A stretch of DNA of 64,000 nt, from positions 256,001-320,000 of the forward strand of contig JAVRCJ020000003.1 of the NCBI GenBank assembly GCA_034530875.2, in the 5' to 3' direction. Position numbers and translations under genes: made by a program. Below are positions 1-64,000 of this stretch, one piece after another (positions within the stretch are counted from its first letter, which is position 1; each line of letters starts with the position of its first letter). Below the pieces are notes generated by a model that was not told the origin of the DNA, searched no databases, and was given only the letters and a program-made list of their open reading frames with translations. The stretch is from Nostoc sp. DedSLP01. Its GTDB lineage: Bacteria; Cyanobacteriota; Cyanobacteriia; Cyanobacteriales; Nostocaceae.

Positions 1-2
1 TT

Positions 3-644
3 GAAGCTGGCCCAGTGTGGTGGTTTGGCGGTGGTCTAGACTTAACTCCTTATTACCCTTTTGCCGAAGATGCAACACATTTACATAAAACTTTAAAACA
101 AGCTTGCGACCAACACCACCCAGAGTATTACCCAGTATTTAAGCGCTGGTGTGATGAATATTTCTACCTCAAGCATCGTGGTGAAACAAGAGGCGTCGGC
201 GGTCTGTTTTTTGATTACCAAGATGGCCGGGCTGCTGGTTTATATCGCGGCCCAGATGCCAATGGGCCAACGGCTATTTATAGCAACAAAGTGGGAGAAA
301 TAGCGCCACGTAGTTGGGAAGATTTATTTGCCTTTGTGCAAGATTGTGGCAGAGCATTTTTACCAGCCTACGTGCCAATTGTAGAACGGCGACATGGCAT
401 TGAGTATAGCGATCGCGAACGCAATTTTCAACTCTATCGCCGGGGACGATATGTAGAATTTAACTTAGTTTACGACCGAGGCACTATTTTTGGTCTGCAA
501 ACCAACGGCCGCACCGAATCAATTCTCATGTCCCTACCACCCTTAGTACGCTGGGAATACGGCTATCAGCCAGAACCCAATACCCCCGAAGCCGAGTTAT
601 ATGAAACCTTCTTGAAGCCTCAAGATTGGATTAATTGGAAGTAG
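3..644 (+). CDS. hemF: Oxygen-dependent coproporphyrinogen III oxidase, 3' part (5' end outside window)
   Basis: Motifs [40 protein letters not shown] and ESILMSLPP; frame is open from base 3. Confidence 0.97.
409..416. repeat. HIP1 octamer GCGATCGC (representative; recurs throughout the window)
   Basis: Exact palindrome here and at many other sites, e.g. 32696-32703 and 34002-34009. Confidence 0.95.
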
Positions 645-649
645 TGAAG

Positions 650-794
650 AGATTGGGAGTAGGGAGTGGGGAGATGGGGAGATAGGGAAGTGTGGGGAGT
701 GTGGGGACTAGGGAAAGAAATCTTTCCCCTAGTCCCACACCTCCCACACTCCTCACTTGCCCCATTCCCCATTCCCCATTCCCCATTCCCCATT
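650..794. repeat. STRR-type short tandem repeats, G-rich arm followed by C-rich arm
   Basis: GGGAGTG/GGGAGAT units followed by CCCACAC and CCCCATT units. Confidence 0.85.
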
Positions 795-959
795 TAACAA
801 TTGCTACTCAGCACAATTTTGGTGAGTTAAACTACTAAAGATAAGCACTTAGGATAAAAAAAGTGACAATTTTAGCTGTAGCTTGTTAATCTCAAGTGGC
901 AGCACTATAAGGGTTCTGTAGCTAGTTAATTTAAAAGGAATGCCACGGGGAGGGCTTGA

Positions 960-1328
960 GTGATTCATATAGAACAAAAAACTTATACAACCCAAGACGG
1001 AAATACCGTTATTGTCTTGACACCAGCAGGTCGCCTAGACATCACCACTGCTTGGCAATTTCGCCTAAAGTTACAAGAGTGTATTTCTAAACTCAGTCGC
1101 CATGTAGTTGTAAATTTGGGTCAGGTTAATTTTATTGATAGTTCTGGTCTGACATCTTTAGTAGCTGGAATGCGTGATGCAGATAAAGTTAAGGGTAGTT
1201 TCCGGATTTGTAACGTACACCCAGAAGCCAAACTCGTGTTTGAAGTGACAATGATGGATACTGTCTTTGAAATCTTTGAAACTGAAGAGGAAGCTTTAGA
1301 AGGGGTACCTCGTAGCATTGCTAGCTAA
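960..1328 (+). CDS. STAS-domain anti-sigma-factor antagonist
   Basis: GRLD and VNFIDSSGL phosphoserine motif; GTG start after GGGAGG. Confidence 0.92.
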   Translation: MIHIEQKTYTTQDGNTVIVLTPAGRLDITTAWQFRLKLQECISKLSRHVVVNLGQVNFIDSSGLTSLVAGMRDADKVKGSFRICNVHPEAKLVFEVTMMDTVFEIFETEEEALEGVPRSIAS

Positions 1329-1332
1329 AAGG

Positions 1333-1460
1333 AATTGGGGACTGGGGACTAGGGACTGGGAGATAGGGGATAAGGGAGATGGGGAGATAGGGGGAGCGGA
1401 GCAGAGGGGAGAATAATAACTCCTAAATCCCCAGTCACCAGTCCCCAGTCCCCAGTCACC
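1333..1460. repeat. STRR array (GGGGACT / CCCCAGT) between convergent genes
   Basis: Tandem heptamers in inverted arrangement. Confidence 0.85.
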
Positions 1461-1462
1461 AC

Positions 1463-2059
1463 TCAATACTGGTTTCGCTTGGTGTAGCGATAAGGCCCCA
1501 TAATTGCTCCCCAAGTTGCTTTGCCAGTTGCAGGGTCAATTCCTTTGTCGTAGCTGTGAAATTCTGTTGCTGTGGCTGCAAAACCCAAGGAGACTTGGAT
1601 GGTATTGCCAAGATAAGTAAAAGTGCAACGAGTTTCTGGTAATGGAGTAGCGGTAAACTTATAGCGATCGCCAGCTAGTGTTTCGGAATTAACTGCGAGG
1701 ATACAACCTGGCAGTAAATCTAATTCATTGGCGCTTAGTGTATTTAGTAGGGCAGAATTATTGCCTGCGCCTGCGAATGCTTCTGGATTTTTAAACATAT
1801 AATATTGCACTTCCAGAGGCGCACCAGAATCGCTTCCCTGACGCAAGCGCATAATTCGCTGGCGGTAAGGTCGATCTAGGTTAAGGATATTGGCCTGTTC
1901 GGCAAACAGGGTGATGCTATCTTCAGCGAACAGACTCACTGGCCTTTGCCACATACGCAGATGGACATACCAAACTGGTTCTTCTATGGCTTGTTCCCGA
2001 TTATCAAATTCACCAGCTAGGTACTCACCCAAAGCAATTAACTGTGGCGAGAAGTTCAT
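1463..2059 (-). CDS. cpcT: CpcT/CpeT-family phycobiliprotein chromophore lyase
   Basis: LAGEFDNREQA, RPYRQR, SYDKG..WG motifs; start moved to ATG at 2059 (MNFSPQ). Confidence 0.85.
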   Translation of the reverse strand: MNFSPQLIALGEYLAGEFDNREQAIEEPVWYVHLRMWQRPVSLFAEDSITLFAEQANILNLDRPYRQRIMRLRQGSDSGAPLEVQYYMFKNPEAFAGAGNNSALLNTLSANELDLLPGCILAVNSETLAGDRYKFTATPLPETRCTFTYLGNTIQVSLGFAATATEFHSYDKGIDPATGKATWGAIMGPYRYTKRNQY

Positions 2060-2252
2060 AAATGCAATCGATGAATGATTAAAAATGATAGTTTTTGAGG
2101 AAAAAAAGTTCTTAGCCCGTGTAACTACCAACTTACAAAGTGTTTTTGATTTACCTTTATTGTAAATTAAACCGTCACCAGCCAAAACCTCAACTTGGCA
2201 AAGTCGCCTTTAAGCGGGAAAATAAAAATACGTCGCCCTTAATATTTTCTTT

Positions 2253-2960
2253 GTGAATAACGTCCGTACTGTCTCTGATACAAAGCGAACTTTCTACAAT
2301 CTCCATACCCGTCCGATCAATACTATTTATCGTCGGGTAGTAGAAGAATTGATGGTGGAAATGCATCTGCTGTCTGTAAATATTGATTTTAGCTACAATC
2401 CAATTTATGCCTTGGGCGTCGTCACTACTTTTGACCGCTTCATGGAAGGCTATCAACCAGAACGGGATAAAGAATCAATTTTTAATGCCTTATGTCAGGC
2501 TATAGAACAAGACGCGCAACGCTATAGGCAAGATGCCGAAAGATTGCGATCTGTAGCTAAAAGTTTGCCTGTTAAAGATTTAATAGCGTGGTTAAGCCAA
2601 ACGACTAATTTAGATCGAGATGGCGATTTGCAAGCACAATTGCAAGCGATCGCCAACAATTCTAACTTTAAATACAACCGTTTGTTTGCAATCGGTATAT
2701 ATACATTATTGGAATTGTCAGATTCTGAATTAGTTAAAGATGAAAAGCAACTCACTGAAGCATTAAAAGCGATCGCTGCTGGCTTACACTTGTCTGATGA
2801 CAAATTTAATAAAGATTTGGAACTATACCGTTCTAACTTAGACAAGATGGCACAAGCGCTAGTAGTGATGGCAGATATGCTCTCAGCCGATCGCAAAAAA
2901 CGCGAACAACGCAAACAACAATCAACTACTCAAGTTGCTCCTCCAACTACTAATGAATAG
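2253..2960 (+). CDS. psb29: Photosystem II biogenesis protein Psb29/Thf1
   Basis: RTVSDTKR..RRVVEELMVEMHLL and KDLELYRSNLDKM. Confidence 0.95.
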   Translation: MNNVRTVSDTKRTFYNLHTRPINTIYRRVVEELMVEMHLLSVNIDFSYNPIYALGVVTTFDRFMEGYQPERDKESIFNALCQAIEQDAQRYRQDAERLRSVAKSLPVKDLIAWLSQTTNLDRDGDLQAQLQAIANNSNFKYNRLFAIGIYTLLELSDSELVKDEKQLTEALKAIAAGLHLSDDKFNKDLELYRSNLDKMAQALVVMADMLSADRKKREQRKQQSTTQVAPPTTNE

Positions 2961-3041
2961 TTAGAAGTTAAGAGTTAGGAATTAAAAGTTGTCAATAACT
3001 CCTAACTCCTAAGTCTTAACTCTTAACTCTTAACTCTATAA
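2960..3041. repeat. Heptamer repeats (TTAAGAG / TAACTCT) between convergent genes
   Basis: Tandem heptamers, inverted arms. Confidence 0.7.
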
Positions 3042-3043
3042 CT

Positions 3044-3406
3044 TTATACACCCAATAATTTGTAGATTAAGCTGTTAATTAAAGTCAGGGCAAACGCTCC
3101 CAAAACAGCACTCCACACACCGTAACGCAAACGAAACCCTTCAACTAACCAAGCAGCAATACTAAAACAAACTACAGCAATCATAAATGTGAAAATGCTG
3201 GACAATAAGTCGAAAGTAAGTAAATTTGGTACTGCGAAGACGAGGCTTAAAATCGGTCTGACTATTGCTGTCACGATACCAAGCACTGCTGCTGAAAAGA
3301 TGGCTTTACCCGGAGTGTCAATTTCAACTCCCAAAGGTAATTTGCTAATTATAAACAAGCTGATAGCTGTTACTATCCAAACAATTAAAAGCGTCACAAT
3401 ATTCAT
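3044..3406 (-). CDS. Four-TM phage-holin-family (DUF360/YvlD-like) membrane protein
   Basis: AAVLGIV..IVRPIL..P.NLLT and VEGF pattern; hydrophobic. Confidence 0.8.
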   Translation of the reverse strand: MNIVTLLIVWIVTAISLFIISKLPLGVEIDTPGKAIFSAAVLGIVTAIVRPILSLVFAVPNLLTFDLLSSIFTFMIAVVCFSIAAWLVEGFRLRYGVWSAVLGAFALTLINSLIYKLLGV

Positions 3407-3563
3407 GCCACAACCCCTGAAACGTGATTGGCAATTGGCGATCGACTACTGAGCCTAGCTATAGAAAATCTTTCAAACTCAACCAATTATTTGTAAATTA
3501 ACAGAAAAATTTTCTCTAATCGAAATTTATTCTGGATATCTTTAGGTTTGTGAAAAACGTTCA

Positions 3564-3682
3564 GGGGAGTGGGGAAATGAGAAGTGTGGGGAGTGTGGGG
3601 AGTGTGGGGACTAGGGGGGAAAGATTTCTTCCCCATCTTCCCACACCTCCAACACTCCCCGCTTGCCCAATGCCCAATGCCT
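3564..3682. repeat. STRR/nonamer repeat array (GTGTGGGGA, CCCAATG)
   Basis: Tandem short repeats. Confidence 0.8.
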
Positions 3683-3686
3683 TATT

Positions 3687-4310
3687 TCACCTTTTTGAAG
3701 GTGCTACAGGTGCTGTGGATGCTGGTGGCTTGGAAATACCAGGTTCGATGGGACTGATGTTTTGGCCGGGTGCGGAGGGAAATCTGGGCGCAAGATTGCC
3801 TTCGGGGTTGATACCTGGGGCTGGCACTTCGCCGGGATTGATTGGGAAAGAAGGCGCCAGAGGCTGGTTGAGTGAGTTTGTTGGTGCTTGAGAAGGCCCT
3901 GGAATAATTCCTAAAGAAACGCGTTCTCCACCTACTTGCCGCAGCAAATCTAATGTCTCAATCACATCATTGTAAGTTGCTGTACGTGAAGCATTCAGTA
4001 TCACAACACCATTGGGATTTGCTTGCAGATACAGTTTTAACCTTTGTGCTAAATCCTCACGTTTTACGGGCTGTTTTTCTATGTAAGTATTGCCTACGGC
4101 ATCGATAGTTACAATCTGACTATTACCTTGTGACGTTATCCCAGATACAGTTTGAGCGCTGGCTTTAGGCAAATCAACATTAATTGCCTGTTGACGCGTA
4201 AATTGCAGTGCTGCTAACAAAAAAAACGTCAGAATACAAAAAACAACATCAATTAAAGGAATGATTTGAACTTGGATTTCTTCAATTGGAGTATGTAGAT
4301 TAACTTTCAT
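3687..4310 (-). CDS. exbD: ExbD/TolR biopolymer transport protein with Pro-rich tail
   Basis: IIPLIDVVFCILTFF TM segment with conserved Asp; VDLPKA. Confidence 0.92.
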   Translation of the reverse strand: MKVNLHTPIEEIQVQIIPLIDVVFCILTFFLLAALQFTRQQAINVDLPKASAQTVSGITSQGNSQIVTIDAVGNTYIEKQPVKREDLAQRLKLYLQANPNGVVILNASRTATYNDVIETLDLLRQVGGERVSLGIIPGPSQAPTNSLNQPLAPSFPINPGEVPAPGINPEGNLAPRFPSAPGQNISPIEPGISKPPASTAPVAPSKR

Positions 4311-4352
4311 ATCTCACTCTCAAACCTAGTTTGGGGCTGAAATTTTTATCGG

Positions 4353-5075
4353 TCAGGTATTCGGGGGTTGGGGAGGTTCAGAAAACCTATTTTTCCCTTG
4401 CTTGCGAGGTGGAGTAAAACTTTCTGGCGCAATTGGTGATGCCGTATTACTAAAATCAGGGGGGAACTGGCGGTAAAGTAATTCCAACTCATTCCCTGCT
4501 TTGCGAAAAACTTTGACTTGGTTGACTATAAAACCTTGAAATAAGCGGTAAAACGCCAAACTAATAATGGCAACTATTAGCCCCGTTGCGGTACTAATTA
4601 AAGATTCGCCAATACCAGTAGTTACCCCGGCGGTAGATTCGGTTCCTAAATCGCCAATGCGAATTGAGCGCAGAGAATGAATTAAACCCAAAACCGTACC
4701 TAATAATCCCAGCAGCGGTGCTAGGGCTATTACAGCTTCTAAAAGTTTCTCGCCACGTCGCATTCCAGCCAATTCATCTTCCGCTGTGGACTCCAGTGCT
4801 AGGCGAAAGGTTTCCGTATCACTTTTACCTAAGTGTAAGGGCGAATACAGAAAACGTCCCACAGGCTGATGGTTTGCTTGTCTTGCAATATCCGCAGCGG
4901 CTTGCCAATCCTCATGGGCAGCATCTAGGACGCGATCGACTATTTGCTTTTCTTGAGTTAAAATTCGCAACCAGAACCACAAACGCTCGAAAATTACACT
5001 CAAAGACAAAATTGACAGAACCAGCAGAGGCCACATTGCCGGCCCGCCTTTGTAAAACAAATCTAGAATATCCAC
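4353..5075 (-). CDS. exbB: MotA/TolQ/ExbB proton channel protein
   Basis: [12 protein letters not shown] and [13 protein letters not shown]; immediately upstream of exbD. Confidence 0.93.
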
Positions 5076-5140
5076 TGTTTAAGTTTCCTCCCTCCGTAAC
5101 TAAAGCAACTATCCCCAAGCATTATTAATTTTAGAGATTA

Positions 5141-5270
5141 ATGGGCATAGGGCATAGGGCATCGGAAGATGAGGAGATGGGGAAGTGTGGGAGGTGTGGA
5201 AAGGATAAATTCTCTTTCTTCCCTCACTCACTGCTTGCCCCATGCCCAATGCGCAATGCCCCATACCCCT
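5141..5270. repeat. STRR array (GGGCATA / CCCAATG)
   Basis: Tandem heptamers. Confidence 0.75.
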
Positions 5271-5404
5271 GTCTGTGTTCCTCTGTTTCTTGTCACCAGT
5301 CCCCTTTACATTGGTAGCGTCTCCCAGACTAACTAGGACGGTTATTCCCACCGGGAGTTTAAAAAATAATTTGCCAGAATTAAAAATAACTGGAGGTTCC
5401 AAAT

Positions 5405-5719
5405 ATGAAATTTTCAATTCAATCAGTTTATACGTGGTATCGCGATTTGCTTCGTAACCCTAAATACCGCTGGTGGGTGATTTTAGGAACATTGGTATAT
5501 TTAGCCAGCCCAATAGATTTTCTCCCGGATGTTTTCCCCATTGTGGGGCAAATTGATGATGTTTTCCTTTTAACACTGCTAGTGAGCGAGGTGTCTGGGT
5601 TAGTGATTGAAGGCTGGAAAGCTCGTAAAGGTGATGTAAACACCGAAGCATCAAATACCACTGAGGGTACTACCTCCACTGCAAGTACTATTGATGTTGA
5701 TGCTGTTTCTGTCAAGTAG
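5405..5719 (+). CDS. YkvA/DUF1232 family membrane protein
   Basis: YLASPIDFLPDVFPIVGQIDD signature; GGAGG RBS. Confidence 0.9.
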   Translation: MKFSIQSVYTWYRDLLRNPKYRWWVILGTLVYLASPIDFLPDVFPIVGQIDDVFLLTLLVSEVSGLVIEGWKARKGDVNTEASNTTEGTTSTASTIDVDAVSVK

Positions 5720-5747
5720 TTTTAACAATAAAATAAAATTCTACAAA

Positions 5748-5776
5748 CCCCTACTTTTGCCGTCTGAAAGTAGGGG
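5748..5776 (+). terminator. Probable intrinsic terminator
   Basis: CCCCTACTTT...AAAGTAGGGG stem followed by a T-rich tract. Confidence 0.7.
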
Positions 5777-5932
5777 ATATTTTTTAAACGCATAGGCGTT
5801 TCGCCTTGCCGTAGGGTAGGAACGCAGAGGAAAACGCAGAGGTTCGCAAAGTTAAGAGTTAGAGATTGTTGGCTATGTCACTCTCATTCCCCTCAACTTA
5901 TTCTGTGCGATCCTTTGCGCTTAACTCTGCGC

Positions 5933-6047
5933 GACGGCAGTCGCTACAACGGGGAGCCACTGCGTTGGACGGGTTTCCCGGCTTGTTCGCCCTTGGCGTT
6001 CCCGAAGGGTAGCAAGTGGCGTGGGAACCCCCGCAACGCGCTACTTC
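5933..6047. mobile_element. Nested small dispersed repeats (SDR-like), three levels
   Basis: Interrupted copy of the element that is intact at 43337-43382. Confidence 0.8.
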
Positions 6048-6057
6048 CCCTTTGCGT

Positions 6058-9000
6058 TTAAAAATCTTTCACAAATTCCGTTAAGAATCTGAATGCTTTC
6101 AAAATATAACTGGCACAATCTTTAGGTGAGGTGTTGTAAAACGATCGCCACGCACTAGCTTTATCTTCATCATAGCGATCGCCTTTTTCTGGATGGTGTT
6201 CTAACCATGCCAATCGCACTGCATGACCGATTAATACATCTAATACTATATATTCTTCGATTTGCAGTTGGGGATTATTAGCAGCGATCGCTCCTAATTC
6301 GGTTAATGCTTCAATATTAACTTGGCGGTATTCTGGAGCTTCGATTTTATTTAATAAATGCTCGATTAACAAAGCAAAATTTCTTTCTCCCGCTGTCATT
6401 TCTGACAACATTAATTCACTATCTAAGCGATTGCGACGTTCTAATTTATCGCCAATTACTAAGCCTTTACAATGTTGCATTAATAGCCAAACTCGCTGAA
6501 AAAAGTCTTTTGGTATCCGCCCGGTTGCACCTTCAGCTTGGCGAAACCGCCGCCAGTCACCCGGAGGAACTTGGATTTCTTCGGAAATTGCTGGCGACAC
6601 CACCCAATCAATATCACTTTCTTTTTGCTTGACGTGTAATGATTCTTGCTGGCGTAACAGGTTACTCATACCAGCATAGCCAGTTAATACTTGACGCAAG
6701 CGCATTTTCACTTCAAAGGGTGGAAGTTGCATTAAGTAATCGTAAGCTTCATCTTGAGTCACATGTAATTCTTGCGTTAGTTCGCTGGTAATCAATAAGA
6801 TGAGATACCCTACTCTCAGCGTTAGTAGTCCCTTAAATAGTTCTGGTTCGGATTTGATTAAGATTCCTAAATAAATTAAAATTTCTTGGGTAAGGACGCG
6901 ATCGCTTATATCCTCACGACAAAAATGATTAATTTTATCGGCAATTTCATCGTGGGACATCGGTACGGTAATTAAGGACGCCTCACTGTAAGCTTTACCC
7001 ACAGCAATTTGCTTACCTTGCACCAAAATACTCGTCACTGCATCTGATAAGCTGATATCAACCATCTGGCGCAAACCCGCAGCCCGACGTACTACCGCCC
7101 AGATGCCTAAGTCTCCAGCTTTGGTGTAAACTTCATCTAGTAAATCGGCTACTCTAACGGGATATCCCGGCCCGCCATACCCCGTATCAAATTCCATTCC
7201 TTTTAAGCGAGTCAAAGTTTGTAATAACTCAATTTGCTCGTAAAGATTTTCTGATGAGCGCAAATAAGAAAGCAATAATCCTAAGTTGGTTTCACACTCC
7301 ATTTGAAATTCTTGGGTATGCCCTAAGCGCCAGTTTTTCTCAGGATGATAAGCAAGATAATAGCAATGTGGTTTGGTATTTTTGACTGGTGAAAGAGAAA
7401 ATTCTACATCTTCGAGAAAATCAATTCTTTGGATTCCAGCCGTTAACATTAACTGATTTAGCCGCCCTAATTTCACCCGCACGCCGTTACAAATACCATC
7501 TTTAAGTTCTTGCATTAGTTCTAGTAATACTTCAGAACCAATTTCTAACATGGTATGAGTTAACATTAAAGTCAAAGTAGGACGCCCTAAATCGCTCCAA
7601 TATTTTTGAATGTAAGCTAATTCGCTTCTGATTTGATCGAGTAGAAAATGGTAATCTAGGGTTAAGTAAAATTGCTGCGAATCTAGAAATGAAGGTAAAA
7701 ATACAACTGTTTGATTGCGAATGCGAAAAACCCTAGATGTTGTCAAACTTCGCAACCGCCGCACTGGACGACCAGTTAAGCCCAGTTTTTTATTATGTCC
7801 GATGCGAGTATAAATATCTGAAAGTTCGCCAGCTTTTCTGACTTGAATTGGTTCTAATTGTGTAGGTGTTTGGGCTTGAATTCCATGAACTTCTAGTTTT
7901 GCTTGTAAATCTTCATCTTCCGCAAGCAAAGCAATTTGTACCAATGATTCGCGCTGTTTACCAACACACAAATGTCTGCCTAAAGGGTCGAGATCGCCGA
8001 CTGCTATTAAGCCTTCGCTCAACATTTGACCAAGGTAATATAAACTCTGTGCCCACACCAAAGGAATATTTTCATTGGGTAAACGCGGTTGAGTTTGGGG
8101 TGCTAATTTTTCTGCTTCTACGTTTTCGGCTGGAACATAATAAAGTTCTGGCAACAAATTTAAACCATTTTGTTCTATAACTAATTTTTCTAAAAGCTGT
8201 TGGTATTTTTGAACTTGTTCTTGGTTGCCATGAAATAACCCATCTAACACTAAATAAGTGAAAAATAACGGCCATTCGCATTCAATATGCTCAAATTGCT
8301 TGAGTTCCCAAGGTTCGTAGTGCAAGCGTTGATTGTCTTCTAAAACGGTTTGATGTCCGTCGCGTAGGAAGCGTTTGCAACCGTATTTACCTGCGAGTTT
8401 GTTGATAATATCGTTGAAAGTGCGATCGCGCAGTTGTAAATCTTCCACTGCAAAGGCAGGATAACTAATAATACTCAACAGCGCTGCATCGATTTCTTTA
8501 GAACCAGATTCTCTCGGTAATAGCGATTCTAGAGTAATTCGAGCGCGGGCAATTTCATCTGGTAGCACATGAATTACTGATGCTTGACTGCCACCCACGC
8601 CAAATAAATCCAGTCCGTTCATCGCTTCTAAAGCTGCTTTTGCCATACCTACAGAACTGGCATTTAACTCAGCATTACCGCGATTAATTTTATTACCGCG
8701 TTCCCAAATACCATAATCTGGCGTGCGGTAAGCTCGTCCAATGTAGTAAACCAAATTTTGCACGAAATTAACTTCATCAATGGTATAAATTATTTGCAAT
8801 CCTGTAGCAGTCATTTGTGCCAATATCAATAAAAATAAAGATGTGGCATCGAGTTGCAAATGTCCCCATTCGTCATCACCAACAACGATGTCACCAGTGG
8901 AAGTATTGTATTTGGCGTGCAGCCCATCTAATAGCGATTGAGTATGTTTAAATGTCTCTACTTTATGAGCCTGTCGCATCATCGCAAACAGTAACCCCCG

Positions 9001-9264
9001 CATGAGCTTGATGACACTATGTTCTAATTCATAAGTGTGTCCTTTGTGGTCATCAATCTTGCGATATGCCAGCCCCAAACCCCAAACTGCTAAAATGCTG
9101 TAAACATTGTCTCGCACCCAAGCATCAGTATAATCACCGTGGGCTGTAATTGCCGTACTCGCAGGTAACAAACCTGTAATTGGATTTTGACGAGTGAGGA
9201 TGACTGTTTTGATTTGCTGGTAGTAATGCTCTAAGCGAGCTAGCAATTCGGTAGATGTTTTCAT
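6058..9264 (-). CDS. GH15-like protein homologous to phosphorylase kinase alpha/beta subunits
   Basis: DAWVRDNVYS, WGHLQLDA, PDYGIWERG, KYGCKRFLRDG, ECEWPLF and PEYRQ motifs; 1068 aa. Confidence 0.9.
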   Translation of the reverse strand: MKTSTELLARLEHYYQQIKTVILTRQNPITGLLPASTAITAHGDYTDAWVRDNVYSILAVWGLGLAYRKIDDHKGHTYELEHSVIKLMRGLLFAMMRQAHKVETFKHTQSLLDGLHAKYNTSTGDIVVGDDEWGHLQLDATSLFLLILAQMTATGLQIIYTIDEVNFVQNLVYYIGRAYRTPDYGIWERGNKINRGNAELNASSVGMAKAALEAMNGLDLFGVGGSQASVIHVLPDEIARARITLESLLPRESGSKEIDAALLSIISYPAFAVEDLQLRDRTFNDIINKLAGKYGCKRFLRDGHQTVLEDNQRLHYEPWELKQFEHIECEWPLFFTYLVLDGLFHGNQEQVQKYQQLLEKLVIEQNGLNLLPELYYVPAENVEAEKLAPQTQPRLPNENIPLVWAQSLYYLGQMLSEGLIAVGDLDPLGRHLCVGKQRESLVQIALLAEDEDLQAKLEVHGIQAQTPTQLEPIQVRKAGELSDIYTRIGHNKKLGLTGRPVRRLRSLTTSRVFRIRNQTVVFLPSFLDSQQFYLTLDYHFLLDQIRSELAYIQKYWSDLGRPTLTLMLTHTMLEIGSEVLLELMQELKDGICNGVRVKLGRLNQLMLTAGIQRIDFLEDVEFSLSPVKNTKPHCYYLAYHPEKNWRLGHTQEFQMECETNLGLLLSYLRSSENLYEQIELLQTLTRLKGMEFDTGYGGPGYPVRVADLLDEVYTKAGDLGIWAVVRRAAGLRQMVDISLSDAVTSILVQGKQIAVGKAYSEASLITVPMSHDEIADKINHFCREDISDRVLTQEILIYLGILIKSEPELFKGLLTLRVGYLILLITSELTQELHVTQDEAYDYLMQLPPFEVKMRLRQVLTGYAGMSNLLRQQESLHVKQKESDIDWVVSPAISEEIQVPPGDWRRFRQAEGATGRIPKDFFQRVWLLMQHCKGLVIGDKLERRNRLDSELMLSEMTAGERNFALLIEHLLNKIEAPEYRQVNIEALTELGAIAANNPQLQIEEYIVLDVLIGHAVRLAWLEHHPEKGDRYDEDKASAWRSFYNTSPKDCASYILKAFRFLTEFVKDF

Positions 9265-9633
9265 GATTTGGTTGAGAGCAGCTTGTAAAGTTCGACCCTG
9301 TGACTGTGAGGCGAAAGATCTAAACCTAACCAGAATAAGTTCTGTAATGGCTGATGGGACTACAGCTCAGGGTGGTGTGAGTTTCTTATTATCTCGTGTT
9401 AATAGACCTTTAATTACTGAATTTTAATGAAGTCGAACTCAAAGACAAAATTTGTTCAAATCTTCATCAATACATAGATATATTTATACTTATTCTTTAA
9501 AGTATTTTTGATAACTTCTAAGGAAGGAGTAACAATCCTTCAAAAGAAGCAATACTACCTCACAACACATTCGGTAAATTATAGGTATAAAAACCTTTTA
9601 ACACAAAAAAAGCCTGTATAAAGGAGATAAATT

Positions 9634-9768
9634 ATGTCTCTGCGTTATAACCAAAATCATGCTCAGTTAGTTAAAGTGGTTTATTCTCAAGTAAAAGTTA
9701 ATGGCAAGATTGAGTTAGTACCACTAGAGCTATACGCTGATGGTTCGCTGAAGCGGTCTATTGGCTAA
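9634..9768 (+). CDS. Small hypothetical protein, 44 aa (not in ORF track)
   Basis: AAGGAG RBS at 9621-9626, ATG 9634, TAA 9766-9768; MSLRYNQNHAQLVKVVYSQVKVNGKIELVPLELYADGSLKRSIG. Confidence 0.7.
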   Translation: MSLRYNQNHAQLVKVVYSQVKVNGKIELVPLELYADGSLKRSIG

Positions 9769-9854
9769 GTGAAAGTTAGAAATTAAGCACTAGCAACTGT
9801 CTGTTATCAACTAAAGCAAAATCTACTTTTTTACTTTGTAGGAAATATTTGTAC

Positions 9855-9882
9855 AAGCCTCTCCTAGAAAATGGAGAGGCTT
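9855..9882 (+). terminator. Terminator-like hairpin after the small ORF
   Basis: AAGCCTCTCC-N8-GGAGAGGCTT perfect 10-bp stem. Confidence 0.7.
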
Positions 9883-10047
9883 TGAATTTTCTGGTACAGA
9901 ACTTTTTGCAATACACCATCGCTCGTCTAAACGTACAGTTGTTATACGCCTCTATTTATTTATCTAAAATTTATGTGAATTCAACAATTCAAAATATTTT
10001 AAATAATGAAGTTTCTCAGTAAATACGCAGTAAATAGATTGATTAAC

Positions 10048-10075
10048 TTGACACAAATAGTAAGAGTAGTAAAAT
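10048..10075 (+). promoter_or_regulatory. Candidate sigma70-type promoter upstream of mgtE
   Basis: TTGACA-N16-TAAAAT. Confidence 0.45.
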
Positions 10076-10284
10076 CTACTTTAAGTTACGCGAAAATTAC
10101 CTGAGAATCAAGGCTTTTAAGTCAATCGGTAGTGAAGAATGTCACAAATTCTCGATACTATTACGCAGTATCTACCCTAATATGGCAATTCCGGGTTAGG
10201 ATGATCGCTAGCGATGCCCTGATTGGATATCGATATTGAATTTTTGAGATTTTATGGACAAAAGTCCACAAGATGGCAGTATTA

Positions 10285-10338
10285 ACCTCCTCTAAGCTGG
10301 TGAGGCAGTCTCCCAGCGCGGGGGAGATATTAGGAGGT
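10285..10338 (+). promoter_or_regulatory. Structured mgtE leader with anti-SD:SD pairing
   Basis: ACCTCCT (10285-10291) is complementary to SD AGGAGGT (10332-10338); inner stem TCTCCC/GGGAGA. Confidence 0.6.
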
Positions 10339-10346
10339 ATAGTATC

Positions 10347-11699
10347 ATGCTCACACAGGATATTCGGAATGCACTGATTGATACTACTGATTTAAATCAG
10401 CTGAAATGGGATTTAAATCAGTTACAACCCGTAGATGTAGGAGAATTTATTACACAATTGCCTGAAAAACAACGAGCGATCGCATTTCGTTTACTCAACA
10501 AAAATCAGGCAATTGATGTATTTGAATATCTGCCAACAGAAGTACAAGAAGAACTCATTAATTCTCTACACGATCTACAAGTAGTGCAACTTGTAGAAGC
10601 CATGAGTCCTGATGAACGAGCAGAATTGTTTGATGAATTACCTGCTGGAGTTATCAAACGGTTGTTAAAGGAATTGAGTTCAGAACAAAGGCAAGCCACA
10701 GCAACAATTCTCGGTTATCCAGAAGGCACCGCTGGGCGAGTCATGACTACCGAATATGTCCGATTGCGAGAAGGATTGACTGTCGGTGAAGCCCTCAGTA
10801 AAATCCGGCGTCAAGACGAAGACAAGGAGACAATTTACTACGCCTACGTTACAGACGACAACCGGACACTGGTAAGAGTGGTTTCACTGCGGCAGTTGTT
10901 GTTTACCTTTCCTGATGTTTATATCAGAGATATTGCCAGCGATCGCGTTATTAAGGTGCGAACCGAAACTTCTCAAGAAGAAGTCGCCCAAATCATGAAG
11001 CGCTATGACTTAATCGCCATTCCTGTAGTCGATCGGGAAGACCGATTGGTTGGGATTGTCACCATCGATGACGTAATCGATATTTTGGAAGAGGAAGCCA
11101 CAGAAGATATTCAAAAACTCGCTGGTGTGGGTGGAGATGAAGCTGCTTTGTCGTCTCCCCTTCTCACCATCCGCAACCGCTTGCCGTGGCTATTGGGCAT
11201 CATGGCCTTGTATATTGGTGCAGCTAGTGCGATCGCTCCTTTTCAATCTGTAATTTCCGCAGTGCCAGTTCTAGCAGTCATTATGCCGATTTTTTCTAAT
11301 ACCGGCGGGACTGTGGGAATTCAAGCTTTAACGGTGACAATCCGCGGCTTAGGAGTCGGGGAGGTAACACCCAAAGACACTATAAAAATTCTTCGCAAGG
11401 AAATCTTTGCTGGTTTAGGTACAGCTCTTGCTTTATCCACAACCATGATCCTGCTTTCGTTAATTTGGGCGCGTCCCCAAGAACGATGGGTGGCTTTAAT
11501 TGCTGGCACAGTCATGGCAACTAATACAATAGTGGCGGTGACTCTTGGTACTTTACTGCCAATGGCTTTGAAACGGTTGAAGCTCGACCCTGCCTTGGTT
11601 AGCGGCCCGTTAGTGACTACAATGCTAGATACAATTGGGTTTTTAACATTCCTCAGCCTAATTTCTCTAGCTTTAAACATTTTTCACTTACCAACTTGA
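10347..11699 (+). CDS. mgtE: Magnesium transporter MgtE
   Basis: N-domain, CBS pair (TAGRVMTTEY, LVGIVTIDD), TM motifs GGTVGIQ and DPALVSGPLVTTMLD. Confidence 0.97.
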   Translation: MLTQDIRNALIDTTDLNQLKWDLNQLQPVDVGEFITQLPEKQRAIAFRLLNKNQAIDVFEYLPTEVQEELINSLHDLQVVQLVEAMSPDERAELFDELPAGVIKRLLKELSSEQRQATATILGYPEGTAGRVMTTEYVRLREGLTVGEALSKIRRQDEDKETIYYAYVTDDNRTLVRVVSLRQLLFTFPDVYIRDIASDRVIKVRTETSQEEVAQIMKRYDLIAIPVVDREDRLVGIVTIDDVIDILEEEATEDIQKLAGVGGDEAALSSPLLTIRNRLPWLLGIMALYIGAASAIAPFQSVISAVPVLAVIMPIFSNTGGTVGIQALTVTIRGLGVGEVTPKDTIKILRKEIFAGLGTALALSTTMILLSLIWARPQERWVALIAGTVMATNTIVAVTLGTLLPMALKRLKLDPALVSGPLVTTMLDTIGFLTFLSLISLALNIFHLPT

Positions 11700-11891
11700 A
11701 GGGATTGGGGACTGGGGACTAGCGATTGGGAAGGAGAATTTAAGATAAACAGAGAATTCACTAGCTAAGGCTTACTGAGATTAAATACTTTCGAGAAAAT
11801 ACTTATTCCAAGTTGTCTTCCTTCCTAGCCTCTTGTCTCTATCATCTTTCCCAGTCACCAGTCCCCAGTTCCCAGTCCCTAACCCCCAAAT

Positions 11892-12944
11892 ATGCCTACA
11901 ACAACTTGGAATCGCCATCACGTCCTCTCCCTATCTGACTTCAGGCCGGCTGAATACGATACAGTTTTGCAAACTGCTGCTTCTTTTCAAGAGGTGCTAT
12001 CGCGGCGGACGAAGAAAGTACCAACGTTGCAGGGACAGGTGGTGGCGAATTTATTTTTTGAACCTTCTACCCGCACCCGTAGCAGTTTTGAACTTGCTGC
12101 TAAACGCTTGAGTGCGGATACATTGAACTTCGCCGCAGCTACCTCTTCGATGACTAAAGGAGAAACAATTCTCGACACGGCGAAAACTTATTTGGCTATG
12201 GGTACTGATATCATGGTAGTCCGGCATAAGGAGGCGGGAGTACCAAATGCGATCGCCGAAGAAATGGATCGTTTAGGTGTAAAAGTTAGCGTCCTCAATG
12301 CTGGCGACGGCCAGCACGAACATCCTTCCCAAGCATTGCTAGACTTATTTACCATTTGTAGTTTAATCGACCCCAATCATCCGCGACTGGAATTGTTAAA
12401 GGGTAAAAAGATTGCCATTGTTGGGGATATTTTGCATTCTCGTGTGGCGCGATCGAATATTTGGAGTTTCATCGCCAGTGGCGCCCAACTACACCTCGCC
12501 GCACCACCCACACTTTTACCCAAGTTATTCGCCGAGTACATCTTCGAGGAATCAGGAGACACCAATCAGCAGTTTATTACCTCCTCATCCCCCACTCCCC
12601 ACTCCCTACTCCCCACTCCCCAGCTATTCCTCCATTGGCAGCTAGAACCAGCTTTGGAGGATGCCGATTTTGTGATGACTTTGCGCTTGCAAAAGGAACG
12701 GATGACGGCTCATTTACTGCCAAGTTTGCGGGAATATCATCAGTTATTTGGTATTACAAGCGCAAAGTTGCAACTTTGTAAACCTAACGTCAAAGTTTTA
12801 CATCCAGGTCCGGTAAACCGTGGTGTTGAAATTAGTTCTGAGTTGATGGATGACCCAGAATTTAGTTTGATTCAATCGCAAGTTACTAGCGGTGTCGCCG
12901 TGCGGATGGCGTTGCTGTATCTATTAGGTAGTGGCAAGTCTTAA
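11892..12944 (+). CDS. pyrB: Aspartate carbamoyltransferase catalytic subunit
   Basis: [37 protein letters not shown]. Confidence 0.97.
12590..12624 (+). repeat. STRR heptamers (CCCCACT x5) inside pyrB
   Basis: ccccact ccccact ccctact ccccact ccccagc, translated [11 protein letters not shown]. Confidence 0.85.
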
Positions 12945-13513
12945 TAAGAGGGTAAACTCAAGCTAAATCCTGGCAATACATTTTCACCAGATAAATTTAT
13001 CGGCATTCGCACTTCTACATTCTGTTCTTGGCGGTAAATTTCTACTTGCTGCTGTTGCGGACTAATTAACCATGCCAATTTCACACTTGCATCCAGATAT
13101 TCTTGCATTTTCTGGCGCAGTATTGCTAAATCATCTGTTACTGACCTTAATTCAATGACAAAATCCGGTGCAATGGGCGGAAATTTACGTCTTTGTTCCG
13201 GGGTGAGTGCTTCCCAACGTTCTCGTTGAACCCAAGCAGCATCAGGGGAACGGTCTGCTCCATTTGGTAATTTAAATACAGTAGAGGAACTAAAAGTATA
13301 GCCGAGGCCGGTTTGCCGATTCCAAATGCCTAAATCAATAATTAAGTCGGCTTCACGGTTACCACTTTCGCCTCCAACTGGTGGCATAATTATCAATTCT
13401 CCCTTAGGAGTTCGTTCAAATTGAAACTCGCGGTTATTTTGACATAACTGGTAGAACTGTTCGTCTGTGAGGTGAACTGTGTCTAGCTTTAATGTCAAAG
13501 GACTTATAACCAT
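12941..13513 (-). CDS. Uma2-family (PD-(D/E)XK) putative endonuclease
   Basis: [29 protein letters not shown]. Confidence 0.92.
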
Positions 13514-13800
13514 AAAGTTAATTTCTTCAAAAGCCGATGATAATACTATATTGTCAAAATCCCCACTGTTGAGTTCGCTAATTTTTTACAGATAATTGGA
13601 TTGCTAGATATGCCTAAAGTAGTTAGTAGCAATCTTTGAATTTTAATCCCATAGGACTATTTTAAGGAAAAATACATACTCTCAGAGAAATTATCTATTC
13701 TTTCGTTCGCATGAAGACCCAACTCTAGAATTTTGGGAAACTTAAACTCATAGAAGTCAAGAAAATCATGACTTTTAGAAGTGTCGGAGGGAAATCAATA

Positions 13801-14241
13801 ATGAAACCAATATTTTTGACGGCAGCAGCTTTACTCACTACGCTATCTTTTGCTGCTCCTATTCCCGTCAAAGCTGAAAACTCCGCCCCTGTCCGGCGTT
13901 TGCTGGAAACTAGAGAATGTTTTGGATGCGATTTAACAGGAGCAAATCTCAAAGGCGCTCATTTAATTGGTGTTGATTTGAGAAATGCTAATTTAAAAGG
14001 TGCGAATTTAGAAGGTGCGAACTTAGAAGGTGCCGATTTAACTGGTGCTAATTTAAAGTCTGCTAATTTAAAAGAAGCATTCGTCAGCGATACTATATTA
14101 AGTAATGCTAATCTCACCAACGTGAATTTTAGTAATGCTCGTTTGTATAACAGTGATGTCAATGGTGCAGTTTTAGCGAATATCGATTTAAGCGGTGCTG
14201 ATGTATTTAATACTGCTATTAGTATTGGTGGTGAATATTAA
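13801..14241 (+). CDS. Exported pentapeptide-repeat protein
   Basis: Signal peptide ending VKA, CxxC, then A(N/D)LxG pentapeptide repeats; start at ATG 13801 after GGAGG. Confidence 0.9.
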   Translation: MKPIFLTAAALLTTLSFAAPIPVKAENSAPVRRLLETRECFGCDLTGANLKGAHLIGVDLRNANLKGANLEGANLEGADLTGANLKSANLKEAFVSDTILSNANLTNVNFSNARLYNSDVNGAVLANIDLSGADVFNTAISIGGEY

Positions 14242-14245
14242 TCAA

Positions 14246-14398
14246 TTTTGGATTTTAGATTTTAGATTTTGGATTGAATTCGTCGATAAATTCAGGGGCT
14301 TCTAAAACAATTTGGAATTTTAGATTATAAGAAAGAGACATTTTTAAATTTTGGATTTTGAATCTTTAATCCAAAATCCAAAATTTAAAATCTAAAAT
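14246..14398. repeat. STRR array (TTTTGGA/TTTTAGA and TCCAAAA)
   Basis: Tandem heptamers with inverted arms between convergent genes. Confidence 0.85.
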
Positions 14399-15745
14399 TT
14401 ATTCACCAGTAATCGACAATTCATTAACCCAGATTCTCGGACAAATTCCTCCTGGGGTTAACTCCACTTCTTTTTCTACATAAATAATTGACTGCAAGAG
14501 TTCCAAGAAATCGCCGGCTACGGTTGCTGATTCAATACTCGTCTTCACACCTTTGTTAACCAGCCAACCATCAAACGGTAAAGAAAAGGAACCTTGCAAG
14601 GATTTAACTCCTGCATGGAGGGCGCGTACATCATCAATAAGAATCACATTTTCCGCAGTTTCTAAGTTAAATTCTTGCTCAGTAGTTGCTGTTGTAAAAA
14701 CGTGATAAAAATTGGGACTGACGCTAACTTTTGCTCCAATACTGGCATTACCTGTAGGTTGAGCATTTAACCTTTTGGCAGTACCAGCACTATGGAGAAA
14801 GCTTTTTAAAACACCATTTTCAATTAAGGAAACCTGACGAGTCGGAGTTCCTTCACCATCAAAAGTTTCTGCGCCTACATTAGCTGGATGTAGTGCATCA
14901 TCGTAAACTGAAAGCAGAGGAGAGGCAATTTGTTTACCTAAATCATCAGCTTTAGATAAACTTTGATTATCCAAAATACTTTGGGCATTGAATAAGTTAG
15001 AAAAAGCGCCCAATAAACTTAAGAAAGCTTCCGGCGAGAAAACAACTCGATATTTACCAGTTTGAATTTTTTCATAATTCAAGTGGCTAATAGTTTTTTC
15101 GGCGGTTTCTTTGATGCAACCGTTAATGTCTAGATCGTCTAAACTGTAGTTGATTCTAAAAGCGCCTGCACTGCGAGGTTTTTTTCCTTCTTCTTCAGTT
15201 TTGCTGTAAAGATAAACTGATGCTAAGGAATGAGATTCAGTTCTCAGGGCGCCATCGCTATTGAGATAAAACCGATCGATATCTCTTTGGGCAAGGCTGT
15301 TATAGGGTACACCTTTAATTGCTGGATGTGCTGCCAATAATTCTTTTTCAGCTACTAATAGTTTTTCTATTAGTTCGCTAACAGGTGCTTGGGGTGTTTT
15401 TTGTTCGGGTTTACTGGGAACAGGAATAGTAGCTTCGGGACTAAAATCAGGGACGTTTTCTTTAACGCCAAAAAAACTAGCTTCGTAGGCAGTTTTTAAA
15501 GCTAATTCTAATCCTTTGGGATCTACATCTGTGGTGCTGGTAACACCAATTGTATTATCTTCATTCCAGACGCGAACGGTAACGCCAGAGCGATTGGAGG
15601 CTTTGACTTGTTTTGGCTCTCCTCGGTCTACTTGGACGCTAGTATCATCTATTGTTGAGCCATAGATGTCAAATTTTTTGATGCCAAGCTTGTGAGCATT
15701 ATCCTTGGCATGATTTGCAATTTCATTGATATTCGCCATAGTCAA
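14399..15745 (-). CDS. pmbA: TldD/PmbA family protein, non-catalytic PmbA/TldE type
   Basis: FDGEGTP, GSFSLPFDG; no HExxxH; downstream of tldD. Confidence 0.88.
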   Translation of the reverse strand: MTMANINEIANHAKDNAHKLGIKKFDIYGSTIDDTSVQVDRGEPKQVKASNRSGVTVRVWNEDNTIGVTSTTDVDPKGLELALKTAYEASFFGVKENVPDFSPEATIPVPSKPEQKTPQAPVSELIEKLLVAEKELLAAHPAIKGVPYNSLAQRDIDRFYLNSDGALRTESHSLASVYLYSKTEEEGKKPRSAGAFRINYSLDDLDINGCIKETAEKTISHLNYEKIQTGKYRVVFSPEAFLSLLGAFSNLFNAQSILDNQSLSKADDLGKQIASPLLSVYDDALHPANVGAETFDGEGTPTRQVSLIENGVLKSFLHSAGTAKRLNAQPTGNASIGAKVSVSPNFYHVFTTATTEQEFNLETAENVILIDDVRALHAGVKSLQGSFSLPFDGWLVNKGVKTSIESATVAGDFLELLQSIIYVEKEVELTPGGICPRIWVNELSITGE

Positions 15746-15836
15746 TCGGAGATTTTGAATTAGCAGCTATTTTATTTTGGAGATTAGGTTGAGGATTTTG
15801 GATGTTAAGTTATTCCACATAAAACTTTCATATCTT

Positions 15837-15862
15837 GGGCGGGCAAGACGCCTACCCCACAA
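15837..15862. repeat. REP-like palindrome (GGGCGGGCAAGACGCCTACCCCACAA)
   Basis: Near-identical copy at 63947-63972; related copy interrupted at 57945-58171. Confidence 0.7.
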
Positions 15863-15930
15863 TAAATGTATAGTTTAATATGCAGATTAAATGTGGTTTA
15901 GGCTGGTTGAAAATCCAAAATCCAAAGTTT

Positions 15931-17403
15931 TTATCTTCCGCCTACGGTAATAGAATCAACTTTGATGTGTGGTTGTCCAACTGTGGTGTAAATACTACCG
16001 CTGACAGAACCACAAAAACCCGGGGCAATTTCTAAATCTTTAGAACACATGGAAATTTTATTCATAATTTCCGTAGCTTCACCAATCAGAATTGCTCCCT
16101 TTAATGGCTTAGTAATTTTGCCATTTTCAATCAAATAAGCTTCATCAACACCAAAGTTAAATTGACCTGTAGCGCCAACGCTACCGCCACCCATTTTTTT
16201 ACAGTAAATGCCTTTATCAATAGAGGCAAATAAATCGTCAATGTTGTATTCGCCAGAATCAATATAAGTATTACGCATCCGGCTAGCGGCGGCAAAGGTG
16301 TAGTTTTGGCGGCGTCCGCTTCCAGTTCTGGGATGTCCGGTGAGTATGGAACCTGTTCTATCTGCTAGGAAGTTTTTGAGTACGCCTTTTTCAATTAATA
16401 GGGTTCTTTGAGCTGGCATACCTTCGTCGTCCATGTCAATTGTTCCGAAGGCATTGTCAGAACGTCCTTCATCCCAAGCTGTTAAACTTTCATGGGCAAT
16501 TTTTTGGCCTTTTTTGTCAGCAAAGGGGGAAGTATTGCGTTCAATTTGGGTGGTTTCTAGGAGGTGTCCGCAGGCTTCGTGGAAGATTACGCCGCCAAAG
16601 TGATTGGCCATAATGATGGGGTAAGTACCTGATTCTACGTAATCTGCATAGAGCATTTTGCCAGCGGATTCTGCTATTTTTTCAGCAGCTTGTTGATAAT
16701 CCCAGGTTCTTAAGAAGTCGGCATCGCTAGTGTTACCAGCGCGATCGCCTATTGAGGTACGATTAGCACCATCGGCACACAACAGGTTAAATCCTACTGA
16801 TTGGGTGAGGCGAATGTCACGGGCAAAAGTACCGTCACTGGCGGCGACTAAGACTTCTTGCCAATCTCGAAAATAACTAGCGCGCCGCGATTGCACGTGG
16901 CTGGCTTTTTGTTTCAGGTAACCTGTACCATCTAAAAGGACTTCTCCCATTTCGCGGATGGAACTACAAGCTGGTAGCCATACATCTTTACCTCTTTTGG
17001 TGGCGTAATCTCTCAGTAGTTCGAGGTAGATTTCGGGGATGAAAGAACTAGGTGCGGGTAAGTGCAATCCCATAATTGACAGACCTTTTTCTAAGGCTGC
17101 TTTCAAACCCGCAAACGAAAGGTCATTGGTGCTGACATAGCAATCAGCTTTCCCGCGAAAGACTCTGACTCCGGCACCTGTAGACAAACTTGGTGAAATA
17201 CTTGTAATGGCGTCGTCTTCTGCAAGACAACTAATATAGTTGCGACGTTCTAAGAAGAATTCGATGAAGTCAGCGCCAGCGGCGCGTCCTAGTCCCAAGA
17301 GGGTAGCTAGAGGGGCTTCCCAGGTTTCATCGAAACGCTCTGGGGTGGAGGAATATTGTAAGCTGGGAAGTTGATTCGAGAGAAGTAGCGTACTTGTAAG
17401 CAT
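15931..17403 (-). CDS. tldD: TldD metalloprotease
   Basis: [31 protein letters not shown]. Confidence 0.93.
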
Positions 17404-17573
17404 GGGTAGCCTCGTCTGCTGGCGTTATTCAGAGATTTGACTGAGAAATCCTGGTGAGTTCAGTCTAACAAATGAGTGAAAGCCACAGCTGGCAGCAAAG
17501 TAGTGTGGATTTCCCTCCTATTACAAAAATAGACTTCTTGTAGGAGTGGGGAAGGGAGAAAGGGGAAAGGGGT

Positions 17574-17659
17574 ATACCAATTCACGAAATTACTGCTACA
17601 AATCACTTTCTCTGCTCCCTCTGCTCTCTTTGCGTATCATTTTTAAAGTGAAATGGTAT
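17574..17659. mobile_element. Degenerate MITE-like element, possibly nested in an older element (about 17530-17706)
   Basis: ATACCAATTCAC ... GTGAAATGGTAT terminal inverted repeat (11/12). Confidence 0.5.
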
Positions 17660-17729
17660 CAGTTCCCAGTTCGCAATCACCAGTATCTATTTTCAAAGCA
17701 GGTCTAATTTTGAGCTAATTAAATCATAA

Positions 17730-17754
17730 AGGGGCGCACGGTGTACGCCCCTAC
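17730..17754. repeat. REP-like GTAG-type hairpin
   Basis: AGGGGCG-cacggtgta-CGCCCCT followed by AC. Confidence 0.65.
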
Positions 17755-17944
17755 AGGAGATTATGGTTCAAATAAAAGAGATGCACTTATATGTATTTAG
17801 GCTGCACTTTTATGAATGAAAAGTGCGACAAAATGCTAACAGGTATGGGTTGATAATTGCGAGTTAGGAATTAATATAACTCCTACAAAATATGTAATTT
17901 TGTTTGCTGATGAGGTTAATTTGACCAGACTCTCCTGTTTAGGT

Positions 17945-18769
17945 TTATTTGCGATTTGCTATTTTCAAGGGAATTCTTACTGTTTGTTGGCCGTCGAAAG
18001 CTTCATCTAAATTGGGATTTGGTCTTGTGGATAATAGATTTTTTAACAAAACCTTTAGTGTCCGAACAATAGTTTTGAGAACTTTCATTTTGCTAGCAGT
18101 CGGCTTTTGGTCGTATCTCAAAACCATTGGAACTTCTACGATCCTGGGTTTGAAGACTTTAGCTTTCAGCAGTAAATCGATCATGCAAGCAAATCCACTT
18201 TCTGTAAAGAGATTGTCGCCATAATACGCATCAAGTTTGCTAAGCAAAGTACGGTTATACAATCTATAACCGCAAGTGTAATCTCTTACACCTGGTACGC
18301 GGGCTGCAATTCTAAATAGCCAGCTTGCTCCGTAGCTCATAAACTCTCTAAATTTGGATAAGCCGACGACTTTGGAGCCTTTGCGATATCTAGATGCGAT
18401 CGCAATATCATAACCACCACCGATCATCGTCTCATACATTTTGATTAAAAGTTCTGGCGGTTGGGTATCATCGCAATCCATCGCGCCTAAAAAATCACCT
18501 TCTTGAGAAATTTCTAAGAAAGTTGTAAAGCCTGTTTTAATTGCTTGGCCTAAACCAGCATTTTTGGCATGTCGAACTAATTTCAGTGCTATACCCAGTG
18601 CTTGAGATTGTTCGAGGGCAGTCTCAGATGTGCGATCGGCACTGCCATCATCAACTAAAATTAATTGCATATCCATTTTAGAGATTTGCTGCAATTGTTG
18701 AAATCTCTGAAACAATGGGGGAATTGATTCTTGTTCGTTATATGCAGGTAAAAGGACGTAAAGAGTCAT
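17945..18769 (-). CDS. GT2 glycosyltransferase (polyprenol-phosphate sugar synthase; ArnC/DPM1-like)
   Basis: LPAYNE, VDDGS, MDCD, ASRY, RDYTCGYRLY. Confidence 0.9.
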   Translation of the reverse strand: MTLYVLLPAYNEQESIPPLFQRFQQLQQISKMDMQLILVDDGSADRTSETALEQSQALGIALKLVRHAKNAGLGQAIKTGFTTFLEISQEGDFLGAMDCDDTQPPELLIKMYETMIGGGYDIAIASRYRKGSKVVGLSKFREFMSYGASWLFRIAARVPGVRDYTCGYRLYNRTLLSKLDAYYGDNLFTESGFACMIDLLLKAKVFKPRIVEVPMVLRYDQKPTASKMKVLKTIVRTLKVLLKNLLSTRPNPNLDEAFDGQQTVRIPLKIANRK

Positions 18770-18810
18770 AATTGCCTCGTAAAATATTGAAATTATTCAA
18801 TAATAAAATT

Positions 18811-20115
18811 TCAAGAATTTAGTAATGTTGATTTTTTCAGAAATTCATCAACATGTCTGACAACGGCATTGTTATTGACGCTATCATTCACGAACTGTGA
18901 AGTATTGACAACATAAAAATCAGCATTTTCAGTACTCACTTTGGGAACAAGACTTGAATAGTTCAAAACTTGTAGTGGTTGTACTTTCATGGCTCGATTA
19001 ATATGTGCGGCCACAATGTCATCTTGTTTGAGTTCTGGGAACATCAAACGTATACCCTGGAAAAATAGTTGCCGCAATTCTTCATCTGGTAGTTTTAATA
19101 ATGGGTCGGTAGAAAGTATATATTTTGGTAGAAATGTCATGTGATATCCCGCCGTTTCTTGCAAAGAAACGAGGTTGCTCATACCGATAACTCCGGTAAA
19201 TGGAATATTTCTATCGGCAATATTTACTACGTAATAAGGAATTAAAGCCTTACGAGTAATAAGTGTCATACAAACTACACCCAGGTACTCTACTGTTTCC
19301 CGAGTCTGGGAAACTTTCACCAGTTCATTAGCAGCAACCTGTTGCAGGACATTAACCGGACCGGTAAATATGACTTTATCAAAATGTTCTTTTTTACCTT
19401 GAGATTCGACCCAAATTCCACCCTCTTGAGCAGGCCCGATATACTCTACAGCAGTACTTGTACGAACCTGACCTCCAGCCGCATTAATTAATTCTTCTAA
19501 ACGGTCTATTACAGTTTTGTAACCGCCAGAAACGTAACCAAGTTGTTCTTTACTTAATGAAGAATCCCGCGCTGAAAATAGTCTTCTGATATAAGCCCAG
19601 ATAAAAACAGCTGAGATTCGCTTATAGTTCTCTCCTAATTTAGAAAGAAGTAAGGGTTTCCAAAGCTTTTCGTATGTGCTTCTTCCACCTAATTTTAATA
19701 GCCAATCTTCAACTAAAATCTTTTCTAAGCGTTGCCAATTATTTATCCGCGAACCATATAAAAGAGTAAAAGCTAATCTAATTTTTCCGAGCAATCCAAA
19801 TAAAGGAAAGCGCAGAAACTCTATAGCGTTACTAATGGAATAAAACTTTTTCTTGTCATAAAAACCTGTTAAACTACGATTCCAGCGTAGTTTATCTCCA
19901 AGACCGATATCTCTAATGAAATTTATTAAATGAGTATCAGAAGGTAGAATAACGTGATAAAAACGATCCCAGGTAAATAACCCGTAATCATGATAGGTGG
20001 TAAGTCCACCAAGTTGGCTGTTGTTATCAAAAACAGTTACTGTATGTCCTTGATGTGAAAGACGTTGAGCTAATACCAGCCCAGTTATTCCTCCGCCAAT
20101 GATGCCAATTTTCAT
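18811..20115 (-). CDS. FAD-dependent oxidoreductase (protoporphyrinogen oxidase/amine oxidase-like fold)
   Basis: IGIIGGGITG Rossmann motif, LGG, DRFYHVI. Confidence 0.85.
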   Translation of the reverse strand: MKIGIIGGGITGLVLAQRLSHQGHTVTVFDNNSQLGGLTTYHDYGLFTWDRFYHVILPSDTHLINFIRDIGLGDKLRWNRSLTGFYDKKKFYSISNAIEFLRFPLFGLLGKIRLAFTLLYGSRINNWQRLEKILVEDWLLKLGGRSTYEKLWKPLLLSKLGENYKRISAVFIWAYIRRLFSARDSSLSKEQLGYVSGGYKTVIDRLEELINAAGGQVRTSTAVEYIGPAQEGGIWVESQGKKEHFDKVIFTGPVNVLQQVAANELVKVSQTRETVEYLGVVCMTLITRKALIPYYVVNIADRNIPFTGVIGMSNLVSLQETAGYHMTFLPKYILSTDPLLKLPDEELRQLFFQGIRLMFPELKQDDIVAAHINRAMKVQPLQVLNYSSLVPKVSTENADFYVVNTSQFVNDSVNNNAVVRHVDEFLKKSTLLNS

Positions 20116-20186
20116 AAACCTTAGATTTTTCTAGATATTTGGTTCAAATTTATATTTTTAGTAAAAATTTATAGCCTATGGAGCTA

Positions 20187-20543
20187 TTAATGTACGACAA
20201 GGATTACTCCAGTAATAATAATTCCTATTCCTAACCACTGGCTCAATACAACTTTCTCTTTTAGCAGATAGTGAGAAGCGATCGGTATAAGCGCATACAT
20301 TAAACCTAAAACAGGAAATGCTTGGCTCAAAGGAACTGTCCGTAACACATACAGCCACAACAAAGTCATGAATACATAACAAATAAACCAGATTGCAAAA
20401 TAACGAGAGAATACTAAATTGCGGATAGATGCGCCTGCTTCTTTGTCGTCAGTAGAAATGTAAAGTCCATACTTTAGCGATAAGTTAGCTACTGTTCCAA
20501 ACAAAACTACAAGCATTAAATTTAAACCGTTAATAATGTTCAT
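20187..20543 (-). CDS. SMR/EamA-family four-TM protein (ArnE/ArnF-like flippase subunit)
   Basis: WLYVLRTVPLSQAFP, LKEKV, WLGIGII. Confidence 0.8.
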   Translation of the reverse strand: MNIINGLNLMLVVLFGTVANLSLKYGLYISTDDKEAGASIRNLVFSRYFAIWFICYVFMTLLWLYVLRTVPLSQAFPVLGLMYALIPIASHYLLKEKVVLSQWLGIGIIITGVILVVH

Positions 20544-20577
20544 TTTATTTATTTGGTGTTAAGTAACTATAAATTTT

Positions 20578-20964
20578 TTATTTAGACTCTTTTCCAGTAA
20601 TGACTACTAAAAGAACGCCTACAAAAATAGTAATTACTCCTAATATTCTATTGAAAGTAATTACTTCATTAAAAAAATAAGATGACCCAAAAAGTATACC
20701 AACGTAGTTTAAACTAGTTACTGGATAAGCAATACTCAATTTGACGCTTCGCAAAGCTAATATCCAAGTGACGATCGCCAAACAATAAACGCTTACAGCT
20801 AATACCAATTGTTGAAGAAATTCCCAACTAAAGAATCCTTGCTGGCTATTGCTCATGGTATGTTTCATCAGCAATTGCCCTGAAATACTAAATAAAATAC
20901 TGACAAATAAGATGATATATGAAGTTATGGGTAAGCGTAATATTTGTAGTACGGATTTAATCAT
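20578..20964 (-). CDS. SMR/EamA-family four-TM protein (ArnE/ArnF-like flippase subunit)
   Basis: GQLLMK, WILALRSVKLSIAYP, FFNEVIT. Confidence 0.8.
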   Translation of the reverse strand: MIKSVLQILRLPITSYIILFVSILFSISGQLLMKHTMSNSQQGFFSWEFLQQLVLAVSVYCLAIVTWILALRSVKLSIAYPVTSLNYVGILFGSSYFFNEVITFNRILGVITIFVGVLLVVITGKESK

Positions 20965-21640
20965 AGATTTGCCCCAATGGAAATAGTAGGTATAAACCAG
21001 ACAGTAACAGCCTGTCAGTTTGAACGCTTTGGATTTCGGTCACACCTTCTCAAAAATTTGACCTCCCACTTCAGTAAAAAAAACAACAAATATTAAGAAG
21101 GTTAGTTTGAAGGGACTGAGATCAAAATCACCATCGAAGCTTGTGCCCTAGAGTTAACAACTAAAGACTATGCAGTTTGTAGGTAGGTAGTTGCTGTATA
21201 GCAGTAGCGTCCCGTATTTTCGCAGCCTCCCAGTTAGAATTTAGGACTAATATCTGGGCAAAAGTGGCTTAGTATATGGATAGAGCAAAGTTTGAGAGCT
21301 TTAACTATAAGTCGATCTTAGATACTGTTTGTCAGTAGGCGATCGCTAAATTTTTAGAGAATACTCGTTCTTAACATTTAAGCGAGTCAAAATGGATTGA
21401 GGAACTTTTGTATGAATCCATTCATCAGGTTTCATCAGTTGCTTGCATTTATCCTGCTCTAGAAATCTTGGTGAACGCACACTGAACTTGTTAAGTGATT
21501 AACTTGTTTATTGACTACATGTAGTTTTCACTAGAGTTATTTCTCAAAATTTCTTTCTACATGTAATTACTTACTAGAATACCACGAGAAAAGCGTGTTG
21601 CAAATTTATCGCCGCACTTCATCAAAAATTTACTTACCGA

Positions 21641-21810
21641 AAATCTACTTAAACCAAAACTTCATACAATAGACATTCTGTTGTATCTCAATTTTTATTT
21701 GTAGAAATTTTGAAATTTTTTAAGTGCTTGATAGGGAAATTGTAAAAACGGCAATTCAACATTAAAAATTTATTTGAATAAAATCTATCTAAACCAAAAC
21801 TTCATACAAT
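21641..21810. repeat. 30-bp direct repeat, copies at 21641-21670 and 21781-21810
   Basis: AAATCTA(CT/TC)TAAACCAAAACTTCATACAAT, 28/30 identical, period 140 bp. Confidence 0.85.
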
Positions 21811-22367
21811 TGAACTGCTTTAAAAATTCTTAATAGTATTTTATCAGTCAATAAGAAAACTTTTTTCATACTTAATTGTGGTTTTTTATCGAAATTAGTT
21901 TTTTCAAAACCACATTTATTATGAAGCATTGCAAACTAGGGAATTATTAATTTTTGTTTATAATAACAATTGAATTTGTCTTATAGATCTGAATATTTTC
22001 AGATTTTAATATTATAGATATAACTTATTTCCACAGTTATTTGTAGATAAAAAACCTACAAAAACTCTCAACATTGGCTTAATTTCTCAATATGAATGAA
22101 TACAAGAGTTAGCTATAAATTAAATCGAAAAAATTGTAGTGATTTATCGATGTAAAAGCTGCACAATATTTGCCATCAAGTTAATTTCCTAAAGAATAAA
22201 GTCAAACAATCTTCTTGAAAGGGATTTAACTATTAAAAAAGTCAGATCGAAGCAATCAAAAGCATACTTACAAGCACAAAAGCTCCTGGGGACAGCACTT
22301 TTGGGTTAGCTGTCTCATTGTTTCCAGGAGTTTAAAGCTGAGAAAATTTTATTGTTAGTGGTTGAGT

Positions 22368-22622
22368 TCATTTAGCTGCTTTGGGTGGTTTTCCTGTGAC
22401 TTGAGTTTGTTTAGAGTCATTGTCTTGCAAGAGTTTGTTAGTAATAATCAAGACAATAATTAACAATGCGCACTGAATTTGCCAAGGTGCTAATACTAAA
22501 CTCAAAATCAAGCTAATAGCTGCAAAAACACCTGCAAGATATGCAATCTCATCAGTACTCTTTTTAAACAAGTAGCCAGTAGCTAAAGCAGTACAAAGTG
22601 GTATTAAGAAAAACAGAGCCAT
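22368..22622 (-). CDS. Small hypothetical membrane protein
   Basis: 84 aa with 2-3 hydrophobic segments (LSLVLAPWQIQ); downstream hairpin about 22283-22332. Confidence 0.75.
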   Translation of the reverse strand: MALFFLIPLCTALATGYLFKKSTDEIAYLAGVFAAISLILSLVLAPWQIQCALLIIVLIITNKLLQDNDSKQTQVTGKPPKAAK

Positions 22623-23060
22623 GTCAATTACCTACGGATGGAAATTATGGTATTTATAAAAAATTGAAGTGGTTTTTGGAATTGTGGTTCATTCTACATC
22701 TAAGGACGTTTGAGCCACAACAGTCCATCGATATAAATCTTATAAAAATTCAAGATTACGCAATCTCGTATTTTCGAGCTTCGTTAGGAAGGCAAAAATA
22801 CGGACGTCAGTTCTATGCTACTTGGGGGGATGAGGGGGATTGTAAATTTTTAGAATTGGCACTTCCAAAGTCTCGGATACCAGTGAGATTCTACTGAAGC
22901 CAGCAATTAACTAGCTACATTAGGATAAATTCTTTTCCTGTGCTGTCAGCATAGGTAGCTGCCTTTTACTTATCTGCTAAATTAGCTTAAAACTTTGGGC
23001 TGTCCAAAAAACGATTTAGCATATTACCTTTAAGAGTAGGATTTTCATCTCAAAGACTCG

Positions 23061-25220
23061 ATGCTGAACATTCCTCAATTACTGGCAACTGAATTAGACC
23101 TTAAACCCCATCAGGTGCAAAACGCGCTAGAACTTTTGGCGGAGGGTGCAACGATTCCGTTTATTGCACGCTACCGTAAAGAGCGCACTAACGAGATGAA
23201 TGAAGTGCAACTTCGCGATCTGGCTGATAGATATACTTATTTAACAGAACTGGAAGAGCGTAAGTCTGTGATTTTAAATGCGATCGCCGAACAAGGTAAA
23301 CTTACAGACGAACTCAAAGCAAAAATCGCATCTTGCTTACAAAAGACAGAACTTGAAGACCTATACTTACCGTATCGACCAAAGCGACGTACCCGCGCCA
23401 CCATCGCCAGGGAAAAAGGACTCGAACCCCTAGCGGAGTTCATTAAGTCACTAAATGTCAAAAATGCAACAACACCTTCCTTGGACTCAGAAGCAGTTAA
23501 GTATATTTCTGAAGCTAAGGGAGTAAAAACAGCAGACGAAGCCCTTAAAGGTGCTGCCGATATTTTAGCGGAAGAGGTAGCTGAAAAAGCCGATCTCCGG
23601 GCATATATCCGCGATTATTTCCTAGAAGAAGGCGTATTTGTCTCCCGCATCAAAGACGATTATCCTGAAGGTACAACCAAATTTGAGATGTACCGTAACT
23701 ATCAAATCAAGGTAAAAAATATTGCACCGCACAATATGCTGGCATTGTGTCGGGGTGAAGCTGAGAAAGTATTAACCTTTGAAATTGCTTTCGATGAAGA
23801 TACGGTACTTTATTATCTGGAGTCCCAAGAAATTAAAACCAAAGTCAGGACAATTCGGGATTTTTATCAAGCAATGTTGAAAGATGCATTCAATCGTTTA
23901 ATGAAAGCATCTTTAATGGGTGAAGTGATTGCTGAGAAAAAAGCTTACGCAGACATGGAATCAATCAAGACATTTGAGGCAAATCTTCGAGAGTTGCTGT
24001 TGTCTGCACCAGCCGGAATGAAACCAACCTTAGCCATAGATCCTGGATTTAGAACTGGGTGTAAAGTTGTAGTACTCGACCAAACAGGGAAATTTTTGGA
24101 ATACCAAGCAATATTTCCCCATCAAGCGGCGGAACAAAGACTCAAAGCCGCACAAACCATCAAAAATCTGATTGAAAAGTACAAAATTGAGTTAATCGCC
24201 ATTGGTAACGGTACAGCGTCCCGGGAGACAGACGAATTTGTTTTGGAAGTCTTACAAACTATAGAACGCAAACCAATTAAAGTCATAGTCAATGAGTCTG
24301 GTGCATCTATATATTCTGCGAGTAAAGTGGCGCTGGAAGAATTTCCCGATTTAGATGTTACGGTGCGCGGTGCAATTAGTATCGGCCGGCGTTTGCAAGA
24401 TCCCTTGGCGGAACTGGTGAAAATCGATCCCCAATCCATCGGCGTGGGACAATACCAGCACGATGTCGATCGAAAGTTATTGAAAAAGAAATTGGATGAA
24501 ACCGTAGAAAGCTGCGTTAACTATGTAGGTGTAGACTTAAACACCGCTTCCAAAGAACTGCTAACTTCTGTCTCCGGAATTACGCCAACAGTGGCCAATA
24601 ATATTGTCGCCCATCGCAACCAGCACGGAGCCTTTAAAAATCGCCGCCAACTTTTGAAAGTTCCCAAATTAGGGCCAAAAGCCTTTGAACAAGCAGCGGG
24701 TTTTCTGCGAATTCGCGGTGGTGAAAATCCATTAGATAATACAGCAGTGCATCCAGAGAGTTATTCTGTAGTAGAGGCGATCGCGTCCGATCTAAATGTG
24801 CCATTAAATCAGGTGACGCAAATTGCCGAAAAACTCAAAAAAACCAACCTGAAAAAATACGTCACCGATACTATCGGCGAACCCACACTGCGCGACATCC
24901 TCAGCGAACTAGAAAAACCTGGTAGAGATCCCCGCGCTGAGTTTAAGTATGCCACCTTCAAAGAAGGAATTAAAGAAATTACCGACTTAAAAGAAGGAAT
25001 GGAACTAGAGGGAATCATTACCAATGTCGCTAACTTCGGTGCATTCATTGATATCGGCGTACATCAAGATGGTTTGGTGCATATTTCCCAACTTGCCGAT
25101 CGATTCGTAGACGATCCGAAAAAGATTGTGAAGGTGGGACAAGTTGTGAAAGTTCGGGTACTAGAAGTCAACGAGAAATTAAAGCGAATTAGTTTGTCGA
25201 TGAAAGCAGTTAAGCAGTAA
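23061..25220 (+). CDS. tex: Tex-family RNA-binding transcriptional accessory protein
   Basis: GATIPFIARYRKE, IDPGFRTGCK, GVGQYQHDV, HhH motifs, C-terminal S1 domain. Confidence 0.95.
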   Translation: MLNIPQLLATELDLKPHQVQNALELLAEGATIPFIARYRKERTNEMNEVQLRDLADRYTYLTELEERKSVILNAIAEQGKLTDELKAKIASCLQKTELEDLYLPYRPKRRTRATIAREKGLEPLAEFIKSLNVKNATTPSLDSEAVKYISEAKGVKTADEALKGAADILAEEVAEKADLRAYIRDYFLEEGVFVSRIKDDYPEGTTKFEMYRNYQIKVKNIAPHNMLALCRGEAEKVLTFEIAFDEDTVLYYLESQEIKTKVRTIRDFYQAMLKDAFNRLMKASLMGEVIAEKKAYADMESIKTFEANLRELLLSAPAGMKPTLAIDPGFRTGCKVVVLDQTGKFLEYQAIFPHQAAEQRLKAAQTIKNLIEKYKIELIAIGNGTASRETDEFVLEVLQTIERKPIKVIVNESGASIYSASKVALEEFPDLDVTVRGAISIGRRLQDPLAELVKIDPQSIGVGQYQHDVDRKLLKKKLDETVESCVNYVGVDLNTASKELLTSVSGITPTVANNIVAHRNQHGAFKNRRQLLKVPKLGPKAFEQAAGFLRIRGGENPLDNTAVHPESYSVVEAIASDLNVPLNQVTQIAEKLKKTNLKKYVTDTIGEPTLRDILSELEKPGRDPRAEFKYATFKEGIKEITDLKEGMELEGIITNVANFGAFIDIGVHQDGLVHISQLADRFVDDPKKIVKVGQVVKVRVLEVNEKLKRISLSMKAVKQ

Positions 25221-25233
25221 TTACAAATAGCAG

Positions 25234-25599
25234 ATGGCAATTTATCAAGTCCGACTTATCAATGCTAGTCTGGGATTAGATAGCAATATTGAAGTACCAG
25301 ACGATGAATATATTCTGGATATGGCAGAAGACGCTCATATCCGCCTACCATCTGGGTGCAGACAAGGTGAATGTTCTGCCTGTATCGCTAAACTCGTCAG
25401 CGGTGAAATCGATCAAAGCGAGCAAAAATTTCTGCGCCCTAGTGAAATAGAGGCTGGTTATGTTGTTACTTGTGTAACTTATCCTTTATCTGATTGCACT
25501 TTAGAAACCCATCAAGAACAAGTTTTATATAAATCAGCTCTTTACTATAAACCTGAGTCGTCAAAATCTGAGCGATCGCTACCTGAAAACATTAAATAA
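25234..25599 (+). CDS. Plant-type [2Fe-2S] ferredoxin with C-terminal extension
   Basis: CRQGECSAC...VTC ligand set. Confidence 0.92.
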   Translation: MAIYQVRLINASLGLDSNIEVPDDEYILDMAEDAHIRLPSGCRQGECSACIAKLVSGEIDQSEQKFLRPSEIEAGYVVTCVTYPLSDCTLETHQEQVLYKSALYYKPESSKSERSLPENIK

Positions 25600-25614
25600 A
25601 TCTTAAGTTATTCG

Positions 25615-25642
25615 GGAGCATTAGATATAATGTAATGCTCCT
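25615..25642 (+). terminator. Hairpin after tex-ferredoxin
   Basis: GGAGCATTA...TAATGCTCC stem. Confidence 0.55.
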
Positions 25643-25819
25643 TGAAATCTTAATAACAAAAGACTTTCAACCCTATTGCCTGTTCCCTACTATATATAGT
25701 AATAATGTTCGACCTAAGGATAGAAGGGAATTCTATCTTTCAAGAGAGGTTAAGAACTAGCGCCTAGTTAAAGATGAAAGTAAGAAGTCCAAAGAAAAAA
25801 TCTTTATTAGGTAAAAACA

Positions 25820-26218
25820 ATGTTGACACCATTTTTAACTGCCTTAGCTACAGCTTTAAGCTTGTTAATAGTTGATTTAATTGTTCCAGACGTTGATATT
25901 GCTAATTTTCCCGCAGCTTTAATTGCCGCTTTTGTTATTGGTTTAATTAACGGTTCGCTCAAGCCGCTTCTTTCTACTCTTTCTTTACCACTCAACTTTT
26001 TAACATTTGGAGGATTTTCCCTCATCGTCAACGGTTTTTGCTTCTGGTTAGCAGCAGCTTTAGTTCCTGGATTCTCAGTTCACGGACTTCTCGGTTTTAT
26101 TCTTGGGCCTGTGATTCTATCTTTTGCTAACACCTTGGTTAACAACTACTTTGTTGAAAGAAACCTTTTAACTGGCAGTGGCAATATTAAAAATCAAGGT
26201 GAACTACCTTCTAGATAG
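25820..26218 (+). CDS. Phage-holin-family (DUF360) membrane protein, second paralog in window
   Basis: IGLINGSLKPLL..LSLPLNFLTFG..VNG..VPGF. Confidence 0.85.
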   Translation: MLTPFLTALATALSLLIVDLIVPDVDIANFPAALIAAFVIGLINGSLKPLLSTLSLPLNFLTFGGFSLIVNGFCFWLAAALVPGFSVHGLLGFILGPVILSFANTLVNNYFVERNLLTGSGNIKNQGELPSR

Positions 26219-26364
26219 GTTTCAGTGGGGATAGAAATAGTAATGTATTCGCGCTTCTATTCCCAATTAAATCTCCGAATTAAGATAAATCATTAGATGG
26301 ATTTTCTAATTCGGTATTTTCCAGAGAATGTAATTAAACAAATTCACGCAGTTGTAAAAACATC

Positions 26365-26556
26365 ATGAAAATAGTTCGTTATCTTCTAGGTTTGTTAGTG
26401 CCTCCCTTAGGCGTTTTCTTGACAGTTGGAGTTGGGCCAACATTGATTATTAACATTCTGCTCACACTTCTCGGTTGGCTTCCTGGTAGTATTCATGCAG
26501 TTTGGGCGATTGCTAAACATGACGAACAACTGAGTCGAGAAGGGCGCGTTTACTAA
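26365..26556 (+). CDS. YqaE/Pmp3 proteolipid membrane potential modulator
   Basis: PPLGVFL..INILLTLLGWLPGSIHAVW. Confidence 0.93.
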   Translation: MKIVRYLLGLLVPPLGVFLTVGVGPTLIINILLTLLGWLPGSIHAVWAIAKHDEQLSREGRVY

Positions 26557-26574
26557 TACGTAAGATGAATTAAG

Positions 26575-26607
26575 AAATGGGTGATTGTTGCAGACAATCG
26601 CCCATTT
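26575..26607 (+). terminator. Intrinsic terminator
   Basis: AAATGGGTGATTGT...ACAATCGCCCATTT stem followed by T tract. Confidence 0.7.
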
Positions 26608-26842
26608 TGATTTGAGAATATAAATCTCACGCAGAGGCGCAGAGAGGAAAAAGAGAAGTAATTTGGATAAAATTAAAAAATTGAGTAATTTATATTAAGC
26701 TACGCCTGTAAAAGCATCTGCATCTCACCGATATGATATCTCTGCAACTCTGCGTCTGGAGCGTGAGAAAACCTAATTATTTTTATAAAAAAAAAGTGGT
26801 AATTAACCACCTTTTTTTAGCTAATTTTCTGCAAAAGTACCT

Positions 26843-27649
26843 TTACTTATGGATAGTTTCGCGTTCTTTATCGGCAGGTTCTTTATCTTTAAACAAATCA
26901 GCCGCAGTTAACAGTAATTCTCTCAAGGTTTGCTTGATTTTATATTCTTTTCTAGCTAAAGATGTTCCTGCTTCGCCTAGTTTGCTTTCTAGTTGCGATC
27001 GCTTTTGTTCTACCTGTGTAGCAAGAGTTTCCGCTTGGGGACGAGCTTGATTATACCAGTGTTTGGCCTCGTTTAGATAATCTTGAACCTCCATAGAACG
27101 TCCGCCATAGCGTGCAGCCATATTAGCTCGAACAATGGCTAGCTGCGCTTGCAGTTGCGCGTAACGTTTCTTTAATAATGCCATTTCATCGCTATCTTTA
27201 ATGGCATTAATAGCAGAATCAATGGCAGTTTTTGTAGTAGCGGGTTGTTCCTTGCTTGTCTCTTGAATTTCTGCCAAAATTACATCAACTTCTTGCTGGA
27301 GTTGTTCTTCTTCACCATCTAATTGAGCTTGTAAGCGCTTGATATCAGCCTGGGTTTGAACAATATTTTCGTGTCTTTTACTATTAATTCCTTCTAAAGC
27401 TCCTTCAATAGAAGCTGTAACTTCATCTTTAAGTTCGCTACCTTTTTCTTGAAAGTTTTCAACTACAGCAGAAACCGCATCTCTAACCAGACTACGAATT
27501 TCACTAGAACCTTGTTTGAACTCAGAAGCTACTTGAGAAACTGCGGATTTAACAATTTCTCGAATCCTTTCAGTTCTTAATTGTCCGGTTTCTTTAGCTT
27601 GTTGCAAGTCTGTTTGAATTTGTTGTTTGATATTGTTAGGCATTTTCAA
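26843..27649 (-). CDS. Hypothetical coiled-coil protein
   Basis: 268-aa ORF, Q/E/A-rich and helical. Confidence 0.75.
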   Translation of the reverse strand: MKMPNNIKQQIQTDLQQAKETGQLRTERIREIVKSAVSQVASEFKQGSSEIRSLVRDAVSAVVENFQEKGSELKDEVTASIEGALEGINSKRHENIVQTQADIKRLQAQLDGEEEQLQQEVDVILAEIQETSKEQPATTKTAIDSAINAIKDSDEMALLKKRYAQLQAQLAIVRANMAARYGGRSMEVQDYLNEAKHWYNQARPQAETLATQVEQKRSQLESKLGEAGTSLARKEYKIKQTLRELLLTAADLFKDKEPADKERETIHK

Positions 27650-27824
27650 CTCTGTAGATTTAACTAATTGGGATAAAAATTTATAGACATCGTTCTATAT
27701 ACTGATTATGGCGCGGGCATATTTGGCCAGGCACTTCCTTTAGATAGATAACCCCAAACCCTAAAGAAGTGTTACCTATTTGTGAGATGATGAATATTCG
27801 CTGGTATTAATTGAGGATTGAAAT

Positions 27825-28049
27825 ATGTGGCGAGTAAATATTAGTTGTTCTGGAGACGCTTGGAAGATATATAGTACTGAATTTAAGGCGATCGCTGAAA
27901 AATACCAAGGTGAATTAATCGGTTCCAAAAAAATGCCAGATGGCACGCGCATCATGTCATATAAGATTGAGGATGTGAGCGATGCTGAAGCTTTTCAAGA
28001 AGAGTGTACGCAATTTGTTGGATTTATATCTGACTTTGAATCTCTGTAA
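27825..28049 (+). CDS. Small hypothetical protein
   Basis: 74 aa; GAGG RBS; upstream of the cytochrome gene on the same strand. Confidence 0.7.
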   Translation: MWRVNISCSGDAWKIYSTEFKAIAEKYQGELIGSKKMPDGTRIMSYKIEDVSDAEAFQEECTQFVGFISDFESL

Positions 28050-28103
28050 TATTTGTTTTGTAAATTATTTTTATAACAGTATTTCCCAATTTGGAGAAGC
28101 TAA

Positions 28104-28439
28104 GTGAAAAAAATCGTAACTTTGGTATTAGTAACTTTTTTATTATTAATAAGTAACTTTACGTTACCAGCTATTGCAGCAGACACAATTAATGGCGAAC
28201 AAATATTCAGCGTTCATTGTGCTGGTTGTCATATTAATGGTAGTAACATAATCAGGCGAGGTAAAAATCTCAAAAAACAAGCGCTGAAGAAATATGGTAT
28301 GGATTCAATAGAGGCAGTAATATCTATAGTTACCAATGGTAAAAGTAATATGTCAGCCTACAAAGACCGCCTGAGCGAACAGCAAATTCAAGATGTTGCT
28401 GCTTATGTTCTTGAGCAAGCTGAAAAAGGCTGGCGTTAA
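28104..28439 (+). CDS. petJ: Cytochrome c6-like protein (c6B/c6C-type)
   Basis: Signal peptide, CAGCH heme motif, axial Met in NGKSNMSAY, QAEKGW end. Confidence 0.9.
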   Translation: MKKIVTLVLVTFLLLISNFTLPAIAADTINGEQIFSVHCAGCHINGSNIIRRGKNLKKQALKKYGMDSIEAVISIVTNGKSNMSAYKDRLSEQQIQDVAAYVLEQAEKGWR

Positions 28440-28608
28440 AAAAAGTTAGGAGTTAAGAATTAGGAGTTAGGACTTAAGACTTTACCGCTTATTAACTCTA
28501 AGAATCCAAAATCATTCATAATTAAAGTATAAAACTTAAAAAACTGTAAAAGCCCTTGTCTACTCACTAATTATTAACTATTCTAACTCCTAACTTCTCA
28601 CTTCTAAC

Positions 28609-29634
28609 TTGAAAATGAACTTACCCGCAGCTAGTCGTCTCCAATTTACTCCTGATTTAAACATTTGCCGCATATTAAATGGTATGTGGCAAGTCTCTGG
28701 CGCGCACGGACGTATTAATCCCCAAGCTGCCATTGATAGTATGTTTAAATATTTAGATGCAGGCTTTACCACTTGGGATTTAGCAGACCATTACGGTCCC
28801 GCAGAAGATTTTATTGGTGAGTTTCGCTGTCAATTAGTTGATACCCGTGGCAAAGATGCTTTATCGCAAATCCAAGCTTTTACAAAATGGGTACCTCGTC
28901 CGGGGAAAATGACCAAGAAATTCGTCGAGGAAAATATTGATATTTCCTTGAGAAGAATGAATGTGCAATCATTAGATTTGATGCAATTCCATTGGTGGGA
29001 ATATCGAGATAAAAATTATCTAGATGCCCTCAAATATATGGCAGAACTGCAAATTGAGGGCAAAATTAAGCATTTAGCGTTGACAAATTTTGACACCGAA
29101 CACTTAAAAATCATCACAGAAGCAGGGATTAAAATTGTTTCTAACCAAGTACAATTTTCATTGGTCGATCGCCGTCCGGAAGTGAAGATGATTGAATTTT
29201 GTCAACAGCATGATATCAAACTTTTTACTTACGGTACAGTTTGCGGTGGTTTGTTGTCAGAAAACTACTTGGGGAAATCAGAACCGCGAGGGTTTGATTT
29301 AGCTACCGCGAGCCTGAAAAAATACAAAAATACGATCGATGCTTGGGGTGGCTGGCAATTATTTCAAGAGTTGCTTGCTATTCTCAAAGAAATCGCAAAT
29401 AAGTATGGTGTAAGCATTGCTAATGTGGCAGTGCGTTACATTTTAGATCGACCAACTGTGGGAGGTGTGATAGTTGGTGCCAGACTTGGGGTATCCGAAC
29501 ATATAGAAGATAACGCCAAAGTCTTTAGTTTTAGTTTAGATGCTGAGGATTGCGATCGTATTAATGCTGTCTCTCGCCAATCACGCGATTTGTATCAGCT
29601 AATCGGCGATTGTGGAGATGAATATCGGCGATAA
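28609..29634 (+). CDS. Aldo/keto reductase
   Basis: GMWQ, DLADHYG, LDLMQFHWW, SNQVQFSL. Confidence 0.92.
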   Translation: MKMNLPAASRLQFTPDLNICRILNGMWQVSGAHGRINPQAAIDSMFKYLDAGFTTWDLADHYGPAEDFIGEFRCQLVDTRGKDALSQIQAFTKWVPRPGKMTKKFVEENIDISLRRMNVQSLDLMQFHWWEYRDKNYLDALKYMAELQIEGKIKHLALTNFDTEHLKIITEAGIKIVSNQVQFSLVDRRPEVKMIEFCQQHDIKLFTYGTVCGGLLSENYLGKSEPRGFDLATASLKKYKNTIDAWGGWQLFQELLAILKEIANKYGVSIANVAVRYILDRPTVGGVIVGARLGVSEHIEDNAKVFSFSLDAEDCDRINAVSRQSRDLYQLIGDCGDEYRR

Positions 29635-29802
29635 TACAGCAATTATATTTTAGATTTTGGATTTTGGATTGAAGATTCAAAATCCAAAATTCAAACAGCT
29701 TTGAAGCCTCTGAATTCATTCTATGACAGCTATTTTCCCGCATGTAGAAAAATTCAAATATATGCGTTTTTTATTGGGAATCGCGCTACATCTATTGCTA
29801 CA

Positions 29803-31182
29803 TTAATTTAGTCTATCTAGCGGTTGTTGAATCAATGCTTGAAAGCGTTTATCTTCCCGAATATTATCAAAATCCGAGTTGCTTTTTACCCATTCACGGC
29901 ATTCCTCAGGATTTATGTTGATAGCTTGCTGTAGATTTTCAACTGCTAATTCGACATTGTTCTGTAAAGCATAACAGTAAGCCTTGTTGTACCAAGCTTC
30001 GTGGTAATCAGGTTTAAATTGCAGTGCTTGGTCGTAGGATGCCATCGCTTCTTGATAGCGTCCTAATTCATCTAGCACATTGCCCCGATTGTACCAAGCT
30101 TGGTGGTCATCAGGTTTAAATTTCAGTGCTTGGTCGTAGGATACGATCGCTTCTTGGTAGCGTGCTAATTTACCTAGCGCATTGCCCCGATTGTACCAAG
30201 CTTCGTGGTAATCAGGTTTAAAATTTAGTGCTTGGTCGTAGGATGCGATCGCTTCTTGGTAGCGTCCTAATTCATCTAGCGCATTACCTTTACCATTCCA
30301 AGCATAGTGATAATCTGATTGAATTTTTAGTGCTTGTTTATAGGATGCGACTGCTTCTTCATACCGTCCTAAATTCATTAGCGCGTTACCTTTACCATTC
30401 CAAGCATAGTGATAATCTGGTTGAATTTTTAGTGCTTGGTTGTAGTATGTAATAGATCCTTCAAATTCGTTAGCAGCAATTAATAAATTCCCCATTTTAA
30501 ATAATAAATTTGATTTCCGAATTAATTTTTGATGTGTTTCAGCAAGAAGTTCTTGAATTTCCAAAATTTTCTCTATTTTTTGTTGATGACTGAGTTGCAA
30601 ATATTGCTCATAATCTCGTTCTAACAACAGGCGATTTGATTCTTGTTCTAATAATTTTGGCGTTGTAACTAATTCAAATACACCTGAGCGCCAATCAAAA
30701 AAATCTGGAGCGCGATGAATAAAATAGTTTATAGAAAATGAACGCAACAGAAAAACAAAGCTAATTGGAAAATCATCTCTAAAGCGTTCTCGCTGTTGAT
30801 TTAAATTATTTAAAATATGCGGAACACTCGTTAAATTGCTAAATTGTCCTTCACTAATTTCTCCAAAAGTTCTTTGCTCATACTTATACAAAGAATATTC
30901 CAGACCTTTTATCAATAAAATATCAATTTGCTTATCTTTAATAAACTCTGCCACTCGCTCATATAAATTATCAATTGCCTCAACCAAGCGTAAAACTGCA
31001 ATCTTCTTATGCGGAATTTCCTGGGGAAGTTTGGCAATAAATTTGTCTGCTTCCACAGGTGTACATTGGACAAAAAACAAACCAAATCCTGATTTTCGCT
31101 TCAGTGCGCGAAGCAAATCTTGATAAGCTTCTTCTGGTTCTGGGGGTAAATCATCATCCCAATCACTTAAATCTGGGTTCAT
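29803..31182 (-). CDS. TPR protein with N-terminal degenerate P-loop-like domain
   Basis: AWYNRGNAL..LGRYQEA..SYDQAL..KPD repeats; N-terminal LNQQRE..APDFFDWRS domain. Confidence 0.9.
   Translation of the reverse strand: MNPDLSDWDDDLPPEPEEAYQDLLRALKRKSGFGLFFVQCTPVEADKFIAKLPQEIPHKKIAVLRLVEAIDNLYERVAEFIKDKQIDILLIKGLEYSLYKYEQRTFGEISEGQFSNLTSVPHILNNLNQQRERFRDDFPISFVFLLRSFSINYFIHRAPDFFDWRSGVFELVTTPKLLEQESNRLLLERDYEQYLQLSHQQKIEKILEIQELLAETHQKLIRKSNLLFKMGNLLIAANEFEGSITYYNQALKIQPDYHYAWNGKGNALMNLGRYEEAVASYKQALKIQSDYHYAWNGKGNALDELGRYQEAIASYDQALNFKPDYHEAWYNRGNALGKLARYQEAIVSYDQALKFKPDDHQAWYNRGNVLDELGRYQEAMASYDQALQFKPDYHEAWYNKAYCYALQNNVELAVENLQQAININPEECREWVKSNSDFDNIREDKRFQALIQQPLDRLN
29985..30450 (-). 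repeat. 102-bp tandem repeats encoding TPR units
   Basis: About 4.5 highly similar units at 102-bp spacing. Confidence 0.85.
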
Positions 31183-32504
31183 GAAAGTTTCGCTACGGCT
31201 TCTTTAAATTCTGGAATTCCTTGAATCAATGGATGAATATCATACCAACGCTGCATCTCTCCATCATCATCCAAATAACGGTATTCTAAAAGACATCGGT
31301 TATACATCAAACTCTTATACAAATCATCATTAATAATCCGTTTAGAACAAGACACTTCAGCTAACAAAGTCCATTGATGGTTTTCGACAGCGCGGCGAAA
31401 AGTATCTCTAGCCTGAGTAATCGCTCGTCGCACCGCCTTTTCTGAAACAGGTAATTCTTCAGTGCGTCCAATGGCATCTTGAGTTAACAATAGCAAATTT
31501 CTCACATGACCTCCACTCATTAAACAAAGTCTGTCTAAAGTTTGGGGACTGTCAAAAATTTCCATTTCTAGTGATAGTTCCGGTGCAATTTGCCGGACTC
31601 TCCTATTAATTACTTCCTTAACTTTCTTGAGTCCTGGCTGATAAACTTCTCCTTTGAAAGTCTTTACCATAATCATCGGCAAAATTTGGGGGTCACCGTA
31701 AATATCCCTGAGGTCTGTTGCCCTTGTAGAATAGACCATTGAAATGGGAACAGTGTAAATCAAATGGCAATCTAAAGCTTGGAGTTGTTCGCTGCGGTCT
31801 AAAAAAACTTCTTCATGGTTAGTGCGTTCTTTGTCTTTAACTAATACCATCCGGTCTAAGTTATCGACAATTACTGCCAGTTTATTGTAGCCATTAGGTA
31901 AGTGCTGTTTTGCATCCGCTAAGAACTCATTTAAAACTTGAATTAAAGTTACAGTATAAGGATCGATTTTTTGGCGAATCTTCTGGCGTAATTCCGGAAC
32001 GGCTCTTAAATTTGCAGTTAACTTAGCAAACTGAGCAATTTGAGCTTCTACTCCTAGACTGTCAAATTCTATCGGAGTCTGTGCTAAATCTTTTAAATCT
32101 TCCCAACGACTTTTTAACCAGTCGAGTATAGGACGAGGACTAGCAATTTCTTTTAAATCTTTAAGCAAACGGCGGGTACAGGCGAGGAGAATATCTGTAT
32201 ATTGGGCATCTTCAGAATCGATATCTTCTTCATCAGCCGCAAAATATACAACATAAAATTTGCGATTTTCTAAATATTTCTTTAACCTAAGTAATTCTGT
32301 AGACTTACCTGCACCCCGATGACCAGAATACAATTGACAAGTATTTGTATTTGACAATTGCATCCGATTTCCCAACTCTTGCAAAATATCTGCATCTCCC
32401 CGCACATCCTGACAATCTACATATTTTGGATCGCCTGCGGGTAAAGGTTCAAAGGGGTTAAAAGCGTTGTAGAGTTTTGCGAGTAAGTCATGATTATTAA
32501 TCAT
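31179..32504 (-). CDS. P-loop ATPase (AAA/STAND-like) coupled to the TPR gene
   Basis: Walker A GHRGAGKS, Walker B VIVDNLD, SGGHVR; ATGA overlap with TPR gene; start moved to ATG 32504. Confidence 0.88.
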   Translation of the reverse strand: MINNHDLLAKLYNAFNPFEPLPAGDPKYVDCQDVRGDADILQELGNRMQLSNTNTCQLYSGHRGAGKSTELLRLKKYLENRKFYVVYFAADEEDIDSEDAQYTDILLACTRRLLKDLKEIASPRPILDWLKSRWEDLKDLAQTPIEFDSLGVEAQIAQFAKLTANLRAVPELRQKIRQKIDPYTVTLIQVLNEFLADAKQHLPNGYNKLAVIVDNLDRMVLVKDKERTNHEEVFLDRSEQLQALDCHLIYTVPISMVYSTRATDLRDIYGDPQILPMIMVKTFKGEVYQPGLKKVKEVINRRVRQIAPELSLEMEIFDSPQTLDRLCLMSGGHVRNLLLLTQDAIGRTEELPVSEKAVRRAITQARDTFRRAVENHQWTLLAEVSCSKRIINDDLYKSLMYNRCLLEYRYLDDDGEMQRWYDIHPLIQGIPEFKEAVAKLS

Positions 32505-32592
32505 AGGTAAAAAATATTTCAACCTGGCTCATAATAATCGAGATTATATAGCAATCGTACTTAAGCTGTGAAAGAAAATACTTATTACAAAT

Positions 32593-32721
32593 GATGCGTT
32601 AGGCTTTTTCCAATTTACCGACACTTCTAACTAATTCTTGCGCTTTTACTTGTTCTGTTTGTGCCACAAAACTGTTGCGTTTCTTGTTGGCAGTGGCGAT
32701 CGCGACATCTTCTTGAGCTAG
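32593..32721 (-). pseudogene. Decayed fragment of a flotillin-like gene
   Basis: Colinear with about 34956-35084; 69/80 identity over 32642-32721; in-frame stop. Confidence 0.8.
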
Positions 32722-32747
32722 CCCGCGGAAAAATACTTTCATAAAAC

Positions 32748-32780
32748 CAAAGCGAAGGATTGTGGAAATCCTTCGCTTTG
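32748..32780 (-). terminator. Terminator-like hairpin after the PEP-CTERM gene
   Basis: CAAAGCGAAGGATT-N5-AATCCTTCGCTTTG perfect 14-bp stem. Confidence 0.75.
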
Positions 32781-32832
32781 TAGGGAATACTTTTACAGAA
32801 AATTTGATTAACTTACCAAAGCAAACTTTCGT

Positions 32833-33585
32833 TTAAGCAGATTGCTTTGCAGTTTGCAATTTTTGGTTTTTACGTTTGCGTAGGAAGAATCCACCTACAG
32901 CTAGCATACCTAAAGTAACACTGGGTTCAGGCACAGTTTCAACACGAAATGTATGGTTGTCACTTTCAAAACCGCCACCTTCTGTCTGAGAAATTACAAT
33001 TTTATTAAAGGTATCATTTCCACCTTCTGAGAAAAACTCAAAGAAGCCATTCTTTTGACCGCCATGTTGCGAGGCTCCAACAGTAGCTGTATTATTTAAT
33101 ATGTCATAAGTTAATTCTTTGATTAAAGTAGTTCCGTTGAAGAACTTCAAAGTGTTACCTACACTCAGAGCACCTGCATCAAAACCGAAATAACTAAAAG
33201 TATTATTACCTTGAGCTTCAATGATGGTATCGCTATCAGAGAAAACTGCTAAATAATTGGTTTGATTGACTTCTGCATGAGCGCCAGAAGGTGCCCAAAC
33301 ATCCGAGTAAATACCAGTTTGACCAGAATAAGCTGTTGTTGAATAACTACCTTTAGAAAAAGAATATTTCACTAAGTCATTGCCTGGTACTTTATTATCA
33401 TTAAAATCAAAAGTTGTATAACCTGGGCTATTAACATTCGCAGAAAAAACACCTTCATTTACTTTTGTAGCATCTCGGTAAGATCCAGATTGATATGTAA
33501 ATCCTAAAGCATGTGCTGAACCCGCATAACTAATAGAAGCAATTATAGAGAGAACAGCAATGCTAGCAATTTTCTTAAAAGACAT
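32833..33585 (-). CDS. PEP-CTERM sorting-domain surface protein
   Basis: Signal peptide (AHA), FESDNH, VPEPS + TM segment + RKRK; start moved to ATG 33585. Confidence 0.92.
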   Translation of the reverse strand: MSFKKIASIAVLSIIASISYAGSAHALGFTYQSGSYRDATKVNEGVFSANVNSPGYTTFDFNDNKVPGNDLVKYSFSKGSYSTTAYSGQTGIYSDVWAPSGAHAEVNQTNYLAVFSDSDTIIEAQGNNTFSYFGFDAGALSVGNTLKFFNGTTLIKELTYDILNNTATVGASQHGGQKNGFFEFFSEGGNDTFNKIVISQTEGGGFESDNHTFRVETVPEPSVTLGMLAVGGFFLRKRKNQKLQTAKQSA

Positions 33586-33921
33586 GATTTTTTCCTGTTT
33601 TTCCTTTGTTCTAAATGAATTATGTAATTTGGTAACTACGAAATAACAGGGCAAAATCACTAGATTTATTTTTTCTACTTCAGTTAATATCTGAGTAGCA
33701 TTTTCAGGAATTTCAAACTTGAAAATGTTATTTATACTGGCAAAAAAATGAAGTTAGTATATTTATTTCAAAAGGATTATCAAATATCCGTAAGAGAACA
33801 TCTAATATATAAAGAAACTGTATTTTTTTATTTGCTATTTTGAAGATAAGATGAAGACTAGAGATAAATCGTATCTGTAGCAAAATGCAAATATGAATCG
33901 TTCACAACAGTAATATCTTCA

Positions 33922-34122
33922 GCTTGTGCGTTCTAATTTTGCAGCTTCTTAAGCAATTTCTCGTTAGTGACGGCGTTAGAAAGCATCAATTTGTATACCT
34001 TGCGATCGCTAAGACTCTCTTTTTAGGTTTGTAGTTCCCCAGCAATCATCGTTTGGCGTTTGTTGCATTCACTTTTCCAACTTCATCGGCTGTTTTAACA
34101 GATTCTTCAGGTTTCGCGTTTT
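33922..34122 (-). pseudogene. Second, more decayed flotillin-like fragment
   Basis: Colinear with about 34816-35005 (shared GAAAGCATCAATTT, GGCGTTTGTTGC); stops and indels. Confidence 0.7.
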
Positions 34123-34196
34123 TGATGCGAATTATATTTCACCAGGCTTGGGTTAAAGATTATTTCTGGAGATACACAAGATTGCAACTGGGTGAG

Positions 34197-34225
34197 GGTG
34201 GGTACAGCTAGCTGTACCCACCTAC
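34197..34225. repeat. REP-like hairpin
   Basis: GGTGGGTACAGC-TA-GCTGTACCCACC followed by TAC. Confidence 0.65.
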
Positions 34226-34367
34226 CGTATAATTCATTTACTTTAGAAATGCAATTTGATTTATCGCCTCTCTACATGAGGAATTAGGTTTATCTGAACT
34301 GTATTGAATTCTATTCATTGCTTACTCTTTGTAAATCACCCTTATAAAACTGAGTGACAAATTATTT

Positions 34368-36311
34368 TCATTCAATTTCTGTCTTGTTTTCGATGACCGT
34401 TGGTGTTGGAAGTGTTTCTAAAACCTGGCTTGGTGTACTAGTTATTACGGGATTATTCCCACGCACTAGCTGATTGATTTGAGCGATTAATTCTCCTAGT
34501 TTACCTTCATCAAGTAAGGTGTTTATTAGGGAAAGTCCACTAGTAGATAGTAGTAATTTGTTAATATCTTGGCTGCCGCTACTGCCATTTGCACCAGGGA
34601 ATGAGTAAATGCGAGTATCTCCTAGAACTCCCGGTTGCGGTGCTAAAGCAGTAACAATTTCTGGTAGCTTGTCGGCTAATTCTGGCCAAATAGTTGTAAT
34701 AATTTTGGCGGTGAGATTGGCATTACTAATGGAATTTTCAGCGGCGATTTTAGCGCGAATCCCTTCGGCTTCTGCTAAAATTTGGTCGCGGTTAGCTGCT
34801 GCTAAGGTGCGAATTGCTTCTGCTTCTAACTCTGCTGCTTCTTGGGCAATTTCTGCTTGACGGCGGCGGCGGAAAGCATCAATTTCTACAACGTTACGAT
34901 CGCCAATACTCTTTTCTTGCGCTTCTCGTTCCGCAGCAATAGTTGACAGGCGTTTGTTGCGTTCGGCTTTTTCCACTTCACTAGCTGTCTTCACTGATTC
35001 CTCGGCTTTGGCTTGTTCTGCTTGTGCGACAAAGCTTTCGCGTTTTTTATTGGCAATGGCGATCGCTACATCTTCTTGAGCTAGTTTTGCTAGTCGTTCT
35101 GACTCAACTATCTGGACTTGTGCTTGTAGTTTTCCTGATTCTACAGTTTGTTGGCGTGTAATCTCTGCTAGTTCTGATTCTTGTTTTTGCAGTGCTTGTA
35201 CTACCTTTAGCTGTTTATTGCGTTCTTCAAGTGCGATATCAGCTTCAATTTGACTTTGTTGCACCGATAAATTTTTGCGGATTTCTTCTTCTTCAACTGA
35301 TTTTTCCTGCAAGATTTTAGTTCGGCGGACTGCTGCTGCTTCCCTATCTTTGGATTCTTGGATTTCCCGTTCTCGCTGTGCTTTTAGGGCTTCTACTTGT
35401 AATTTTTGCTCTAGTTTCGCACTTTCTTGTTCTTGGGCAATTTGTAGCGATCGCTTTTGAGCATCCAGTTCTTTTTGCTCAATTGTCACCTGTGCTGCTA
35501 ACTCAACTTCTCGTTTTTGTTGAATCGAACGCTGAATAATTTCGGTTCGCAAGCGCACGCCTTGGGCATCAAAAAAGTTATCTGGATCGTAGGTAACACT
35601 TTCTAATATTTCGGAAATGGCAATATTATTTAAAGTTAAGCCGACTTTTTTCAAATCTGTCCCAACTAAGTTTAGTACTTCTTGAGCAAACCCCAATTTA
35701 TCAGAATCAATTTCTGCTAAATCCTTAGTTTTAGCTGCCGCCCTAATCGCGTCATCTGCTCTTTTCTCTAAAGCATTTTTGATATCTTCCGGAGTAATTT
35801 TAGTACCATTTTGGGATAATCTAGCCGCTGCTGTCAAAACATCTTCTTCCGAGGCATTAATACAAACATAAAAAGTCACGCGAATATCTGCTCGTAAGTA
35901 ATCTTTAGTCCGGACTGCAAGTTTACCAGTTCGTTCCACATCAATAGAAATTTCTCGCAGAGGTACGCGTGTCAGCTGATGGAATCCAGGTAAAACAATA
36001 CAACCACCATAAAGAATTACTGCTTTCTTTTTAATAAAAAGACCCCCAGTTCTCACGAAAGCTTCGTTGTTAGGTGTCACTACATAAACCCGTGTATAAG
36101 CAAACAAGCTGAGTAATAGTAATAAAACTAACCCAGCAATGATTGCTGGAAATACTAATCCACCATTGAGTTGAGCAAAATTAGGCATAATTTTTACTGG
36201 AAGTGTTTGGTCAATTAATGTTATTTGTTTTTGTTGTTGTAACTTAATCTGTGGAACTTCAGCTATTTTGACACTCGGTAAAGACTGGATAAAAGTCAAC
36301 CAAAAAAGCAT
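34368..36311 (-). CDS. SPFH/flotillin-family protein (YqiK-like)
   Basis: TM segment, AFVRTG, Band7 domain (RTKD.LRAD..VTFYV), NFFDAQG, long EA-rich coiled coil. Confidence 0.92.
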   Translation of the reverse strand: MLFWLTFIQSLPSVKIAEVPQIKLQQQKQITLIDQTLPVKIMPNFAQLNGGLVFPAIIAGLVLLLLLSLFAYTRVYVVTPNNEAFVRTGGLFIKKKAVILYGGCIVLPGFHQLTRVPLREISIDVERTGKLAVRTKDYLRADIRVTFYVCINASEEDVLTAAARLSQNGTKITPEDIKNALEKRADDAIRAAAKTKDLAEIDSDKLGFAQEVLNLVGTDLKKVGLTLNNIAISEILESVTYDPDNFFDAQGVRLRTEIIQRSIQQKREVELAAQVTIEQKELDAQKRSLQIAQEQESAKLEQKLQVEALKAQREREIQESKDREAAAVRRTKILQEKSVEEEEIRKNLSVQQSQIEADIALEERNKQLKVVQALQKQESELAEITRQQTVESGKLQAQVQIVESERLAKLAQEDVAIAIANKKRESFVAQAEQAKAEESVKTASEVEKAERNKRLSTIAAEREAQEKSIGDRNVVEIDAFRRRRQAEIAQEAAELEAEAIRTLAAANRDQILAEAEGIRAKIAAENSISNANLTAKIITTIWPELADKLPEIVTALAPQPGVLGDTRIYSFPGANGSSGSQDINKLLLSTSGLSLINTLLDEGKLGELIAQINQLVRGNNPVITSTPSQVLETLPTPTVIENKTEIE

Positions 36312-36323
36312 GTTATTTTCCTC

Positions 36324-37019
36324 TTAAGAATTTGAATCTCTTCGAGATGAATTATTTAACCAGCGTTCTTCGTCAGGGCTGTCTTTAGCAATAACTACAT
36401 AAATTTGTGCTTTGTGTTCGATAATTAAAACTCTTTCTGTGCGCTGCGGTGCAATAGTTGCCCAGTCTGCTAAAACAGCACTAACTGTCAAAAGATTCCG
36501 TTTTCCATCCAGCACATCTACTTGTCCAATCTTGCTTTGGTTTTCGATGGGAATATAAGCAGATGTCACAATTCCAACGCAACCGATTAAGCGATCGCTA
36601 CTTACATCCTCGCCAAACTCGGCAAATATTTTGCCAATTGGTCGCGCTATCAATCCTCCTAATATTAAGCTAATAATTAGCGAACCAAATAATATAATGC
36701 TTGCAATCAAACCATCAATATTATTATTGCCACCACCAAACCAAACATTTAACATCCAGCCGATAATGCCCCACAAACTCAAATCTGTAGCGAGTAACAA
36801 TATCAATGGAGCTTTGCCAATCCCAGCCCATCCCAGGAATTGCCCAAAACTCAATTCGTGATTGCTATCTGCGTCTACATCTGCATCTACGTCCACATCC
36901 ACGTCTGCATCAATATCGACATCTTCCCCTCCTCCACCAGAAACGATCGTAAAAAAGAACAGCAAGACTCCCATCCCTAGAAAAATCCAATAGGGCAAGT
37001 TGTTGAAGCTAAACAGCAT
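36324..37019 (-). CDS. YqiJ/DUF1449 NfeD-like OB-fold membrane partner of flotillin
   Basis: TM segments, D(A/V)D(V/I)D tract, GIGKAP; 12 bp upstream of flotillin. Confidence 0.82.
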   Translation of the reverse strand: MLFSFNNLPYWIFLGMGVLLFFFTIVSGGGGEDVDIDADVDVDVDADVDADSNHELSFGQFLGWAGIGKAPLILLLATDLSLWGIIGWMLNVWFGGGNNNIDGLIASIILFGSLIISLILGGLIARPIGKIFAEFGEDVSSDRLIGCVGIVTSAYIPIENQSKIGQVDVLDGKRNLLTVSAVLADWATIAPQRTERVLIIEHKAQIYVVIAKDSPDEERWLNNSSRRDSNS

Positions 37020-37446
37020 AATATTTCGTAAAAGATATGTGCTGGTAGTTTGGAAAATTTAATACTCTTAAAACTCGCTAGTAAAAGTCTCTACGTGAGA
37101 GCAAAACTGATAAAAGCCTATGAATAGGTGGCTTTAATACCCCTACTTTATAAATTGCTGAATTCTAGATTTTGGCTCACGATTTCATTATACTACATAA
37201 ATAATACATAACAATCTATATCCATTTTGTGAGTAGTTACTTATAAATAAAGAAATAGAATTATTTATCTGATAAAATAATCAAAAACTTAAATTAATTC
37301 AAGAATTAGCAACTTAAATTTAGTAAATATAAAGATACTTTACATCAGATTCTAAAGCTAGCCCGAGAGCCTATGCTAATTCAGAATTCTGACTAATGAA
37401 TTCTGCTATAATCCGCCAAAAACATCTATTTCGCAATAGATCTGCT

Positions 37447-38298
37447 ATGTCTGCTCAAGTTAAATATTCTAAATACCACGCTCTCGGAAACGATTATCTA
37501 GTTATTTCTCCTCAAGAATTAGCATTTGAATTAACCCCAGAAAAAATTGAGCGAATTTGTCATCGCAACTTTGGAATTGGCTCAGACGGCATTTTGTTTG
37601 GGCCGTTACCATCCAACGATGCCAAATTTGGATTGCGGATTTTTAACCCAGATGGCAGCGAGGCAGAAAAGAGTGGCAACGGGTTGAGAATCTTTTCTCG
37701 CTATTTGTGGGATAACCAGCTTGTTGGAGAAGAAGAGTTTGATATTAAGACCCTTGGCGGACGAGTCAAAGCGCGGGTTACTCAGTCGGGTAAAAGTGTT
37801 CGAGTAGACATGGGTCGTGTCAGTTTCCAAAGTGAAAAGATTCCGGTTACAGGACACTCCAGAGAAGTTCTCGCAGAAAGTATTACGATTGCCGACCGAA
37901 CCTTTAGCTTTTGTGCAGCCACAATTGGCAATCCACACTGCGTTATTCAGTTACCGGAAGTTACGCCCGAAATCGCCAAGCAGTATGGTTCTTTGTTAGA
38001 AGTTCATCCTTACTTTCCCAACCGTACCAACGTTCAGTTTATGAAAGTTCTCGATCGCCAAAATATTCAAATTGAGATTTGGGAAAGAGGAGCAGGTTAC
38101 ACTTTAGCATCTGGCAGTAGCAGCAGTGCAGCCGCAGCTGTTGCCCACAAATTGAACCTGTGCGATTCAGAGATTGCAGTTCATGCACCAGGAGGACAAA
38201 TTGCGATCGCCATTAGTGACGATTTTATGGTTGCCATGACAGGTACCGTCACCAAAGTAGCTGACGGCTTAATGTCAATGGAAGTATTTGAGTATTGA
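37447..38298 (+). CDS. dapF: Diaminopimelate epimerase-family protein with Ser/Ser active site
   Basis: KYHALGNDY, FGIGSDG, NPDGS, GNPH, TNVQF, WERGAG; KSGNG and ASGSS at the catalytic positions; start may be 37396. Confidence 0.88.
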   Translation: MSAQVKYSKYHALGNDYLVISPQELAFELTPEKIERICHRNFGIGSDGILFGPLPSNDAKFGLRIFNPDGSEAEKSGNGLRIFSRYLWDNQLVGEEEFDIKTLGGRVKARVTQSGKSVRVDMGRVSFQSEKIPVTGHSREVLAESITIADRTFSFCAATIGNPHCVIQLPEVTPEIAKQYGSLLEVHPYFPNRTNVQFMKVLDRQNIQIEIWERGAGYTLASGSSSSAAAAVAHKLNLCDSEIAVHAPGGQIAIAISDDFMVAMTGTVTKVADGLMSMEVFEY

Positions 38299-38299
38299 A

Positions 38300-38458
38300 T
38301 ATTGGGCATGGGGCATTGGAAAGCAGGAGGTGTGGGAGGAGAGAGAGGTGTGGGAGGTGTGGGAGGATGGGGAAGAAATCTTTCCCCCCACACTCCCCAC
38401 ACTCCCCACACTCCCCAGACTCCCCACACTCCCCACACTCCCCTGCTCCCTGCCCATC
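38300..38458. repeat. STRR/nonamer repeat array in inverted arrangement
   Basis: GGTGTGGGA units versus CTCCCCACA units. Confidence 0.85.
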
Positions 38459-40651
38459 TCACTGCGTCGGCAGTTTTGGATGTGCGGTCGAGTACTTGCC
38501 CACGATGCTAGAAATCTCAGGGTTATAAAGTCTGAGATAATTCCAGTAATTGCCAAATACTTGACGCACATAATTTTTGGTTTCGTCAAAGGGGATGTCT
38601 TCGACAAACTCATCTGGATCTTGTGTAGTCAGAGTTTGCAGCCATTTGGAGACATTGCCAGGCCCAGCATTGTAACTAGCGATCGCCAGTAAGGAATTAT
38701 TGTTATATTGCTGATGCGTATGATCCAGGTACCATGTACCCAGCATGATGTTGTCATTGGGATTTTCTAGATTTATTGTTTTGCTATCCACCTTGATTTG
38801 TGGGGCAATCCATTGAGCCGTACTCGGCAATAATTGCATTAAGCCAGTAGCATTGGCCACAGATTTAATTTTTGGTTGAAATCTGGATTCTTGACGAATT
38901 AAAGCAGTGACTAACAGAGGATTTAGCTGACGTTCGGCAGACCATTTTTCAATTTCTCGCAGATAAGGAAATGGATAACGAGCTTGCCAATAAGTGATTT
39001 GTTTGCTTAGAGTTTGATATTCCGCTTGTTCTGCTGGTATTTCCCGGTCTTCCAATTTAGAAATTTTGTCAATGCCGATGAGATTTTCTCCCCTTGCCAG
39101 TTGCATCAATCCTTCAGTAAATTGTTCTGCTACCGTTGGCTGAAGTTTGTTCTGAAATTCTGTTTGCCACTGTAACCAAGCATCGCGGTCTTGACCCAAC
39201 AGATACAATTCTTTGAAAGTCTCAGAACCCGCAGGAGGTAACGAACGCTGGGATGCGACTACTTCGGGTTTCATCGAACGCACGGTGTCAAAGTTGCCGA
39301 CATTCAACCCTAACATCGTAGCCGATCGCCATGCATAGTAAGAGTAGGGAAACTGGCTGACTACATATTCATAAGCAGTTTGAGATTCCTGCTGTTTTCC
39401 TAGTAAACCTGCCCATTTACCTACCCAAAAACCTGCTCTCGGAGCCAAAATACTGTTGGGGTTGTTGGTAACAATTGGTTCTGCCCATTGCCACGCATCG
39501 AGGTAATCTTTGGCGTTAGCTTTATCTTGGGCAATTTTCCAGCGATATTCTGCCGCTTCGTCAGAATTCCCGTACTTGCCTAAAAGTAACTGCCACGCCG
39601 AACTCGCTGACTTTTGATCCTTGAGTGCTTGCAGAGTTTTGGCTTTTTGTACCAGTGCAGTACTAGCCCGGTCGGGAAACTTACTAATTACCTGGTCAAG
39701 ATAAGGTAAGCCTTCTTTGGGAGTTTTTGCCATTTCTGCCAATCGCAGCAGTGCAGTTCCAGTTTCTTTGGCATTTGGAAATTGTTGCACCAATTGTTTA
39801 TAGGTGGCGATGGCTTTTTCTTTATCTTTACCTCCTACCTGTAACCCCCGTGCAGTGCGGTAAAGGTTCTGGGCTGTTTTCGGTGCTTTGGCATAAGCAT
39901 TGCCGGCTTTGAGAAATTGACTATTTTCCCAATAGGCTGTACCTATGAGTTCCCAGTCTTCAAGTTTGAGAGTAGTCTGTTTGACTAACGCATCCAAAAC
40001 GCCTACTATACCTGGTTGGTCGTAAGCGTATTTCGCCAAAATCAACTGTAATTTTGGCTGATTGGGATTCTGTTGCAAACGTTGGCGGATAATTTCCCAA
40101 GTCAAAGGATTAGAAGGAAATTCAGCGATCGCGATTTCCTGTTGCTTTGGTTGGGCAATTAGATATAAGGCTTTGGCTGCGGCTGCTTCTTTGGGATAGA
40201 CTTTTAGGACTTTCTGCCTGAGATCCGAGGCTTTGCCATCCTCGCCCAACATATCCTGTGCTTGGGCTTGTTTTAGCAAAATGTAAGGCGCGAGAATGGG
40301 ATAGTCATTCTCTAGTCCTTCCAATAAAGCTAGGGCTTTTTTCCCTTGGGTTCTTTCAATATAATCGCTAGCCAAAAGATAACGAGCGCGATTTCTATCT
40401 GGCGATCGCGACCCTTGAGCAATGGCTGCTAGTTTTGCCGCCCGTTCTGGCAGAGATTGTGATATCAGTGGAAATACAGCTGATTGGCCAACGCGATCCG
40501 ATGTTTGTTCTACACGAGCGTTACCCAATTTCAGCCATTGTCCCAAAGATTTGCCAATTTCAGGCGCTGATACCATTGCCCCAGCCGAAAAGGCAAACAG
40601 TGCCGCAGCCGCGATGATTGAAATTTGCTTTTTCTGTAGTTTCTTCAGCAT
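38459..40651 (-). CDS. slt: Soluble lytic transglycosylase with TPR-like repeats
   Basis: IRQESRF, ATGLMQL, ASYNAGPG, IPFDETKNYV. Confidence 0.93.
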   Translation of the reverse strand: MLKKLQKKQISIIAAAALFAFSAGAMVSAPEIGKSLGQWLKLGNARVEQTSDRVGQSAVFPLISQSLPERAAKLAAIAQGSRSPDRNRARYLLASDYIERTQGKKALALLEGLENDYPILAPYILLKQAQAQDMLGEDGKASDLRQKVLKVYPKEAAAAKALYLIAQPKQQEIAIAEFPSNPLTWEIIRQRLQQNPNQPKLQLILAKYAYDQPGIVGVLDALVKQTTLKLEDWELIGTAYWENSQFLKAGNAYAKAPKTAQNLYRTARGLQVGGKDKEKAIATYKQLVQQFPNAKETGTALLRLAEMAKTPKEGLPYLDQVISKFPDRASTALVQKAKTLQALKDQKSASSAWQLLLGKYGNSDEAAEYRWKIAQDKANAKDYLDAWQWAEPIVTNNPNSILAPRAGFWVGKWAGLLGKQQESQTAYEYVVSQFPYSYYAWRSATMLGLNVGNFDTVRSMKPEVVASQRSLPPAGSETFKELYLLGQDRDAWLQWQTEFQNKLQPTVAEQFTEGLMQLARGENLIGIDKISKLEDREIPAEQAEYQTLSKQITYWQARYPFPYLREIEKWSAERQLNPLLVTALIRQESRFQPKIKSVANATGLMQLLPSTAQWIAPQIKVDSKTINLENPNDNIMLGTWYLDHTHQQYNNNSLLAIASYNAGPGNVSKWLQTLTTQDPDEFVEDIPFDETKNYVRQVFGNYWNYLRLYNPEISSIVGKYSTAHPKLPTQ

Positions 40652-41274
40652 GAATACTCGCTGAAAATTTCCGATGAATTTCTTGAAACTTTAACACTCT
40701 TAACCATCAGTGTTACCAAATTTTTAATTTTCGATTTTTAATTTTATGTACAAAAATAGTAATTTTCAATCTTACGGTTGACAGTATCGATTACTTAGCA
40801 TAACATTAAACACTATTACATCTGTCCCTGAGTTCAAAGTAACATTTTTTACATAATTAAATATTAATTGAATAAAGTTGATGAAATAGATTGCGTATTT
40901 GCTGCTTGGACAACTAATTTCATCTTATTTGCTGAATAAGGGGACTTGATAAGGGTTTTATTAGGGTTTGATTGCGAATCTTTTTAATAGTTTTCTTCAT
41001 GTCGCCTATTAGAATTTGTTGATAAATAACTCAATTTTTACTTTATAAATAGCATTTAAAGATGGCTATAAAGTAATAAAAAGGCTCAATTAGAAATTTA
41101 AAAAAAGTAATAGCATTTTTGATTTGAGATTTAGAGCGGTCGCAATTCACGAGAGACGTAATAAGTGCGATCGCCTTTTGATTAAAAGTAGTGAGTTGTT
41201 CTGAGACTAAAAAAGCTGTCGGCATTCCTTTACATTAGAGATAATATTTCTATTATCAGTAATTCTGCACATCT

Positions 41275-41895
41275 ATGACTCAAGCCATACCCAAGCAAGT
41301 AACCTTTGAGGAATTTGTCGATTGGCTGCCCGAAAATTCAGGGGTACGCTACGAACTACATAATGGAGACATTGTTGAGATGGCGCAACCAGTAGGGGAA
41401 CACGAAGGAGTAAAGGGTTTTTTAGCAAGAAAAGTAACAGTTGAATTTGACCGATTAGACCTCCCCTATTTCATGCCCAACCAAGTTATCGTTAGACCGC
41501 CTGAAAAAGATTCTGGTTACTTACCAGATGTATTGGTCTTAAACCGTGCAAATCTGGCAAACGAAAAATTATGGGAAAAACAATCTATCGTTAGCCTTGG
41601 TGCATCGATACCTTTGGTAATTGAGATTGTATCAACCAACTGGCGGGACGATTACTATTTAAAATATGCCGATTATGAAGAGATGGGTATCCCCGAATAC
41701 TGGATTGTTGATTATGCTGCCTTGGGTGGACGTAATTTTATCGGTAATCCCAAGCAACCAACAATCTCCATCTGTAACTTAGTTGATGGAGAATATCAAA
41801 TAAGTAAGTTTCGAGAAAGCGATCGCATTGTTTCCCAAACTTTCCCCGAATTGAACCTTACCCCAAACCAGATTTTTCAAGCTGGTCTGGTTTAG
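41275..41895 (+). CDS. Uma2-family putative endonuclease
   Basis: RYELHNG, PDVLV, VIEIVSTNW, GIPEYWIVD. Confidence 0.92.
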   Translation: MTQAIPKQVTFEEFVDWLPENSGVRYELHNGDIVEMAQPVGEHEGVKGFLARKVTVEFDRLDLPYFMPNQVIVRPPEKDSGYLPDVLVLNRANLANEKLWEKQSIVSLGASIPLVIEIVSTNWRDDYYLKYADYEEMGIPEYWIVDYAALGGRNFIGNPKQPTISICNLVDGEYQISKFRESDRIVSQTFPELNLTPNQIFQAGLV

Positions 41896-41898
41896 GGT

Positions 41899-43158
41899 TT
41901 AGCGTTTTGCCAATTCTGGAGTCCGTCCCTTCAAACCGATCATCAGCTTGAGCATAAATACCTTTAACATCGGTACTCGTTGCAATAACCATAAACCCAA
42001 GCGACGAAGGAAAACTACAGGTAAGAAATTATTAGAAAACATCCGATCTAACAAATCGGTGAAACCTAAAATCGTTAGGTTTTCCAACTTGCGCCAACGT
42101 TCGTAACGTTTAAGAATCTGAATCTCTCCAATATCTTTACCTGCTTTGTGGGCTGCTTGGATTACTTGCGCCAAAGCCGCTGCATCGCGAATACCCAAGT
42201 TTAAACCTTGTCCGCCGACGGGATGACAGTTGTGTGCAGCATCGCCAATTAATGCTAGTCGAGGAAGAACATAGCGATCGCTTTGCATGAGTTGTACCTG
42301 AAAAATAAAGCGATCGCCTAGTAGTTCCAATTTACCCATCCCATCGCCATAGCGACGGGTTAATTCTCCTAAAAATTGCTCATCATCTAAAGCACACAAA
42401 GCTTTTGCTTCTTCGTGGGGGGCTGTCCAGACAATCCGGCAACGATTTCCTGGCAAAGGTAAAATCGCAAACGGGCCGCTAGACCAAAATCTTTCGTAAG
42501 CAGTGTTATTGTGGGGTTTCTCTGGTTTGACAAATGCAACGATGCAAGACTGCCAATATTTCCAGCCAGAGGTTTTAATACCAGCAGCTTGACGAATCGG
42601 CGATCGCGATCCATCTGCGGCTACGAGTAATTTACTCTTAACTGTTCGTACTTCGCCAGCAACTTTAATATCTATCGCTACAAAATCACGTTGGTATTGC
42701 GTGTTTACCACCTCAGCCGGACACAGATAAGTCACATTTGGGCATTCTCGAACAAACTCCTGCAACGGTTCCAACAGTGCTTGGTGTTCCGCCACATAAC
42801 CCAACTCTGGCGTACCTATATCATCTGTGACAAATTCCACCACATCAGGATGATCGGCATCAGAAAGGCGAACCCGGCAATATTTGGCAATTTGAGGCAA
42901 CATTTTGTCCCAAACTCCAATTCCTTGGTAAATTAGCGACGAAAGCATGTGAACTGCATAAGCTTGACCCTTGGCTACAGCTGCCGATGCGACTTTTGCC
43001 TCAATTAGCAGCACACTCAAGCCAGAATCTTTTAAGGCGGAGGCTAAAGTTAACCCAACAATTCCACCGCCTACAATTACCAAATCGTATTCGTATCCCC
43101 GTTTGTCTGATGGTGTTTGGGGAGAGTAAAGAGTTTGATTAAGCTCTGCTAACGCCAT
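41899..43158 (-). CDS. UbiH/COQ6-family FAD-dependent hydroxylase
   Basis: IVGGGIVG, ADGSRS, LIGDAAHNCHPVGGQGLNLG. Confidence 0.92.
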   Translation of the reverse strand: MALAELNQTLYSPQTPSDKRGYEYDLVIVGGGIVGLTLASALKDSGLSVLLIEAKVASAAVAKGQAYAVHMLSSLIYQGIGVWDKMLPQIAKYCRVRLSDADHPDVVEFVTDDIGTPELGYVAEHQALLEPLQEFVRECPNVTYLCPAEVVNTQYQRDFVAIDIKVAGEVRTVKSKLLVAADGSRSPIRQAAGIKTSGWKYWQSCIVAFVKPEKPHNNTAYERFWSSGPFAILPLPGNRCRIVWTAPHEEAKALCALDDEQFLGELTRRYGDGMGKLELLGDRFIFQVQLMQSDRYVLPRLALIGDAAHNCHPVGGQGLNLGIRDAAALAQVIQAAHKAGKDIGEIQILKRYERWRKLENLTILGFTDLLDRMFSNNFLPVVFLRRLGLWLLQRVPMLKVFMLKLMIGLKGRTPELAKR

Positions 43159-43249
43159 TGTGAAGATAAATTACAGCATCTTAACTCTTATTTTGACGCG
43201 ATCGCGCCTTTTTGAGCAAGTCGGCCAAAATTCGGGTGTAGGGGGTAAA

Positions 43250-43434
43250 CTATCCCAGATGCATAACCAAACCATTTGTAGAGACGCGATTCATCGCGTC
43301 TTCATCCAAAGATGTGTTTTTAGCAAACCTCTGCGTGACGGCAGTCGCTACAACGGGGGGAACCCCCGCAAAGCGCTGCCTCACCTTTGCGTTAAAAAAG
43401 TTAGGATTTGGTGCAGCTTCACATAGAAGTGGTG
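43250..43434. mobile_element. Composite repeat: REP-like palindrome plus intact SDR-like element (43337-43382)
   Basis: GTAGAGACGCGATTCATCGCGTCT palindrome; GACGGCAGTCGCTACAACGGGGGGAACCCCCGCAAAGCGCTGCCTC. Confidence 0.7.
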
Positions 43435-43565
43435 TGACTGCTTTGTAATCTGCTCTATTTTGAAAATGTCACCAGAGACTTAGAGTAATTCTTCAGTTAG
43501 ATATACACCAATTGATGGCTTCATTAGTTAGCTTGAAATAAGCAAGTTTCAAAGGTCAAATAAAG

Positions 43566-43742
43566 ATGAATAGGACACTACTATCGATTTTAATGTTTGC
43601 ATTCTTACTTTTATTTATCATCTCTCCCTTTGCTGCCCTTGCTAGCTTAATGCTAGTGTTGTTAGTTGGAGCATTTTTATTTCTAGCAGGAAATATATTT
43701 CAAGTAATTATTGGTGGCAATCCCGATACTAAGAAATTATAA
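43566..43742 (+). CDS. Small two-TM membrane protein, 58 aa (not in ORF track)
   Basis: MNRTLLSILMFAFLLLFIISPFAALASLMLVLLVGAFLFLAGNIFQVIIGGNPDTKKL; downstream hairpin CCCGCTG/CAGCGGG. Confidence 0.65.
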   Translation: MNRTLLSILMFAFLLLFIISPFAALASLMLVLLVGAFLFLAGNIFQVIIGGNPDTKKL

Positions 43743-43903
43743 AATTAAAGCACAATTCAAAATTTATAATTAATAAACATTGAAAAGACCCGCTGATTGC
43801 TAGAGATGACAGCGGGCTTAGATAAATAATTCAATCCTGATTGGAGCAAAACGAAGACAAAATTAATTACAGACCTACTACAGATTTTTGCAGTTAATAC
43901 TAA

Positions 43904-44080
43904 CTATTTATGAGCTTTGTTGGCTAGATGATGCTTGTGGTGTTTGTAATGTTTGTGATGAAGTTTAGTAGTTTTTGTCTTCGGATGACTAATAGTTTCA
44001 GCTTGAACAGCAGGTACAGAAATGGCTACAGGTGCAGCAAATATTAAAGCCAAAATGAAAGCTTTAGTCAAGTTATTCAC
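43904..44080 (-). CDS. Small secreted His/Lys-rich peptide, 58 aa
   Basis: GAGGA RBS + GTG at 44080; signal peptide ending VQA; tail KLHHKHYKHHKHH. Confidence 0.75.
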   Translation of the reverse strand: MNNLTKAFILALIFAAPVAISVPAVQAETISHPKTKTTKLHHKHYKHHKHHLANKAHK

Positions 44081-44127
44081 TTGAAATTCCTCATCAATTA
44101 TTGAACAGTACAACTATCTAATAGGTG

Positions 44128-44243
44128 TATGTCAGTCGGTTGTAATTGATGTGAATCTTTCATGTCTGTTTTGAAGAGTTTTTGTTATGTCAATTGGTTG
44201 TAATTGATGTGAACTTTTTATGTCTATTTTGAGGGATTCTTGT
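44128..44243. repeat. 58-bp tandem duplication upstream of the His-rich peptide gene
   Basis: Units 44128-44185 and 44186-44243 share the identical core GGTTGTAATTGATGTGAA. Confidence 0.9.
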
Positions 44244-45001
44244 TAAGAAATGCTGAGAGTCATCAACTCTTCTGCAACTTCAAAGTTAGATGTAACATTT
44301 TGCACATCATCTAAGCCTTCTAAAGTATCAATTAATTTGAAAAGCGATCGCGCCTGTTCGGAATCGGTAACTTCTACACTATTACTAGGAACCCAGCGCA
44401 ATTCAACATCAGTGACTTTAAAGCCTTTATCCTTAAGTGTTTGACTGAGGGTTTCTAAATTTTCGATCGCGCTAAATACCTCAGCCATCTCGTCTTCAGT
44501 CATTTCATAAGACTCGGCACCACCTTCTAGAGATGCTTCTAAAAGCTGTTCCTCATCAACTACACCCTGAACAACACAAACGCCTTTTTGATCAAACATC
44601 CAACTAACGCAACCTGTTTCCCCTAAATTCCCGCCGTTTTTACTAAAAGCTGCACGCAAATCAGCAGCTGTGCGATTGCGATTATCTGTGAGGGCTTCAA
44701 TCAAGATTGCCACACCACCGGGGCCGTAACCTTCATAGCGAATAGCTTCAAAATTGGCACTATCTGCACCAAAAGTACCTGCACCTTTAGCGATCGCCCG
44801 TTCGATATTATCATTAGGGATACTTGCTGCTTTTGCCTTGTCGATCGCTGTACGAAGTTGAAAATTCAGCGCCGGATCTGGTACGCCACTTCTGGCCGCA
44901 ACAATAATTGCTCTCGATAACTGAGTGAAGGTTTTTCCCTTTTTTGCATCTACTACCGCCTTCTGACGCTTAATATTTGCCCATTTACTATGTCCTGCCA
45001 T
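44243..45001 (-). CDS. yebC: YebC/PmpR family protein
   Basis: MAGHSKWANIK, YEGYGPGG, TDNRNRT, LDDVQNV. Confidence 0.96.
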   Translation of the reverse strand: MAGHSKWANIKRQKAVVDAKKGKTFTQLSRAIIVAARSGVPDPALNFQLRTAIDKAKAASIPNDNIERAIAKGAGTFGADSANFEAIRYEGYGPGGVAILIEALTDNRNRTAADLRAAFSKNGGNLGETGCVSWMFDQKGVCVVQGVVDEEQLLEASLEGGAESYEMTEDEMAEVFSAIENLETLSQTLKDKGFKVTDVELRWVPSNSVEVTDSEQARSLFKLIDTLEGLDDVQNVTSNFEVAEELMTLSIS

Positions 45002-45172
45002 AACCTGAAATTATCAAAACTCTACTCAAAGATTAGGATATACCCAGCTTTCACTCACATGCAAAGGTGCATTTGCTAAAAGTGATTAGTAAAGATGCAC
45101 CAACAAGGGAAAATAAAGGAATAAGAGAGAATAATCAATAACTAATGACCAATGACTAATGACTAATAACTA

Positions 45173-46510
45173 ATGACCAATAATAAACGCCGTACCAAGC
45201 GAAAAAGAAAGAAACTGTCACAGCAGTTGAGGAACTTGCTGCTGATATTATTGGCGGGGATAGCAGTCTTAGCTGGATGTCAAGGTATTTTACCTCGTAT
45301 TAGAGGAGATAATGTAATTCATTTAACTTTGTGGCACGGGGTAAATCCGCCACCAAATCGCGATGTGCTGCAAAAGCTGGTAGACAAATTCAATCAATCT
45401 CACCCGCATATTCAGGTAGAGTCGCTTTATGTCGGACAACAGGATCAGCAAACGCCTAAGATTTTAGCAGCGGTTGTCGGAAATGCACCTCCGGATTTGT
45501 TATGGTACAATCCGACGATCGCAGGTCAATTGGTAGAACTGGGGGCGCTTTTACCTTTGGATGAAATGCTGGAAAAATCTCCAATTAAAGCTGAAATTGA
45601 CCCCACTTTGTATGACTCAATGAAATACAACGGTAAGATTTGGTCTGTGCCGTTTGCTACGAATAATGTGGGTATTTTTTATCGCCCAAGTTTGTTTAAA
45701 GCAGCGGGAATTACAGAATTACCCCGCACTTGGCAGGAGTTTGCACAAGTTGCCAAGAAATTGACTCGCGATACCAATGGCGATGGGCGAACGGATCGAT
45801 ATGGTATGTCTCTGCCTTTGGGGAAAGGAGAATTTACCGTGTTTACTTGGCTACCGTTTATGTGGAGTAGCGGCGGCGAATTGGTGAATGGTAATTCACA
45901 AAATGCGGCAGCCGTCGATTTGCAAGATAATCGAGGAGCGATCGCAGCTTTGCAATTCTGGCGTAATTTAATTACTGAAGGTTCTGCTATTTTATCTGGC
46001 CCCGAACGCGGTTATGAGACAGATGACTTACTTAACGGTAAAGTTGCAATGCAATTAAACGGGCCGTGGAATCTCGGGCAATTTCAAACCACTGGCATCG
46101 ATTTTGATGTTTTTCCGATTCCCGTTGCACAGAAGCCTGCTACTGTTATTGGTGGTGAAAATTTGTTCTTTTTCAAAACAAAACCAGAGCGAGAAAAAGC
46201 AGCTTTTAAGTTTGTCGAGTATGCTCTAAGTGAAGAATTTCAGACAGAATTAGCACTGGGAACTGGCTATTTACCAGTGAATTTAAAGTCTCGTCAAAAT
46301 CCGAAATATCAAGAATTTATCAAGAAAACTCCCCAAGTTCAAGTATTTTTAGACCAAGCAAAATACGGGCGATCGCGTCCAATATTTCCTGGTTACAATC
46401 GAATTTCTGACAGCTTAGGACGGGCAATTGAATCTGTGCTACTGGGTAAAGATTCGCCAACCAAAGCGCTCGAAGAAACACAGCAGCGTTTAGATTTAAT
46501 TTTTGAATAA
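45173..46510 (+). CDS. Sugar ABC transporter substrate-binding lipoprotein
   Basis: Lipobox LAGC, GKVAMQLNGPW, GGEN; exact start uncertain because the first ATG lies in an STRR array. Confidence 0.9.
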   Translation: MTNNKRRTKRKRKKLSQQLRNLLLILLAGIAVLAGCQGILPRIRGDNVIHLTLWHGVNPPPNRDVLQKLVDKFNQSHPHIQVESLYVGQQDQQTPKILAAVVGNAPPDLLWYNPTIAGQLVELGALLPLDEMLEKSPIKAEIDPTLYDSMKYNGKIWSVPFATNNVGIFYRPSLFKAAGITELPRTWQEFAQVAKKLTRDTNGDGRTDRYGMSLPLGKGEFTVFTWLPFMWSSGGELVNGNSQNAAAVDLQDNRGAIAALQFWRNLITEGSAILSGPERGYETDDLLNGKVAMQLNGPWNLGQFQTTGIDFDVFPIPVAQKPATVIGGENLFFFKTKPEREKAAFKFVEYALSEEFQTELALGTGYLPVNLKSRQNPKYQEFIKKTPQVQVFLDQAKYGRSRPIFPGYNRISDSLGRAIESVLLGKDSPTKALEETQQRLDLIFE

Positions 46511-46772
46511 CCAAGACGCTGGAAAAAACACAGTTGCTAATATAGAATTCATATTTGATTTATAAAAAAATTTTTTAACTGGTCGCTGTTCGTTGTTAAG
46601 AGTTATACAAATTTGCAAAAATAATGCGACAGATACATACTTCCAAACCCTTGTTATGTCTGGTTTTATTAATCCGTGAATGCATGAATTTTGAGTTTGT
46701 ATAGCTTTAATCAAATACAACAGGTTGCGACTAAATGAGGTACACAACTGGAGAATTAAATATAGAAATTCT

Positions 46773-46916
46773 TCTACCTCCTGCCTCCTGCCCTCTGCCG
46801 ACGCTCGCGGACTTGCTCTAAGCGTTCGCGTAGCGTCTCGTAGAGAAGCCATGCCGTTGGCAAAGCCTCTCGTAGAGAAGGCTTTACGCTGCGCTATCCT
46901 GCCTCCTGCCTCCTCC
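46773..46916. mobile_element. Nested SDR-like elements inside a CTGCCTC heptamer array
   Basis: GACGCTCGCGGAC...ACGCTGCGCTA carrying two CTCGTAGAGAAG modules, flanked on both sides by (TCCTGCC)n. Confidence 0.7.
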
Positions 46917-46920
46917 TATA

Positions 46921-49900
46921 TTACATTTTCTCGTTATCGATTCCTGGGGAATTGTAATTTCTGAATTGGTATTTTTCGAGTAATTCCTTAACTTGAGTAG
47001 CTACCAGGGGATGCGGATCGTTTTGTAGTTGGGGTAGGATTTGGAAGAGGACGCGTTGTGAAACGATATTCAAATATGCGATCGCTGCTTCTCGAACAAA
47101 ACCAGTTGGATGGCGCAAACTAGCTAAAATCTCAGCACTTGTCAGTCGAATCCGAGCAATTTGAGCAAAATGAAAACAGCAAGCCAGACACCAGTCAGAA
47201 AGTAAATTACCCAACATCAGCAATCTGTGGAGGCGATCGCTAACTAACATATTTTCATATTCCACGAGCTTTGCTTCTACTAAATGTTGTAATTTTTCTT
47301 GCTCGGTTCGTTTATCTAAAATATTCAGCAATAGAGATTTAGAAGACAAAGTTATGGTATGTTCTAAGATTTCTAAGCCCCGCGCTAAATTTACCAATGA
47401 GAGCGATCGCAAATTAAAAGCTGCTGCTTGCATCTTTTCTGGGGAGTAAAGCAGCCTCAGTAGAAGTAACAATCGTTCCTTGATATCTAATTCTAATTCT
47501 TCGAGCGAGCGTAGCAATAGTTGCGAGACAATCAAAATCCTCTCATTTGCTTGATAATCTTCTTGTTTGTCTAAATTTTGAAAGTCTATATAAGCAGCGT
47601 AAATTTCACCTAAAAAATGTAATTCCTGATAAATTAAATTTTCTACCCGACTTTCATAAAATCTATCTCCGAAACATGTAATTCCTGGTTTTTTGTGTAT
47701 TTTAAGCAAACTGTGAAGAATATGATCCCTTGTAGTACCCCAAGAGATTTCTAAATTTTCCCATAAAGCTTCTATTGCTTCATGAGTGCTAATTTGAGCA
47801 ATAGTACGCCAAGCATACATCCGCACAACTTCTGGTTTGTAAATATTTTTAGCCAACTGCAAAAGCATCTCTAGGGCTTCGTTTTCCAACCGCACAAGGG
47901 CTAACATTGCTGTGCTACGGGTTGATTTGTAGTAAAGTGCGGCAATCAGGGCTGAATAGTAATCTTCTAAATGGGTTGCTGCAATCATTTCCAATACGGC
48001 ACAGCGTACCCGTAACGATTCATCTTGCAACAAATTGGGAATGTGAATTCGCAAAGCCTGTAAATAAACCGCTTCTCGAAGGGCTTTGACTCCATTTATT
48101 CGTTCTCGTTCTTGCTTATGAGTCAACATCCGGCGCATGGTTTTGGTGGCTGCTACCTTTTGTATGGGGGTTCCTTGGCGTAAAACTAAAGCAGCGGCGG
48201 TGGCGCGGATGAGTGAATTGTGCCGGGAGTGTAAGTATTCTTCGAGGAGGCTTAGATTGGGATTTGGTTCAGCAAGCCAAATGTAGCGCAGGGCTAGAGC
48301 AAAAACTTCAGGGTTAGTTTCTTGGGGATTTTCTAACAAAGGACGGATAGCGGATACATAAGCGGGATTTGCACCTCCCATCAGCATCACTTCCAAACTT
48401 TGACACTGCAAATCTGGGGTTAACTTGACTAATAAAGGTGCTAATACTTCCGATGCTCCTTGGGAATCAATTTGCGCTAAAAGTTCGATACACGAGCGTT
48501 TATCTGCGTTGTTGCCTTTTTCAGCCAAAGCTTTGACTACACCCTGCTTGAAGAATTTTAGACCTACGTTCGCCGCACTCAGTTGACCCCGTGCCACACT
48601 TAAAACTAACAAATCAACATAACGCGATCGCAATTCCCAAACTACTTTTAAACAAGTACCAGCTATCAGCATTGTTTCTGCTACTAACACCCATTTTTGC
48701 AGAGGCCCAGGTACATATCGTCCGCAGAATAATAAACTGACAAAAATTACTATTCCTGTCAACCCTGTGGCGATCGCTTCGGCAGTTCCGCCAGATAAAG
48801 TTTGCATCCGGCTGCGAATTCCCTCGGGAATCGGTTGATATAATATCGGCCCGCTACTCATTACAAAGGTGTAGCGCAGCAGTTCATCAAAAAATTTGAC
48901 AATTACTAGACCCCAGAAAAAGCTTTGCGATTGGATGCCGGGAAATAAGTGCAAAAATAGCAGTACGCCTGGTAGCATAAAGCCGACGACGATTGGTAAA
49001 AGTGTGGCAGTGAAAAATACTCCCATCCGTTCAATCAGTCGGCTAGAAATAAACCACTGAATTAATAACTCACACAATCCCAACATGCCACCAAATAAAC
49101 CCAAGAAACTAGCGAGTTCTCGGTCGTCTAAAGTCGATTGTAGTTCCCGCAGATATTGAAAATCTACTAACAATCCAATAACCTGCAACAAGCCCACAAA
49201 AGCAAATAACTGCCAAACATATCGCTTCAAAGGACTGATGAGAAAACGCTGTCGGGAAGTTTGTTCTTCAGGAATTATGATTTGTGGAGTTTCAGGAAAA
49301 GCTGCTCGATACTGATGAGTTAAATAAAATAAAATTACCGATCCCAATAAAATCACCGCACAAGCGATGAGGATCACCTTATTTAATCTCGCGTACTGCA
49401 CTAACCAAGGCAAACTAAAACCACTGATGACATCTGCCACCAACAGACCGCTACTGACTAATGGATAAGTGCGCTTAATTTCTCGAATGTTAAATATTTG
49501 GTTGGCAACAATGGAACTAGTGAGGTCATTAACGACATAAAGTGCATCTACCCACAGCCGTAGCAGAAATACCAGAATAACTCCCACGTAGGAAATATTG
49601 ATTCCCCAACGTAATAAAACTAACAAAATTAATGGCGTCACCATACAAGGTGCGATCGCCACAATCACCTGGCGTAAAGGAAAAATCTTTTGTAGCCAAG
49701 AATATAAAAAAACCAGCCCTGTACTCGTTACAGCACTGGCAATATACATCCAAGGTAGTAGATTAGTCTCATATTCGCCCAAAAACAGCGCCACTGTACT
49801 GTCTTCGGCCCACCGCAATCCTACAGATACAATGGTGTAAAATACGAACATCATTTGAGTGCGTTCGCTTTCCTCCGGTCGGAGATTCACCCACTGTAGC

Positions 49901-49953
49901 AATCGTGGAAAAGCAACTCTATTTACAGCCAACCAGTGATTTTTCAGTTCCAT
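46921..49953 (-). CDS. MFS/Npt-like transporter domain fused to HEAT repeats
   Basis: About 12 TM segments in the N-terminal half (IFNIREIKRTYPL, LYQPIP); HEAT-like C-terminal half. Confidence 0.85.
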   Translation of the reverse strand: MELKNHWLAVNRVAFPRLLQWVNLRPEESERTQMMFVFYTIVSVGLRWAEDSTVALFLGEYETNLLPWMYIASAVTSTGLVFLYSWLQKIFPLRQVIVAIAPCMVTPLILLVLLRWGINISYVGVILVFLLRLWVDALYVVNDLTSSIVANQIFNIREIKRTYPLVSSGLLVADVISGFSLPWLVQYARLNKVILIACAVILLGSVILFYLTHQYRAAFPETPQIIIPEEQTSRQRFLISPLKRYVWQLFAFVGLLQVIGLLVDFQYLRELQSTLDDRELASFLGLFGGMLGLCELLIQWFISSRLIERMGVFFTATLLPIVVGFMLPGVLLFLHLFPGIQSQSFFWGLVIVKFFDELLRYTFVMSSGPILYQPIPEGIRSRMQTLSGGTAEAIATGLTGIVIFVSLLFCGRYVPGPLQKWVLVAETMLIAGTCLKVVWELRSRYVDLLVLSVARGQLSAANVGLKFFKQGVVKALAEKGNNADKRSCIELLAQIDSQGASEVLAPLLVKLTPDLQCQSLEVMLMGGANPAYVSAIRPLLENPQETNPEVFALALRYIWLAEPNPNLSLLEEYLHSRHNSLIRATAAALVLRQGTPIQKVAATKTMRRMLTHKQERERINGVKALREAVYLQALRIHIPNLLQDESLRVRCAVLEMIAATHLEDYYSALIAALYYKSTRSTAMLALVRLENEALEMLLQLAKNIYKPEVVRMYAWRTIAQISTHEAIEALWENLEISWGTTRDHILHSLLKIHKKPGITCFGDRFYESRVENLIYQELHFLGEIYAAYIDFQNLDKQEDYQANERILIVSQLLLRSLEELELDIKERLLLLLRLLYSPEKMQAAAFNLRSLSLVNLARGLEILEHTITLSSKSLLLNILDKRTEQEKLQHLVEAKLVEYENMLVSDRLHRLLMLGNLLSDWCLACCFHFAQIARIRLTSAEILASLRHPTGFVREAAIAYLNIVSQRVLFQILPQLQNDPHPLVATQVKELLEKYQFRNYNSPGIDNEKM

Positions 49954-50329
49954 GCAATTTTAGTTTCTGGTAGTATCACCGCGTAATGGGCATTGGGCAT
50001 GGGAGGTATAGGAGGATGTGGAAGAAATCTTTCCCTTTTCTCTTCCCACACTCCCCATCTCCCCATCCCCTAGACATCACAAAAGTCCTGAGCGACTGAG
50101 TATTATCTTTCCCACTCAGCCTTCAGGACTATCGATTTGAGATAAATTTATACAACCTGATACTATCGGTCAAAATATTTGCAAGATATAAATCAATACA
50201 CTTGGGTTAAGAAAGTCTCTGGTGAAGAAAAGGGAGCAAAGGAAGCAGGGGAGAAAGGAGGAAAGATTTCTTCCCCATCCTCCCATGCCCATGCCCATAC
50301 CCAATGCCCCATGCCCCATGCCCCACAAT

Positions 50330-50366
50330 AAAAAAATCCCCTGGCTTCTAACCAAGGGATTTTTTT
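50330..50366 (-). terminator. infC intrinsic terminator
   Basis: AAAAAAATCCC...GGGATTTTTTT stem with T tracts. Confidence 0.75.
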
Positions 50367-50387
50367 GTCTATTGAAAAGTTAGAGGA

Positions 50388-50921
50388 TTATTTTTTGGGT
50401 GAGATGAGCATCATCATATTTCGCCCTTCTTTTTTAGGCGCTTGCTGAACCTCACCAAATGGCTCTAAATCCGTAGCCATTCGTTTGAGCAAATCTTCAG
50501 CGAGGTCACTGTGTTGAATTTCTCGACCCCGAAACATCACAGTAGCTTTGACTTTATCACCATCTTTCAAAAAGCGCTCTGCTTGCTTGACACGCACGTT
50601 GTAGTCGTGTTCTTCTATCTTGTAGCGCATCTTTACTTCTTTGACATCAGCCGTGTGCTGCTTTTTCCGGGCTTCCCGCGCCTTTTTTTCCTGTTCAAAC
50701 TTGTATTTCCCGTAGTCCATAATTCGACAAACTGGCGGGTCAGCTTTGTCACTGAGTAGCACTAAATCTAGTTCTTTCTCCTCTGCTAGTTGTAGTGCTT
50801 CTTGGGGGGGCATGATTCCCAATTGGCCGCCGTCAGTGTCAATGACCCGAATTTTCGGGAAGCGAATTCGTTCGTTAATTTGGGGCAGATCGCGAGTTCT
50901 TTTTTTCTCAATCACAGGCAT
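50388..50921 (-). CDS. infC: Translation initiation factor IF-3
   Basis: [32 protein letters not shown]. Confidence 0.98.
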
Positions 50922-51422
50922 TATGATTAGTGGGAGCTCTTAATGAAGGATTTGGTGTGGTTTTGACTAGTATGCCTCTGAGGCAAAATACTGAAATAAG
51001 TCAGGACTGAAAACATAAAGTCTACAGTTCTAGGGTAACTAATTCATGAAATAGTTGCGTCGTTGTATTTGCCATTCTACTCATTGTGAGAGAATTTCTG
51101 TGCATTAGTGAATCTAAATTACACATCTTTGTCAAATATGAAGTATTGTGAAAAATATTTCTCAATACTCTTAAAATGTCAGATTTAGCAGATAATCTCC
51201 ACAATAGCAAGATTATAGATGCAAACCATCCAACAAATGATAATGTAACACATCATCTTACATAAAGTAATGTAAGTAATATTTGTTATCAATAAATATT
51301 GTAAATTTACTTAGATAAATGGAATAGCTATATTTGAGAAGGTACAACAATTCTAGATGCAGCAGTAGGTGCATAGTATTGCTCGCTAGTGCCTATTTCC
51401 GCGTTAGCGATATTTTTAGTGG

Positions 51423-53231
51423 GTGGGTAAGATTGCCCATGCTCTAACTGGCAGGATAATTTTGCTTTTACAAGAACGTTATCGTTTAATTAAGCGAATT
51501 GGTCAAGGGGGATTCTGCAAAACCTTCCTCGCTATAGATGAAGGTCAGTTTCCTGAAATTCCTTGTGTGGTTCAAGAATTATCGTCAGAAGTTGAAACAT
51601 TTAAAAGTTTTGAGCAAAAGGCACAAAGACTACAGAAATTAGGAAAGCATCCTCAAATTCCGGCATTATTGAGGTATTTTCAGCAGGGACAGTACTTTTA
51701 TTTAGTTCAGGAATTTATTGCAGGTAGAAATTTAGCTCAGGTGGTTGAAGAGGAAGGGGCTTTTAATGAAACTCAGGTTTGGCAACTTTTAGAGGATTTG
51801 TTACCAGTTTTGCAGTTTATTAGCGATCGCCACATCATCCACCGCGATATTAAGCCCGAAAATATTATCTGTAGAACTCCCCTTAACCCCAAAGGTGAAG
51901 CAAATTTATTCATAGTTGATTTTAGTGCGGTCAAAATTGTTACAGAAACCGATCGCCTCACAGATGAAAACAACATCGGTAGTCCAGAATATACTGCACC
52001 AGAGCAAATTAGAGGCAAAGCAGTTTTTGCTAGCGACCTTTATAGTCTCGGCGTCACTTGCATTTATCTACTTACTCAAATTTCACCCTTTGATTTATTT
52101 GATGTTGCGAGTAATTCCTGGGTTTGGCGAGACTATCTAACTGCTAAAGGCCATATCTGTCAACAAAACACAAAACATTTTAATTTGCCTAAAATACTCA
52201 ATAAATTACTAGAAAATGATGTAAATCAGCGCTTCCAATCAGCTGATGAAGTCATGCAAGCAATGGGTATAGAATCTAAGATTCAGCATCTTAAATTAGC
52301 AAATTATCCGTGGCAATGTTTGCATACTTTAAGCGAATATTCTGCTGTATTAACTAACGTAAATGCCCTTGCATTTTCCCCTGAAGTTAAGATTTTAGCT
52401 AGTACTTATGATGACAAAAATATTAAATTGTGGGATTTAAATTTTAAAAAAGTTTTCGCTATCTTATCCGGACATTCACAAGCCATCAAATCAGTTGCTT
52501 TTAGCCCTGATGGTAAAATTTTGGCAAGTGCTAGCGACGATAAAACTATTAAATTGTGGCAAATTGAGACATTAACAGAAATTTGTACTTTGATGGGACA
52601 CTCCCACGCTGTGAAATCAGTTGCTTTCAGCTCTGATGGCGAGATTCTTGCTAGTGGTAGCTGGGATAAGACAATCAAACTCTGGAATGTAAATACTGGC
52701 GTCGAAATTTGCACTCTCACTGGACATCAACTACAGGTAAATTCAGTCGCTTTTAGTCCCCAAGGACAAATTCTAGCCAGCGCTAGTTATGACAGAACAA
52801 TTCGCTTGTGGCAGATAAATTCCCAAACAGAATTTAAAAACTGCCCATGCTATACCTTGGTAGGTATCCTTTCGGGTCATGCATGGGCAGTTTTGACAGT
52901 CGCTTTTAGCCCTGATGGAAAAATTCTGGCGACGGGTAGCGATGATAACACTATTAAATTATGGGACGCGAACACTGGTCAGCTAATTAGCACACTTGCA
53001 GGCCATTCCTGGTCTGTTGTAGGTGTGGCTTTCACTGCCGATGGCGAAACCCTAATTAGTGCAAGTTGGGACAAGACAGTTAAACTCTGGAGAGTCAGTA
53101 CAGCTCAAGAGATTTTGACTCTTTGCGGCCATACAGACTCAGTATCTGCCATTGCCGTAAGCCAAGTTACACAACTGATTGCAAGTGGCAGCAAGGACAA
53201 GACTATTAAACTCTGGCAGCTTGTAGAATAG
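51423..53231 (+). CDS. Ser/Thr kinase-like domain plus about seven WD40 repeats
   Basis: HRDIKPEN, APEQ, SDLYSLG; GH..VAFSPDG..LASAS.DKTIKLW repeats; start may be TTG at 51462. Confidence 0.9.
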   Translation: MGKIAHALTGRIILLLQERYRLIKRIGQGGFCKTFLAIDEGQFPEIPCVVQELSSEVETFKSFEQKAQRLQKLGKHPQIPALLRYFQQGQYFYLVQEFIAGRNLAQVVEEEGAFNETQVWQLLEDLLPVLQFISDRHIIHRDIKPENIICRTPLNPKGEANLFIVDFSAVKIVTETDRLTDENNIGSPEYTAPEQIRGKAVFASDLYSLGVTCIYLLTQISPFDLFDVASNSWVWRDYLTAKGHICQQNTKHFNLPKILNKLLENDVNQRFQSADEVMQAMGIESKIQHLKLANYPWQCLHTLSEYSAVLTNVNALAFSPEVKILASTYDDKNIKLWDLNFKKVFAILSGHSQAIKSVAFSPDGKILASASDDKTIKLWQIETLTEICTLMGHSHAVKSVAFSSDGEILASGSWDKTIKLWNVNTGVEICTLTGHQLQVNSVAFSPQGQILASASYDRTIRLWQINSQTEFKNCPCYTLVGILSGHAWAVLTVAFSPDGKILATGSDDNTIKLWDANTGQLISTLAGHSWSVVGVAFTADGETLISASWDKTVKLWRVSTAQEILTLCGHTDSVSAIAVSQVTQLIASGSKDKTIKLWQLVE

Positions 53232-53253
53232 CACGAGAGTTAATTTTGTAATA

Positions 53254-53553
53254 TCAAGCGCTACCCGTAAAGGCAACTTCCGGAAATTTTAACTGAGCTT
53301 CTGCCATTGGGCGGTTTCTGCCTTCTTCCTGCCAGTAGTTAATCACTTCAGTTGCTTTATTAAGCAACTCGACGCGATCGAGGTCAGTAATCCAGTGTTT
53401 GGATTCGAGTTCCTTCTTTAACTCTTCCCAGGCGTCATTTCTCGGCCAGAAAAAGTACTTGGTCAAAGGACTTGTGCCTTTGCCGACGACTTGATCGACT
53501 GCTAGAGCAACGTTTTCGTCTAACCACAGAATTTTCAAAATAAACTTGGTCAA
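53254..53553 (-). CDS. ycf65: PSRP-3/Ycf65 ribosome-associated protein
   Basis: [27 protein letters not shown]. Confidence 0.93.
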
Positions 53554-53766
53554 TCACACCTCCGGGAATTTCCGGGCATTACTTAACTAGGATAGCGATC
53601 GCTTATTTTAACGCAATACTCTATCAATGAACAAATGATAAATGGGCATACGCTAAACAGGGCATTGGAAAATGAGAGTGATAAAAAATGTCGATGACCA
53701 GAATTTATTACCCAATTTAATGATTGAAAATGGGTTAACATCAGGTGCAGTCAGCGCTAACTACAG

Positions 53767-54243
53767 ATGCTTATGAGTGCTCAACTACCTCAATCTTCAA
53801 TAACATCTGGTTCAGATTTGTATGAGCAAGACTTTTACTTGTGGATTCAAACGACAGCAGAACTACTCAAGCAAAAGAATTTTACACAACTGGACTTAGA
53901 GAATTTAATTGAAGAAATTGAAACAATGGGTAGGAGTGAAAAGAAAGCACTCAGAAGCAATTTGGAAGTGGTACTAATGCATCTATTAAAGTATCAGTAT
54001 CAACCAGAAAAGCGGCCTGGGAGTTGGCAAGCAACGATTCGAGAGCATCGCAAACGCCTCAGAGAAGCTCTAGAAGAAAGTCCTAGCCTGAAACCTTATT
54101 TTGATGAGGTTCTTGGGCAGTGTTATGACCATGCTAGACTATTGGCTGCCGATGAAACTGAATTAGTTGTAGCTACGTTCCCTGAACAATCTCCCTTCAC
54201 CTCAGAGCAAGTCCTTGAACCCAATTTTTTACCTGAGTCGTAA
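53767..54243 (+). CDS. DUF29 family protein
   Basis: LYEQDFYLW, LDLENLIEEIE.MGRSE, HLLKYQYQ, SPSLK. Confidence 0.92.
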   Translation: MLMSAQLPQSSITSGSDLYEQDFYLWIQTTAELLKQKNFTQLDLENLIEEIETMGRSEKKALRSNLEVVLMHLLKYQYQPEKRPGSWQATIREHRKRLREALEESPSLKPYFDEVLGQCYDHARLLAADETELVVATFPEQSPFTSEQVLEPNFLPES

Positions 54244-54287
54244 TCACAAGCTCTATGATGATGTAAAACTGTTTTGCTTCCTACTCC

Positions 54288-55094
54288 ATGACTCAAGAAA
54301 CTTCTATAAAAGCAGCCGTTGTTTTTGATATTGATGGTGTTGTGCGTGATGTCAGTGGTTCCTATCGCCGAGCGATCGCCGATACTGTAGAATACTTCAC
54401 AAATTCTGCATATCGTCCCACACCCATAGATATCGACCAACTCAAATCTGAAGGTGTATGGAATAACGATTGGGAAGCATCCCAGGAATTAATTTATCGC
54501 TACTTTACGGCTGGTGGACAGACCCGCGACCAATTGCAACTAGATTACAATGCGATCGTTGCTTTTTTCCAATCGCGTTACCGAGGTCCAGACCCCAATA
54601 ATTTGACGGGGTATATCTGTGATGAACCTTTATTATTACAACCTACTTATTTAGAGCAACTTACCCAAGCTGGGATTGCTTGGGGATTTTTCAGCGGTGC
54701 AACGCGTGTTTCGGCTAACTATATTTTAGAAAAACGCCTGGGTTTGCAATCTCCGGTATTAATTGCGATGGAAGATGCACCGGGTAAACCCGACCCTACT
54801 GGACTTTTTGCTACAGTTGCTCAACTAGAAAATGGAACTGAGCAAAAATCAGCGATCGTGTATGTGGGGGATACGGTAGCAGATATGTATACTATTGAGA
54901 AAGCAAGGAATTTAGATTCTACTCGCACTTGGATTGGTGTCGGGGTTCTACCGCCCCACGTGCAAGAAACAGCAGCGCGGGGTGATGCATATAGTGAAAC
55001 ACTGCTAAGAGCTGGAGCTGCTATAGTTTTGCCTAATGTGGAAGAATTGACCCCAAATCAGATTCACAAATTAACGAGCAGAATCTGTGGTTAA
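54288..55094 (+). CDS. HAD-superfamily hydrolase (TIGR01548-like)
   Basis: FDIDGV, SYRRAI, KPDP, YVGDTVAD. Confidence 0.9.
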   Translation: MTQETSIKAAVVFDIDGVVRDVSGSYRRAIADTVEYFTNSAYRPTPIDIDQLKSEGVWNNDWEASQELIYRYFTAGGQTRDQLQLDYNAIVAFFQSRYRGPDPNNLTGYICDEPLLLQPTYLEQLTQAGIAWGFFSGATRVSANYILEKRLGLQSPVLIAMEDAPGKPDPTGLFATVAQLENGTEQKSAIVYVGDTVADMYTIEKARNLDSTRTWIGVGVLPPHVQETAARGDAYSETLLRAGAAIVLPNVEELTPNQIHKLTSRICG

Positions 55095-55188
55095 AAATAA
55101 GTTAATTTAGATATAGATATTATTTCTCAATTAACCTCAAAAAGCATTGACACTTAAGCTGCAAAGCGGCAGTAATTATTAATCCCCC

Positions 55189-56016
55189 ATGAACATTTTC
55201 AGTAACTTACTTCCTCAACCAACTCAGCCTGCACCTGCAAAAAAACAACGTCGAGGAATTGAAATTAAATCCCCGCGTGAAATTGAAATCATGCGGCAAT
55301 CAGCGACAATTGTAGCAACTGTGCTAAAAGAAATTTCTGAATTAGTAAAGCCAGGAATGACGACAGCTGATTTGGATGCTTATGCGGAAAAACGCATCCG
55401 TGAAATGGGTGCCACACCAAGTTTTAAAGGATATCATGGGTTTCCAGGTTCTATTTGCTCCAGTATTAATAATGAAGTAGTACATGGTATTCCTAGCCCC
55501 AAGAAAGTAATCCGTCCTGGGGATGTATTAAAAGTCGATACAGGCGCTTATTACCAAGGGTTTCATGGTGATTCTTGCATTACAATTGCCGTTGGAGAAG
55601 TGACCCCACTAGCTGCTAAACTAATTCGCGTTGCAGAAGAAGCTTTATATAAAGGTATCGAACAAGTTAAAGCTGGTGCTTACTTGCTCGATTTAGCCGG
55701 GCCGATTGAAGACCATGTGAAAGCTAACGGCTTTAGTATTGTTGAAGAGTTTACCGGACATGGTGTCGGTCGCAACTTGCATGAAGAACCTTCAGTATTC
55801 AACTTCCGTACCCGCGAACTGCCAAATGTTAAACTTCGTGCGGGGATGACGTTGGCAATTGAACCAATTGTAAATGCGGGTTCTAGACATACGCGGACAT
55901 TATCTGACCGTTGGACAGCTGTGACTGTGGATAATGCTTTGTCGGCGCAGTTTGAACATACGGTATTAGTGACGGAAACTGGTTATGAGATTTTAACTGA
56001 CCGTTCTAAGGTTTAA
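55189..56016 (+). CDS. map: Type I methionine aminopeptidase
   Basis: [36 protein letters not shown]. Confidence 0.97.
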
Positions 56017-56347
56017 TTGCTAGTTAAACTTAGATGGTGTTGAGAGAGGCGAAGCATTAAAATAAGGCGATTTGCCTCTTCATTTTTTTATCCTTGAGTA
56101 TATTGATTTTTGAAATCAATTTTAGATTTTTAACAAAAATCGACCTACAACAAAGAGAATCAAGAATCAATAGCAGATTGGCTTAAAGAAAATTGTATTA
56201 AGATAAGCCATTAATTTGTCACAAAATTTATTTGATGTGCTGTTTGTAGCGATCGCTAATTTTTGACTTTCATTTTATTGCTTCAGTATCTTGACATGGA
56301 TAAAGTCAAGCTCAGATTTTCTGCAAAATCTAAACTCTCAAATGCGG

Positions 56348-56605
56348 TTATGAGCCAAATTTCCCTTTAATTAAACGGTGAAACAAGCGGCAAGGCCAGA
56401 AGAAAGCTCCACAAATACTCACTGAAGCTATAACAGCGACAATTCGCCAATTCAAATTAGGCGAATTGTCAGGCTGTAAGGACTGAGCTTGTGTGCTTTT
56501 AATCAGTTCTGGCGCAGAATCAGAGAGCTGGCTGGCTGTACTCACCCCTTCAATCGCTGCTCCAATTAGATAAGCTACCAGGGCAATTATTAGCCAGTAG
56601 TTCAT
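56348..56605 (-). CDS. Small hypothetical membrane protein
   Basis: 85 aa with two hydrophobic segments. Confidence 0.6.
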   Translation of the reverse strand: MNYWLIIALVAYLIGAAIEGVSTASQLSDSAPELIKSTQAQSLQPDNSPNLNWRIVAVIASVSICGAFFWPCRLFHRLIKGKFGS

Positions 56606-56668
56606 TCTGTTACACTATTTGAACTGTAAACGTATGCTTGGCAGCGAACAATCATTTGGTTTGTTGTC

Positions 56669-56908
56669 CTAATGATTGCCACCTTGTCCTAACGATAATC
56701 GACCCTCAGCCGTATCGCGAATTAGAGGCAGTTTAGATTTTATATAACTATTGAGGCTACTATCTACCTGAGCATCAATTCCCTGCTTCGCTTTTAATTG
56801 CTGAAGGAGCAATTGTACTAAAGCGGCATCGTCAAAGTTGAGTAGGGTGTTGACCTGGGTAGATTCGATTACAGCCCAGAGCTGTTGCATCATTTTGGGA
56901 GCGATCAT
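56669..56908 (-). CDS. Small hypothetical protein
   Basis: 79 aa; QLW..IE..Q and KLPLIRD pattern resembles small conserved cyanobacterial proteins. Confidence 0.7.
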   Translation of the reverse strand: MIAPKMMQQLWAVIESTQVNTLLNFDDAALVQLLLQQLKAKQGIDAQVDSSLNSYIKSKLPLIRDTAEGRLSLGQGGNH

Positions 56909-57253
56909 GAGCGTGTAACTTTTTTAATATTTTCTTTATATTTGCACGAATTCCTCATTTGCGACTGCTTTTTATTTGAATATTTGTAAAGATACAGCTT
57001 AAAAGTGCCTCATTCAGTGAATACGCTTGGATTAAGGCTGAAATCCTTGGGTAGTCTGGAGTAGGAAGCACAGAGATAACAACAGAGGAAACAAATCGCA
57101 ACGAGTCTTTGCTGGCAAGTTTTGATGCCTAGCTTAAAAAATAGCTTTGGACGGAGGGGCGGAACTGCGCAGGGGAGCAGAGGAGAGCACTTCCTCTGTG
57201 TTCCCTCTGCTCCCTCTACTTCCATCCTTTTTTCTAAGGTCAATAGCCAAATT

Positions 57254-57829
57254 TTATTGCGATTTCCTCACACAAGAGGGTTGCTCGCCAGAAGGAGGAT
57301 CAGGGTAAATTGCTAGAGTGTGATAGTCTGGAGCCTCGTTACCATATATCACTCGAAAAGTATAGAGTTTGTTCGTACCTTGAGCTTCGGTAACAACTGT
57401 TAAAAGTGTATTCTCAGTTTTAGGAAGGCCGGGAATCTTCAGTTTGGGGATTCGCCTGAGTTGAATTACATTTGCTGCTGAGTTTTTACAATCTCCAGTA
57501 CTAGTGTTCGGTTCGCTACCAAACTGCATACATACCGGGCCATCAAAATCTATAGTGACTTGCGATGGATCGTTTAACCAAACTTTTTTAATTACTTCTC
57601 CCGCAGGAATAAAACTTAAGTTTGTTCCTTGCTGATAGGAAATATCGATGGTGGGTATTACTCCACTTAAACCCTGTGCTTGACAAGAAAATAAGGAACG
57701 CAGAACAGCATTATTAGCTACAGCACGACCTACCAATAACAACATAGTAACCGAAAAAATTAAGGAAGCTATAGGTAGGAAATAAGAGTTATTTAGAGCA
57801 TTTCCTGGTAACTTAATACTATTTTTCAT
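57254..57829 (-). CDS. Exported protein, VirB9-like by position and motif
   Basis: Signal peptide; GTNLSFIP.GE.IKKVWLNDPS and LLTVVT..LYTFRV; downstream of the VirB10-like gene. Confidence 0.55.
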   Translation of the reverse strand: MKNSIKLPGNALNNSYFLPIASLIFSVTMLLLVGRAVANNAVLRSLFSCQAQGLSGVIPTIDISYQQGTNLSFIPAGEVIKKVWLNDPSQVTIDFDGPVCMQFGSEPNTSTGDCKNSAANVIQLRRIPKLKIPGLPKTENTLLTVVTEAQGTNKLYTFRVIYGNEAPDYHTLAIYPDPPSGEQPSCVRKSQ

Positions 57830-57960
57830 GGTTAAGAATGGGGATATTGGTAGATAGAACAGAGGGAGAAAAGGCTTAGAGACTCAAGGTAATAAAATAT
57901 CCCAATATCTATTGTCGGATAGGTGTCTCAACCCTCCTCTTAACTGGGCGGACTAAAAGC

Positions 57961-58152
57961 CATTGGTGTCAACTTAAGTTCAAACACTCAATTTACCGTG
58001 GTTTTAGATCCCTCAACCCCCTTAAAAAAGGGCAAAAGATTCTAGTTCCCCCTTTTTCAAGGGGGTTAGGGGGGATCGAAAATCTAGGTAGTACATCAAA
58101 AAATTTTGAAATGCTTATCAGACTTCGCTTTCATGTGAAGTTGACACTAATG
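57961..58152. mobile_element. 192-bp MITE with 15-bp TIRs and 9-bp target-site duplication
   Basis: CATTGGTGTCAACTT / AAGTTGACACTAATG (14/15); flanks ACTAAAAGC / ACTAATAGC. Confidence 0.85.
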
Positions 58153-58343
58153 ACTAATAGCCCACCCCACAAGTAATAGTAATTTATTTGTTGGGGTTCC
58201 GTTATTCCAAAGATATTGAAAATATACGGTAAAAAAACTATTTACAAAAAACTAATACTTAATCAAAGCCTGCAAATTCCTGTACGTAAAAAGTCAGGAT
58301 TGAGCCTCAGCTGAAAGTTGCAAATTGAGATAAACTCTATCTT

Positions 58344-59939
58344 CTAAAATTGCATTACTTGGTTGACATATATTTCAATATTTGTGCCTGCTGGGACGAA
58401 CCAAATATTAGTTTGTTGTGACATTTGGGCGATCGCCTGTTGGTTGCGTTGGGCAATTTGCGGTACTACAGAGTTCATACCACCTTCAACAATGCCTGCT
58501 GCAATATTTTCCCCACTGTTAGTGTTACTAACAACTGTGCTGCCACCATTGATTGTGACAACTTGACCGTCAGTGCGATTCATTAACTCTGCTGCTTTCC
58601 CAATACCTCCCAATACAAATAGTCCTAGATCCATTGATGCTATGGATGAGCTTTGATTGGGGAATTTATTGGCTATTAATGGTCTACCTTTAGCACCGCG
58701 AATAATAATTGCATTATCGGGTAAGTTTTGTTCTATCAGGTTGCCATCAACTTTAGAGATAAATTTGACTACCTTCATCTGCAAAAGACCTTGTTCTGAA
58801 AGAGAACTAATTTCAGTGAGAAATTCGGTATTTGCAGGTAGAGCTACCTCACCATTGGTAGATTTTAGTGGTTCTTTCAATCGCACCACAAATGTATTTT
58901 TATTTGCTGTTCCTTCCTCATTGCCTCCTCTAGTAGTTTCGCCAAATATTGCTGTTGCGAATACGGCTTTGGCACTAGTGCCGATCGCCACAGATTTTTC
59001 TCCCTGTGGTTGCCCTTGGGCGACTACAGCATTTCCTTGTTCTGGGGTTACCTGGGAATTGGGGTTTTCATTGGGATTGGGGTTTGGCGTCTGTTGAGGC
59101 GACTGCACTTCGTTTTGAGGTTGGGAAGCTGCTGCAACATTATTAGGTTGCTCGATCGCATTTACTTGGCCGTAGCTACCTAACTTTGCCAGTTTTGTCC
59201 ACTCATCAAATGGGTTTGGTGGGGGTGGCGGAGTGATGCTGACTACGGGTTGAGTGGTTGATTGGAGAACAGGTAGTTGGGGTCTTGGTGAAGCTTGAGG
59301 AGCAGGTACTCTGACAATGCGCTCAACTGTAACTGGTCGAGGGACGTAAACTGTTGGTGCTGGTGTTGGTATCACTTGCTGTCTCCTTATTCCAGAAGAT
59401 GATGGTTCTAGCTGTGAGACTGCTGTAGGCGTCGATCTTGCCATTCTCAGCTGTTCTTGGGCGGCCTTTACTGTCTGCGTTTGTTGCGTCAGGGCTAATT
59501 TCGTTTTCAGAATTTCGATTTCGCCTTTTAGCTGCTCGGGAGTCGATTGATTTGTTGGCTGCGGCTGCACTTGTTGGGTAACAATATTTCTGGGCTTTTG
59601 ATTGCTGCTACTCATCAATTGCGACAAAAATACACCAGCTACCAAAACTACTGCCAAAGTAGCAGCACCTACTAGACTTAATTTGGCAAAGGGGTTCGAT
59701 GAGAGGGGTTGCTCTGTCTTAACTTCCTCTGGTTCCAGAGATGGTTGTGAGATTTCAGAGTCTTCTGATATTTGCCGCAGGCTTTGCCCGCCGTGGGCAT
59801 CGCTAGAAAATTCTTCTTCAAAGCCAACCAACCGTGCTATCCGCGATTCCCAATCTAGAGATTCTACTGGGCGATGGTCGGTGTCTAGATTTAATAAATT
59901 TGGTGGATGGGTTTCTGTCGAAACTGAATATTTAGTCAT
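58344..59939 (-). CDS. TrbI/VirB10-like type IV secretion protein
   Basis: Single TM segment, coiled coil, Pro/Gln-rich linker, beta-rich C-domain ending WFVPAGTNIEIYVN. Confidence 0.78.
   Translation of the reverse strand: MTKYSVSTETHPPNLLNLDTDHRPVESLDWESRIARLVGFEEEFSSDAHGGQSLRQISEDSEISQPSLEPEEVKTEQPLSSNPFAKLSLVGAATLAVVLVAGVFLSQLMSSSNQKPRNIVTQQVQPQPTNQSTPEQLKGEIEILKTKLALTQQTQTVKAAQEQLRMARSTPTAVSQLEPSSSGIRRQQVIPTPAPTVYVPRPVTVERIVRVPAPQASPRPQLPVLQSTTQPVVSITPPPPPNPFDEWTKLAKLGSYGQVNAIEQPNNVAAASQPQNEVQSPQQTPNPNPNENPNSQVTPEQGNAVVAQGQPQGEKSVAIGTSAKAVFATAIFGETTRGGNEEGTANKNTFVVRLKEPLKSTNGEVALPANTEFLTEISSLSEQGLLQMKVVKFISKVDGNLIEQNLPDNAIIIRGAKGRPLIANKFPNQSSSIASMDLGLFVLGGIGKAAELMNRTDGQVVTINGGSTVVSNTNSGENIAAGIVEGGMNSVVPQIAQRNQQAIAQMSQQTNIWFVPAGTNIEIYVNQVMQF
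59778..59798 (-). mobile_element. 21-nt SDR-like insert in a HIP1-like site within the VirB10-like gene
   Basis: Minus strand GCGAT-[GCCCACGGCGGGCAAAGCCTG]-CGG; preserves the frame. Confidence 0.7.
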
Positions 59940-60640
59940 GGTAAAGCTTTATTTAGATTTCCAGAACAATTGTTATCTTGGATTTCACAGACATTATAAA
60001 TTTCTAGTCTGGCTTCACCAAGACGGTAAACAGCAAATTGCGAGGGAAGCGGTGCATTTGGGAGTGAAGTTGCTGGTTCATTTATTGCTCTAACTAAAAT
60101 TTGTTTATTAAATGCAATGGATTTTCCCAATTTATCATAACTACTAAAAGTTAATTGATTGGCAAGCATCTCTACTTTCCATCTGCCTTCGCCTATTTTT
60201 GTTGGTTGAGAAATTTTTTGAATTACTAATACATTTTCGGCTCCTCTATTCACATTTTCAAATTGGCGATCGGGATTTAAGTCAGTCAGTTGTGACTTGA
60301 GTTTTTCTTGAAATTCATCAGCTACTAATTGAGAGCTAATTTCCCAAACTGTTTTTGGCGGCTGTTGTGGTGACCAGTTCAGCATTAAACTCATAGTTTC
60401 ACCAACAAAGCGCCGAATAGTTTCTGGTTGTCGCTCTAAATTTGGTTGGGGGTCTACTGTAATCGCACGACCATCAATAAGTTGTACTAAACTTTGAGGC
60501 GTGAGTTGACGACCTAACTGTTGTAACATAGACCAGTGAAATATTAGTAACAGTAAGGTTAATACATTTAAACCAAACGTTGCTACTGCCAACAATGGTA
60601 AAGCGTTACTTTTTTTATTTTCTGATTTAAATATTTGCAT
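59936..60640 (-). CDS. Bitopic membrane protein, VirB8-like by topology; paralog of the upstream gene
   Basis: N-terminal TM; LVQLIDG, PETIRRFV, FNKQILVRA, RLEIY; ATGA overlap with the VirB10-like gene. Confidence 0.6.
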   Translation of the reverse strand: MQIFKSENKKSNALPLLAVATFGLNVLTLLLLIFHWSMLQQLGRQLTPQSLVQLIDGRAITVDPQPNLERQPETIRRFVGETMSLMLNWSPQQPPKTVWEISSQLVADEFQEKLKSQLTDLNPDRQFENVNRGAENVLVIQKISQPTKIGEGRWKVEMLANQLTFSSYDKLGKSIAFNKQILVRAINEPATSLPNAPLPSQFAVYRLGEARLEIYNVCEIQDNNCSGNLNKALP

Positions 60641-60867
60641 GAAGAATTTATTTTATATTTAATTGCACTATCTTGTCAGGAGTCAGAAGCCAGGATAAGA
60701 TTTGAGAAATGAATGTACATTATAGGTTTAAGAAACTTAATGTACGTCATTGAGGTCTAATAGCTAGGCAGGGTCTCTATTCTGATTCTTACTTTCAAGT
60801 ACTAAATTCTTAATTCTTCTGTATTCATCATAACTAAAATTTTTATCAATTCTCACTTCTTAAGTTT

Positions 60868-61692
60868 TTACCTAATAAAGTTATCAGTTCTTTGCTGAGT
60901 TTTGCATTCTCTTAATTGAGTTTCATTGAGATTATTGTAGTTATCTAACAAACATAATTCTCGGATTTCATAAATCTCGAGTCTATCAGACCGGACAATA
61001 TAAATAGCTTTTTGTAGGTCAGTGCCAGTCTCGATTTGGGAATTAGCGAAATAATCTGTTGCCCGTACAAGAAAGTCTTTGTTAAAAGGAGTTACGACTT
61101 GTCTGTTATCACCTCGATTCTTTTGAATTAAGTCGGCTACCATACCCACTCGCCACTGACCCGCTGCAATTTCTTTTGGGGGATAAATTCGTTTAATTAC
61201 TAAGCGTGATGTCATCCCTTGGTTGGGATTTTCACTAAAAACTTCTGGTGGCGTGAGTTCAGCAATTGTGCTTAAGAAACCTTTGCGAAAGTCTTCTGAT
61301 AAAGCAAAACTAGCTATCCAGCTAGTGGTACTAATTTTCTGGCTACCGCCTTGGGGTGTTTTAATGGGTATTCCCAAATCTGGTTTGGGGTTTGCGGCTT
61401 CTTCAATCCTTTGTGGGGGTAGGGTTCCCGACCAGTTAAACATTGCGGTCATCGTTTTGCTGATGAATTGGCGAATTGCTTCTGGTTCTCTTTTTAAATC
61501 ATCAATTTCCCCTACTGGTTTCCCATCTATTAATTGCACAAAGTTAGGAGGTTTTCTCAGACTCAATTGGCGAATGGTTAAGCCTTGAAATAAAAATAAA
61601 AGTAACACTAATATGTGCAAACCAAAAGTAGCGATCGCAAAAAGTGTTAAAACACTTGCCGTTCTTTGTTTTTTCTCTAACAAACGTACCAT
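60868..61692 (-). CDS. Bitopic membrane protein, VirB8-like by topology
   Basis: N-terminal TM; FVQLIDG, PEAIRQFI, FNKDFLVRA, RLEIY; GGAGGTG RBS. Confidence 0.6.
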   Translation of the reverse strand: MVRLLEKKQRTASVLTLFAIATFGLHILVLLLFLFQGLTIRQLSLRKPPNFVQLIDGKPVGEIDDLKREPEAIRQFISKTMTAMFNWSGTLPPQRIEEAANPKPDLGIPIKTPQGGSQKISTTSWIASFALSEDFRKGFLSTIAELTPPEVFSENPNQGMTSRLVIKRIYPPKEIAAGQWRVGMVADLIQKNRGDNRQVVTPFNKDFLVRATDYFANSQIETGTDLQKAIYIVRSDRLEIYEIRELCLLDNYNNLNETQLRECKTQQRTDNFIR

Positions 61693-61825
61693 TTAATCAC
61701 CTCCTGCACTCAAAAACTTCCTTTGTTATCGTAGGCAATAAATTTTGATTTTTATCTCATGATTCTTTCATAATTCTGAATTCTGGGTTCTTAATTCTGG
61801 ATTCTGAGTTCTGAATTATTTTTAC

Positions 61826-62875
61826 TTATATTCTCTCCCTCACTAAAGAAGCCGCATTATTGATAGCACTGAAGACTGCAAAACCACCAGCAGCAGCCAC
61901 AAATAAAGATAAAATCGGTGCTAAAACTCCTAGAAAAATCATGAACCACATTAAGTCTGGATCGACATTAGCATCTTGACCGGGGCCATTGACAATTACT
62001 GCCGCAGTCAAGACAGCGATAATATTAAATGAAATCTTGGCAATACCAATAGATAAAAATCCGGTTAGCCATGCAAAAATTGGTTTACCAGCTACAGGTA
62101 GTAAAGAGGCACCAAGAGCAATTGGCCCTAAAGCTGCTATCAGTAACATCGTAGCTTCTATTAAATTTTGGAACGCATATTGTAAGGAAACTAAAAAGTT
62201 TTTGATGCTTGTTTGTACTGTAGAACCTAATAACGAATTAAATGAGGCTTCCGATACAACACCTGTACCATATCTAACGTTGTCTACCTTAGTTTGAAGC
62301 CTAGCTATCCAGCTTCTATTTCCGTATGTATCTCGATATTTCTGCCAGAGAATATTTACTTTTTCGGTGGCTTTAGCAAAGCATTGAGTTTGTTGTTCGC
62401 CAGTGAGTGACTGACAAGGACGCAAGAAAGAACCTGCTACTTCTTCCGCAACACTCATATTGAGTGCTTGCTGGTAAACTTTCTCTGCATCTGCTGTCAC
62501 CAATACTTGCTGATTTGCACCGTCTATAAAATTCCGCACTCCCAGTGTCAGATTAGAAAGGATACTGCCATTGCCGGAATTATTTAAGAGTATCACTACT
62601 ACAAAAGGCCAAATTAATCCTGATATGGGACGGGTGTATTCGTAAGATAATAAGTCTCGCAGGAATTGTACCATAAAAAACAACAACGTTCCTACAGCAA
62701 AAAAGATACCTACATTTGTCAGCGCTCCATACAAGTTATCGTTAGCATTAGGTTGTAGTAAATTGAGCCATTGTTTGTCCCAACCTTCAGCAATACTTTG
62801 GGAAGTTGCGACACCATTATCGAGAATTTCATCAATTCCAGCTTGGGCAAAAAATAGTTGAATAGCCAGTTGCAT
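61826..62875 (-). CDS. Polytopic membrane protein, VirB6/TrbL-like
   Basis: Several TM segments with a central soluble loop; ALGPIALGASLLP..FAWLTGF. Confidence 0.65.
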   Translation of the reverse strand: MQLAIQLFFAQAGIDEILDNGVATSQSIAEGWDKQWLNLLQPNANDNLYGALTNVGIFFAVGTLLFFMVQFLRDLLSYEYTRPISGLIWPFVVVILLNNSGNGSILSNLTLGVRNFIDGANQQVLVTADAEKVYQQALNMSVAEEVAGSFLRPCQSLTGEQQTQCFAKATEKVNILWQKYRDTYGNRSWIARLQTKVDNVRYGTGVVSEASFNSLLGSTVQTSIKNFLVSLQYAFQNLIEATMLLIAALGPIALGASLLPVAGKPIFAWLTGFLSIGIAKISFNIIAVLTAAVIVNGPGQDANVDPDLMWFMIFLGVLAPILSLFVAAAGGFAVFSAINNAASLVRERI

Positions 62876-63039
62876 TATTTTGGTTTGATGGACTCTATTT
62901 TGAGGATTGCTATATAAAACAGCACGCTAAATTTTTAATTTGATGGTGCTTCGTGGCAGATGAAAACTAGGTATTAATACCTCGCTCGTGCATTGTTTGT
63001 AGAAATATTAATTCTGTATTCTTGTTGAATCATCAAATC

Positions 63040-63846
63040 CTATTTAACAATTGTTCTGCCAAACAAATCCATTTGAGAAGTTGCTCGTAAAAGTCGTGCT
63101 GCTTCGGTGGATGTTTCAACTCTGCGAGCGCGATTTGCTTCTTCCGTCTGTTGAGCTATATTTGCTAGATTTAAATTTGAGTATTGCAAATACTGATTAG
63201 TTTGTATTGTCTGAGCAAATGTTTCACCAACAATTCTTGATTGTTCTTGTTGAATTTTGATGCTTTGTGATTGATTGGCATTGAGCAATTGTGCTAGGAT
63301 TGCTGTAGCTGGATCGAGTTTAGTAACATCGAAAGAAGGAATCGGAATTTTACTTAATAAATCTTGGCTTTGTTTTTCGGCTGCTTCAGCAAATCCAGCA
63401 ATATCTTTCAGACTTCTTTCTGTATTTATTAACTTCGCCCTTGACCGAGCTTGTCCATTTTCACCGAGAACACCTTCAGCTGCTCCACGAGTAATTAAAC
63501 GATTGAGTTCATTACTCACTAAATTTCCCCGCACAGCGGCATTATTTTCAAAGCGATCCGATCTAGAGTAGAGAATTAAGTCATCGCGAACTTTTTTACC
63601 TGCACCAACAGGGTTGGGTAAATTCAATTCTCCTTTTGCACCACTCAGAGCATTTCGGCTTTGGTAGTCTACAGTCTTTAAGTTGTCGTTGAGATTATAT
63701 TGGAAGTAGTCTTGCAAATCTTTAGAATATAATTGAAAATCAGTCCAAACCTGACCCAATCCTGATTTGTTAGTGCTCAGTTGGGCTGCTACAGGGAGAA
63801 TTCCCAGAGATACTAAAGTCAAAGTGAAAATGGTAGTTTTTCGCAT
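63040..63846 (-). CDS. Exported helical protein, VirB5/TrbJ-like by architecture
   Basis: Signal peptide (MRKTT..AAQ), Gln-rich helical C-terminus (NLNLANIAQQ); start moved to ATG 63846. Confidence 0.55.
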   Translation of the reverse strand: MRKTTIFTLTLVSLGILPVAAQLSTNKSGLGQVWTDFQLYSKDLQDYFQYNLNDNLKTVDYQSRNALSGAKGELNLPNPVGAGKKVRDDLILYSRSDRFENNAAVRGNLVSNELNRLITRGAAEGVLGENGQARSRAKLINTERSLKDIAGFAEAAEKQSQDLLSKIPIPSFDVTKLDPATAILAQLLNANQSQSIKIQQEQSRIVGETFAQTIQTNQYLQYSNLNLANIAQQTEEANRARRVETSTEAARLLRATSQMDLFGRTIVK

Positions 63847-63946
63847 ACATCTGTACCTCAAAAAGGTAGACGGAGTTATCTAGTAAGTAATTTTCCAGAA
63901 ATAATTTATTAGTGTTTGTGGGGTAAAATTGTTTGCTTTTGGTTTT

Positions 63947-63972
63947 GGGTGGGCGAGACGCCCACCCCACAA
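63947..63972. repeat. REP-like palindrome
   Basis: GGGTGGGCGAGACGCCCACCCCACAA; matches 15837-15862. Confidence 0.7.
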
Positions 63973-64000
63973 TCATTTTTTAAAGATTTTTGGATTTGTT

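What the first reader, a model, noticed from the sequence alone, without database searches (positions are those of the whole stretch)
57254..63846. Type IV secretion-like cluster in core chromosome, possibly domesticated
Seen: six co-oriented genes in the order VirB5-like, VirB6-like, two paralogous VirB8-like, VirB10-like, VirB9-like, ending near housekeeping map. No integrase, relaxase, tRNA or att-like boundary is visible at this end. Spacers are 130-510 bp except for one overlap, and hold host repeats (STRR at about 61770-61815, MITE at 57961, REP-like at 63947). An SDR-like insert sits inside the VirB10-like gene, yet all ORFs are intact. Known: cyanobacterial plasmids carry a divergent conjugative T4SS class (MPF-C). 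Inference: a long-resident system under selection, perhaps reused for protein or DNA export or cell-cell interaction. Only the VirB10 call is fairly firm, and VirB4, a coupling protein and a relaxase could lie beyond base 64000.
Basis: partly seen in the sequence, partly recalled or inferred. Interest (0 to 1): 0.78.

Follow-up and report, generated by a model that had tools for sequence, protein, structure and literature searches.

The report
Domesticated phosphate-responsive cyanobacterial secretion machine
A DNA-transfer (conjugation) machine of plasmid origin has lost its DNA-delivery parts, become a permanent chromosomal operon in most heterocyst-forming cyanobacteria, and appears to be switched on by phosphate starvation, suggesting it now helps the cell scavenge phosphorus.

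Summary
Confirmed and extended. The six genes end a nine-gene operon (pilin, VirB3 and VirB4 lie past base 64000) collinear with the MPF_C conjugation genes alr7204-alr7211 of pCC7120alpha. It has a doubled VirB8 and a shortened VirB9. No coupling protein, relaxase or VirB11 was found in this genome. The same form occurs in at least 222 of 300 family genomes, under purifying selection (dN/dS 0.07-0.35) at flank-like dS: a domesticated system, not an ICE. The scan reported this domestication before on two other genomes (e1-2695882, e1-3127017). Added here is a phosphate link. A Pho-box-like triple repeat is conserved about 175 nt upstream (20 of 43 loci, against 1 of 16 conjugative relatives). 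Phosphatase or pstS genes are often the upstream neighbour (12 of 43, against 0 of 14). In published Nodularia RNA-seq all nine genes rise under phosphate depletion (2.5-4.8-fold at day 14); six are among only 112 genes up at day 7. The cargo is unknown. My best guess is export of periplasmic phosphate-scavenging proteins; DNA uptake and an adhesive pilus are close rivals. VirB8, VirB9 and VirB10 calls hold; VirB5 is only weakly supported. Linkage to map is local to one Nostoc lineage.

The parts
63862..64000 (-). Spacer to the rest of the operon, which lies beyond the window end on the same strand: VirB4 ATPase (alr7206 homologue, L001:8050-10857, likely 915 aa, Walker A and B intact), VirB3-like (alr7205 homologue, L001:10751-11122), VirB2-like pilin precursor (alr7204 homologue, L001:11143-11763), a Pho-box-like triple repeat 150-175 nt before the pilin start (G000:C3:323910-323939), and a divergent pstS-like gene (L001:13138-14421, + strand)
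   Evidence: (54%, 38%, 38%); pilin identity is inferred from anatomy, with no Pfam or PDB sequence match
63944..63970 (.). REP-like dispersed repeat in the VirB4-VirB5 spacer
63040..63861 (-). alr7207 homologue in the VirB5 position; N-terminal hydrophobic segment, all-helical model
   Evidence: 22%, E 4e-8; model pLDDT 75, no fold match; weak predicted pairing with the VirB6-like protein
61826..62875 (-). VirB6-like membrane protein, alr7208 homologue
   Evidence: 32%; four hydrophobic segments; dN/dS 0.12
61767..61828 (.). Heptamer tandem repeats (STRR type) in the VirB6-VirB8a spacer
60868..61692 (-). VirB8-like copy a, alr7209 homologue
   Evidence: 29%; paralogue of copy b
59936..60640 (-). 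VirB8-like copy b, alr7209 homologue
   Evidence: 27%; Atlas feature score 0.94 to a cluster with 87% PF04335 VirB8, 201 of 256 features shared
58344..59939 (-). VirB10/TrbI, alr7210 homologue; C-terminal outer-membrane helix pair retained
   Evidence: PF03743 E 1.7e-7, below the curated cut-off; 25% to alr7210
59778..59798 (-). 21-nt in-frame insertion related to a dispersed host repeat, in the N-terminal region of the VirB10 gene
57946..58167 (.). MITE-like element with internal hairpin in the VirB10-VirB9 spacer
57254..57829 (-). VirB9-like, alr7211 homologue; N-terminal (I-layer) domain only, lacks the roughly 60-aa tail of conjugative relatives
   Evidence: (43%); model matches VirB9 NTD: Foldseek 7o3t E 1.8e-5, VIA Z 11.3, rmsd 2.6, 103 aligned to 6gyb

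Best explanation
The operon is a domesticated MPF_C type IV secretion apparatus that has joined the host's phosphate-starvation response. SHOWN: nine collinear homologues of the plasmid mating-pair genes, a duplicated VirB8, no coupling protein, relaxase or alr7212 homologue, and family-wide retention under purifying selection (my odds for domestication about 0.93). STRONGLY INDICATED: a Pho-box-like promoter element, frequent phosphatase or pstS neighbours, and induction in one published phosphate-depletion dataset (odds that it serves phosphate stress about 0.75). INFERRED: VirB4, VirB3, VirB6 and VirB8 assemble a pilin-based conduit under the VirB10 outer-membrane pore. With no coupling protein it cannot recruit cytoplasmic cargo by the usual route. 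It most likely takes proteins already in the periplasm (Tat- or Sec-exported PhoX, PhoD, PhoA, nucleases or PstS) and moves them to the cell surface or sheath, as Bordetella Ptl does for its cargo (recalled). The confidence given is for this whole chain, cargo included.
For: Homology and order. No VirD4, MobV or second VirB4 in this genome, while the same Pfam profiles detect the plasmid coupling protein. No coupling-protein hit in 43 domesticated loci, against 15 of 17 conjugative-type loci. The domesticated VirB4 is in 61 of 62 genus genomes, a coupling protein in 27 of 62. dN/dS 0.07-0.35 at dS 0.42-0.73, with flanks at 0.62-0.64. TTAA triple at 11-bp period in 20 of 43 against 1 of 16, shuffles 1.2, other spacings 1-4 of 43; the same element precedes 5 of 5 full-length PhoX and PhoD genes of this genome. 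Nearest upstream gene is PhoX (two size classes), PhoA or PstS in 12 of 43 against 0 of 14. Nodularia CCY9414 NSP5640-NSP5550: log2 fold change under -P 0.82-2.35 at day 7 (6 of 9 significant, of 112 up-regulated genes) and 1.30-2.27 at day 14 (9 of 9), strongest at the 5' end, with both flanking genes not significant (PMC9846622 supplement).
Against: No cargo was identified; export is chosen over import or adhesion only on gene neighbourhood and analogy. Induction (about 2-5-fold) is far weaker than for the phosphatases in the same study (log2 about 4-8) and comes from one strain. The Pho-like element is missing in 23 of 43 loci, has 174 genome-wide matches at one mismatch, and my matrix was trained on sites picked by the same core pattern. 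Santoro et al. found no conserved P-box in Nodularia. VirB9 is missing from 12 of 44 loci, and 5 of 5 such genomes tested hold only distant (36-44%) copies on other contigs or none, which fits poorly with a conserved outer-membrane export route. At least 54 of 300 family genomes lack the system. Neighbour counts include related genomes. The genes also respond to nitrogen step-down and to medium shift.
Confidence: 0.4

Rival explanations
1. ComB-like import: the machine pulls extracellular DNA or other phosphorus-rich polymers through the outer membrane into the periplasm, where nucleases and PhoX/PhoD release phosphate; it may also feed transformation.
For: Same Pho evidence. T4SS-mediated DNA import is established for H. 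pylori ComB (passage in PMC4027160), which as I recall also lacks a coupling protein and has a similar gene set.
Against: The genome has PilB/PilT-type ATPases, and type IV pili are the usual DNA-uptake route in cyanobacteria (recalled). No competence or nuclease gene was seen among conserved neighbours.
Confidence: 0.22
2. Trw-like adhesive pilus: the product is the pilus itself, made under phosphate limitation to attach filaments to surfaces, mineral or organic particles, or partners.
For: The inner-membrane pilus-assembly parts are the most constrained (VirB3 0.065, VirB4 0.066, VirB6 0.12). The pilin processing motif and mature region are conserved. Larsson 2011 lists no orthologue for N. 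azollae, Cylindrospermopsis or Raphidiopsis in the three rows read.
Against: Small genomes of 3.9-4.5 Mb keep it (G059, G073, G117, G128), and the planktonic bloom-former Nodularia spumigena keeps and induces it. No pilus has been observed. The tip-adhesin (VirB5) call is unproven.
Confidence: 0.18
3. Host function unrelated to phosphate, for example cell-to-cell transfer across septa or a general stress role; the phosphate signals are incidental.
For: Outer-membrane parts are least constrained and VirB9 is dispensable in some lineages, as expected if no outer membrane had to be crossed. all0469 rises about 6-fold after nitrogen step-down. The genes rise 1.5-3.6-fold one hour after hormogonium induction.
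Against: Three separate lines point to phosphate. Family genera that lack the system exist. VirB10 keeps its outer-membrane helices even where VirB9 is lost. Expression falls in mature wild-type hormogonia.
Confidence: 0.1
4. Chromosomal helper for conjugation: it still transfers DNA, borrowing coupling protein and relaxase from resident plasmids or ICEs.
For: 183 of 301 family genomes carry a coupling protein somewhere. The pilus-making genes are intact.
Against: 35 of 62 genus genomes have no coupling protein found although 61 of 62 hold the system; the same holds for this genome and ten single-contig assemblies, yet selection is strong. Conjugative elements bring their own MPF genes. Single-contig assemblies may omit plasmids.
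Confidence: 0.08
5. Ordinary or decaying ICE.
For: HIP1 density in the cluster is at the low end for the contig (3 sites in 10.5 kb against 8.9 per 10 kb). Some lateral spread exists: second copies in 9 of 80 genomes, and copies in G496 and on a Gloeothece replicon.
Against: No integrase, tRNA, relaxase or coupling protein nearby; intact ORFs in 44 of 44 loci; flank-like dS; shared lnt-gyrA neighbourhood in distant genera.
Confidence: 0.02

Closest known systems
MPF_C conjugative T4SS of pCC7120alpha (alr7204-alr7213; Guglielmini 2014, PMC4027160, passages read)
   Same: Homologues of alr7204-alr7211 in the same order, 22-54% identity; same VirB4 motifs; no VirB11.
   Different: Fixed on the chromosome; VirB8 doubled; VirB9 shortened or lost; alr7212, coupling protein alr7213 and relaxase missing; Pho-box-like promoter.
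ICE-like MPF_C elements of Nostocaceae (VirB4 59-64% identical; loci L156-L169, L171)
   Same: Closest relatives by sequence; often chromosomal.
   Different: Single VirB8, full-length VirB9, alr7212 and coupling protein present, several copies per genome, patchy, and no conserved Pho-like element (1 of 16).
Bordetella Ptl (recalled)
   Same: Conjugation-derived T4SS without coupling protein; takes cargo from the periplasm.
   Different: MPF_T class with VirB11; known toxin cargo; narrow pathogen range.
Helicobacter pylori ComB (named in PMC4027160 passage; gene set recalled)
   Same: Host-domesticated T4SS with a reduced gene set and no coupling protein.
   Different: Shown to import DNA; different class; no phosphate link known to me.
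Bartonella Trw and Rickettsiales rvh (recalled)
   Same: Trw lacks a coupling protein and works through its pilus; rvh is inherited vertically across an order and has duplicated VirB8.
   Different: Both serve host-cell interaction; rvh keeps VirD4.
Pseudomonas aeruginosa Hxc type II secretion system (recalled)
   Same: Functional analogue of the best explanation: Pho-regulated machine encoded beside, and exporting, a phosphatase.
   Different: Unrelated machine (T2SS).

Membership tests
MPF_C type IV secretion apparatus | VirB4 homologue of alr7206 with intact ATPase motifs | tested here: met
   54% over 910 aa; motifs
MPF_C type IV secretion apparatus | Compact locus of class-specific genes alr7204-alr7212 beside VirB4 | tested here: met
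   7 of the 8 non-VirB4 genes found in order, one of them doubled; alr7212 not found. BLAST against the model plasmid, not the CONJscan profiles.
MPF_C type IV secretion apparatus | VirB8, VirB9 and VirB10 folds | tested here: met
MPF_C type IV secretion apparatus | Major and minor pilin (VirB2, VirB5) | tested here: inconclusive
   VirB2-like anatomy only. VirB5-position protein has no fold match; pairing with the VirB6-like protein scored 0.48 against best control 0.00, graded weak.
Conjugative element (plasmid or ICE) | Coupling protein (VirD4/T4CP) | tested here: not met
   None in this genome (assembly 99.8% complete, 113 contigs) or in 43 + 80 loci
Conjugative element (plasmid or ICE) | Relaxase | tested here: not met
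   MobV query gives only a 41-aa scrap on another contig; PF01076 none. Other relaxase families were not searched.
Conjugative element (plasmid or ICE) | Integrase, tRNA or att boundary; patchy distribution | tested here: not met
   serine recombinases were not searched
Pho (SphR) regulon | Three 8-bp repeats with 3-bp linkers upstream | tested here: met
   consensus form from PMC1906773 and PMC9846622 passages. The fit to the strict consensus is loose here (6 mismatches in 24).
Pho (SphR) regulon | Induction under phosphate limitation | tested here: met
   Nodularia orthologues, published supplement; one strain, not this genome
Pho (SphR) regulon | SphR binding and SphR-dependent expression | not testable with these tools
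   needs EMSA, ChIP or an sphR mutant
Ptl-like exporter, ComB-like importer or Trw-like adhesin | Demonstrated cargo, direction of transport or pilus | not testable with these tools
   no experiment available

The most novel reading that the evidence does not exclude
An ancestor of heterocyst-forming cyanobacteria captured a plasmid conjugation machine, discarded its DNA-delivery parts and wired it into the Pho regulon. It became a dedicated nutrient-acquisition type IV secretion system that exports phosphatases or imports DNA as phosphorus. That would be a T4SS role I did not find in print, kept across most of a bacterial family.
Probability: 0.5. Interest if true: 0.9.

Novelty: new variant of a known kind. 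Interest (0 to 1): 0.8.

Why it matters
Exapted type IV secretion systems are known mainly from pathogens and symbionts. This one is in free-living, nitrogen-fixing cyanobacteria whose growth and blooms are often phosphate-limited. It is present in tractable models (all0471-all0463 in Anabaena PCC 7120, Npun_F4255-F4263 in N. punctiforme, by collinearity with the tags read), where the genes read are listed as hypothetical or unknown apart from a TrbI label on VirB10. A phosphate-starvation trigger makes its function directly testable. It could explain how these organisms move phosphatases, or phosphorus-rich polymers, across the outer membrane.

Tried and rejected
Pfam and NCBIfam gave no usable match for five of the six window proteins. 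PDB sequence searches with the VirB9, pilin and VirB6 alignments and with VirB4 found nothing. The VirB5-position model matched only generic helical bundles; VirB5 was not listed, which does not exclude it. Sigma-70 and terminator scans were at chance level. NtcA sites upstream of the pilin gene were only marginally enriched (11 of 42, shuffle maximum 9); LexA, DIF and SigJ motifs were not. The two 'TrbI-like' heterocyst-signature groups of Larsson 2011 (all3984, alr7536) are other genes, as is the 'TrbI' protein all3984 in PMC8147232. A hormogonium role was rejected. In PMC6495340 (6 of 9 genes read) expression rises briefly, falls in wild type and stays up in sigJ and sigC mutants, with a significance flag on one gene only. 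RNA-run contigs from four studies span the whole cluster of locus L116, but contigs cannot show level or strand, so I give them little weight. A lichen transcriptome supplement had no hits. A predicted FurC box before all0465 (PMC10406281) was not followed. Synteny with map as proof of residence was rejected; it is lineage-local. Twenty-four family genomes were left unresolved for the domesticated form, and the supplements of Su 2007 (predicted Pho regulons) were not read, so an earlier prediction of this Pho site there is not excluded.
Full report
OBSERVATION. The six ORFs, their spacers and the repeats are as described. The window is G000:C3:256001-320000, an 8.57-Mb Nostoc-type genome judged by its named relatives. 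Past the window end lie three more co-oriented genes of 935, 123 and 206 aa. Beyond them come a divergent pstS-like gene, an HTH gene, mltA and pxcA. The cluster therefore has nine genes over 10.5 kb.

IDENTITY. In transcription order the nine proteins match alr7204, 05, 06, 07, 08, 09, 09, 10 and 11 of pCC7120alpha at 38, 38, 54, 22, 32, 29, 27, 25 and 43%. That plasmid is the model of the MPF_C class (PMC4027160, passages). Independent tests support three calls. VirB10 hits PF03743 (E 1.7e-7, under the cut-off). VirB8 copy b scores 0.94 against a VirB8 cluster. The 191-aa protein folds as the N-terminal domain of VirB9 (Foldseek E 1.8e-5 to R388 TrwF; VIA Z 11.3 and 10.1, next row 6.0). VirB4 keeps the Walker motifs of conjugative relatives. 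The 206-aa protein has a conserved AxA/QFF motif and two following hydrophobic helices, the anatomy of a VirB2 pilin as I recall it, without a database match. The VirB5-position protein is all helical with no fold match. Its predicted pairing with the VirB6-like protein scored 0.48 against a best control of 0.00, with runs agreeing in at least 46% of contacts and partner pLDDT at least 61. The tool grades this weak: the mark was reached by 116 of 157 solved and 2 of 215 mismatched pairs, but at 0.60 or under by only 18 solved pairs and both mismatches. A pass may also reflect likeness to solved VirB5-VirB6 complexes.

WHAT IS MISSING. This genome holds one VirB4 and no match to alr7212 or to the coupling protein alr7213, and MobV gives only a 41-aa scrap elsewhere. 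PF02534, PF10412 and PF01076 find nothing, although the first two detect the plasmid protein. The secretion-ATPase family yields three strong hits that I read as PilB and PilT types, none on this contig. None of seven tyrosine-integrase matches is on this contig, and the nearest tRNA is 86 kb away. The assembly has 113 contigs, so a small plasmid could be missing.

DISTRIBUTION. VirB4 homologues fall into tiers. A form 73-97% identical occurs in 23 of 24 and 61 of 62 genus genomes. It was found in at least 222 of 300 family genomes; 54 lack it and 24 were not resolved. It was found in 1 of 354 genomes outside the family (G496). All 43 such loci fetched across genera carry the doubled VirB8 and no alr7212, coupling protein or relaxase within the 20 kb read, and 42 keep the gene order. 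Of 17 loci of the 54-64% tiers, 15 carry a coupling protein, and none has two VirB8 genes. The best 40 plasmid records are 52-60% identical, except a 75% copy on the 880-kb linear replicon of Gloeothece PCC 7822, which has the doubled VirB8, no VirB9 match and no coupling protein nearby. A coupling protein is found in only 27 of 62 genus genomes. Ten single-contig assemblies with the domesticated form are absent from the list of matches (G058, G064, G070, G079, G112, G128, G186, G226, G242, G248).

INHERITANCE AND SELECTION. The high-identity form is one clade in a VirB4 tree (FastTree support 0.89, with a long-branch root). Of 23 strong rpoB splits among 40 shared genomes, 12 recur in the concatenated cluster tree (random expectation 0.15, maximum 2). 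Ten conflict with strong cluster splits, and patristic correlation is 0.48. Inheritance is thus mainly vertical at shallow and middle depth, with deep discord. Second copies in 9 of 80 genomes and the two copies outside the family show some duplication or transfer. lnt and gyrA flank the 3' end in 10 and 9 of 44 loci from distant genera (identified from their sequences), which points to an old shared insertion site. map is nearby in only 9 of 80 named loci. Against 55-61 genus loci, median dN/dS is 0.065 (VirB3), 0.066 (VirB4), 0.12 (VirB6), 0.18-0.21 (VirB8s, pilin), 0.25 (VirB9), 0.28 (VirB5 position) and 0.35 (VirB10). dS is 0.42-0.73, against 0.62 and 0.64 for pxcA and mltA. VirB9 lacks the roughly 60-aa tail of conjugative relatives and is absent from 12 of 44 loci; five such genomes hold only distant copies on other contigs or none. 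VirB10 keeps its outer-membrane helix pair in all rows printed. One point against full amelioration: HIP1 sites are sparse in the cluster.

THE PHOSPHATE LINK. First, the promoter. Upstream of the pilin gene, three TTAA cores at 11-bp period occur in 20 of 43 domesticated loci (14 perfect), 1 of 16 conjugative-type loci and 1.2 of 43 shuffles; periods 9, 10, 12 and 13 give 1-4 of 43. This is the geometry of the cyanobacterial Pho box (PMC1906773 and PMC9846622, passages). In this genome the element precedes both PhoX genes, all three full-length PhoD genes and two pstS-like genes, but it has 174 matches genome-wide at one mismatch. A matrix from those seven sites, chosen by the same core and so partly circular, ranks the cluster's site in the top 1.1% of 1521 upstream regions, on the sense strand only. 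It passes the 95th percentile in 17 of 43 loci against 1 of 16, and in 60 of 79 named, mostly Nostoc, loci at about -162 to -183. Most loci with the element have no adjacent phoX, so it travels with the operon. Second, the neighbours. The nearest upstream gene is PhoX (10, two size classes), PhoA (1) or PstS (1) in 12 of 43 loci, against 0 of 14 conjugative-type loci; kin are not independent. Third, expression. In the supplement of PMC9846622 (Nodularia spumigena CCY9414, rows for all nine genes read), NSP5570 is the TrbI/VirB10 gene, and the nine genes between murF and a phosphotransferase map by collinearity. Log2 changes without phosphate at day 7 / day 14 are: pilin 2.35/2.27, VirB3 2.00/1.96, VirB4 1.70/2.04, VirB5 position 1.88/1.90, VirB6 1.92/1.48, VirB8a 0.95/1.30, VirB8b 1.52/1.54, VirB10 0.95/1.35, VirB9 0.82/1.45. 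Six of nine are significant at day 7, when only 112 genes were up, and nine of nine at day 14. The flanks (0.07/0.31 and 0.71/0.00) are not significant. The main text does not name these tags, its authors found no conserved P-box, and the phosphatases rose far more.

OTHER EXPRESSION. Tags come from Larsson 2011 supplements (three rows read: Npun_F4255 = all0471, F4256 = all0470, F4262 = all0464 TrbI); the rest follow by collinearity. In PCC 7120 (PMC3141674 supplement, 6 of 9 genes) expression is low, about 1 RPKM or less at time zero, and all0469 rises about 6-fold after nitrogen step-down. In N. punctiforme (PMC6495340 supplement, 6 of 9 genes) all are expressed, rise 1.5-3.6-fold at 1 h after hormogonium induction and then decline, except in sigJ and sigC mutants.

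MECHANISM. What remains is the pilus-building, envelope-spanning part of a T4SS without the device that recruits cytoplasmic cargo. Such systems export from the periplasm (Ptl), import DNA (ComB) or act through the pilus (Trw); these precedents are recalled, except ComB, which is named. With Pho-type control and phosphatase neighbours I rank export of periplasmic phosphate-scavenging proteins first (0.40). DNA or polymer import follows (0.22), then adhesion (0.18), a phosphate-unrelated role (0.10), helper conjugation (0.08) and an ordinary ICE (0.02). No cargo or direction is shown.

PRIOR KNOWLEDGE. Guglielmini 2011 (PMC3158045, passages) notes relaxase-less T4SSs in cyanobacteria in one general remark. 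PMC8600333 (passages) treats plasmids. all0463 appears as an unknown heterocyst-core gene in PMC4365693. Ten searches found no paper describing this operon or a phosphate link; subscription journals and most supplements were not searched. Two earlier notes of this scan reached the domestication reading on other genomes; the lines shown do not mention phosphate. Verdict: a real, domesticated, probably Pho-regulated T4SS variant with untested function.

Noticed in passing
G000:C18 (L003:9494-11086, minus strand): Lone intact VirB10 paralogue, 46% identical to the cluster copy, on a long branch inside the domesticated clade, among ankyrin, AraC and SDR genes with no other T4SS gene.
   Followed up: partly
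L035 (Gloeothece verrucosa PCC 7822 linear replicon NC_014533): Domesticated-type cluster (VirB4 75%, doubled VirB8, rearranged, no VirB9 match or coupling protein) outside the family; possible transfer or sister lineage.
   Followed up: partly
L170 (G496:C238): 81%-identical, rearranged copy in a genome of another family, with the VirB5-VirB10 block inverted; transfer or binning error not resolved.
   Followed up: no
L151, L174, L175 and six more genomes: Second domesticated-type copies (73-76%) in 9 of 80 genomes; the copy in L151 sits next to a PhoA-type phosphatase and has a perfect Pho-like triple.
   Followed up: partly
L156-L169: ICE-like MPF_C elements, often several per chromosome, with DnaB, ParA/ParB or transposase neighbours; the alr7212 homologue of L169 carries an M23 peptidase domain, suggesting a VirB1-like role.
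   Followed up: partly
window 56348-56908: Two small conserved ORFs (79 and 85 aa) follow VirB9 on the same strand in nearly all genus loci, with dN/dS 0.11 and 0.31; not seen in other genera's loci.
   Followed up: partly
G000:C1:280868, C5:51655, C26:55552, C22:127487, C9:79835, C65:9240: Further Pho-box-like sites before a phosphoketolase-like gene, a nucleotidyltransferase, an MgtC-like gene, a purF-like gene and a secreted protein (names from reading the sequences); candidate Pho regulon members.
   Followed up: no
window 32833-33660: 275-aa protein with signal peptide and a C-terminal VPEP motif, PEP-CTERM type.
   Followed up: no
window 34368-37019: Flotillin-like gene (647 aa) followed by an NfeD-like membrane protein gene (names from reading the sequences).
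   Followed up: no
L002:15074-17045: DNA methyltransferase-like gene convergent and overlapping with a 305-aa ORF; possible restriction-modification pair.
   Followed up: no
UniRef names: The VirB6-like protein is labelled 'NAD/NADP transhydrogenase beta subunit' in several records, which looks like a propagated misannotation.
   Followed up: no
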